The notes beneath the pieces are model-generated. The model ran no database searches and had not been told where the DNA came from. It saw nothing but the letters and a program-made list of their open reading frames with translations. A stretch of DNA of 64,000 nucleotides from assembly GCA_025603075.1 (NCBI GenBank), contig MU626283.1, forward strand, positions 1 through 64,000, in the 5' to 3' direction. Positions within the stretch are counted from its first letter, which is position 1; each line of letters begins with the position of its first letter. A program made the translations under genes and the position numbers. Origin of the DNA: Neoconidiobolus thromboides FSU 785 (Eukaryota; Fungi; Entomophthoromycota). Positions 1 through 64,000 of the stretch are shown here, piece after piece.

Positions 1-12107: not shown

Positions 12108-12901
12108 AATTATTGTTTTGATTGTTACCTTATTTTAAAATTTTGATATTGACAATGAACAAATTAAAAAAAGTTTCAAAAGTTTCAAAAAGTAAAAATA
12201 TAATAAGAGTAAGAATTATAATATATGGCGATGTACTTTTCGTTTAATAAAATTATTAGATAAAAAAATACATTCCCATATTATGTCAATATTGTATAAC
12301 ATAAATGAATGGTCTAAATTTCGATTACGAAAAAGAAAGGTTTCTTTAAAAATACCATAAAGATTTATATGTCACTCAGATAAAAATTGAGGCCAAATTT
12401 ATTCAAGAATTCAAATAATATAATAATTAAATGTTGTAGTATGAAAAAACTAATTTCAAAGTTAATAGTAAGTAATATGCTGGCTGAACCCGTGTACGTC
12501 TTTCATAAAGTTGCATGAGTTTATTTATCTACAAATTAATTTTGTTAAATTATATAAAAGGTTAATTATTGAACATATTAAAAATCCTTAAACTGTTTAC
12601 TATGATATCTATGTCTAATCTTGAATTTTATTGCTTATATAATTACAACCTTGAATTCCCTTAATGAAATACATCTTTTTGATACTTTATAAATTTAAAC
12701 TTTAACCTGTTTAATATTGATAGTTATAGCATAAATCTTTTATATATATTCATCACTCATAAATAAAGCAATGTTGTAGATACCATGTTTAAATTTTCGT
12801 AATAACAAATAAAAAAGGATACCAACAAATAATCCAATTCGTATAAAAAATGACAGTATGATATAGATTTAATGAATCTTAGTTTAATAAAAACAATAAA
12901 T

Positions 12902-13914
12902 TTAAGCACCATAGCCTCGAATATTCTCAGCAAATGCCCATTCTGTTTCTAAAGAATAAGGTTCTGAAATGGTAACTCCTTCTTCAGTAACTTTAGATAA
13001 TTGAATCTAAAGACAATTTAATATTTAAATTTTATAAATTATCCAAATTTTACCTTGTTGATTGAACGTGCATCTCTATAATACAATACTTTCATACTCT
13101 TCTCTAATACTTGCTTAGCTTCATCCTCACTTAATTGACCATTCGAGTTTTCATAAGCTTCTCTTAAAATAGGCTGTGCTAAATAAGCACCAAAACCAGT
13201 AGCAATAGTAGGTGCTTGATGGTGGTTACCCTTTAAATCAACTGCACCTAAAAATCTATTTATTTTTTAATTCGATTTTACTCTTAAATTCATTCTAATT
13301 ATTTTTACCCTTCGCCTTTAACGACACCAGCAATAACAAAATGATTCCATAATGGATTCATTTTAGTACGACGACTGTACATTAAATTGCACATATATTC
13401 AAAAATGTTTTTACTGTTTAACGAATGACCATCATCTTGAATTGCATCTTCGACACTAAATTTAGTTATTAATCCAGCCTTTTTTTGAAACTATAAAAAC
13501 GCACCTAATCTTCTTTAATATATGTTGTACAGCTTGATAATCTGAAATATCTCCGCTAGCTCCTAATAAAGTAGTTTTGTTTACTTTATGTAAACGCTGT
13601 ACATCCTTATATCTTGCCAATGAACCATAAGAAGCTAAATTTTAATAAATATAGCGCCTTTTTATTTATTCATCAAATTTTTACCTAAACAATCTGCAGC
13701 TAACATAACTCCATCTTTATACTTAATACCAATAACGGAAGTACCAGTAACAATAGGTTGTCTAGTTAAAAAATAATCAATCAAGAATTCATTTAATGTT
13801 ATCCTCTAGGTCTTACTGAGTATGTGTAACTGGAGCATGGCCATAACTTGTTTCTGGGTTATAACTTGGCTTAATGGAGGTAAGATAACTATCGTAACTT
13901 GGTTCACTATTCAT
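12902..13914 (-). CDS. PRE4: 20S proteasome subunit beta type-7 (multi-exon)
   Basis: Spliced translation gives HTQQPIVTGTSVIGIKYKDGVMLAADCL...SYGSLARYKDVQR and a C-terminal TEWAFAENIRGYGA*. Confidence 0.93.
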
Positions 13915-14242
13915 TGTGTAATATAAAAATAAACTTTTTACAATTAAAAAATTAGTATATTGCTGCTTTACGTCATCCAAGCTTGGTTCTATTGCATTTT
14001 TCCAAAGTTCGCAATTTTTAAGTTTCCTTTTTGAGTGGAACCATTTTTGTATTTGCTTGATTTTGTTTTAATAAATCAAGCATTGCTTTTGAAGTATTAA
14101 AACAGCATCAGGTATTATTAATGTATGCCATCATTATACACTAAAATTAGTATACTATTTTAAATAACAAAATAGAATATAAATAAAATATTATAAAAAT
14201 TCACAAAAAAGTTTATTAATTAAAGAAAAGGCAAACCAAATC

Positions 14243-16453
14243 TTATTCACCTAAAGGCCTAAGATTAACCATCAAAGTAGAAGATCTAGAAGCAGTATGT
14301 TTACCAACCACTTTTTTTAAAGCATCAGCAATGGAATTGATGGGGAAAATTTTTATCCCCTTTTCAATATTTCTGGGCTTAGGGTTAGGGAAAGCCATTA
14401 TTTTGCGAAATAAAGTTTGATAATCCTTGGTATTCCTAGAAATTGTTATTGGTGTAAAAAGTTCCAAATTCCTACGAATTCGATTTTTTTCTTCTAAGGT
14501 AAAGATTACTTGTAATAAAAATTCTAATAGATTCACTAAATCCACTGATGTTACAAAATGTGACTCTTTATCGTCACTAGAAATAATAGATATTACGCTA
14601 TGTTCAAAAGGAAGGAACAAGGTGTCTTGTTCCTTATCTTTGTATTGTTTTGATTCAATCATATACTCTTCTTGAGAAATTACTTCAAAGGAGCAATATA
14701 ACGTATTTTCACTATGTCTTCGATTAAATTTTATCAACCTACGCCCAAAATCAGTTTCATTTTTAGTCCTAATTCAATTTATAAATAAAAGCTTATAATA
14801 ATTTCTAATAATTTCAACTTACCAACTTTCAACAAATTGTTTAACATCAGACTCAAAGATCAACTCAGCCCGATTTAATACACCATGAAATGAAGCAGTA
14901 TTAAAAGTGATTTTCTTATCATCATTGGGACTTGTTAGATCATTCATCTTTTTACTAAATATTTTCTTATTCAATTTCAACTCAAGCTTTTGTTCTCCTT
15001 TTTTCCTTTTATTAGGTGGCTCTGAAGAATCTTCCTTTACATTCAACTTTGGCTTCAGTTTACTTCCATTCCCCATAGGAACTAATTTCTTTTCCCTAGG
15101 TTTATTGCTTTCGCTAGGTGGAGATAAAGTACTAGGAGTTGAATTTGGCTCTGAGGTAGTACTTAATTGATTTTCACATGAATTAGTTTCCACTAACCCA
15201 GGAGATCTTTTAGCTTGATTACTTTTATAATGTGTCTTTGCTAATGTCATATTCATTCCACTAATTTGGTTAACACCATCTTCTGGAGATCTGCTATTAT
15301 TAATCTCTTTGCTCTTACTTTTTCTCCTTTTTATTTCTTTTACATTACTAAATTTATTAATTGTTTTTTCCTGTGGTGTTGTCCTCATTTCATTCACTCC
15401 ATTCATTAATGTCGGTTCTGCATATTTGGCATGCATTTTTTGTTCACTCTGTACTAAATCAAATACATTGTTATCAAACAACCTATCTTTATAATAAAGC
15501 AACATACTATCATTATTAACTAGATTTAATCCTCCTATAGTAGTACCAATATTATTAGCATGGATATTTGAATTATTTATAGTAGTAAATAAAGTAGGAT
15601 CAAATCCACTATTACTAAACGCTGGGCTTAAGAAGGGGTCATAAAGGGATTGGCTTGCTAACATTTCTTTTTCGCTTTGACTTGGATAATAGTTAGTAGA
15701 TTCTAAACTACTCCTTAAATGGTTCATATATGTTCCCATTCGTAGTCTAGGCTGAGGTGGATTAGCAGAGTGCAAATCATATGTCATTGGAAGAATTTGA
15801 TTATAATTGTTATAGCCAAATAATGGTTGATATGTTTGGTATAAATCATTTCTTGGTTGATGATCTACTTTATAATCATAGCTTGTAGTATTTATAATTA
15901 AATTTTCATGAGCTATATTTACAGTGTCATTATTAGTACTCATCGTTAGATTATCATTTGTGAAATTATTAGCTACATCAAAAAATTTCTCATTACTATT
16001 CATCATGCTTATACTATCAGTAGTAACTCCGGTGCTAATATTAACGCTAGATTGATTGGTTACTATACAAGCATCTACATTGTTGGTATTAGTCGGTATA
16101 CTTGGGTTAATACTAGTGGTATAAACGAAATCCCCAAAGCACCAGTTTCGAATTGGAATTTCCATATTTCCTTCAAAAGTTACCGAAACTACGTAAAGAG
16201 GAGCTTTATTATCAAACCAACCAATTTCTTCCATCTTTGGTAAAATGGCACTCAACTGTATATAACCTCTCGCCGATAACCATTGTACAGTATCTAATAA
16301 CTTCATTCCAATAGCTAATTTTAAATTTAAATTCATTAATTCTGGACATTTTTCTAATTGTGCTGTTATCCTTTCCCCTGGTTCACCAAGACGAGGAAAA
16401 TATTCAAAAACTCTTACGGGTAAAGTTTGAAATCCAAAAGAGTGCATCAACAT
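14243..16453 (-). CDS. Medusa (MedA/ACON-3/Ren1)-family developmental regulator (2 exons)
   Basis: The C-terminal exon has FVTSVDLVNLLE...EEKNRIRRNLE...FPNPKPRNIEK.IKIFP...ALKKVVGK, the conserved Medusa-type domain. There is an intron at ~14769-14822 and a low-complexity middle region. Confidence 0.8.
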
Positions 16454-18967
16454 TTTGAGTTTATTTTGATGAAGATGCTAAAAAAAAGTAGAACAAAGGC
16501 ATGAGCAATGTTATTATTGAAATATGATATATGACTACCTTCAATTAACTTGTAATTTTTAAATGATATTTAATAATGAAAAAGAACTTATTGGTTTATA
16601 ATCTGTAATTTAAATAAAAAATCTTCATTCATATTTATAAATTTATTCTTAAAGAATAGTTAAATGGATTAAATTTGGTTTTTAAGCAGGTAAATTTGAA
16701 ATTTGGCTTGGTTTCTCGCAATGAACCATAAAATTGAGTTGCAATCAAAGCTTTATCGAACATTAACTAAGAGAACAAAGTAACTCCTTTTAATAACACA
16801 ACCTATAGCTTAAAATCAAAATTAGTATCAGCATAATAATAACTAAAGAGCGTTAAATAATACATATTTGCTCCATAAAGCGATGGACAAATTAATAGTA
16901 TATGGTTACTTCACCATAAATAATGGAAGCTTAAGGGTGACCCATTAAAAGTTCCATATAAGTAAGAAGCCAATCTAATTATAGTAAAATTCTAAAAATA
17001 ACCCTGAAATTTTAAGGATTAATTCAAGTGTTTTCTTTCTACCACTTCTTTTTTATTGGCTTATTATGCTTGTACTCATCGTTACTCCAATTAAACCGTG
17101 GGAAAGTTGTAAGCAAGTGTAAGCATCCCTTATTGTTAACTTTCGAATAATAAAATCAATTTCTTGGTTTTCAATTTAATAGGTTAAATAGCGCCAGTTA
17201 TAAACTTATGTTTCAGTTTTTAGTTTACTTTAAATTATATTTATTTTACTTTTAAATAAAAATCAATCAATTATAATGTTAATAGCTTAAATTATACGTT
17301 TAAGAAGTAAATGTCATATATTAGATATATTTAGATGGTTAAAATTTAACCGCTTCATTTCAATAGTCCTCGAAGAATAATAATAAGTTATTATAAATAG
17401 ACGAAGTTATTAAGTATACTATAAAGTTTATAAAAAATAATATAAAGGCTATAACATAACACATAAAGTTAAAACTTATCCAATAAATTGAATGTGAAAG
17501 GGGCCATAATTTCGAACTCAAGTAGCAACATCTCAATTTTTTAAAACTTGGCCAATTATGTATTGCTAGGTTGAGATTTTGGTGTTCGGTTATTAAATGT
17601 AAAAATTTTATTTTTAAGCTAGAACATTATTTTTAGTTAAAATTATTGGCTAAACAAAAAAGTATTTTGCAATATTTAAAAGTAAAGTTTAATTTAACTT
17701 TTTAGGGTTTACAGCTATTGATGATATACATAAGTTGAATCTATTAGTAATTAATACTATTAATCGATTTTTCTCTCTAATTTATTATTTGTAATAATGA
17801 GCTATTAATAGTGTTCTTTAGCATATAATAAGTAACTAAATCGCTATACTATTAGCTAAGTTTCATGGAAGAATTAGCATACTGAAGTTATAAATTTATT
17901 AGGAGCACTCTTCACAACATAAATATATATCTAGTGAAATATAATGATGTCAAATGCTATTGAGCTATTGCGATAATACTCTGTTTTTAAACTATTTAAA
18001 GTTTCATAAGTTTTTTGTATTCGTTATTTTTAATATACTCAAGCTGTTCTATTAAATTAACTCACTAAATTTTGTTTTTTCGAAAAAAGCTATCAAACCT
18101 GTATACTCTTATATTAAAAGCACCTGCTTTACTATTATTATGTTAAATAATCGTATTTTTTTGTGTAATTATTTTTAAAACTCAATTTCAAACATTTTGA
18201 AATATTACCTAATATGGTAATAAATCCAGTTAAATGCAATTCATCTTTTTATGACAATGATAAAGTAAAGACCATAAGTACAGCTTTTGATTAGTTATTT
18301 AATAAATATAATAGCTTTTTATTTTATTTTAAGTGATATTAAACATAATCAATCATCACATACATCCACACTGTTTATGCTTTTTACAAATTTTTCGAAA
18401 TACATTTCAACTCATTTGATATTTTTAAGTTTGGTCATAATACCCGGGTTAAAAGCTACATGTAATTCAAATTCAGAATAAAATTTGTTCATGAAGAAAA
18501 TCACATTAGTTCCGTATTTAATACCCGATTATCTGAATAAACATGTACCTAGTTTTCTAAAATTTTCCGCTCTTCCTATCCACCCTTAACCCTTTGCTTT
18601 GATTATAATTTATAGGCAACTTGTTCCTATTATTTTGGCTTTTCATCCAAAATTTAAAAATGCTTCATCTCTTCTTCCCCATATCCACATGAGGTTAAAC
18701 ATATAAAGACCTAAATACAAGTCGCCCTAGTAAAATATGACTTTTGAGTTCAGCTTACAAGAATTTAGAGATCTTATAAGGATCTATCAACTTTATTTGA
18801 TATCTCCCCTACCTTTATGATGTCTTACTTTAGCTCTTTCCTTCTTCACAACTAAAAGCACCTAAGATTCGCTTATTGATTTTTTAAGACTGTATTAAAA
18901 GAGAACAATACTGAATATAAAATAATTGACCATATTTCAAATCAAAAGTTTATAATTGCTGTAAAAT

Positions 18968-19065
18968 GGAAATGTATTTTTGTATTTAAGAATTTTGCTA
19001 ACAATTTTTTCACTCAAATAGCGCTTAAAAGATGGAAAAAATAGTGAAGCCAAAAAAACATCCCT
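18968..19065 (+). mobile_element. ~98-bp MITE copy
   Basis: AAAT|GGAAATGT...ACATCCCT|AAGT. Confidence 0.85.
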
Positions 19066-19234
19066 AAGTAGTCTTCTTTGATTTTAATTGATCTAATAAT
19101 TATTATACATAAAACTTACACTTTTGTGATATATAAAAATCAACAACTTTGAGTTATTAAACATAATTATTTATGAATGGATACACTTCTTATATTTATT
19201 TTCTATAGTTGTAACTATAACAAAAGTAATATAT

Positions 19235-19558
19235 GGGGATATCTCTTTTTAAGAAACTTACTAATATATTTTCCGCTTAATAGCACTTAGAAAATGGAAA
19301 AAGTGATAAAACCAAAAAAAAATATCACCATATGGGAGTGTTTTTTTTGACTTCATTATTTAAGGGATCTTTTAAATAGTATATGGGGGTGTTTTTTTGT
19401 GTTTAAGAATTTTACTAACAATCTTTTCACTCGAATAGTGCTTAAAAAATGGAAAAATAATGAAGTCAAAAAAAACATCGCCATATGGAGATGCATTTTC
19501 TTATTTCGCTACCAATTTTTCTACTCAAATAGCACTCAAACCGAAAAAGTAATGAAAC
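19235..19558. mobile_element. Chain of four MITE copies/fragments joined through ATAT
   Basis: Full copies at 19235-19329 and 19385-19482, both flanked ATAT/ATAT; a reverse fragment starting at 19334; a truncated copy at 19487-~19558. Confidence 0.85.
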
Positions 19559-19776
19559 TGTGAAATCTGGTACTCAGTGATTTGAGTCAAGGACAGCTAT
19601 TACTTGGTTGACTACTCTATAAGTTAAAAAGTCTTAGTTTATATGACTAAGATAGACTTGGATTATGAAGAATGGCACGTAGTAGGCTACGGACTATGTA
19701 AGACAAATAGAATAGACAATACTAATGTAAAATCTATGTAAAATACTATTAAGTAAAGTTAGTGGCTTTATTAAAT

Positions 19777-19976
19777 GGGGGTGTTTTTTTTGGCTTCATT
19801 AGAGGATGTATTTTTGTATTTAAGAATTTCGCTAATAATTTTTTCATTCAAATAGCGCTTAAAAGATGGAAAAAATAGTGAAGCTAAAAAAACATCCCCA
19901 TTACTTTTCCATCTTTTAAACACTATTTGAATGAAAAAATTATTAGCGAAATTCTTAAATACAAAAGTACATCTCC
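19777..19976. mobile_element. Nested MITE: a + copy (19802-19899) inside a - copy
   Basis: Outer TSD AAAT/AAAT, inner TSD ATTA/ATTA; total length 200 = 98 + 4 + 98. Confidence 0.92.
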
Positions 19977-20499
19977 AAATGTTCGAGATATTAAGGAATA
20001 ATTCAGTTAAAAAGCCTCGAGCTATTATGTTTTAGAACCTCTTTTATATTCCGACAAGTATATATATCAAAACAAGAGGATAACGTTCTTTGAGACAAGA
20101 TATAAGTCCTTATACCAAATCAAAATAAGAGGATTGGGATTGATTGTCTCTGAAACCAAAAACACAATAACTTAAGCGATTGTTATGTTATAATTAACCA
20201 TGGGGCTGACAAAGCGATATTTCACAAAACCAAAAAAAAGCTAATCACAATAACAACTGGCTTATTTTTAAATGGTTTATTAAATAAATCATTTTTTAAA
20301 AGTATACTTTTTGGAGAATAATATTCGTCTACTATTTAAACATTTTAATTAAATAAAAATGTTTTTTTTGTTTAATAAATTATTAACATTTTTTATTCCT
20401 CAATGATGCTTGAATAAACAAAATAATGAGACTTAAAAAAACATACTCAAATAATATTTAAAGATATTTGTCTTTTATAAAAAAAATATAGGGATATGT

Positions 20500-20600
20500 G
20501 AGAATATATTTTTGTGTTTAAGAATTTCACTAACAATTTTTCCACTCAAATGATGCTTAAAAGATGAAAAAAACAATGAAGCAAAAAAAAAAACACCCCT
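20500..20600 (+). mobile_element. ~98-bp MITE copy
   Basis: ATGT|GAGAATAT...ACACCCCT|ATAT; internal sequence matches the consensus. Confidence 0.8.
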
Positions 20601-20744
20601 ATATCATTTTTATTTTTTTATAATTTATAGTTTTCGCCTAATAATATTTTTTCACAAATCATATTAAAAACAAGTATTTAAGAATTAATATAACTGTTAA
20701 ACAAATTCAACTTTAAAAATATAAACTATTGTTTAATTAAATAT

Positions 20745-20839
20745 GGGAATGTTTTTTTTGGCTTCATCACTTTTTCCATTTTTAAGCGCCATTTGAACGG
20801 AAAGATTAATAGTAAAATTAAATGAAAAGATACATCTGC
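20745..20839 (-). mobile_element. ~98-bp MITE copy
   Basis: ATAT|GGGAATGT...ACATCTGC|ATAT. Confidence 0.85.
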
Positions 20840-21245
20840 ATATTAAAAGCTAATTTAATTAAATTATTTGAAGTATTTAAAATAACTATTAATAAAAAGC
20901 AAGCTGATAATTAACTCTTTATTAGTTTTATTATATATATACATAACAATAAAAAACAAGGATACCTAAATGATCAAATCAGTATTAGAAATATTATAGT
21001 TTAATTTAATAATTATTTTATTAGATATAAAGTTATTATAACAATGCTAGTATTGCTATTAGTTTTCAAATCAAATTTAATAATTTAAAATTAAAATATC
21101 AAAGTTTATTCAAGTATATTGACAATAAATTATTGAGACACAACAATATCAATTAGGATTCACATACTTTTTATTAACATCAAAATAAAATAAATACATT
21201 TAACTAAAAAACTGAAATCTAATAACAAAATAAAGAACCACTTAT

Positions 21246-21342
21246 TGGGATGTTTTTTGGTTTCATGAGTTTTTCCATTTTTTAAGCGCTATTTGAGTAG
21301 AAAGATTATTAGTAAAGTTGTTAAGCAAAAGAATACATTCCC
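21246..21342 (-). mobile_element. ~98-bp MITE copy
   Basis: TGGGATGT...ACATTCCC termini; internal sequence matches the consensus. Confidence 0.8.
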
Positions 21343-21870
21343 ATGTCATAATAATTTAAAAGTAGCATTTACATTGTTCCACAATAGAAATTTAACTATA
21401 AAGATAAGTCACAGCTACAGAGATAAATAAATAGTGAACAATGAATAATGTATAATATATAATATACAACAATAAAAATTAATCTAATAACCTATTTGAA
21501 CAATCATATTAATTACAAAACAATTAAAGCGTAAATAGAAACAAAAATTAAATGATCTAAAGTAGCACTCATGTTATTTTATAATAAAAATATAATCACA
21601 AACATAAGTCCCAGTTACAAAGATAATCAACAATCAATTATTTAACATTAATTGACCTAAACAAACATATTAAATATCACATATAAAACCTAATTAATTA
21701 ACACCATAAAATTCCCACGATTTGAAGTATTAAACCTACTGAAACTATCAAAGATAATTAAGTAGTTTAACTGAAAGTACTCTAATTTAATAACCATTAT
21801 TATAAAATATTTAAACTAATATATACAATAATACGATTACTAGTATCAATTTAAGCCCAAGCAAAGGCTA

Positions 21871-21917
21871 CACGTGGGGATCGAACATCAAACTTGGAAA
21901 TAAAGTTAGCACGTGGG
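21871..21917 (+). promoter_or_regulatory. Two CACGTGGG E-boxes (Pho4-type bHLH sites) upstream of PPN1
   Basis: CACGTGGG at 21871-21878 and 21910-21917, about 350-400 bp upstream of the ATG at 22270. Confidence 0.55.
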
Positions 21918-22269
21918 CTAAGCTTTTGGATATTAATTGAAATTTTAACCAGAGAAAGAAAAGAGCCAATAAATAACAAAGAAAAAATTATTGAACTTAA
22001 AAAGAGAATAAAGAATACTAAAGAAATTCAAAGCAAAACTTTTATGTCCCATGGAATTTTAATTCGGATTGCTTAGTGGAGTAGTTTAACAATTATTTGA
22101 TTACTTTGTTCCCCTCAAGTTAAAATGGGATTATTAAAAGCCATATTATGAAATAATTCCCTCATCTTTTTATCATCATTTTAGATTTTTGACATTTTAG
22201 ACTCATATATAAATACCCAGTAAAATAGTAATTTAATTATATTAATTTCATACTCTTCTTTTATAAAAG

Positions 22270-23716
22270 ATGCCATCCATATTCAATTTACCAATTCATT
22301 ATTTATTTTTATTTATATTAATTATCAATTTAATTCTAATATGTAATTTATCACTATTAAGTAGTAGTAATGTTAATACTAATATTGAAGATTCTTCTTT
22401 AAAATCGGAGAACATCAATAATAACTTTGGGAACTTTTTACATATCACTGGCAAGTATAAAATAGCAATACATTATTTAATAATAACTATGTTAACTTTA
22501 TGTTTTAGATATTCATGAAGATATGAATTATATAAAAGGAGCGACAGTAGATAGTTATTGTCATCGAAAAGGAAAACCAAATGATAAAAAAGGTGGTAAA
22601 TATGGAGCATTAGGAAGTAAATGTGATAGTCCACATACTTTAGTTAAAGAGAGTTTTGATTTTATGAAAAAAGAATTTGAAAATCAAATAGATTTTATTA
22701 TTGATACAGGAGATAGTATAAGGCATAATAGAGATAAATCTTTGTTAAGAGATGATTCAGAGATATTAAGTTCACATAAGAGAACAGTAGAATATTACAA
22801 GAATGCATTTGATTTAAATAAGATGACAGTAATACCTAATTTGGGAAATAACGATATTTTTATTCATAATGAATTCAATACTAATTCAAGTATATTAAAA
22901 GAATTAGCTAAGATTTGGTTACCTTACAGATTAAATTTAGAAAATAATCCAACCTTTTTAAAAGGAGGGTATTTTAAAATGGATTTATCAGAGAGTATTA
23001 AAGTATTATCATTAAATACATTAATTTGGTATAAAAGGAATTCAATATTGAAAGATTGTAATGAAGATAGTATTGGCTATGAACAATTAATCTGGTTAAA
23101 ACAAGAACTAAATGAAGCAATGAATCAAAACTATAAAGTTTATATAACTGGACATGTACCTCCACATAAACCGAACGGTAAAGCATTATATAAAAAACAA
23201 TGTTATAAAAAATATATCAATTTAATTGGAAGATATTCATTAGTAATTAATGGGTATTTTCATGGTCATACTAATTCCGATTATATTTCTATATTAGTTA
23301 AATATAAAAATAAAGACAAGAAAAAATTTCGATATGCTAAAGAAAATAATTGGAATTTTAAATTGATTACATTAACTCAAGATAAACCTTCCTTTACTTT
23401 ATCACCAGCTGAAATTGTAACTGTAATGACCAATGGACCTTCTATATTACCTATTAATAATCCAGCTGTTAGATTATATACTTATGATCGTAATCGAAAA
23501 GGTATATTAATTAAGTATATTCAATATTATGTCAATCTTACTCAATCGAATTTGGATCAAAAGTTACAATTTAGTATTGAATATGATACTAAATTAACTT
23601 ATAAAATGCAAGATTTATCTATTACTTCTTGGAAATTATTTTTAATTCAATTACTTAAATCAAAATCCAATTTCTATTCTATTTATTCGAAATTTATTAA
23701 AGTATCAACTAAATGA
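22270..23716 (+). CDS. PPN1: Endopolyphosphatase (vacuolar metallophosphoesterase); 2 exons joined by a GC-AG intron (22451-22508)
   Basis: N-terminal TM segment. Splicing restores GNFLHITDIH; then CDSP, IIDTGDSIRH, GNND, GHVPP and GYFHGHTN motifs. GNND (rather than GNHD/E) favours PPN1 over acid sphingomyelinase. Confidence 0.85.
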
Positions 23717-23841
23717 ATCACATTAAGTTGAAGTTAAGCTAAGTCAAGTATGACTATTATTAAATAAAGATGCATAATAAAATAAATAAACTTTCTAATT
23801 TATATCATTTATAATTTTATTTATTTTAGCTACCTGGAACT

Positions 23842-24381
23842 TTAATTCCTATTTTTCAACAAGCCTAAGCTTTGCATTTTCTTTGCGAAAGTAGGGGTAA
23901 GAGCGGCGGTAAGAGGCACTCTAATAGGCACGAGTAATTTATGAATAGAATAAGCGACTGCAAAAGTAGACCAAAAAGAAGGTTTATTATTTTCGGATAA
24001 TTCAAATTGCTTCTCAATCCCAATTAAATTTAATAAATTTTGTAATTGAGATTGTAAATAAAACACTTGTTCTTCACCACCAAAATGTAATAATGAAAAA
24101 GTAATACTAAGATCAATTAAGGAGATACCATTGTAAACTATAAATGCAGCTAATCCATATTTTTTCATTAAATCTTTAAGACCTAATTTGGCTGGTGGTG
24201 AGCTTGGAGTATCATTTGTTTTTGGTGCAGAATTCTTCTCTTTGAATGTGTTTTGTGTAATTTGAGTTGCTACAATCCATCGATTTTGATTTAATTTAAA
24301 ATTATTTAATAATAATTGATTATTAAATAAAATGGTACTATTCTTTGATTTAGTCCATAATAATCTATTCAATCTCATCAT
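23842..24381 (-). CDS. FAM210/DUF1279-family mitochondrial membrane protein
   Basis: Presequence-like N-terminus; LMKKYGLAAFIVYNGISLIDL...TFAVAYSIHKLLVPIRVPLTAALTP. Confidence 0.85.
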   Translation of the reverse strand: MMRLNRLLWTKSKNSTILFNNQLLLNNFKLNQNRWIVATQITQNTFKEKNSAPKTNDTPSSPPAKLGLKDLMKKYGLAAFIVYNGISLIDLSITFSLLHFGGEEQVFYLQSQLQNLLNLIGIEKQFELSENNKPSFWSTFAVAYSIHKLLVPIRVPLTAALTPTFAKKMQSLGLLKNRN

Positions 24382-24881
24382 TTTCCTGTTTATTGATCTC
24401 TTTTTCTATAATTTATGTCTAGTCTTAAGATAAGCTTTTATATATTGATTACACTAATACTATATTGTTAACTTAAAGTTTAAAATAATTCACTTTTTAA
24501 TTTTTATCTAATAAAAAAAGTGATATCTGACATCATTCTATCAATTAAAAATATTGATATAGCTCCTTTCTACTAATCCAACCAATAGGAAATTAGATTA
24601 GTTTAATGAGTTATGGAGTTGAATTAAATTATAGTTTATATTACTAAAGAATCCAATGTAAATAGTAGCATTCAGATATTAAAAATTCTATTATTATCAA
24701 AAAGAACATCAAAAGCCAACTTAATCTTGAAAAAACCAATGAAACTAAAACAAGTAATTTTTTTATAAAAAATACAAATTCTTCGAATTTTAATACTTCA
24801 AACAATAATTACAATAATCATATAATAAGCATTAAATAATTCGATAACATTTAGCAGAAGCTTTCTAATTTTTTAAAAAAG

Positions 24882-25630
24882 ATGAATTTAAAGCCTCAAT
24901 TGTTTTTAATTATACTTGGAATTTTATTTCATCTCATTTATATCTTTTCCATTTTTGATATTTATTTTACTTCTCCTCTTGTGAAAGGACAAGAGTCGTA
25001 TAAAGTAGAATTACCACCATTAGCTAAACGATTAGTATTGATAGTAGGTAAGTCATTATTTAGATGAATTATATTTTATAAAACTTTCTTTTATACTAAT
25101 ATTTTCTTCAATTCATAGGTGATGGTTTAAGAGCAGATACCTTTTATAAAGATAATCCAAAAGTATTGGCACCGTTTTTACATTCGATTATTAGAGAAAA
25201 AGGTAGCGGTGGTATTTCTAATACTAGAGTACCAACTGAATCGAGACCAGGTCATGTGGCTATTATTGCAGGATTTTATGAAGATGTGTCAGCTGTAACA
25301 AAAGGTATTATTTGATATATCAACTAAATTAAAGAAATCATTATAAAGAAAGTTAAAAAAAGTATATGAAAATTGAATCCATCGATAGAAATTAATTAAA
25401 ATATTCCAATAGTAATTAATTAAAAATGTTTTAGGTTGGTCATTAAATCCAGTACCTTTTGATTCTGTATTTAATCAATCAAATAAAGTGTTTTCTTATG
25501 GCTCACCAGATATATTACCTATGTTTAAAGAAGGAGCAAAATATCCAGAAAATGTAATTTGTAGTATGTATCATGAAGATGAAGAAGATTTTTCAAAAGG
25601 TAAACATTATTAAGAGTATTATAAATTATT

Positions 25631-25708
<78 letters not shown>

Positions 25709-26821
25709 TTGATCAATTTTTTAACATTCAATACTTAGATCCTCGTAAATTAGATGAATGGGTATTTAATGAATTATCTCAACATTTAAATGAAACATCC
25801 AAAGAAAAGGATTTTAAACAAGAAAAAAACGTAATATTTTTACATATGTTAGGATTAGATACAGCAGGTCATGGTTATCGACCTAATAATCAAAAATATA
25901 AAGACTCAATGATTTATTTGGATCAAAAAATCAAAGAAATTTATCATTTAATTGAAAACTATTATGGAGACAATGAAACAGCTTATCTTTTTACTTCAGA
26001 TCACGGGATGGGGAATTTGGGTAAATATTTTTTGTTTATTTAATATATTAAATATAAAATTAAAAAATGATTGAAAAAGGTAAATGAATTAATAAAGTAT
26101 TTCTCTATATTAGGTTCTCATGGTGATGGTCATCCTGACAATACTAGAACTCCTATTGTGGCCTGGGGTAAAGGTATTAAAAAGAGTCAAATTAATGAAA
26201 ACGAAATAGAAGAAGAAGAATTTAAATCATGGAAAATTAGTTCCTATTTCAAAAAAAGTTTAAACCAAGCAGATATTGCTCCATTAATGGTAAGTCTATT
26301 AATTAATAATAAAAATCAATTGTGATTTGATTATGTAAGATTCAATTATTAATACTTTTTTATTAGTCTTCTTTATTAGGAATTAATTTCCCAATGAATT
26401 CAGTAGGTAAATTGCCGTTAGATTATTTAGATGCCAATGATTCTTTTTTAGCTGAAGCTAAATTAGTTAATGTAAAACAAATTTTACATCAATATATTGT
26501 TAAAGAAGGTAAATTAATATCAATAAAATAGATTAAATAATGTAATAAATAAATAAAATAGAATTAAAACAACAGAATGAACTATTTTATGAAAAGTATC
26601 ACTTTAGAAGTTATCAAGAACCATCTGAAATTGTGAATAATATACAAAATTTAATTCAACAAGAAAAATATAATAAGGCTATCATTGAATCAGATTTGTT
26701 TATCGATGAATTATTACAAGCATTAAGATATTTACAAACTTATGATTGGTTATTTTTAAGAACTATTATTACTTTAGGTTATTTAGGTTGGATTATATTT
26801 ACATTAATATTTATATTGGAA

Positions 26822-26865
<44 letters not shown>

Positions 26866-28647
26866 AAAGTATAATATGAGCAATAATATTAATTATGAAA
26901 AAATAATTCATTTAATAAGTATAATTACATTAATTATAATGTATATTATTTTATATAAAAAACAATCCCCCTTATTTTATTTTGGCTATATATTATTTCC
27001 AATTTATTTTTGGAATCAAACTATTATTAATAGAAATAGTTTAATTACTGCAGTTAAAAATATGAAAATTAGTAAATTGATTCAAGTAGTAATTATTACT
27101 TTAGTTTGTTTGGAATTAATGGTAAGTCAATAGTTGATTATTATATACAATAATAATTAAAATGTTATAAAGTATTATGAATTTTTAATAAATTTTGTTT
27201 TTAATTAGGTATTTTCTTATTTTAAAAGAAGTATATTATCCTTTGGGTTTTTATTATTAGCTATTTTACCATGGTTAAAAATCAGTCAAACTCAAGTTCA
27301 AAACAGATTATTGTCAATTTGGAGTATTGTTTGTTTAATGAATGCTGTTTTCCCTACATTTTCGGTTGAAAAAGTAGAAGATATTAATTTAGTGTAAGTT
27401 TTAACTTTTAATTTTCAAGTTAAAAAATTAATTAATAAATACTTTATTAATTAGTGTTTTTGGTGGATTTATTATTATATTAATTGGATTGATTGGTGTT
27501 TATTTTGCTAAAGAATTAATACCTTCAGCAGTCATTAGTTTTGAAAGTGATAATAAAAGAAAGCAAAGTGATGAGAGTATTAAAAACGAAATATTAGAAG
27601 TTCGTAAAAGATTATTAATACAAGTAAGATTAGTTTATTATTTTGTTACAAAAATAATTTAATTAATATATATTTGTACTTATATTTATATTTATTAGAT
27701 ATTGTTTGTAATTATATCAATAATACAAATGTATTTAAGTAGTAATCAATTAAAATTAAGACATCGAAATGAAAATTTAGTATTAGCTAAATTTGAAGAT
27801 GTAGGAGATATTGTACCACCTTATTTACATTATTTAGGTTGGTTAATATTATCCATTTCAATTATTTATTTAATTTTAATTAATAACATAAAACAACATT
27901 ATTTATTAAAATTAATATCAATTTTTTTGGCATTTGCACCAAGTTATATTATTTTATCAATATCGTAAGTTATTTCTTTTTTTTCTGTTTTTTAAAGACT
28001 AAATTAATTATTATTTTAGATATGAAATTCTGTTTTATTCTACATTGTTTGGATTATTGTTTACTTGGATTATTATGGAACAAATCAACTTTAAAAATAA
28101 GCAATTAGTGATAATCAATAATAATAGCAATAACAATAATAATAATAACAATAATAATAATATAAGTATAAATCAATTATTTCAAAAATTAAGTTTAAAC
28201 GAATTAAAACAAAGTTTATTGTTTTTATTTTTAATCAATGTATCTTTCTTTAGTTGTGGTAATATGGCATCAATCTCTTCCTTTTCACTTGAAGCAGTTT
28301 ATCGATTAACGGTTAAATTCAATCCCTTCTTGATGGGCACATTATTAATCTTCAAGATATTAATTCCCTTCTTTTTATTATCTTCTACTATAACAATTAT
28401 TAATCAATTGTTGAATTTAGAACCATTTTCTATCTTCTTATTAAGTTTATCATTAACTGATATAATGACTTTAAATTTTTTCTTTTTAGTTAAAGATGAA
28501 GGTTCTTGGTTGGAAATTGGTACTTCCATTTCTCATTTTATTATTGCTAGTTCTTTTGTTTTGTTTATTACACTTCTTTACTTTTTGGCTTACTTACTTA
28601 CAAAATGGACAATGTTACCTAAGTATAAAAGTTTAAAGATGAAATAA
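24882..28647 (+). CDS. MCD4: GPI ethanolamine phosphate transferase 1 (PIG-N), multi-exon
   Basis: [88 protein letters not shown] and a C-terminal [15 protein letters not shown]. Confidence 0.97.
25632..25708 (+). repeat. (AAT)n microsatellite of about 25 units in an MCD4 intron
   Basis: Uninterrupted ATA/AAT run read directly. Confidence 0.95.
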
Positions 28648-28761
28648 AATGAAATAAAATGAAAAAAAAGGATGAAAAAGAAAAGAAAAGAATAAAAATG
28701 AGAAATTAATATTATCACTTTTATTATTATTATTAAATAAATAGTTTAATAGAATTTATTT

Positions 28762-30089
28762 TTATTCTAATTTTTTCATTAAATAATCTATTTTATCATT
28801 TAAATTTGGTATTTCTTTCAGTAAACAATTTAATTGATTTTGACTTTCATTATAACTTTGAGAATATTTTATAAGTTGATTTTCTAATTGATTTTTTTTC
28901 AATTGTAATTTTTCAATTTCTTGATATAACTGTTGATTATTATCTACTTCATTTATATTATCATCAGTGACAAGTTCATTATTCCTTTTTAATAACTTAA
29001 TTTTCAATTCTTCTTTTTCTTTTTTTTGTTGTTTCAATAATTCTAATTTATTTTCATAATGTTTTTTCTGTATCTCCAACTGAATTTCCAATAATTCCAC
29101 TTCATCCTCAGAATATTTCCCCTTCTTTCCCATTTGTAATTCCAAATCAATTTCCTTTTCTTTACTACTAGTAGTTACTCTACCATCATTAATCAATTTT
29201 TCATAAATAAAATCCAATAATTGATTATCTTTTAATCTTAATCCGATTGAATGTTGATAATCTTTACAATGGCTACTTGTATGTTGAAAACAACCTTTAA
29301 ACCCACAAATTAAGCATAAATATCGTTCTAAATTATCCGTACATGAATGACATGAATCTTTTTTTTCATTTTTAAATTCTTCTATCACTTGGAAATGCGA
29401 ATGACGACATAATGGACACCTAATGAGTATTAATTATTAATTTCTTTTTAATTACTCTAAATATATAAATAAAATTCCTTACTTAGTTTCGTTCCAATTG
29501 AGCATACAGTTGGCATGAAATATGTGACCACATGATAAAGTTAATGTTGAAAACTTACTATCTAATATCAGTCTATCTAAACATACAGCACAATGAGATA
29601 GTTCCATTGAGTTATCTGAAAATAAAATTAAATTTTTACTAATACTTAAACTGTTGTTAAATACTTGTTGTTGATAACATAATGTGTTAATTTTTTTAAA
29701 TGAGTTGGAATTATTCTATTTGAGAAATTAATAAGTTAATTAATATATTTAAGTTTTAAATTAAACTAATTTACCTTTAAATAAAATTCTATATTCGCTT
29801 CTTTTTTTAATTCAATGATACAATGAAATTTTTTATCTTGATTTTTTTTATCCAAAATAAATAGCATCTCATTAACATTTTCCAACTCAATATTACTCTT
29901 TTGTAATGTTTCACTGACATTATAATATGTCGGGATATCTTTCCATAATAATAGATTAGAAAATGGTGAAATTAATTGTTGGTTGGGTGATAAAATGTCT
30001 TCCTTTCTTGAATTATTATATTTATAAAATTGATATTCGGATGTAGATTCATTAAAAGAGCCATAGAATATACTGTCTTTATAATTCAT
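28762..30089 (-). CDS. BRAP2/Etp1-like paralog A: divergent BRAP2 domain, intact RING-H2, degenerate ZnF-UBP, coiled coil (3 exons)
   Basis: Spliced: ...EFYLK|NNSNSF...CAVCLDRL...CGHIFHANCMLNWNETK|CPLCRH...CHSC...YLCLICGFKGCFQHTSSHCKDYQH..., followed by an E/K/Q-rich coil. Confidence 0.85.
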
Positions 30090-30298
30090 TTTTTTATCAA
30101 TAATTTAAAAACGTTTAAAATTATAACGAGTGAAATCTATTTAATATTTTATTCCATTAAATGAACCTGAATTTTGTTAGTAATTTAACTTTCAAAAAAT
30201 GCCATGTTTTTTAACAACCAATCAATTTCATCAGAGTGATAGTTAATTTCAATATAAGCTTTTAAAATAATCACATCACTTTTATTTCCATTAAAATA

Positions 30299-31940
30299 AT
30301 GCATACTATTCAATTCCAATTATCAACGGACTATAAACAAAGGATAAAATCAAACATATTATCTCACTCGTCCAAATCAACTTTACAAAAAGAACTTCCA
30401 ACACTATTAGAAACTATAACAAATTGGAAAACAATCCACCCTTCACTAGATATTCCTGATTTACCTTCCTTTTTAAATTTACCATTTAATTTATATAATA
30501 AGTATTTCAAATTAAACTTAGGTGGATGCTATCTATTTGATTTCAATTTAAGTCATAATATAACTACATCTACAACCCCTAACCTTAGTCTTAGTGGTAT
30601 TAATTTTAGTTTTTCACCAGAAAAATCAAAAACATTTATAACAGTAAAAAATTATAATTTAGGCTCCAATACTAGTTTTCATTTATATAAAGAAAGGAGT
30701 GATATATTATTAAATAAATTAGATACAAAAGAGGAATTATTACTTGGTAATGATAATGATAATTTGGTTTCTATTGTTGGTATACCCAAAGAATATACTT
30801 TATTAAAGTTATTGAATTTTTTTGATGCTTATTTAGCAAGTAAAGAATTAAAGAAGATTAATTTATTGATTAGTTATAAAGAAGATGAAATGAAATTGAT
30901 ATTTAATCTAAATTTTATCAATTTTAATACTGCATTAGAGTTCTATAACCATTTCAATGGTCAACCTTTTGAAAACAATCAAGTAAGTTTTATATTCATT
31001 TATTATCATAATTTTATATTTACACTTTATATTTTATATTTAGTCATCTTATTGTTTTGTTTTGTTTACTCAGTTTAATTTATCCTTATCTACTCAATCT
31101 TCCCAATCTTCTCCTAAATATCATTGGGAATTACCTATGTGTATAAATTGTTTATTAAGATTAGATATTCAAGTCACCGGTTTAAGAGATATACCCAATA
31201 ATTTAAATAACATTCCTGAAATTCAACATAATTTTCATTGTAAAACATGTAGAATAATCAATCAAGATTTACAATTAAATGAAGGCTGTAATACATGTGG
31301 ATTTCAGCAAGATTCATGGATTTGTATGTTATGTTCTCATATTGGTTGTGGTCGATATTATCAAGCTCATGCTAGAAAACATTTCGAAGATACTAAACAT
31401 ACTTTGGCTTTAGAATTAAAAACAAATAGAATTTGGGATTATATTAGTGATAAATATCAACATCGAATTGACGATAAAGTGGATATTAATGAGAGTAGAA
31501 AAAGTAAGATAGACAGCGTGAAGATGGAGGAAATACAAAGATTAAGTGAAGAATTATATCGACAAGGTATTGAATTTGAAAAAGAAATAAGTCAGTTGGA
31601 AAAAGATTGTAATGAGTTAGATATTGAAAATCAAGATATTGAAATGGAATATCAATTAAGAGTTAAAGAGAAGAACAAAACAATCCAAAAAAAAGTGAAA
31701 AAAGAAAAAAAATTAATATTCAAAAAAAAAGAATTGGAAGAAAATATTAATGAACAAAGTTTATTATTAAAAAATATAATTCAAAATAATTTATCAATAC
31801 AAAAAGAATTAAAACAAGCAGAATTAAATTATAATGAATTAAAAGATCAATTTCAAGATTTGTCTTTTTTTTTAAATTCGAAATTAAAGATTCAAAATGA
31901 TCTTATTGAAGCTGATAATGGCACTTTAATTTTAAAGTAA
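30299..31940 (+). CDS. BRAP2/Etp1-like paralog B: BRAP2 domain, degenerate RING, intact ZnF-UBP, coiled coil (2 exons)
   Basis: IVGIPKEYT...ALEFYNHFNGQPFENNQ|SSYCFVLF; ELPMCINCLLRLD...QHNFHCKTCR; WICMLCSHIGCGRYYQAHARKHF...RIWDYISDKYQHR. Confidence 0.88.
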
Positions 31941-31995
31941 TAAAAAGGCAATATTTATTTCGAGTTTAAATTTTTATAATTTTACTTGATTCAAA

Positions 31996-33653
<1,658 letters not shown>

Positions 33654-34069
33654 TTGTAATAATTTTTTTTTATGTAGAAGAAATAACTGAAAATTGAATA
33701 ATTCGATATTTATAAGAATTTAAAGTGTTACCGAAATGATGAGATCATGCAAAATTTGATTGGTTTCTTTCATTTTGAAATTTTGAAATTTTGCAATTGT
33801 GATATATTTACTAATTTTAGATTTGATAATAAACTCAAAGGATAGAATAAAAACTATAATTCTTATGAATATCAAATTATAATAGGTTCAATATCGATTA
33901 TTTTTGTATATTTAAAAGCGTAGTTTTTGTTATAGATTATCAATATCAAAAAACTATATGTGATTAGTAATCCTACTGAGTAAGAATGTACTTAGATGGG
34001 GGAGTTTGATTTTGAAGTTGAAAACTAAATTCGAAAATTTGAAAAATGTCCACTATTTTTTAAATATGT

Positions 34070-34166
34070 GGAGATGTATTTGTTTAAGAATTTTACTAGC
34101 AATCTTTCTACTTGAATAGATAATGTTTAAAAAAAAAGAAAAAAGTAATGAAACTAAAACATTTTC
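34070..34166 (+). mobile_element. ~98-bp MITE copy (degenerate) with a perfect TSD
   Basis: ATGT|GGAGATGT...ACATTTTC|ATGT. Confidence 0.8.
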
Positions 34167-34507
34167 ATGTATATGCTGTAAAGTTTATGATCATTTTAAA
34201 ATATTTTTATGTATAAATATTTTTGAGGGTTAAATAAATGAAAATTAGTAAACTCAAAAATTAGATCAAACTCTAATAGTCTAATAATAATTTTAATAGA
34301 TTTTTTAAAAGTAGTATTAATTTTTGAATACCATTTTTTGAGCTTGTAAATAGTTACACAAAGTTGAATCATTAAAAATAAAAATATTTTAAGTATCTTG
34401 AATCAAATCAAATAGAAATTAAATAGTTGACAAAAAAATACATTATTAGCAAAGCTAAAGACTAGCGCTATCTTATGCGTATAACAGCTCATTATATGGG
34501 GATGTAT

Positions 34508-34602
34508 GAGGGTGTTTTTTTGGCTTCATCACTTTTTTCATCTTTCAAGCGCTATTTGAGTAAAAAATTGTTAATAAAATTCTTACACAAAAATACATTC
34601 TC
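34508..34602 (-). mobile_element. ~98-bp MITE copy, preceded by a 10-bp terminal fragment
   Basis: ATAT GGGGATGTAT GAGGGTGT...ACATTCTC|ATAT. Confidence 0.85.
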
Positions 34603-34813
34603 ATATGCTTTTTGGGAAAATTTATTTTTATTTAACTTAAAATCAATACTGTAAATTTTTTTTATCACTCTTCACTGGCAAACTAAAATTATTTTTAAAA
34701 AAGATACTGAATCTGCAAAAAATAAATAGTTTAAAGTATCATTCAGTCACCAATAATCCCTAATAAATAGCTTAAATGATTAAAAAAACTAATAAATTAA
34801 TAGAATAAATATT

Positions 34814-34851
34814 ACAAAAGAATACAAAAGAATACAAAGAATACAAAAGAA
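34814..34851 (+). repeat. Short tandem repeat (ACAAAAGAAT) x about 4
   Basis: Read directly, 40 bp upstream of tRNA-Val. Confidence 0.8.
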
Positions 34852-34891
34852 CATTAGGTTATAATCTTTTTACTAACATTAAAAGAACGGA

Positions 34892-34965
34892 GTTTCCGTG
34901 GTGTAGTTGGTTATCACATCTGTCTAACACACAGAAGGTCTCCAGTTCGAATCTGGACGGAAACA
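34892..34965 (+). tRNA. tRNA-Val(AAC)
   Basis: Acceptor GTTTCCG/CGGAAAC, anticodon arm TCTGT-CTAACAC-ACAGA, T loop TTCGAAT. Confidence 0.95.
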
Positions 34966-35300
34966 TGATTCTTTTTTCTTCCTTTTAGAAAAGGATTAGC
35001 TCCCAAGTATATCTATAATTTAGTGAAGTATACGCCACAATAGTAATGTTTTGAACGCTCGAAAATTCGATAATAAAAAGTCAATGTATCTACTTGACAA
35101 ACAAAAGAGTATTGTCAATAGTGATTTGAGTATTTTAATATATGTCTGATTTAGTATAAAATCCTAACAGCTTGGAGAGATTTTTAACTCCTAATAGGGA
35201 CTAAAAATGATAAAATAACCATTTAAATAACCAATGAAATGAAACCTCGTCAATTTTTAAGTTTTCGAAATATTGAACTAAAAAATATCTTTTATTCAAA

Positions 35301-36806
35301 ATGCAATTCAATGCAAGCATTTATTTGATATTAGTAATATTAATCGGGTTTATTTTAAGTGATAGTGAATATTATGATCGATTAGGGGTTAAGAGAAGTA
35401 GTAGTAAATCAGAAATCAAAAAAGCATACAAAAAATTAAGCAAAAAATATCATCCTGATAAGAATAATAATGATGAACAAGCTAAAGAAAAATTTGTTAA
35501 AATATCAGAAGGTAGTTATTTTTGTTTTATCTTAAATTAGCAACAATAATTCTACTATAATTTTTTAGCTTATGAAGTGTTGGTCGATGATGAGTTAAGA
35601 AGGAAGTATGATAAATATGGTAAAGAAGGTTTAAAACAAGGTGGTGGCGGAAGTCATCCATTTCAAGACCCGTTTGATTTATTCGAATCGTAATTTATAC
35701 TTTTCTAATCAAATCTAAATTAATACTGATATTAATAGTTTCTTTGGCGGTGGCTCTGGGCGTAATTTCGATTAAGAAAAAAAGAATAATTTAATTAATA
35801 CATTCATATAGATCATCGTCATAGAGAAAGAAAAGCAGCGCCATTGAAAATGATGCTACAAGTTTCATTAGAGGATTTATATAATGGAAAAGAATATGAA
35901 GTAAGTTGAATTATTTTTGTTATCCATTTTAATATTTATAATTTTATTAGGTAGAAATATCAAAGCAAGTCATTTGTCCTAAATGTCGCGGTAGCGGAGC
36001 CAAAGATAGTAATGATGTAAAGAAATGTGATGCTTGTCAAGGACGTGGAATAAGAATAATAACTCAACAAATAGCGCCAGGATTTATACAACAAGTACAA
36101 ACAACGTAATATTAATTTTTGTAGTATAAATCTATCTTATCTAAAAATACATTATTTAGTTGTGATAAATGTAATGGCAAAGGTAAAGTTATTAAAGCAA
36201 AATGTCCGATTTGTGGTGGTCATAAAGTGATCCGTGATAATGAAATGTTATCCATTGTAGTGGAACGTGGTATGGCAAATGATCATGTTATTTTATTAGA
36301 AGGTGAATCAGATCAATCACCTGATCATCCTCCAGCCGATATTCAAATAATGCTAAATACTTTGAAACATGAACGATTTGAAAGGAATGGTTCTGATCTT
36401 CATACCGAGTTTGAAATTCCTTTATTAGATGTAGCTTATTTTTTATTTTCTGTTTATTTTTTATCTAATGTTATTTAAACAGGCTCTTGTCGGATTCAGC
36501 CGTACGCTTATTCATTTAGATAATAGAGAAGTACTTTTAGAGAGAGACCAAGTTACACCATCAGGTAAAATATTATATTTTTAGTTATAATAATATTAAT
36601 CTCATCGATCCAGGATATGTACAATTAATTGAAGATGAAGGTATGCCAACTCATGAGTTACCTTCTGAGAAAGGCAACTTGTATGTTAAATATAAAGTGA
36701 TCTATCCAACTGTTTTAGACGATAGTGTTAAAGAAGGTAGACTTAGTTTAAAAAATGAAAAGTAAATTATTAATTGTTTTTAGCTTTAAGAGAGTTATTA
36801 AAATAG
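35301..36806 (+). CDS. SCJ1: ER-lumenal type I DnaJ (Scj1-like), multi-exon
   Basis: Signal peptide, J domain with YHPDKN, four CxxCxGxG repeats and the C-terminal DnaJ domain (GEGMP-like DEGMP). Confidence 0.88.
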
Positions 36807-37585
36807 TATATATAAATATCACTTTATATATACCCAAATAAAATAAGATTCTATTAATATTTTTATACTATCATCCCTTTTGTATTTGTATTTGAATTAC
36901 GGTATAAAAATACAAGAACTACTTGTTAAAAATAGATATGAAATGGATAAGGTTGGACTTGGCCGTTTTATTTAGTAATTCAAAAGCTATTGAATATGAA
37001 TAAATTATTTTTGAAGTAAAACTGTACTCTATTTAATATTCAAAATTTGAATTTTAACAAATATAATTGACAGCCTTTTAAAACGAAATTTTTAATAAAC
37101 TAGCACTGTTTTTAACAACTATAAAAGATAAAGCTTAATATAATATAGCTTGAGTTAATTTCCAACTTTATCACAAATTAAAAAGAAGCGTTTATTAAAC
37201 ATTATTGCTATTTGCATCTTCATGTTTAGTTATTATATGCTATTTTGAAGTATTAGCGCTACTAAGTATAAAATCGAATTATAGTTTTTTTTTTTAATTT
37301 TTACAATTATCTAAAATGCTTCATAATCAAAAGGTGGAGCTTCCGTAGTATTGTTGCTAATCATACTTGCGCAAGATATACAAAATTTGTATCGCTTCTC
37401 TAGAGACTAAAACAGTATATAGACTGCTTAACACTTAGAAAGACTCTGCTTAGAATTTGAATAGGAACATATTCATTCTCCTATGTGATTTTTTTAGTCA
37501 ATTAAAAAATAACACATAGGCCAAAATTAAAATAAAAATAAAATGGCTAAACTAAAAAGATCATTTTTTAAAATAAAACTACATT

Positions 37586-40500
37586 ATGAATATGAATTTT
37601 CTTTACAATACCTTTGTGGCTCCAGAGATTGAAGATAGTCAATTGGACTCAAAGGATCAAATTACCAAGCTGAAGGCTCAGCTAGAACAAGAATTAAATA
37701 AAGGAGAGACGGCCAATATTTTAAATCAGATTAAAAATTTAATTAATAATCACCAAAAAGTAATAAAGTTTTGTCAAGGATTTAAGATTATTAATATTTA
37801 TTTAGGAAATTGGAGATAGCTGTTTAAATAATTTAATTACTAAATTCATCCTCGAAGACGATAATGTTTTATTAAGTGACTACTTAGATATATTTTATCA
37901 TCTATTTGATAATAAGGAAAATAAAACTAACGAGTATTGCTCCTTTTTTTCAAAAGTAAGGTAGTTAATTTATATAAGATGTAATAACAACATGTGTTTT
38001 TAGGAAATCAAAGCGATAGAAAAGATATTTAGTATACTTAATAAAAATGATTTTTATATTAAATACAACGGAATCAAAGTATTGCAGCAACTTTACAATT
38101 TAAGTGAAGAAACAATGAATCAAATATTGATTAAGAACCCACCATTTATAAACAATTTAATGGATTTAATTGAAGAGGATAAAGAAATGGTACGAAATGA
38201 AATTATAATATTGATTGAGCAAATTATCAAAAATAATCTTGAGCTACAAAAAATATTTGTATTTCAGAATTTATATGAAAAAATAATAACTATCATTGAG
38301 CAAGAATTTTGTTTTGATGGGGGTATCATTGTATACGATTGTATTTATTTATTGATTCAATTGTTAAAAGCTAACGTTTCCAATCAGTTATTTTTTATTG
38401 AATCGAATTATATTACCAGATTATCAACCATATTAAGTAGTTTATGCGAACAGTATGATCCTAGTTATTGGCAAGATAGACAAAAAGTGAATAATATTTT
38501 AAAATTTATTTATTTAATAAATATATTAATTAATAATCAAAATAATAATACTAATAATAATTCAGTGCAAACAAAAATATTGAAAAGTGGTATTTTTAAT
38601 TCAATCTTGTTAATTATCGATATCCCTACTTTGCCAAGGATTTTATTAACTCATTTCTTATCTCTTTTGGCTGAAATAATTAATAATAATTCATACAACC
38701 AAGCTGTTTTTAAACAAACAAATTTCTTAATTGAAGATTCTATTCCAGTACTATTAATCAACCATATCCTCAACTTAGCTTTAGAATCAGATGCAGATGA
38801 AGCTAGCAAATTAGCATGTATTAATATATTTAAGGTAATATTCAGTTGTTGCATTATTATATTATATTTAATCTAAGTTTTCTATAAGGCGTATTTGAGT
38901 AATAATATAAATGAAAAATTAAGCTTTGCATTTAAATTAAGAATGTATAATAATAACAGAAGTCAAAGTAATTTAGTTTCTTTAGTGTAGTATATATTTA
39001 AATATTTTTAGATAATGAACATGATAGAAGTATTGGAAATTTATTATTGGATACTATTATTTATCAAAATGAACACGAAGAAGAGGATGATGAAGAGGAT
39101 GATGAAGACAATGATGGAGAAAAAGAAAATAAACAAAACGGAACAGAAAAAAACACATTAACTATTAAAAATGTAAATGCGTGGTTCTCGATTATTTTAT
39201 TAATAGAGATTGTTAAAAATAACTCAGTTTGTAAAGATTTGGTGTTAGATGCTAAATTGAATACAGCAACTTATGGTAATTTAAAAGTATAAATTAGTAG
39301 TAATCTATATTAATTAATATAAGGCTCGACTAATTTTATCCAGTTTATTTTGAATGAATTAATTGGTATTATCAATAAAATGGAAAATAACGCGAATAGG
39401 AGTGTAAAGGATGAAAATGAGTTTGAAGATCCAATTTATTATCATTATTTATTATTTCTAGTAGTTATTATTTATGATCATACCTCGTCTATTCAGTGTA
39501 TTCTAGGTCAAAAAGAGAATATAAATTTAGTAAGCTATTAATAACGTTATTTATTATTTTACTTACTAGTTTTTATTTAGTTTGTTAAGTTGGCTCAGTT
39601 AAATTTTAATTTAACAATTCAATCTCTTTCTATACTTGTGTTATTATTAATTTATCAATTTAATGATAATAGAAATTCATTGATTGAGCCGTAAGCTATT
39701 ATTTATCATAGATATCAATATAATATTAATATTTTTTAAAGAGAGGAGTATAAAAATGAAATTATTAAGCAAATCGGAATCGAAAAGATAAAAAATATCA
39801 AACAAATGATTCAATTTATTCGACCAAACCTATCTATCAATGAGTTACTTAGCAATTACAATTTGGATTCCCCATTTAATATTGTCGATTTTAATATGGA
39901 CTTAGATCATCATCAGTTTTTGAACAATAATTATGGTAATTATTATATTAATATTTATATGTTTGTTTATTTGTTTTGTTAGAATTAGCGCTTACCACAT
40001 TTTTGGATGACATTAAATTAATACTGCCTAAAAAAAGTAAGCCTTATTCAATAATTCAAATTAACTTGATGCTTTAATAATTTATTTTATAGTTGAAACC
40101 CAACTTGAAGAATATGAAAAAGAGATTAAAAGCCAAAAACAACAACTCAATGATAAGGAGACAGTGATTGAAGCACTAAAGAAACATCTGAATGAACTAT
40201 CATTAAAAATGAATGAAAAGAAAGAAGAAAAAGAAGAGAAATACAAACAAAATGAAGGTTTAATATTAAAATTAAATGAAGAATTAAATGAAAAAGAAAA
40301 GTTACTAGTAATTAAAAACAAAGAGCTTTTAAATAAAAACTCAATTATATCTAATAAAGAAGCTGAGCTTTTGGTCAATAATAATAAATTTAGCGCTTTG
40401 CTAAGGGAAAAAGATAATGTTATTGCAAGCAAAGAAAAGATGTTACAAAATAAAGACAAAGAGATTAAAGATAAAGAAGTCGAATTAAAGAAATTAGAGT

Positions 40501-40643
40501 TAGCTTTACAAGAATATACTAAAGTATCGGATTCCGTTGTTTATCTTTAAATCATTACTAATCTTATAATAAAATTATATATTCTCTATTTTAAATTTTA
40601 GTTTGAATATATCAAATCTATTTTTTTAAATGTAAATAAGTGA
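37586..40643 (+). CDS. USO1: Uso1/p115 vesicle tethering protein, multi-exon (3' end approximate)
   Basis: p115 head motifs LMDLIEEDKEMVRNE, LQKIFVFQN, DGGIIVYDC and NVSNQLFFIE, followed by a C-terminal coiled coil. Confidence 0.85.
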
Positions 40644-40698
40644 AAAACAAAACTACAAAAAAATAAGACTATATTTTCTATTATGGCTATAATGATGT

Positions 40699-41164
40699 TT
40701 AAAAAGGTAGGTTGGAAATTTTACCAGCTGATTCTTTTTCTTTTTCCTATTTTTCTAATTAATTCTAATATCTTTGTCTAAGTAAAATTATTACCTGTTT
40801 CCATTTATTGACGGTTTTATCCATATTATCAACTGCTGTATCCGTCTTTAATTTTCTAATTTATCGTTGTTAATTCTCTTATTTGGTCCCTATTAATTTA
40901 TCATTACCTATCCAAATAATTCTTTTGGTATTTTGTTCCTTCTGGTGTAACTCTGACTTCTTTGTTTTGTTTAACAGGTAATCCTAAATCACTTGGATTC
41001 ATTCCTAATAAATGACATGCTTTTCTTAAATCCGCTTGCTCTCTTAATGAGTATTTTGGTTTACACCATTTTTCATTGATAAATTGAGGAGTGAAATCAG
41101 TGGCTTTAAATTGAGTTGTCTTCAAAAAGTTGATATATTTGCTGTGTAATACGCGTGGCTTCAT
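40699..41164 (-). CDS. MRPL25: Mitochondrial ribosomal protein mL59 (3 exons)
   Basis: W-x-KPKYSLREQADLRKAC motif; spliced C-terminus ...KISNLPF*. Confidence 0.8.
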
Positions 41165-41424
41165 TTTCTTCCTTTTGTTAAAAATTGTTTTTTTTGAATA
41201 TTAAAAAGTGAAGTTTTGAGAACTAGTTTTGGATTGAAATTTTAATTTGGGATTTCAATATAATTTCAAACTTATACTATTCTAAAAACCATTTGTGTTA
41301 ACAGTTTTTGTTTAAGTTAGTATATATATACAATAGAGTAATGTCATATATATATTCTTAATGAATAATAAGTAAAGTTTAACAAAAAGTAAATAAGAAG
41401 TTTAAAAAAGATCTTCTAATCAAA

Positions 41425-41496
41425 AGGTCATGCCGAGGCTCGAACTCGGATTACAAGAATCAGAATCTTGGGTGCTAGCCATTACACTACACGACC
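41425..41496 (-). tRNA. tRNA-Gln(CTG)
   Basis: The reverse complement gives GGTCGTG...CATGACC, with anticodon arm CAAGA-TTCTGAT-TCTTG. Confidence 0.95.
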
Positions 41497-41943
41497 AGTT
41501 TGCATACCCCAATGAAGAAGTATAATATTTAATCTATTTTATTATAGAATCTTTTAAGTTTGATATTGTAAAAATAGCTTACTAATAACAAAAATTCATT
41601 TATTGTATAGTAATTAGCACTTAAAGTGTGCTGTAAATTCAATCGATTGTATATAAAATAAGCAATTTGAATTATTTAAATTTGGCCAGCACTGACAATT
41701 TTAAAAAACACAATGAATTTTAACAATTTTAATGAGGGGGGATTACATTAGTTTTCAAGTTTGAAATGAAATGACTTGGTCAGCGCTATAAAAAAGGCAA
41801 ATTCATGGTGTATTTAGACTGGCTAAGTTTATTAAAAGAGCTCCTTAAATTTAATTTTCGAAATTCAATTTTTTAAATTTACTTTATTTTTTTAATTGTA
41901 ACAAAAAGCAACATTTTACATTTGTAATTAGTACCAAGGCATC

Positions 41944-43271
41944 ATGTATAAACAGTTGAAGTCAATAAAGAATCACTTTATAAATTATATAAACAACCTA
42001 AAAACAAATCCGAAGAATATTTTGAGTAAGCATAAACTAAGACTCATTATAGGAAACGAGGCTGCAGGTAATTAAAGCTGTTATATCTTTATTATAAAAT
42101 CACTAATGTCACCCTAGATCTTGACTCAATCGTATCCTCTATAGCCTTAGGCCTCGCTTTAAATACGCCCAAAACTCTATTTAACGATCCGGTCATCCCA
42201 TCCACTTTATCCATCCCAATCATTAACATTCCACGTCAAGATATCCAGCTCCGACCTGAAGCCTTATTCTTGTTTGATTACTGTAATCTCACCTTTGATG
42301 ATATCCTATTTATAAACGATGAGCCTGTATCTCAACTGATTCAATTATTGAAAAATAGCAATGTAGTAAAAGAAAATATAAAGCTTGACTTCACCCTAGT
42401 AGACCACAACATTTTAAACCCTCACTTTTCAAGCTGGCCAGCTACAGTATCTCAAATCTTTGATCACCATCAGGATGAAAAAAAACACTTAGACGCAGAT
42501 ATACGTATAGTTGAACCTGTTGGATCCAATACCACACTTATCATGGAGCAGATTAAAAAGCTAATTAAACAAGGTGAAACTGAAGAAAACTTGCTTAGTT
42601 TACCAAGTTTTGCCAAGCTTTTACTTGGTCCTATTTTGGTCGATACTGTTAATTTAAAGGGCGAATATGGTAGGGTTACAGACAAAGATCGGAATGTTGC
42701 CAATGAGCTTGGTGATATTATTAAAAATGAGAGCTCAGGTGAGTTTACTTTTGATGATTATTTTAAGCAGTTAAACCAGGCTAAGAAGGAGGTTGGAAGT
42801 ATGAATACGGTACAGTTGTTGAGAAGAGATTTTAAAACCTGGGAAGTGAAGAAAGGGATTAGTTTGGGTATTTCATCGATCATCAATTTTGATTTAAAAG
42901 ATTGGAGGATCAGAGATAAGAAAGAGTCAGAACAGGGGGAGTACTCAAATCTACTATCATCTTGTCAAGAGTTTTCAGAAGGATCGGATTTGACTATTTT
43001 AATAGTTCTTTTATCAAAAGAATATTCTAGTCCAGATAAGGACGATTTATTTAGAAGAGAGATGGTTATCTACACCAAAGATAGATGCCTTTTAAAATAT
43101 ATTCAAAATCAATTAGAAAAGTGTGCCATCTTAAATTTAAAAAATTTAGACTATATTAAGAATACTAAGTTCATTGAAACGAACTTCATAGGCTATGAAC
43201 AGAAGAATATTTCAGCTTCTAGAAAAGTTTCCTATCCTATTATTAGAGATATGTTAATAAATTATAAATAA
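41944..43271 (+). CDS. PPX1: Exopolyphosphatase, DHH/prune family (2 exons)
   Basis: IIGNEAA|DLDSIVSS, LVDHN, IFDHH, VGSNTTLI, ILVDTVNL, LRRDFK, SRKVSYP. Confidence 0.9.
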
Positions 43272-43560
43272 TCTTTTAAATAATGGTAAAGTTGGATATA
43301 TACTGTAATCAAAAGTTAAAAGGATTTTTAAGATAAGCATAAATTATATTTTATAAAATTCTAATTTAAAAATTATACAGTAATAAATTTGTTGGTTTTA
43401 TCTAAATATTGAGAATTAAAGCTAGTGAGAGCATATATTAAAACGCTTAAATTTATAAACAAAAATAATTTCATTCAAGAAAGGTGAATTGAATAAAACA
43501 AAATCGTAACCATAGTTCGATATAAAATAGTTTTCCATTCTCAATGCTCATAAATAAAAC

Positions 43561-43888
43561 TTAACATGTACGATATAACAAAATCGCGGTCAATCCGATA
43601 TAAAAATAGATAAAGCATTTAGTTTCTAAACAAAGTAATTAATAACCAACATCTGAAATAAAATCTCAACCTACCATGGGTAACTGAGGAGCCAAATGAA
43701 CGGCCAACTATGCAATGCCAGTGAGGTCCATATTTTTGGTCAAAGTGGCGTTTAATATAAGTGGCCACATCTCTTTCTACATTGTTTTTTTCTAATGCTT
43801 CAGCAGCGAAAAAAAAGACTTCTTCTTGCATGTCTTCTGACATGTCCACGCTTTTAACTACTGGTTTTGAATCCTGCCCTTTATCCAT
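43561..43888 (-). CDS. DYN2: Dynein light chain LC8 (2 exons)
   Basis: KSVDMSEDMQ...IKRHFDQKYGPHWHCIVGRSFGSSVTH|ETKCFIYFYIG... Confidence 0.95.
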
Positions 43889-44063
43889 TTAAAATTTATA
43901 AATTAACTGAAAAATCTGCGTCATAATTTTAGCCTTAAACGTATTCATTGGATGAGGATCAAGGATTTAGCTAGGTTATGGGATTTTTAGGAATCGCCTT
44001 TGACTTATCATAAACTTTTAGAAATCAATAAATTTTATTTTTTACATAGAATAATATCAAAAA

Positions 44064-44483
44064 ATGACTATTGGCAAAAAATTAGTGTATTTCCCCAACT
44101 TAGTATTTACAATGGTACGTACCAGTTTACCACCAAATCAAGTAGCTTTCCGTGTACCACTGAAAACGAGCAAATTAGATATCCGTGATTATTTATATAA
44201 CTTATATCAAGTTAAAGCTGTAGATGTAAGAACTATGATCTACCAAGGTACGATGACTAGAAATAGAGCTACTCGTCGTCGTACTAGAAATGCCTCAACT
44301 AAAAAGGCAATCGTTACTTTAGAAAACGAATTCCAATACCCAGAACCCCCAAATATGGAAGACTTTGGTGGATCCCAAACTAAATTAGCTATGGATAAAG
44401 TAAAATCGAAACTTAAGGGATGGCGTATACGTCAAAATCTTAGCGCTGTATCTAAATCGGTTTCAGAAAGTAAATCAACATAA
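44064..44483 (+). CDS. MRP20: Mitochondrial ribosomal protein uL23m
   Basis: VYFPN...PPNQVAFRVPLKTSKLDIRDYLYNLYQV...VRT...KKAIVTLE. Confidence 0.9.
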   Translation: MTIGKKLVYFPNLVFTMVRTSLPPNQVAFRVPLKTSKLDIRDYLYNLYQVKAVDVRTMIYQGTMTRNRATRRRTRNASTKKAIVTLENEFQYPEPPNMEDFGGSQTKLAMDKVKSKLKGWRIRQNLSAVSKSVSESKST

Positions 44484-45059
44484 ATGCGTTTTTAAGTATA
44501 TAAATCAAGCTAGAGTTTAAAATTGGAAAGATAACATATTTTGTTTAATTTGATAGGATAGGGTTTTAAACTATGAATTAAAATTAAAACTAAAATTAGA
44601 GATTATAGGATTGAGTGTTTGATTATTTAAACGTTTCGATTTTATTTCTTAATATACTTATAGCTATAAAGGATTCAGTTGTTTAGAAAGATTAATTATA
44701 TAATTCTTATTGTACAGCTCAAAAATTAACTAGAACATTTAAATTGCTATATATATTTATTAAACTATATCGATGTAGCTCAGAAAAATAATCATCAAAA
44801 AATTAAAATAAAGAAATAGAATAAGAATAGAACATAATTTTTCATTCTAATAGTGAAGCTTTTTAATATAAGATAGTATTAAAAAGCCCTTTGGAACAAA
44901 ATATACTATATGAGTTTATGTTTATAGATATAAATTAGAGTAGATAGTTTTAAAAACTGTAATACTATCAAGCTATAGAAATTGATTTTAAATAAACGAA
45001 TTATTTTAACTAGTTTCCCACGTTCGAATATATATTCCTTATCATTAGTATATCTTTTT

Positions 45060-45100
45060 TTAAAAGATGAAAAAGATAATGAAGTCAAAAAAAACACTCC
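45060..45100 (+). mobile_element. 3' half of a MITE copy
   Basis: TTAAAAGATGAAAAAGATAATGAAGTCAAAAAAAACACTCC|ATAT matches the element 3' end. Confidence 0.7.
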
Positions 45101-45132
45101 ATATATTTTTATTTAGAATAACAAAAAAAAAA

Positions 45133-45203
45133 TGCAATGTCCGGGAATCGAACCCGGGGCTGCCGCGTGGCAGGCGGCAATTTTACCACTAAACCAACAT
45201 TGC
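45133..45203 (-). tRNA. tRNA-Gly(GCC)
   Basis: The reverse complement gives GCAATGT...ACATTGC, with anticodon arm GCCGC-CTGCCAC-GCGGC. Confidence 0.95.
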
Positions 45204-45365
45204 AACTGTTCAATGGTGTTGTTTAAAAGTAGTATATACATTTAAAAATAGTTTGTATGTGTGTTTTATATATAGCTCTGTCTATAATCTAAATAAGTTA
45301 TCTATATAATATATTTATGGACCAAAATCATTGAAGATACCAAAACAATAATAGCTAATTTATAA

Positions 45366-48351
45366 TTAAAAATCTCTATAATTTTATTTCAACTATTCTA
45401 ACAATTTAATCTTACTTAAACAAGTTTAAAGCAGATGTCTTTTTATGTCCTTTGAATACAAGGCTATCATCTAAAACCAATATTAATATTTCTTTGGTAA
45501 CAAAAAATAACAAAAAAAGTTTACCATTCAAATTATTATTCAAAGTATTAACCAACTCATTACCATTGGAAGATAAGTATTTTGAGGAGTAGCCTAAACC
45601 AAGGATAGGTTCTTTAAGTAATTCTTTCAATTGATATTTCAATTTTTCTAATTGACCTTGTTTCTTTTTATTTTTTATCTTACTAACATCTTCATCTGAG
45701 CTAAGGCTAAAAGAATATCAATAAACAAAATCTAATTATAATTTAAACATCTATTACTTATCTGAATCCAATTCAATTTCCAATAGATCCGCTGATTTTT
45801 TAAGCCAGGATTTATCTGCTTTATCCTAAAATATAATCAGCACCTCTTAGAAAATAATCAAAATCTTCACTTACCTTATCTAAACCATGTTGTAACTGGT
45901 CGACCTGCTTAGCAAGCGCGAGTCTAGCTTTTAGTTTTGAAGCTAACAGTGAATCCACTGGAAACTCTTGAATATTAGCTCTTTTCAAAGCTTTGCAGAT
46001 ATTACGATAAGCTTTAAGCTCCTCTGGACAACAAAGCATCAACGACATACCTTGACGTTTAGCACGAGCAGTACGACCAGATCGATGAATATATATTTCT
46101 CCGCTTCTTGGTATTTGATAATGTACAATATATTCTACATTAGGAATATCTAACCCTCGAGCAGCTACATCAGAACAAATTAATACTACATTTTCTTCAT
46201 TTTTAAATCGATCGACATTTTTCAATCTTTGCCTTTGTGGCATCTGTGCATGTAATGGGTAGGCGTTTACATTTAAATTTTTTAAGATCGGTACTATTCT
46301 TCGGATACTATCAATGCTGTTTAAGAATACTAGCGTACGGCCAGGGTACCTTGTTACAAAGAAATAGAGATAAAGATCCTAAATATACGTTAATAACTTT
46401 ATTAATAATTTAATTTAATATTACTTTTTCTTCTTTGATACAGTCAATTCTAGCTTCAATCAATTTTTCACTTGTTATCTTTTTACTAGTTATATCGATA
46501 TGTACTGGATTACTATCTTTGAATTTGATCTTTTTTATTATAGCATCTAAATATAAAATATTAATAATCAAAAAATGCGAATGAACAAAATTTACCTATT
46601 ACTGACTCCTTTGGTTTCTTGCTCTTAAAATTAGGATTCGAAGTGTTACCATCCATAGTAGCAGAGAAAATAAAAGATTGATAGTTTGTATTACTTCTAT
46701 AATAAAAGAAACATGTAAATTATAAATTACTAACAATATAAAAATGATTACTTGTTGACCAAATCTAAAATGTATTGTAGTTCTTTAAAATGGCCTTTTT
46801 CAATCATTCTATCAGCTTCATCCAATACAAGGAACTTGATATTTTGGACCAAATTTTTATTAAAATTGGACTAATTATTAATCAATAAAGAATGAAAAAA
46901 TAGATCAGTAGTTAATTTACTTGTGTAATCAATTCCCATAAACGACCTGGTGTAGCAACCAAAATATGTGGAATATGATTCAATATTCTTTCTTGCTTTT
47001 GAATACTCATACCACCAACGATAGCATCAACCTAAAAATTAAATAACCTTCGTATATTGTCTATATGATATTCACCTTAATTCTAGCATATTTTGTCATT
47101 GCTTTTAAATGGTCTTTAATTTGAATAGCTAATTCACGGGTGGGTGATAAAATCAACGCAAATAACTTTTGATTTTTTTCTAACGAGTTATCCATATAAG
47201 CTAATTTATTCAATATTGGTAATCCAAAGGCTAATGTTTTTCCAGAACCCTAAGCATATTATCAATAAACGATAATTAATATTTTATTAATCCAACTTAC
47301 AGTTTCAGCACAACCAATGATATCTTTACCCTTCATAGCTTGTGGCATCACTCTTTTTTGAATTTCAGTAGGGCTTTCAAATCCTTGATCTTGAATTGCT
47401 TTTAAAATCCTTTCATTTAAATTGTATTCATTCCAATGTTTCGTAGAATCACCTGGTACTTTAAAATAATTTCAATCTTTTATACTAATAAATATTATTT
47501 AAATTTACCAAACTTAAACTCAGCTTCTTTGTTTTCTTTATCATTAATTATAGTTTTTGCTTTCTTTTCCTTCTTTTCTTTTTTTTCTATCATCTTTTTT
47601 TCCAAGTCTCCAAAGTTAAAGTCTCCATCGCTTTCTTTTTCATTGTCTGATTCATTCCCTCCTTCTATAGCTTCTTCTTCATCTCCTTCTATATCTTCTT
47701 CTATATCTTCTTCATCTGATTCTGTATCTTCATCTATATCTTCTTCTATATCTTCTTCTTCTTCTATGATATCCTCCTCTGTATTTTCAATTTCCTGAAT
47801 TCCTTCTTCTTCACTATCCGAAAGAGGCCTTAAAACTAAGGGTCTTTTATTTTTCCTTTCTTTTTTAACTTCATCACCAGCTTCGGTTTCAACAAAATCA
47901 TTAACATGAATAAATTCTACTTTTTTCATTTCTTCGATTGATAAAGGAAGTTCATACTCATCTTTTTTAGCTTTATTATTGTTCTTTTTTAACTTTTTTT
48001 CATCAATTACCTATTAAAATGTTAGTTTTATCTCGTAGAAAGCTTAATTCTATATTATTAAATTACTTTAAATTGTAATGTTTTACCGCCATTTTTATCT
48101 TCTACCCATTCACAATCTACTCCCTCAATTTCTTCAAAACCTAATACATCTCCCATATCATCAGAAATTGTCAAAGCTTCACTGGTCTCCACTTTTTTCC
48201 AGGGTAAAGCGTTATATCGAATTGCTTTAACAGCTGGCATTGGTGGCGGATTATTACTTATCTCATGCCATTTCAAATCATTTTCAGTAGTATTACTTGT
48301 TCTCTTCTTTTTATTTTGTTGACTGTTGGTTTTATTCCCTTTTTTTGCCAT
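45366..48351 (-). CDS. MAK5: DEAD-box RNA helicase Mak5/DDX24, multi-exon (3' end approximate)
   Basis: [69 protein letters not shown]; long acidic N-terminal region. Confidence 0.92.
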
Positions 48352-48976
48352 TTTGAAAGTAAGAATGAGTTGAGTTTTTTTGATTTGGGTTTTAGTTTAT
48401 TTTCGAAAATAAATCAATCTGGAAAACGGATTTTCGGACTGGTTATTAGCGGTGAAAAACCAATTTTTTTTGTTGAATGTCATGATAGTAAACGAGTTTT
48501 TAGTAGTAGTATAGTAAATTATATGTACTAATTTATAAAATAGAGTTTTAGTATGTAAACAACATTAGCAAGGTAGCTTAAACTCTATGTATTATTTTTA
48601 TGAAGCATTATTTAAAAATTTCGATATTTTTGAAATTTTATTCTATTTTATTAGTTCAATCAATTTAGCCTTTTATCTTTTAGTAGGATTCACAACAATG
48701 AAGATATACAATAAAGCCAATCCTTTAGTAGTAAAAATGAAGATTTATAATATGATAGAAGCAATTTATAACTTTTATATAAATCTAATAGAATAGCTTG
48801 AAGCTACTATCATTAAACTTGGCTAAACTAACTTCCGTTTTGCCATTTGATTGGTTGATCTAAAAACCTCAAAAAATTGATAATTAAGCATAATTTAATT
48901 GCCAATAATGAATCGAGCTAAGTGTGATTAATCTCGAAATTCAAAAAAGCCATTTTTAGTTTACTAAAATAAAATT

Positions 48977-51505
48977 ATGGCAGGAACCGAAGCAGTAGTT
49001 GGAGCACAACAAGCAGTACCTCAAGGAGCGCCACAAACAGAAGAAAATTTCTTCCAAAGATGGGGTGGTACTATTTTTAGAATGGTAGTTATGTATTGGT
49101 TGGTACAATCTTTTCAAGGTAAATTTATTAGACTAAACTTTAATTATATGATAGTTAGATGAATAATAGTATTCAGTTGTGAAATAAAGTGAGTTACTAA
49201 ATTAATATTAGGAAATAAAAATAAGCAAGAAACCACCAATGAGGTTGTAAAGGAAACTGATGGAGAAACTACTCAACAACAAGTAAAAATTACACCTATT
49301 ACACCAGCTAACGGTATTGTTAAACCAGCTTGGAAGTTTGGACAATCTATAGTATGTTTTTTTAATATTCTTTATAATTATATTTAATTTTCCCTAAATA
49401 AATAGTATTTTAAAATAGTAATAAATGAAGAAGAAACTATTCAATCCACAAAAGATGAAAATAGTTTATATACTTTTCAAACAGACCCATTTGTATTTAC
49501 TGCTGAGGAATTCAAGTTCAATTATAACCATCAAATTGAATTATCAAATGTAAAATTTTTAATCGATTGTTGAAATTCAGTTTTAATATATAAATAGAAT
49601 ACCCAACATAACGGAACTATTTATGCTCATTTATATTTAGCTAAGGAGGGTTTCTCTATTAATGAAGAGGATAGCAATTACTCTCCAGAAGCTGTTTTGT
49701 ATAGAAAAAAAGGTAATTATTTTTCAAAAATATTATGTATAAATAACAGCTATTAAATGAATTTTAGTATTGACACGTTATTTCCCAATCAAAAAGCAAG
49801 CTAAAATGAAAAGATTAATTGGAAACAATAAAGAAGAGGAAGAGGAAGAAGCTGAAGAAGTTATTATTGCTGATGATTCAACAAAGGAAACCAAAACTAA
49901 CTTTGTAAGTTTTTATTACTTTTTTTAAAACCTCTAAGTTATTTATTTTATCAAGAAATCTTTATTACTAAAAAATACTGGACCTGTATATGCTCATTGG
50001 CACAATAATTTTACTATTCAGTTGGTAAATAGTGATACTCCACTTCAATCTAGAGGTTTACCACCTCCAGTATTAGAGCGTAAGTTATACAGCCATGAAA
50101 ATTAATATACAATTATTAAACAAAATGCATCAATAGATATAAGATACATCCATGAAGCAGATAAGGAAATCCAAGATTCTATTTATCCTATTGTTTATTT
50201 TAATGATTTTTGGGTATTAAGAGAAAATTGCTATCCCGTTAATCAAACTTTGAGGTAAATTGAATAGAATTCGGTATATTATTAGTATAACTCATGATGT
50301 TGATATTATAATTACTAGCACTCTACCAATCAACGTTGAAATTAGTAACATAGCATTATGGAAGTTTCAAATGATAGCAGCAGCCGATGCTCAACTTAGT
50401 ATGCAAATGCAAATGATGGGTGGAGATCCACATGAAATGGATTTAATTAAAGTAAAAATAAATTCATATTAAATAATCATAATTGTAATAATACTCTTAT
50501 TAGTCTACATTGATGGATACCAACCCTTGGTTATTAGGATTAACTATGATAGTATCTTTACTTCATTCTTTATTTGATTTCTTAGCATTTAAAAATGGTA
50601 AATGTTTCTTTAAAGTTTTTGGGCTTCGTTTTAATTTGTAATTCTTAGATATTGCCTTCTGGCAAAACAAAAAAGATAATATTGGTGTTTCTGTTAGAAC
50701 CTTAACCATGAATATTATCTTCCAATTAATCATCTTTTTGTATTTATTTGATAATTCGGATTCTACTTCTTGGATGGTATTAATATCTAATTTCGTTTCT
50801 CTTTTAATTGAGGCTTGGAAAATCAAAAAAGCTTTAAATGTTAAAGTAAGTATTTTTATATTTTATTTGTTATGTTTTATTTATTAATTGAATTTTAGTT
50901 TATTAAGACAAATACTGGGTTTTTACCTTATACTTTAGAATTTCAATCAAAAGAAACTACCGAATTAGAAGAAAAGACCGATGAATACGATCAGGTAGGT
51001 TACTTGATTATAACAAAATTAACAGTATTTATCAAAATGTAATTTATAGATGGCTTACACTTACTTATCTTACATTGCGTATCCACTATTAGTAGGTTAT
51101 GCTATCTATTCCTTATACTATGAAACTCATAAGAGCTGGTATTCCTATTTCGTTAATACGGCTGTAGGGTTTGTATATGCTTTTGGATTTATAACAATGA
51201 CGCCCCAATTATTTATCAACTACAAACTTAAATCAGTTGCCCATATGCCTTTCAAAACATTTATGTATAAAGCATTAAACACTTTTATTGATGATTTATT
51301 CGCTTTTATCATTAAGATGCCAACCTTACATAGATTAGCTTGTTTAAGAGATGATGTAGTATTCTTTGTTTATCTTTATCAAAGGTGGATTTATAAAGAA
51401 GATCATACTAGAGCTAATGAATTTGGTCAAGTCGCTTTAGATGAAAATGAAACTAAAGATAAAAAAGAGGAGGCTAAATCCATTGAATCAAAAAAAGAAA
51501 AATAA
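48977..51505 (+). CDS. CLPTM1-family membrane protein (lipid scramblase-like), multi-exon
   Basis: NDFWVLRE, DTNPWLLGLT...FDFLAFKN, GFITMTPQLFINYKLKSVAHMP, KALNTFIDDLFAFIIKMPTLHRLACLRDD, NEFGQ. Confidence 0.95.
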
Positions 51506-51605
51506 AGTAGCATTTTTTTAGATAAATATTATTGTTTTTATGCTTTTTATTGTTTACAGTCAGTCCCCTTCTCAAAGTCTAATGTTATAAAAAGTTGGTT
51601 TATAT

Positions 51606-51785
51606 TTAACACCTACGACATCCTCCTGCTCCTCCTATACCGACTGCATGCGCTCCTCCAGGTCCAAACCCTATAGCTGCACCTAATCCAATATCTAAGA
51701 ACTTATCTTCTTTACTTTGATTAGAGTTTATCGGGATAGTAAGTACTAAAGTTGATAACGTAACTAATACGAATAATAATTTCAT
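51606..51785 (-). CDS. 59-aa secreted glycine-rich prepropeptide (below the ORF-track cutoff)
   Basis: ATG...TAA gives MKLLFVLVTLSTLVLTIPINSNQSKEDKFLDIGLGAAIGFGPGGAHAVGIGGAGGCRRC, with a classic signal peptide. It forms a GC-rich island in AT-rich DNA. Confidence 0.75.
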   Translation of the reverse strand: MKLLFVLVTLSTLVLTIPINSNQSKEDKFLDIGLGAAIGFGPGGAHAVGIGGAGGCRRC

Positions 51786-53388
51786 AGTTATAATATTATC
51801 CTTTTGATAAATAATAAGAGATGTCAGGTTTATGATATAATATTACATTTATTCATGTATTTATAGTTTTTTTCTAACTCAGCCTAATTTTTTTTTTTAA
51901 AAATTGATCAACATTTTATTTTTCTATATTTGGATGAGTTTGATTTTTTAGTTTAAAATGTTTATCTTTCTTATTTATATGAAATCGAATATAATATTTA
52001 TTTAAAATCCTTTTACATTGTTTTATATTCAATATAGAATTATATAGTATCTTATTTATTTCCCCTATTGTATATCATTTAGAGCTTACGAATGACATCT
52101 AAATTATTCTAAAGTTTTAACACTATTTATTATATAATAATGATTCGTTATTATTAATATTTTAATATTCAAATATGAGCATAGTTTATTTGGCTACCTT
52201 TAAATGTTCAATAATTTGCTATTTATAAATGAAGACGATTTTTATTATAGACAGTAGTTATAACAATAGAAATTGGATTTTTTGTATAAACTTTATAACT
52301 TTAAATCCAACTATTTATTAAGTTTTTTTATAACAAAATTATCTTTATTAAACATTAAACTACTACATAATTTTTCTTTAATGTTTACTATAACATGAAA
52401 TAATGCTGCAATAGCTTAAACATTTTATAGTTCAAGACTCTGGTTCTGTTGTATAAGAAAAAGCTACCACCTTCTTAATCATAGATATAACTTATAACAC
52501 ATACATTAACAGAAAATACTAAGATTGTTTATATCATAAAAATAATTTGTACATGTATGGTATTATAAAATAAATAAAACTTATTAACACTTATCAATAA
52601 ATACAATCTTTGAATATCTTCTTTAAATTACACGTATAAGTTACGTGGAAGTTTCAACTTTAATGAGATTTATATAAAAAAAAGTAAAAATCAAATAATT
52701 TTTGTGCTTTTTTTAAAAAACTCATAAACAATCTAGAATAAACAATTTAAAGAACATTTAACTATCTTTTTATAACACAGCCTTTATGTTCTGATATATT
52801 AGATTTAATATATTTAAGGACATCAGGTTTTTGGAGGTTATTCGATTCTTCACAAATTTAAATCTTAGAGCTGTGGCAACTCTATTGAGACTTAATTTTT
52901 AATAATCTTTAGAACTAATTATTTATCTAGTTGGTTTTTTTGAAGCTTAGTTCTATAATTTTAGGCTGATTTTGGTGACTCTATTCTCAAATAAACAGCT
53001 AATTAGGTCGTAATAAAGTTAAAAAATCTAAAAGCTGACAAAAATTATTCGCAGCAGTTAGAAAGCTACTTATAGCTTTTATATTATTGGATAAAAAAGG
53101 ATTACCTAAAGGCGCAGCTATTACAGAGAGGGAGGAAAAAGAAATCAAACTTTAAAAAAATTAAGATTAAAGCCCAAGAGCGAAAATAACATATTAATAG
53201 TAAGTTAAAAATAATTAAATAATTAATAATAACTGCGATAATTTATTAATTTTAAAATAAACCTATTTAAATACCAACGGAGTTCGCATCTATTGAATTT
53301 TTTTATATTTATTTCATCTATTATAATAATCAATTTATTAATCATGCGCTTCTATTTAAAAAGACAAAAAACAATTTCAGAATTGACA

Positions 53389-56154
53389 ATGGAAACCACT
53401 GAGGACATAGCAACTTCTATTTCAAATCCAAGTATTAGAAGCGATCAACTACCAAATGGAAATAATGGTAAACAAGTTGGCGTGCAACTAAACGCCAAAA
53501 GTATCACTTTTGTTCCTCGTAAGAAAACTAATGCTGTAAGAGAAACGAATAATAATGGGAATGCTAGGCCTAATTTCAATAAATTTGATGGGAGGCAACA
53601 TCAAGGTAATATGCTTAAGACGCTTATCATCATCTATTTTGTTTTTTGTTATGTATAAACTACTGATATTAACAATCCTGTTTTTTATTAGTCGACTCAA
53701 CTGACTCTTCACCCGGTGTCAAAATTAACAAAAACAAATTCATTCCTAGCAACTCAAACTACGAAGCTCAATTTTTACAAGTGGTAGATAAAATAGCTAT
53801 GAAATTTCCAATACTTTCTCGTGAATACACTACTGCTTCCAACAATATCAAAGGGATGATTGAGCTCAGTATTGCTCCCTCTGATCCAGAGTTTCCGTAT
53901 GAATTGGAAAAATTAAACCTTAAGATTATTGTTGGAGTCGAAAATAGGTTTCAATTACCTAGTTTAGTTAAAGTGCTTAATGCTGATATTCCAAGGGCTT
54001 TTGCAGTTAATATAGAGGGCGCTTTTATTAAACAATGTAATTTAAAGAAGAATCAGTTGATTGAGAACTTAGTTTGGTTGGATAGAAATTTGACTGAAGT
54101 ATTGAAGAGACCAGAAGCAAACATCATTAAGTTTGTTAGAAGAGCTCCAGTAGAAAGTGGGAGTATGAAAATTAATGATGCTGTGAGTGATAATAATGTT
54201 AATGAAGTAAGTATTGATTTTAATAGAAATATATGGTATATTTATTATATTTATAGAAAAAACAAATAGCAGTTGTTAAAAATAATATTGTAAATAGTTC
54301 TTTTAATACTCAACATAATGATCTTTTTAATCATTATAACATTTCAGTCGAAGTAAATACTTAACGTTTAGTCTTCTTGAATTTATTAATTATTTTAAAG
54401 AAAAAACAAGAAACTGAAACTGTTGGTCTAACCCCTGAATTAAAGATGAGAAGAGAAAAAGAGATTACTCAAATTGAAAGGAGGTTTCGTCGTCATCATA
54501 AAGTTATATGGTAAAAATAGATAATTATTGAATAATTCATAATTAATATCCAAATAATTAGTGATGATAAAGACAAATATGTATTTGAAGTAAAACTCGA
54601 GCCATCCGATCCAGATTTTAAATTCAAAAAAGAATGCTCATATTATTATTTAACAATAACAATACCTGCTCTATATCCTACACAAGGCAGCTCAATTTCT
54701 TTAAAAATTATACCTGGTAGACAAGCTCTAACTATTAAGGATTACATGTTTAAGTAAGTTTTGTTTGGTGTTAATATGCTTAAAGTTTAATTATTATTTT
54801 TAGGAATGTTGAAAAAGGATTTAACGATTATGCTTCTAAATCAAATACTACTACTATTTTACATTGTGTTAATTGGTTAGATACTAGATTAGAATCATTA
54901 ATGACTTTACCACCATTAGAAACATCAATTCCTACTCCACCCAAATCACCTGAAATGAACAATAATAGTTCAAAAATTCATTATCACCATGATATATATA
55001 ATAATAATTCAAAAACTCATTATCAGCACGAAATGAATAGCAATAGTCCAAAAGTTTATCAACACCATGGAAAGAATGGAGATAAATATGATTTTAAAGA
55101 ATTAATTGATTCCAAAGAATCATACATGAATCCCTATTCAAAAGAAAAACAAAATGAAAGTTTAACAATATATAATGATAATGAGCATCAAGCTAAAGAA
55201 GAAATGAATAGCCAATTGCCTCCACCAACTTCACACAATGGTATTCAGTTAAAATTTTCCAATCATGAAATCAAAAATGTATCATTATTAATAGCAGAAT
55301 CTGTGGAATTAGAAGCTGTATGTGAACGTTGTAAAGCAAGGTTGGCATCACCAAAATTACTACCACATCATCAAACATTTTTTTCATGCTCTAAATGTAA
55401 TAATAATTTGGCCCTGAGATTCAGACCTACAATAATTCATCATGATTCCGATAGTTTAGGCTATTTAGATAATTTAAATTGCTCACCAATTTCTATTACT
55501 AAAGTAAGTTTGACTGTTAGTTGTAATAAATGTGAAAATTTAAATATTGGTTTAAATGGGTTCAAATCAATATTGTTATCTACTACTGTATCAGAAATCT
55601 GTAGATCTTGTCATACTCATTTTTCAGTTGAAATGGGACTTTGTAAATTTATTCGTTTAGCTCCCTCTGCTGCTATTTTTGAATTACCAACTTCTACCTC
55701 CAATTTACCAAAAGCTCAATTATTAGGTGTCTTACCAAGAAAAGAGAAATTGGATATAAAATTAGGTACTCCATTACCTTCCTTTGGTACATGTTCGCAT
55801 TATCGAAAATCCTATCGTTGGTTACGTTTTCCATGCTGTGGACAAGCATTTCCGTGTAGTACATGTCATGATCAATCTGTACAAAGTACAGAAAATAATC
55901 ATGAATCTGTTTATGCTACATCTATGATTTGTGGGTATTGTTCTAAAGAATTTAACTATTTTTCTGGTAATCAAAACCAACCACAATGTAAAGCTTGTGG
56001 GCATTTATTGACTCATTCTTCTAAAGGTAAAGCTTTTTGGGAGGGTGGCAAAGGGACAAGAGATAGAAGTAAAATGAATAAAAATGAAGGTAGAAAGTAT
56101 AAAGGGTTGAATAAAACGGTGTCTAAAAAGAAACAGGCAGAGGAAAAAATTTAA
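53389..56154 (+). CDS. Uncharacterised fungal protein with RWD-like folds and a C-terminal CHY zinc finger, multi-exon
   Basis: PSDPEFPYEL and PSDPDF repeats, Cys-pair region, and GTCSHYRKSYRWLRFPCCGQAFPCSTCHD...MICGYCSKE...FWEGGKGTRD. The start codon could alternatively be 53344. Confidence 0.8.
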
Positions 56155-56423
56155 ATGGAAACATGACATCAGTTCTTGACAAAGAAGTGCTACATAGAAT
56201 TGGATCGATATTAGGTTTCTATTACCTAGTTAGGAACTGAAGGTTTTGGTTGGTGAGATGAAAAGAAGATAATTGATATTAAAGTTGATAGTTAACTATG
56301 AGTCTGCTTGCTAACTTAAAATTGATTATACAAAATAGAGCACCCAAAGTAAATTTTAGTTTAGTTTTATTTAATTTGAATAAAAAGAAATCAAAACTTT
56401 ATTATAAATAGTATATTTTATTA

Positions 56424-57478
56424 TTACACTCCAAAGAATTCATTCCCATTTTGTTTACATAAAGATATTAATTCATATGTTGTTATATTTAAAGCTTGAC
56501 TAATTAACACTATAATATCCCTCATAACCTCATCGATATAATTAATATTATGAGTATCGGATTCTAATAATATTCTATCCCTTGGGATGGTGTTGATAAG
56601 TTTATTGAACTTATTGAAATTCATACGACCATTAACTAATTTTGATATTGAAAAATAAATTTTTGGAAAGTGAAATTGAGTACTAATCTCCAACCCATGG
56701 GGTTCAATTAGTTTTACTAGCTGCTTATTAGGTTGATAGTGAATATTTAGCTTTTCCTTTTTACTAAAATTGATTACTTTTAATATTCCTTTAGCACTCT
56801 CATCACTACCTGAAAAAGAATGTAACATTAAATTCTTTGGAAACGATAAATATTCTTTGGTTGGATCATCAAATGGTTTTAGTAAATCTTTTTTTATATG
56901 AGTGAAATAATCTAATATAGAACCTTGACATTGTACAACATGGATAGAGCAAGGTAGGTTAAGCAAAGCGGATAATTGAAACTGAAGTTTAAATTGGTGA
57001 AGTTGAAGTGTGAATGGATATAATTGTTTGGTGATAGGATCAACGGCTATTTTATCGAGACCTGGATATCAAAAAATATATAAAAAATAAAAGCAATATA
57101 ATAGCAAAAACATCTCTTACCAATCTCACCAACCATTGCCCCTTTACACTTTTTTAAATTACTTAAAAGCAAATCTATCCACTCCTTGTCTCGTTTAAAC
57201 TCATTGCTAGTTTTCTCTGAAAACCAAGGATGAATACCAAAGCAAGGTATTACTCTCTTTGGGAATAAATCATATAATTGAGAGACTTTGTCCCAATCAT
57301 TAGTTAATGTACCCATCACTGCAAGTTTTTTACAGGTTGTAGTGGTTATTTTAAATTCTTCTGGATTATAGCTATCTTGAATGTGACAATGTGAGTCAAT
57401 GAGTTCAGTTAAGTCTATGGACGAGATATCTTGTTGAGATGGTGTTTCTTGAGATGGTATTTCGTTAATTGGATTCAT
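56424..57478 (-). CDS. TatD-family metal-dependent hydrolase/DNase (2 exons)
   Basis: DSHCH, GIHPWF, VGEIG|LDK, SIHVV, LHSFSGS, ILLESD. Confidence 0.9.
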
Positions 57479-58546
57479 TTCATTATTAAAAAATCAAATT
57501 GAGAATTTTTTTTCATCATTCAAATTTATATTGAATTTGAATGTTTATGAAATAAGAATTTGTTAACTGGTTAAGCGACTAGGAATTAATATAGGCCAGA
57601 AAGTAGTCCTTAGTTTATAGCTTAAGGCGCGAATAGCTGTTGGCAAAAATTTCCTTGTTTTTTGTTGGATATGACAGATTTATCTAGTTCAACATAAATA
57701 TTTTTAATCAAAGAGTACAACAATAATATACATTATATTGTTGTAGAGCCTTGCAATATGACAGTATATTCAAGCAGAAAAAATAGCTGTTCATATTTAG
57801 TTACAATTAAAGCGATAATATTTTATTTTGTTTTAGTTGATTTTTATTTTCAAAAGTAGTTTTTTTACAATTTATTAATTTTCATATATACTGCTTATGA
57901 TGGTCTTATACATACCTTCAAAAAAGTTTAAGTCGGAAACTTAGAAACCAAAGCTTTTTGATTTTGAAAAAAATAGTTAATAGATTAAGAAAGATATAGT
58001 ATTTTGCTACGATTTTAATGTTTTAAAAACCATTTAAATTCATCTTGTACTTCATTTTAAAATTAATTGTTAGTGACACTGTAATATCTATAGCATTTGA
58101 TGGGGCATTATCTGCTCTTAACTTGAATTTTGTTTAAATTGATCAAAACTTTTAATTTGTATTTTTTCACTTAAATGTTTTGATGATAAAACATTGAAGA
58201 CTAATATTAATCTGACGTTTAAACGGGAGAAGTAAACAATTAAAAACTTTGATCCTCCTTCAAACCAAATCTGCAATATAAAATACTTTACTTCAATATT
58301 AAAAAAAACTTTGTTTTATAAAGCACTTTAATAACTTACTAAAAGTATGAATTTAATTTCTAAATTACTTCTTAGTAACAAAATATGAAATTTATAGGGA
58401 TAAAGCGAACATAAAAATCAAAAAGTACCAACACTCCAATTATCAACCCACCAATCATAGAAATTCCAAAAAGTAACATAAAAATTCCAAAAATCCAAAA
58501 CTCACTTTAACTTCAACTTCAAAAAAACTCAAAAAAACTCAACACT

Positions 58547-60265
58547 ATGACCAGTGGAAATTATGCCGGAGGTAACCGTAGTCTAACTCAATAACCAAAA
58601 AAGTGAACTTTTTAACTTTCGTCTATAGTTGAAATCCCCTCTATAGTATTAGATCTAGGATCCGATACGACACGTATTGGACATGCAGGAGAAGATTGTC
58701 CACGTAGTATGTTTCCTACAAATTTAGGTAAAAGGATAGGCGATTTTATTCCAGGAACCGATGGAGGATTTAGTAGTTCAAATAATAAGCATAATTATAT
58801 TGGTGGTATTGGGAATACAGTTAACCATATATCTGGAGTTGAAATGGTGAATCCATTTTCTGAAGGAGAGAGTGAGTTTTTTTGTTTGTAAAGTTACTAT
58901 ATTTTTTAGATAAAAAAGAGAACGAATTCTGAATGATTTACCAATATTAATTTTGTATTCTCTAGTTGTCGATTATGATGCTTTTGAATCCGTTTGTAGT
59001 TATGCATTCAATCACTCTTTACGTTTAGGCTCCAATGAACAACCGTTATTATTTACTGAGTATTCGTGGGCTAGCTTAAATCAAAGGGAAAAAGTAACTG
59101 AATTAATGTTTGAAACTTTTGATATCCCTGCTTTATATTTAGCTAGAAACGCTGTTTTATCTGCGTAAGTTTAATACCTTTTTAATATTTTAAGATGATA
59201 GAGATTAATAGAGGTTCTGAATTTTAGGTTTGCTAGTGGTAGAACAACTGCTTTGGTTTTAGACTCAGGAGCTTGTATGACTTCTGCAGTTCCTGTTTAT
59301 GATGGCTATGTGTTAAAGAAAGGTAAGAAATAACATAACAAATTAATTAACTGAATATAATGTATTTTTTTCTTTTAGGAATATTTAAACAACCATTAGG
59401 AGGCAATGATATCAATGAATATATTATTGAAGATTTAAAAAAATTATATAATTATGAAGTAACACCATCCTATTTAATTAAAAATAGACAAATACTAGAA
59501 GCGGAAGCCTTACCTCAATTAGAGTTAAAACAGTTCGAAAATACTACAGAATCATTTAATAAGTTTATGAAATTAGTAAGGATAAAGTTTGTTATAGTAA
59601 TAATAGTTTATTCCTTTGAATTTAGAATGCAGTAAATGAATTTAAAGAATCAACTTGTCAAATATTTGAATCCTTTTATAATCAAAAGTAAGTTAATAAA
59701 TAACAAAGTAGACTATTTTTAATAACTTTTATAACAACAATTAATCTAGTGCCATCGATACCCGTCCTGGTAAACCTTATGAATTTTCTGATGGTTATAA
59801 TCGAATTTTTGGTTCAGAGCGTTTCCGTTATGGAGAAATAATGTTTCAACCCAACCTATTAACTAATCATAAAAAAGATATGAATAGTATCTCCAAATTA
59901 ATAGTTGATAGTATCAACTTAATGGATGTTGACTTAAAACCTCATCTTTGTCATAATATTATATTAAGTGGTGGGAATACCTTAATCAATGGATTTAATG
60001 ATAGATTAGGTTATGAATTAAATAGTCAATTGTATGGGGTAAGTGAAGATAATCTTATATTATGTAATTTAGTAATGTTTTTATATTTTATATTTTATAG
60101 CAAAGAATTAAATTAATTCATGGACCTAATAATTTTGAAAGAAAATATACTAATTGGTTAGGTGGTTCTATTTTATCTTCATTAGCTACTTTTAATCAAT
60201 TGTGGCTATCTAAATCCGAATATCAAGAATCTGGGACTTCTATTATTGAGAAAAAATTTGCTTAA
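58547..60265 (+). CDS. ARP4: Actin-related protein 4 (NuA4/INO80/SWR1), multi-exon
   Basis: [97 protein letters not shown]. Confidence 0.9.
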
Positions 60266-60548
60266 ATAAAGTTTATTATTTTATTACTCTATATATTTGC
60301 ATTACATATTTAATAATTGATTTTTTGAGTTTTTATTTTACTACGTGCTACTTAAATTAGTGAGCAAAAGATTCCAACCAATTAAATTTAAAGATGAAAT
60401 TATTAAAAATTTTATGGGATAAAAAAAGTCAATTAAGGATAAAGATCCAGTATCAAAACTCGATCTTTTGATATTTTCAATAAATAATAAAATATTAAGT
60501 CAATAGAGACAATTGAAAGGAAATAGAAGAAACAAAAAGTAAGGAAAG

Positions 60549-63500
60549 ATGAATCAACAAGAATTACCCAAAAAAGAATTAGCTTTGTATAAATCAATGC
60601 TCGTAATTTAACAATCTTTTGTTCATTTATATAAATTAATGAAATCAAATCATTTTATTATAGAAACTCTTTGAATTCAAACAATATAAAAAAGGATTAA
60701 AAACTGCAGAAACTGTTTTAAAAAAGGTACCTGAACATGGAGGTAAATCTCATTTTTAATAATATCATAATATCCTCAGGACTAATTCATTTGTCTTTTT
60801 CTTTTTTTATTATTTACTTTAAAATAAATAGAAACCTTAGTTCTTAAAGGTTTATTTTTATCCCATCTTAATAGAAAAGAAGAAGGTTTTGAATTAGCTA
60901 AAAAAGGATTGAAGATTAATCCAAATAGTGGAACTTGTAAGTAATATATAATTTAAAATGCAAATTTGAGAAAAGATAATAATAATACTAAAATTAAATT
61001 AAAAGCATGGAATGTTATGGGTATTATGTATCGAAATGAAAGAAATTATAAAGAAGCATTAAAATCTTTTATTGAAGCTATTAAATTTGATAAGGTAAAT
61101 TAGATTGCATTATTTATTAATATTTTAAAAACTATAAATAACTAATATTAATTTATTTATATATATAGAATAATTTTCAAATTATAAGAGATATCTGTTA
61201 TCTTCATATTCATCTTAGAAATTATGATTCTTTTAATGTAAGTTATATAATCAATTATAAACTCAAATCAATCAACTTAAACTTTATAATAGGAAATGAG
61301 TCAATTTATATTAAGTGCACGACCAGCGAATCGAGCCTTTTGGGGTGGCTTAGCAGTATCTTATCACTTAGTTAATAATTTAGATTCTGCTATCAAAGTA
61401 TTAGATGCTTATATTGAAACATTTTATGTAAATTTGAAATCGAAGTTAAATTAATTAATTGATAATAATAATTTTATTTTATTTACTTAGGAATCTAAAA
61501 ATGTACCTGATTATGAACATTCTGAATTAATGTTATATCGTAATTTACTGTATCAAGAAAATGGACAATATGAAAAAGCAAAACTCGATTTGGATATTAT
61601 TGAAAAAGATACATTTGATAAATTATCTCTTACTTTATATAAAGGTAAAAAATTAACGTGTTTTTGTTTTATACTTATTGATTTGATTTAATTTGATTTA
61701 GCTCGTATTTTAAAAAAACTTGGAGATAAATTAGGAGCTTCCGAAACTTATAGAAAATTAATTAATATTAATCCAGACTGTAAAGAATATATATTAGAAT
61801 TATTGGATATTGAAGAGTTAAATAAGGGTAAATTATAAATCTATTATTAATTAAATATTTTATTTTATTTTCAATATAGATAATTTAACTTATGAAGATA
61901 ACCAACGAGTATTAACTATATTTGATGATTTACGTCGAGATAACCCAAAATCAAATTTATTAAAATATTTACCTTTAGTTTATAGTAATAGCGAGCAATT
62001 TGAAAGTTATGCTAAACCATATATAACTCATGCCATTAAAAAAGGGATCCCATCTTTATTTTCAAATTTAAAAGATTTATATAAAAATGAAGAAAAGAAA
62101 GAAATCATCATCAAAATTATTGAAGAGATTTACAACGAAAGTAAAAATAGTAAAGATTTAGAAGTTAATGGAAATGGTAAAACTCTGACAAAATAATGAA
62201 TTGAATTATATATTTACTGAATTTGTTTTATTTAGGTACTTCAGCTGCTAATGAAATCATCTGGAGTGAATATTTTTTAGCTCAACATTATGATAAAATT
62301 GGAGATCATCAAAAAGCGTTAGAATTTATTGAATTAGCTATTCAAAGGGAACCTAAAATGGTAGAATTATATATGACTAAAGCTAGGATTTATAAGGTAA
62401 ATCGAATTAAAAAATACTATTTATTATTTAAAATATTATAAATTAATATTAATATATGATATATTAGCATCTTAAAAACATTGAAGTAGCTAGTGAAGTT
62501 ATGGAAGAAGCAAGAAAAATTGATCTTGCTGATCGATATGTTAATACAAAATGTACAAAATATTTGTTACGTAATAATAAAGTAGAAGAAGCAGAAAATA
62601 TTATTACTTTATTTGTTAGAGTAAGTTGAAGAATTAATTTATAATTCATAATTTATATGGATAATAATATATTAAACTGATTCTTTTTTATAGCCTGATT
62701 CCAATGACAAATTAAATGAATTAGCTGAAAATCAATGTTTATGGTTTGAAATTGAAGCAGCTAAATCTAGATATCGTCAGAATCAAATTGGCTTAACATT
62801 GAAAAAAGCTCATTTAATTGCTAAAGTAAATTGATTTAAATTCTCTATTATTATATAATGTTTAATATTTTTTAGCATTTTAATGATTTTGAAGATGATC
62901 AATTAGATTTCCATGGTTATTGTATGAGAAAATCAACTGTTCGTCCATATTTAAGGTTATTATTATAATATATTAATTAATGCTATTATTAATTTAATTT
63001 AATTTAATTTATAGAGCTTTAGTATTTGAAGATAAACTTTATTGTAATAAAACTTATCTTCAAGCAGTAGAATTGGCTGCTAAAGTAAATATTATAATTA
63101 AATTTAAAAATCAAAATTAACAATTATATTTTTAGTGTTATGTTATGATAGCTGAGAATCCAGAAGCAGCTAAAAATGCAGATAATCCAGAATATGGTAA
63201 ATTTTAATCTTTTTTATATTAAATTGCAATATAGTTTTTATATAATGTATTAACTTACTTTCATTATAAATAGCTAAGTTAAGTGCAGCTGAAAAGAAGA
63301 AATTAAAATTAAAACAAAAGAAAGCGTTACAAAAATCTAATCAAGAAAATGAAAAAAACAATGAGCTTACAGGGAAAAATGGTAAGTTAAATTAATATTA
63401 TTGTTACAATTTTAATAAGTTGTTTATTTTTATTATTTTTATTTTAGAATCCAAAAAAGATGAAGATCCAAAAGGTTTAAAATATTTTTCAGTAAGCTTT

Positions 63501-64000
63501 GGAAAAATTAATAATTTATCAATATTTATAATTTATTAATATTTATTAAGATTCAAAATCCCCTTGAAGAAGCATTTAAATTAATTAAACCAACACTTGA
63601 ATTTGAGGATTTAACATTATCTTATGTTCAAGCTTGTTTTGAAGTATTAATTCGACAAAGTAAGTTTTATTTATTATCTTATCTTATAAAAAGATTATAT
63701 TAACGATTTATATTATTATTAGATAAATTTCTTCTCAGTTTAAAGATGATATTAAAATCTATTAAATTAGATTCTAAAGATGCATTAATTCAAGAACAAC
63801 TTAAAAAATTCATAGAATGTTTTAATGAAATTAAAAAACAAAAGAAGACACCTGAATATTTAATAAATACAGTTGAAAATCAATTGAAGAAGGTAACTGT
63901 AGATTATCCAGAATATCTAGATATAGTTGTTGGTTTACAAGGATTGGAGATTTAACTAAGTGAAAAATTAAAATATGAAGGTATGGGATTATATGTTGAT
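60549..64000 (+). CDS. NAT1: NatA auxiliary subunit Naa15 (TPR protein), many exons; 3' partial
   Basis: ELPKKELALYKSML|KLFEFKQYKKGLK, KGIPSLFSNLKDLY, YFLAQHYD, ELYMTKARIYKH, DLADRYVNTKCTKYLLR, QCLWFE, DDQLDFHGYCMRK, KKDEDPKG. Confidence 0.95.

What the first reader, a model, noticed from the sequence alone, without database searches (positions are those of the whole stretch)
28762..31940. Head-to-head BRAP2/Etp1 paralogs with complementary domain decay: candidate split, heteromeric E3 ligase
Seen in the sequence: two genes, each with the BRAP2-RING-ZnF-UBP-coiled-coil layout, are transcribed divergently with only 209 bp between start codons (30089 and 30299). The minus copy keeps all eight RING-H2 ligands, but its ZnF-UBP lacks the GRY and WDY..D motifs. 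The plus copy keeps a textbook ZnF-UBP and BRAP2 domain, but its RING is broken. Both keep long C-terminal coiled coils, and their protein sequences are highly diverged, so the duplication is old. Established: budding yeast (ETP1) and humans (BRAP/IMP) each carry one such gene, while Arabidopsis BRIZ1 and BRIZ2 form a heteromeric E3 through their coiled coils. Inference: after an inverted duplication, the E2-recruiting and ubiquitin-binding functions were divided between two co-expressed subunits that share one promoter and must heterodimerise. I do not know of this arrangement being described in fungi.
Basis: partly seen in the sequence, partly recalled or inferred. Interest (0 to 1): 0.82.

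Follow-up and report, generated by a model that had tools for sequence, protein, structure and literature searches.

The report
Divergent BRAP2 paralog pair, complementary decay
In the insect-associated fungus Neoconidiobolus thromboides, two back-to-back, co-expressed copies of the BRAP2/Etp1 ubiquitin-ligase gene have each kept what the other lost (one the E2-recruiting RING, the other the ubiquitin-binding finger), so they may work only as a pair, as the plant BRIZ1/BRIZ2 ligase does; that pairing is not yet shown.

Summary
The window is Neoconidiobolus thromboides FSU 785, contig MU626283.1.

**Gene A** (minus strand, 401 aa):
- It has all eight RING-H2 ligands.
- Its ZnF-UBP keeps the zinc ligands but has lost the ubiquitin-tail pocket. 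It is the worst UBP of 267 family members scored.

**Gene B** (plus strand, 526 aa, P0001):
- It has a normal BRAP2 domain and a textbook ZnF-UBP.
- Its RING lacks C3 and C6.

**Shared features:**
- The start codons are 209 bp apart.
- RNA contigs from three runs show both genes spliced, at similar depth in the two runs where depth can be compared.
- Variants among close relatives are mostly synonymous in both genes.
- AlphaFold2 predicts one C-terminal helix of 114 (A) and 130 (B) residues.

**New here:**
- B is the orthologue of the Massospora and Entomophthora BRAP2 genes. Their RINGs are also dead, so B's RING decay is probably old.
- No A-like gene lies within 8 kb of those orthologues.
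- RING-dead, UBP-intact BRAP2 relatives recur in ciliates, Amoebozoa and red algae.
- A is unique in the sample and has the longest branch in the tree.

A heteromeric "split" E3 is the best single reading (about 45%) but is untested. I found no A orthologues outside the genus, and I could not rule out a third copy in the genome.

Verdict: a new variant of a known kind, of moderate interest.

The parts
28762..30089 (-). Gene A: 401-aa BRAP2-family paralog with three exons (30089-29775, 29715-29483, 29419-28762)
   Evidence: Spliced RNA contigs in runs X1, X2 and X3 remove 29716-29774 and 29420-29482. The NCBI model is also 401 aa. Translation.
29659..29975 (-). A: weak BRAP2-like domain (residues about 39-124)
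   Evidence: Pfam BRAP2 scores 15 bits, below the 22-bit cut-off. A family HMM gives 15.2 bits against a family median of 118.8.
29407..29592 (-). A: intact RING-H2 (residues 147-187), split by the 63-nt intron just before C7
   Evidence: zf-RING_2 scores 34.5 bits. The ligand columns read CCCHHCCC. By inspection of alignment A2, the BRAP2-type spacing, the Trp after C6, the Pro after C7 and the Arg after C8 are all kept.
29185..29352 (-). A: ZnF-UBP-like domain (residues 206-261) that keeps the zinc ligands but has lost the ubiquitin-tail pocket
   Evidence: zf-UBP scores 29.3 bits. The pocket reads Y--LFE where the family has WRYWYD. Its family-HMM score of 29.3 is the lowest of 267; the family minimum is 49.5. 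The AlphaFold2 core has pLDDT 80-93. The best PDB sequence match is the yeast Ubp8 ZnF-UBP, E 0.009.
28765..29112 (-). A: C-terminal long helix or coiled coil (residues about 286-401). It ends before the family's C-terminal '...FFL.AQ.KI...G.L' motif is complete.
   Evidence: AlphaFold2 predicts a helix at 104-217 of the exon-3 piece, pLDDT over 90. A heptad pattern runs over more than 100 residues. C-terminal comparison.
30090..30298 (.). Shared 209-bp intergenic region, a putative bidirectional promoter with a CCAAT box at 30218
   Evidence: RNA depth is zero or near zero across 30112-30235: 0 in X1 and X2, 1.2 in X3. A's contigs reach 30119 and B's start at 30298. Motif scan.
30299..31940 (+). 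Gene B: 526-aa BRAP2-family paralog (P0001) with two exons (30299-30982, 31044-31940)
   Evidence: The library protein P0001 is 100% identical to the query over residues 229-526 and is 526 aa long, as in my two-exon model. The spliced contig removes 30983-31043. NCBI names it 'zf-UBP-domain-containing protein [Neoconidiobolus thromboides FSU 785]'.
30764..31073 (+). B: BRAP2 domain (residues about 156-238), interrupted by the 61-nt intron
   Evidence: Pfam BRAP2 scores 29.1 bits, above the 22-bit cut-off. The intron sits at the same position as in the Massospora gene.
31140..31250 (+). B: degenerate RING remnant (residues 261-297). C1, C2, H4, H5, C7 and C8 are kept. C3 is Ile, and C6 and the Trp helix are deleted.
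   Evidence: No Pfam RING hit at E <= 1. Alignments A2. The ligand string reads CCNHH-CC. The family RING HMM gives 29.8 bits against a median of 85.3.
31287..31469 (+). B: intact ZnF-UBP (residues 310-370)
   Evidence: zf-UBP scores 70 bits. The pocket reads WRYWYD. It aligns to the USP49 and HDAC6 ZnF-UBP structures, E 2e-13 and 1.5e-10. AlphaFold2 pLDDT is 88-94.
31509..31904 (+). B: C-terminal long helix or coiled coil (residues about 384-515), followed by the conserved C-terminal motif
   Evidence: AlphaFold2 predicts a helix at 385-514, pLDDT over 90. The C-terminal 'QDLSFFL...GTLIL' motif aligns with Massospora and Entomophthora.

Best explanation
**Shown**
The locus holds two old, selectively maintained paralogs of the BRAP2/Etp1/BRIZ family. 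They are transcribed divergently from a shared region of about 200 bp.

- Gene B is the lineage's orthologue of the Entomophthorales BRAP2 gene. It keeps the N-terminal region, the BRAP2 domain, a ubiquitin-tail-binding ZnF-UBP and the coiled coil. Its RING can no longer form the cross-brace.
- Gene A is a shorter, very fast-evolving copy. It keeps a complete BRAP2-type RING-H2 with the usual E2-contact residues and a long helix. Its ZnF-UBP is reduced to a zinc scaffold without the ubiquitin pocket.

**Inferred**
- The two long helices pair, as the BRIZ1/BRIZ2 interaction domain does in Arabidopsis.
- The complex would then have one E2-recruiting RING, from A.
- It would also have one free-ubiquitin or substrate-binding module, from B.
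- The shared promoter would keep the two subunits at matched levels.
For: - **Domain complementarity, measured against 266 other family members.** UBP scores are A 29.3 (lowest of all) and B 96.4, with a median of 111.7. RING scores are A 46.4 with all eight ligands and B 29.8 with C3 and C6 missing.
- **Expression.** Both genes are spliced and present at similar contig depth in runs X2 and X3, roughly 7-20 for A and 5-33 for B. Coverage is zero or near zero only in the middle of the 209-bp spacer.
- **Selection.** Among the listed variants in close relatives, A has 16 synonymous and 6 non-synonymous sites, and B has 8 and 6. Both reading frames and all splice sites are intact.
- **Age of B's state.** B's RING-dead, UBP-intact state has lasted since before the split from Massospora and Entomophthora, so it is a working state and not decay in progress.
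- **Paralogy.** A's RING has BRAP2-type spacing, and A joins the B clade in the mixture-model tree with support 86/88.
- **Helices.** Both have one helix of similar length, 114 and 130 residues, with continuous heptads.
- **Precedent.** BRIZ1 and BRIZ2 preferentially form heteromers and act as one E3 (PMC8008127).
Against: - No interaction has been tested. AlphaFold-multimer was not available.
- The Massospora and Entomophthora orthologues of B also have dead RINGs, and no A-like gene lies within 8 kb upstream of them.
- RING-dead BRAP2 relatives occur in ciliates, Planoprotostelium and Rhodosorus. A RING-less BRAP2 protein may therefore work without a RING partner.
- A is so diverged (branch 4.3 substitutions per site, 24% identity to B) that its helix may no longer match B's.
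- A crude g-e' charge count gave no clear preference for A-B pairing.
- I could not find A orthologues outside close relatives, and I could not search the whole genome for a third copy.
- In BRIZ both RINGs are needed; here one is broken.
Confidence: 0.45

Rival explanations
1. The two proteins work independently.
- B acts as a non-catalytic ubiquitin-binding scaffold or retention factor, as its RING-dead orthologues in Entomophthorales must do if they have no partner.
- A has taken on a new role as a stand-alone, probably homodimeric, RING E3. Its ZnF-UBP serves only as a structural or protein-binding zinc module, like the Ubp8 finger in the SAGA deubiquitinase module.
- The head-to-head arrangement is just a leftover of a local inverted duplication.
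For: - RING-dead orthologues in Massospora and Entomophthora have no adjacent A-like gene.
- RING-dead BRAP2 relatives recur in unrelated lineages.
- A's ZnF-UBP matches the yeast Ubp8 finger best, E 0.009. That this finger does not bind the ubiquitin tail is from my own knowledge.
- A has a very long branch, a weak BRAP2 domain and a truncated C-terminus.
Against: - The exact complementarity of what each copy kept.
- Similar expression from one short spacer.
- Paralogs of coiled-coil oligomers usually keep cross-interaction (general knowledge), and BRIZ1/BRIZ2 do so.
Confidence: 0.33
2. Gene A is a dispensable duplicate on its way to loss. Only its RING still looks intact, and B alone does the family's job.
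For: - A has the lowest UBP score of the family, a sub-threshold BRAP2 domain, the longest branch in the tree and a shortened C-terminus.
- No orthologue was found outside close relatives.
Against: - The open frame and both introns are kept and spliced in three runs, and also in a relative about 5% diverged.
- Listed variants are 16 synonymous to 6 non-synonymous.
- All eight RING ligands, the E2-contact residues and 8 of 9 UBP zinc ligands are kept.
- Its depth is similar to B's.
Confidence: 0.07
3. A third, canonical BRAP2/Etp1 gene elsewhere in the genome carries the ancestral function, and both A and B are accessory, specialised copies.
For: - The genome could not be searched as a whole.
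- The word-indexed protein searches were clearly not exhaustive. Even A itself was never retrieved.
Against: - A Massospora-based search that recovered more than 100 canonical family members returned only P0001 from N. thromboides.
- No note on another BRAP2 gene exists among 485 scanned windows of this genome. Both points are weak negatives.
Confidence: 0.12

Closest known systems
Arabidopsis BRIZ1/BRIZ2 heteromeric E3 ligase (Hsia and Callis 2010; PMC8008127)
   Same: [quoted passage not shown]
- PMC8008127 reports that they preferentially form heteromers through an interaction domain and act as a single E3.
- In the BRIZ1-like proteins sampled here, the RING departs from RING-H2: H5 is Gln and Pfam finds no RING.
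   Different: - In BRIZ the wild-type RING of each subunit is required, and the BRIZ1-like sequences sampled here keep a full UBP pocket. Here B lacks two RING ligands and A lacks the ubiquitin pocket.
- The fungal genes are head to head on one short spacer.
- The fungal duplication is separate from the plant one: A and B group with Entomophthorales and not with plants.
Human BRAP/IMP and yeast Etp1 (single-copy BRAP2-family proteins)
   Same: The domain order is the same, and so are the RING spacing, the ZnF-UBP pocket (in B), and the post-UBP helix motif and C-terminal motif. BRAP2 is described as an E3 ligase, and both BRAP2 and Etp1 as ubiquitin binders (PMC9041338).
   Different: In those proteins one polypeptide carries both the intact RING and the intact UBP. 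Here the two are on separate polypeptides.
BRAP2 genes of Massospora cicadina (P0017) and Entomophthora muscae (P0161)
   Same: - They are orthologues of gene B.
- They align end to end, share the intron position in the BRAP2 domain, and form a clade with B in both trees (FastTree support 94; careful tree 89/69).
- Pfam finds only BRAP2 and zf-UBP. The RING keeps only C1, C2, C7 and C8.
   Different: - No A-like gene lies within 8 kb upstream.
- The details of the decay differ. B keeps H4 and H5 but lost the Trp segment, while these two keep the Trp but lost H4 and H5. Part of the decay therefore went on separately in each lineage.
RING E3 heterodimers with one inactive RING (BRCA1-BARD1, RING1B-BMI1, MDM2-MDMX), from general knowledge
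   Same: This is a lead only. Paralogous RING proteins pair so that one RING recruits the E2 and the other subunit supplies other functions.
   Different: Those pairs dimerise through or beside two folded RINGs. Here one RING is not expected to fold as a RING, and pairing would be through long helices. Nothing about this was tested here.
Yeast Ubp8 ZnF-UBP (SAGA deubiquitinase module, PDB 3MHS and others)
   Same: It is the best solved-structure sequence match to A's finger, and it has the same 'CGF.GC[WF].H' stretch in place of 'GCGRY'.
   Different: The match is weak (E 0.009) and the protein is otherwise unrelated. That the Ubp8 finger is a scaffold and not a ubiquitin-tail binder is from my own knowledge and was not tested here.

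Membership tests
BRAP2/Etp1/BRIZ family | BRAP2 domain (PF07576) N-terminal to the RING | tested here: met
   B scores 29.1 bits, above the 22-bit cut-off. A scores only 15 bits (sub-threshold) and 15.2 bits against a family HMM, so the feature is met for B and inconclusive for A.
BRAP2/Etp1/BRIZ family | RING-H2 with eight zinc ligands and BRAP2-type spacing | tested here: inconclusive
   A meets it: ligand string CCCHHCCC and zf-RING_2 at 34.5 bits. B does not: ligand string CCNHH-CC and no Pfam RING hit. The result is split between the two genes.
BRAP2/Etp1/BRIZ family | ZnF-UBP (PF02148) directly after the RING | tested here: met
   B scores 70 bits and A 29.3 bits, against a 22.7-bit cut-off.
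BRAP2/Etp1/BRIZ family | Ubiquitin C-terminal tail pocket in the ZnF-UBP (W, R, Y, W, Y, D columns) | tested here: inconclusive
   B has WRYWYD, as do 251 of the 268 aligned sequences. A has Y--LFE, unique in the set. The feature is met for B and not met for A.
BRAP2/Etp1/BRIZ family | Long C-terminal coiled coil | tested here: met
   AlphaFold2 predicts single helices of 130 residues (B) and 114 residues (A) with pLDDT over 90. Heptads are continuous.
BRAP2/Etp1/BRIZ family | E3 ligase activity and ubiquitin binding | not testable with these tools
   Needs autoubiquitination and ubiquitin pull-down assays.
BRIZ-type heteromeric E3 | Two family paralogs in one genome, both expressed | tested here: met
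BRIZ-type heteromeric E3 | Preferential heteromer formation through the interaction (coiled-coil) domain | not testable with these tools
   No multimer prediction was available. A crude g-e' charge count was uninformative.
BRIZ-type heteromeric E3 | Wild-type RING of each subunit required (PMC8008127) | tested here: not met
   B's RING lacks C3 and C6. If this pair is a heteromer, it is a different variant from BRIZ.
BRIZ-type heteromeric E3 | Same origin as the plant BRIZ1/BRIZ2 duplication | tested here: not met
   A and B group with the Entomophthorales proteins (86/88) and apart from the plant BRIZ1-like clade. The long branches call for caution.

The most novel reading that the evidence does not exclude
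A and B form an obligate 'split' BRAP2 ligase. After a duplication in early Entomophthoromycotina, the E2-recruiting RING survived only in A, and the ubiquitin-tail finger and the BRAP2 domain at full strength survived only in B. The bidirectional promoter keeps the subunit ratio fixed.

This would be the first BRIZ-like heteromer in fungi. It would also be the first in the family where each subunit has lost the other's function, a clean natural case of domain-level subfunctionalisation locking paralogs into a heteromer.
Probability: 0.4. Interest if true: 0.65.

Novelty: new variant of a known kind. Interest (0 to 1): 0.5.

Why it matters
How BRAP2/IMP/Etp1 proteins combine their RING, ubiquitin finger and coiled coil is still poorly understood. 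Etp1's E3 activity has not even been shown (PMC9041338).

- **A natural separation-of-function pair.** If the two proteins pair, one subunit has only the RING and the other only the ubiquitin pocket. Each activity could then be assayed alone and together without engineering mutants.
- **An example of paralogs becoming mutually dependent.** It would show duplicated oligomeric proteins locked together by complementary loss, with a shared promoter as the likely means of keeping their levels matched.
- **A result that stands either way.** Entomophthoromycotina BRAP2 orthologues, and relatives in several protist lineages, have dead RINGs but perfect ubiquitin fingers. This suggests that the family's conserved core job is ubiquitin binding and not ligation.

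Tried and rejected
- **A 30-nt intron in gene A (29616-29645).** I rejected it. It is in frame, RNA contigs read through it, and the NCBI model has 401 aa.
- **The acceptor at 31073 for gene B.** I rejected it. RNA and P0001 use 31043.
- **Scan of genome contigs with B.** Nothing was found, because that collection holds only bacteria and archaea.
- **Profile of P0001 plus the three exon pieces of A, meant to fetch A's database entry.** Only P0001 came back; low-complexity words filled the candidate list. I had no reference for the spliced A protein and did not type it, so A could not be used as a full-length query in any database tool.
- **Search with P0001 residues 150-385.** Only P0001 itself was returned, so no close relative of B shares words with it.
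- **Two metagenome scans.** The first used a B-type alignment and the second a 'CGRY...HA[RK]KH' DNA pattern. No confirmed relative came from the first. The second gave nine BRAP2-like loci, none with a separate A-like neighbour.
- **P0062.** It is AT-rich and shares 'ELPxCINCL' with B, so it looked like a close relative with an intact RING. It carries what looks, by my reading of the contig, like a 34-nt intron, and it falls elsewhere in the tree, so it is not an orthologue.
- **P0003.** It looked B-like but comes from a compact rumen-ciliate-type contig.
- **Timing of the duplication.** The tree places A outside (B, Massospora, Entomophthora), but the AU test does not reject A and B as sisters (p 0.25). 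The timing stays open.
- **Heptad g-e' charge counts.** A-A scored +2, B-B scored -6, and the best A-B offset scored +1. The method is too crude to weigh.
- **Naming 30 library representatives.** No further early-diverging fungus turned up besides Massospora.
Full report
**Source and gene models**

The window is the first 64 kb of contig MU626283.1 of Neoconidiobolus thromboides FSU 785 (GCA_025603075.1), an entomophthoralean-grade fungus with about 22% G+C in this region.

Gene A lies on the minus strand.
- Its exons are 30089-29775, 29715-29483 and 29419-28762, giving 401 aa.
- Gene B lies on the plus strand, with exons 30299-30982 and 31044-31940, giving 526 aa. This is library protein P0001.

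Assembled RNA contigs from three public runs (X1, X2, X3) carry exactly these splice junctions.
- For A they skip 59 nt and 63 nt with CT..AC ends, which is GT..AG on the minus strand.
- For B they skip 61 nt with GT..AG ends.
- A run from a relative about 5% diverged (X6) splices A's second intron too.
- The NCBI models have the same lengths.
- I first drew a 30-nt intron in A. It is not an intron: it is in frame and is read through.

The start codons are at 30089 and 30299, with 209 bp between them.
- RNA coverage is zero or near zero across 30112-30235 (0 in X1 and X2, 1.2 in X3).
- The spacer contains one CCAAT box at 30218.

**Check of the domain claims**

The Pfam scan gives:

| Domain | Gene B | Gene A |
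|---|---|---|
| BRAP2 (cut-off 22) | 29.1 bits | 15 bits, sub-threshold |
| RING | no family at E <= 1 | zf-RING_2 34.5 bits (exon-2 part alone) |
| zf-UBP (cut-off 22.7) | 70 bits | 29.3 bits |

| Columns | Gene A | Gene B | Family |
|---|---|---|---|
| RING ligands | CCCHHCCC | CCNHH-CC | CCCHHCCC in 204 |
| Ubiquitin-tail pocket | Y--LFE (unique) | WRYWYD | WRYWYD in 251 of 268 |

In B, C3 is replaced and C6 with the following Trp helix is deleted. By my reading of the local alignment, A keeps 8 of the 9 UBP zinc ligands scored.

I built HMMs for each domain from the other 266 members.

| Domain | Family median | A | B | Massospora | Entomophthora |
|---|---|---|---|---|---|
| UBP (family minimum 49.5) | 111.7 | 29.3 (lowest of all) | 96.4 | 99.4 | 99.3 |
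| RING | 85.3 | 46.4 | 29.8 | 29.1 | 27.9 |

Further structural evidence:
- B's finger aligns to the solved USP49 and HDAC6 ZnF-UBP domains with the pocket residues in place.
- A's finger matches the yeast Ubp8 finger best, though weakly at E 0.009. Both have 'GC[FW].H' where the family has 'GCGRY'.
- AlphaFold2 folds A's finger core with pLDDT 80-93. It gives one long helix in each protein: 114 residues in A and 130 in B.
- A and B are 24% identical over 191 residues.

The one caveat is that A's BRAP2 domain is sub-threshold.

**Are both genes alive?**

- In runs X2 and X3 the contig depth over A is about 7-20 and over B about 5-33, which is the same order.
- In X1, B's contig is merged with the highly expressed neighbour, so its depth says nothing about B.
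- I translated the variants that the read-laying table listed. The table shows only its best-supported variants.
- For A, 16 distinct sites are synonymous and 6 non-synonymous. For B the counts are 8 and 6.
- About three quarters of random changes would be non-synonymous, so both genes look constrained. The sample is small and incomplete.

**Relatives**

An exhaustive HMMER scan with B's second exon found B itself and then nothing better than 30-38% identity. A word-indexed search with B's domains found only B.

The closest named fungal relatives are a Massospora cicadina protein (P0017) and an Entomophthora muscae protein (P0161). Four lines of evidence make them orthologues of B:
- They align with B from the N-terminal region to the C-terminal 'FFL...GTL' motif.
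- The Massospora gene has an intron at the same place in the BRAP2 domain as B: 'QPFDVFE|EAICY' against 'QPFENNQ|SSYCF'.
- They form a clade with B in both trees, with FastTree support 94 and careful-tree support 89/69.
- Pfam sees only BRAP2 and zf-UBP in them. Their RINGs keep only C1, C2, C7 and C8.

The relaxation of B's RING therefore probably predates the split between Neoconidiobolus and the Entomophthorales. The details differ, however. B keeps 'HNFH' but lost the Trp segment, while the other two kept the Trp and lost the His pair. Part of the decay therefore ran separately in each lineage.

No A-like sequence lies within 8 kb upstream of either orthologue. Those genomes are very large, so this is only weak evidence that they lack a partner.

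RING-dead but UBP-perfect relatives also exist in rumen ciliates, Blepharisma, Planoprotostelium, Rhodosorus and other protists. Almost all keep C1, C2, C7 and C8.

**Where does A come from?**

- Its RING has the BRAP2 spacing and flanking residues: 'EL..C.VCL.R', a Trp four residues after C6, and 'CP.CR'. Its post-UBP helix carries the family motif. It is therefore a true family member and not a shuffled RING.
- In a 40-sequence mixture-model tree, A is sister to (B, (Massospora, Entomophthora)) with support 86/88.
- A has the longest branch in that tree, 4.3 substitutions per site, against 2.0 for B and a median of 0.59.
- An AU test does not reject A and B as direct sisters (p 0.25).
- A still has the RING that the B lineage lost. 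The simplest history is a duplication before that loss, in an early entomophthoromycotine ancestor. A later duplication with parallel RING loss is not excluded.
- A's introns are not at B's position.

**How it most likely works**

What is shown is two constrained, co-expressed paralogs, one with a usable RING only and the other with a usable ubiquitin finger and BRAP2 domain only. Both have a long helix of similar length.

What is inferred is that the helices pair. This rests on the BRIZ1/BRIZ2 precedent, in which two paralogs of this family preferentially form heteromers and act as one E3 (PMC8008127). It also rests on the general behaviour of duplicated oligomers. The complex would then regain the full BRAP2 set of activities.

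I put this at about 45%.

The main rival, at about a third, is that the two now work apart.
- B would be a non-catalytic ubiquitin-binding scaffold, as its RING-dead orthologues may be.
- A would be a stand-alone RING ligase with a purely structural finger.

Loss in progress for A is unlikely given the data above. A third, canonical copy elsewhere could not be excluded.

**Comparison with what is known**

The pair belongs to the BRAP2/Etp1/BRIZ family. It differs from BRIZ1/BRIZ2 in three ways:
- In BRIZ both RINGs are required, whereas here one is broken.
- One finger has lost its pocket.
- The genes share a promoter.

It also arose separately from the plant duplication. Full-text searches found no description of such a pair in fungi.

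I class it as a new variant of a known kind and rate it of moderate interest. It is a neat, testable case of complementary domain loss, but the key step, pairing, is still inference.

Noticed in passing
window 31542-33653: A class-III alcohol dehydrogenase gene (ADH_N plus ADH_zinc_N, 376 aa, minus strand, about 31996-33653) converges on gene B. By the NCBI gene ends, only 55 bp separate it from B's stop codon. Its very abundant RNA contigs (depth about 900-3000) are fused with B's 3' end. In runs X2 and X3 they reach back to 31542 and 31741, so they are antisense to the last 200-400 nt of B's coding sequence.
   Followed up: partly
L004:9443-11308 (same in L005 and L006): On a compact, intron-poor contig that also turns up in a cow-rumen sample and looks ciliate-like, a RING-dead BRAP2-like gene (P0003, 435 aa) sits head to head with a ubiquitin-conjugating enzyme (UQ_con) gene, only 18 bp away.
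   Followed up: no
alignment of 268 family proteins (/scratch/all.aln; P0003, P0012, P0036, P0058, P0118, P0122, P0124, P0125, P0167): BRAP2-family proteins with a dead RING but a perfect ubiquitin finger recur in ciliates, Planoprotostelium, Rhodosorus and unnamed protists. Nearly all keep the outer cysteine pairs C1, C2, C7 and C8, which hints at a single residual zinc site.
   Followed up: partly
P0179, P0187, P0194, P0205, P0207 (Mucorales); P0215, P0231 (grasses, BRIZ1-like): In the Mucorales BRAP2 proteins and the plant BRIZ1-like proteins the fifth RING ligand (His) is replaced by Gln or Arg, giving CCCH[QR]CCC. Pfam then reports no RING in them. A Cys follows directly and might take over as ligand.
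   Followed up: partly
window 30218-30222: A single CCAAT box lies in the middle of the 209-bp spacer between the two start codons. It is the only CCAAT or TATAAA-type motif found there.
   Followed up: no
window 28045-28647: An upstream plus-strand open reading frame holds a run of 13 asparagines within a multi-pass membrane-like sequence.
   Followed up: no
L016:1-1332: A soil-sample contig with 27% G+C encodes a canonical BRAP2 protein (P0062) whose coding sequence seems to be interrupted by an intron of only 34 nt. The organism is therefore some tiny-intron protist and not a relative of this fungus.
   Followed up: partly
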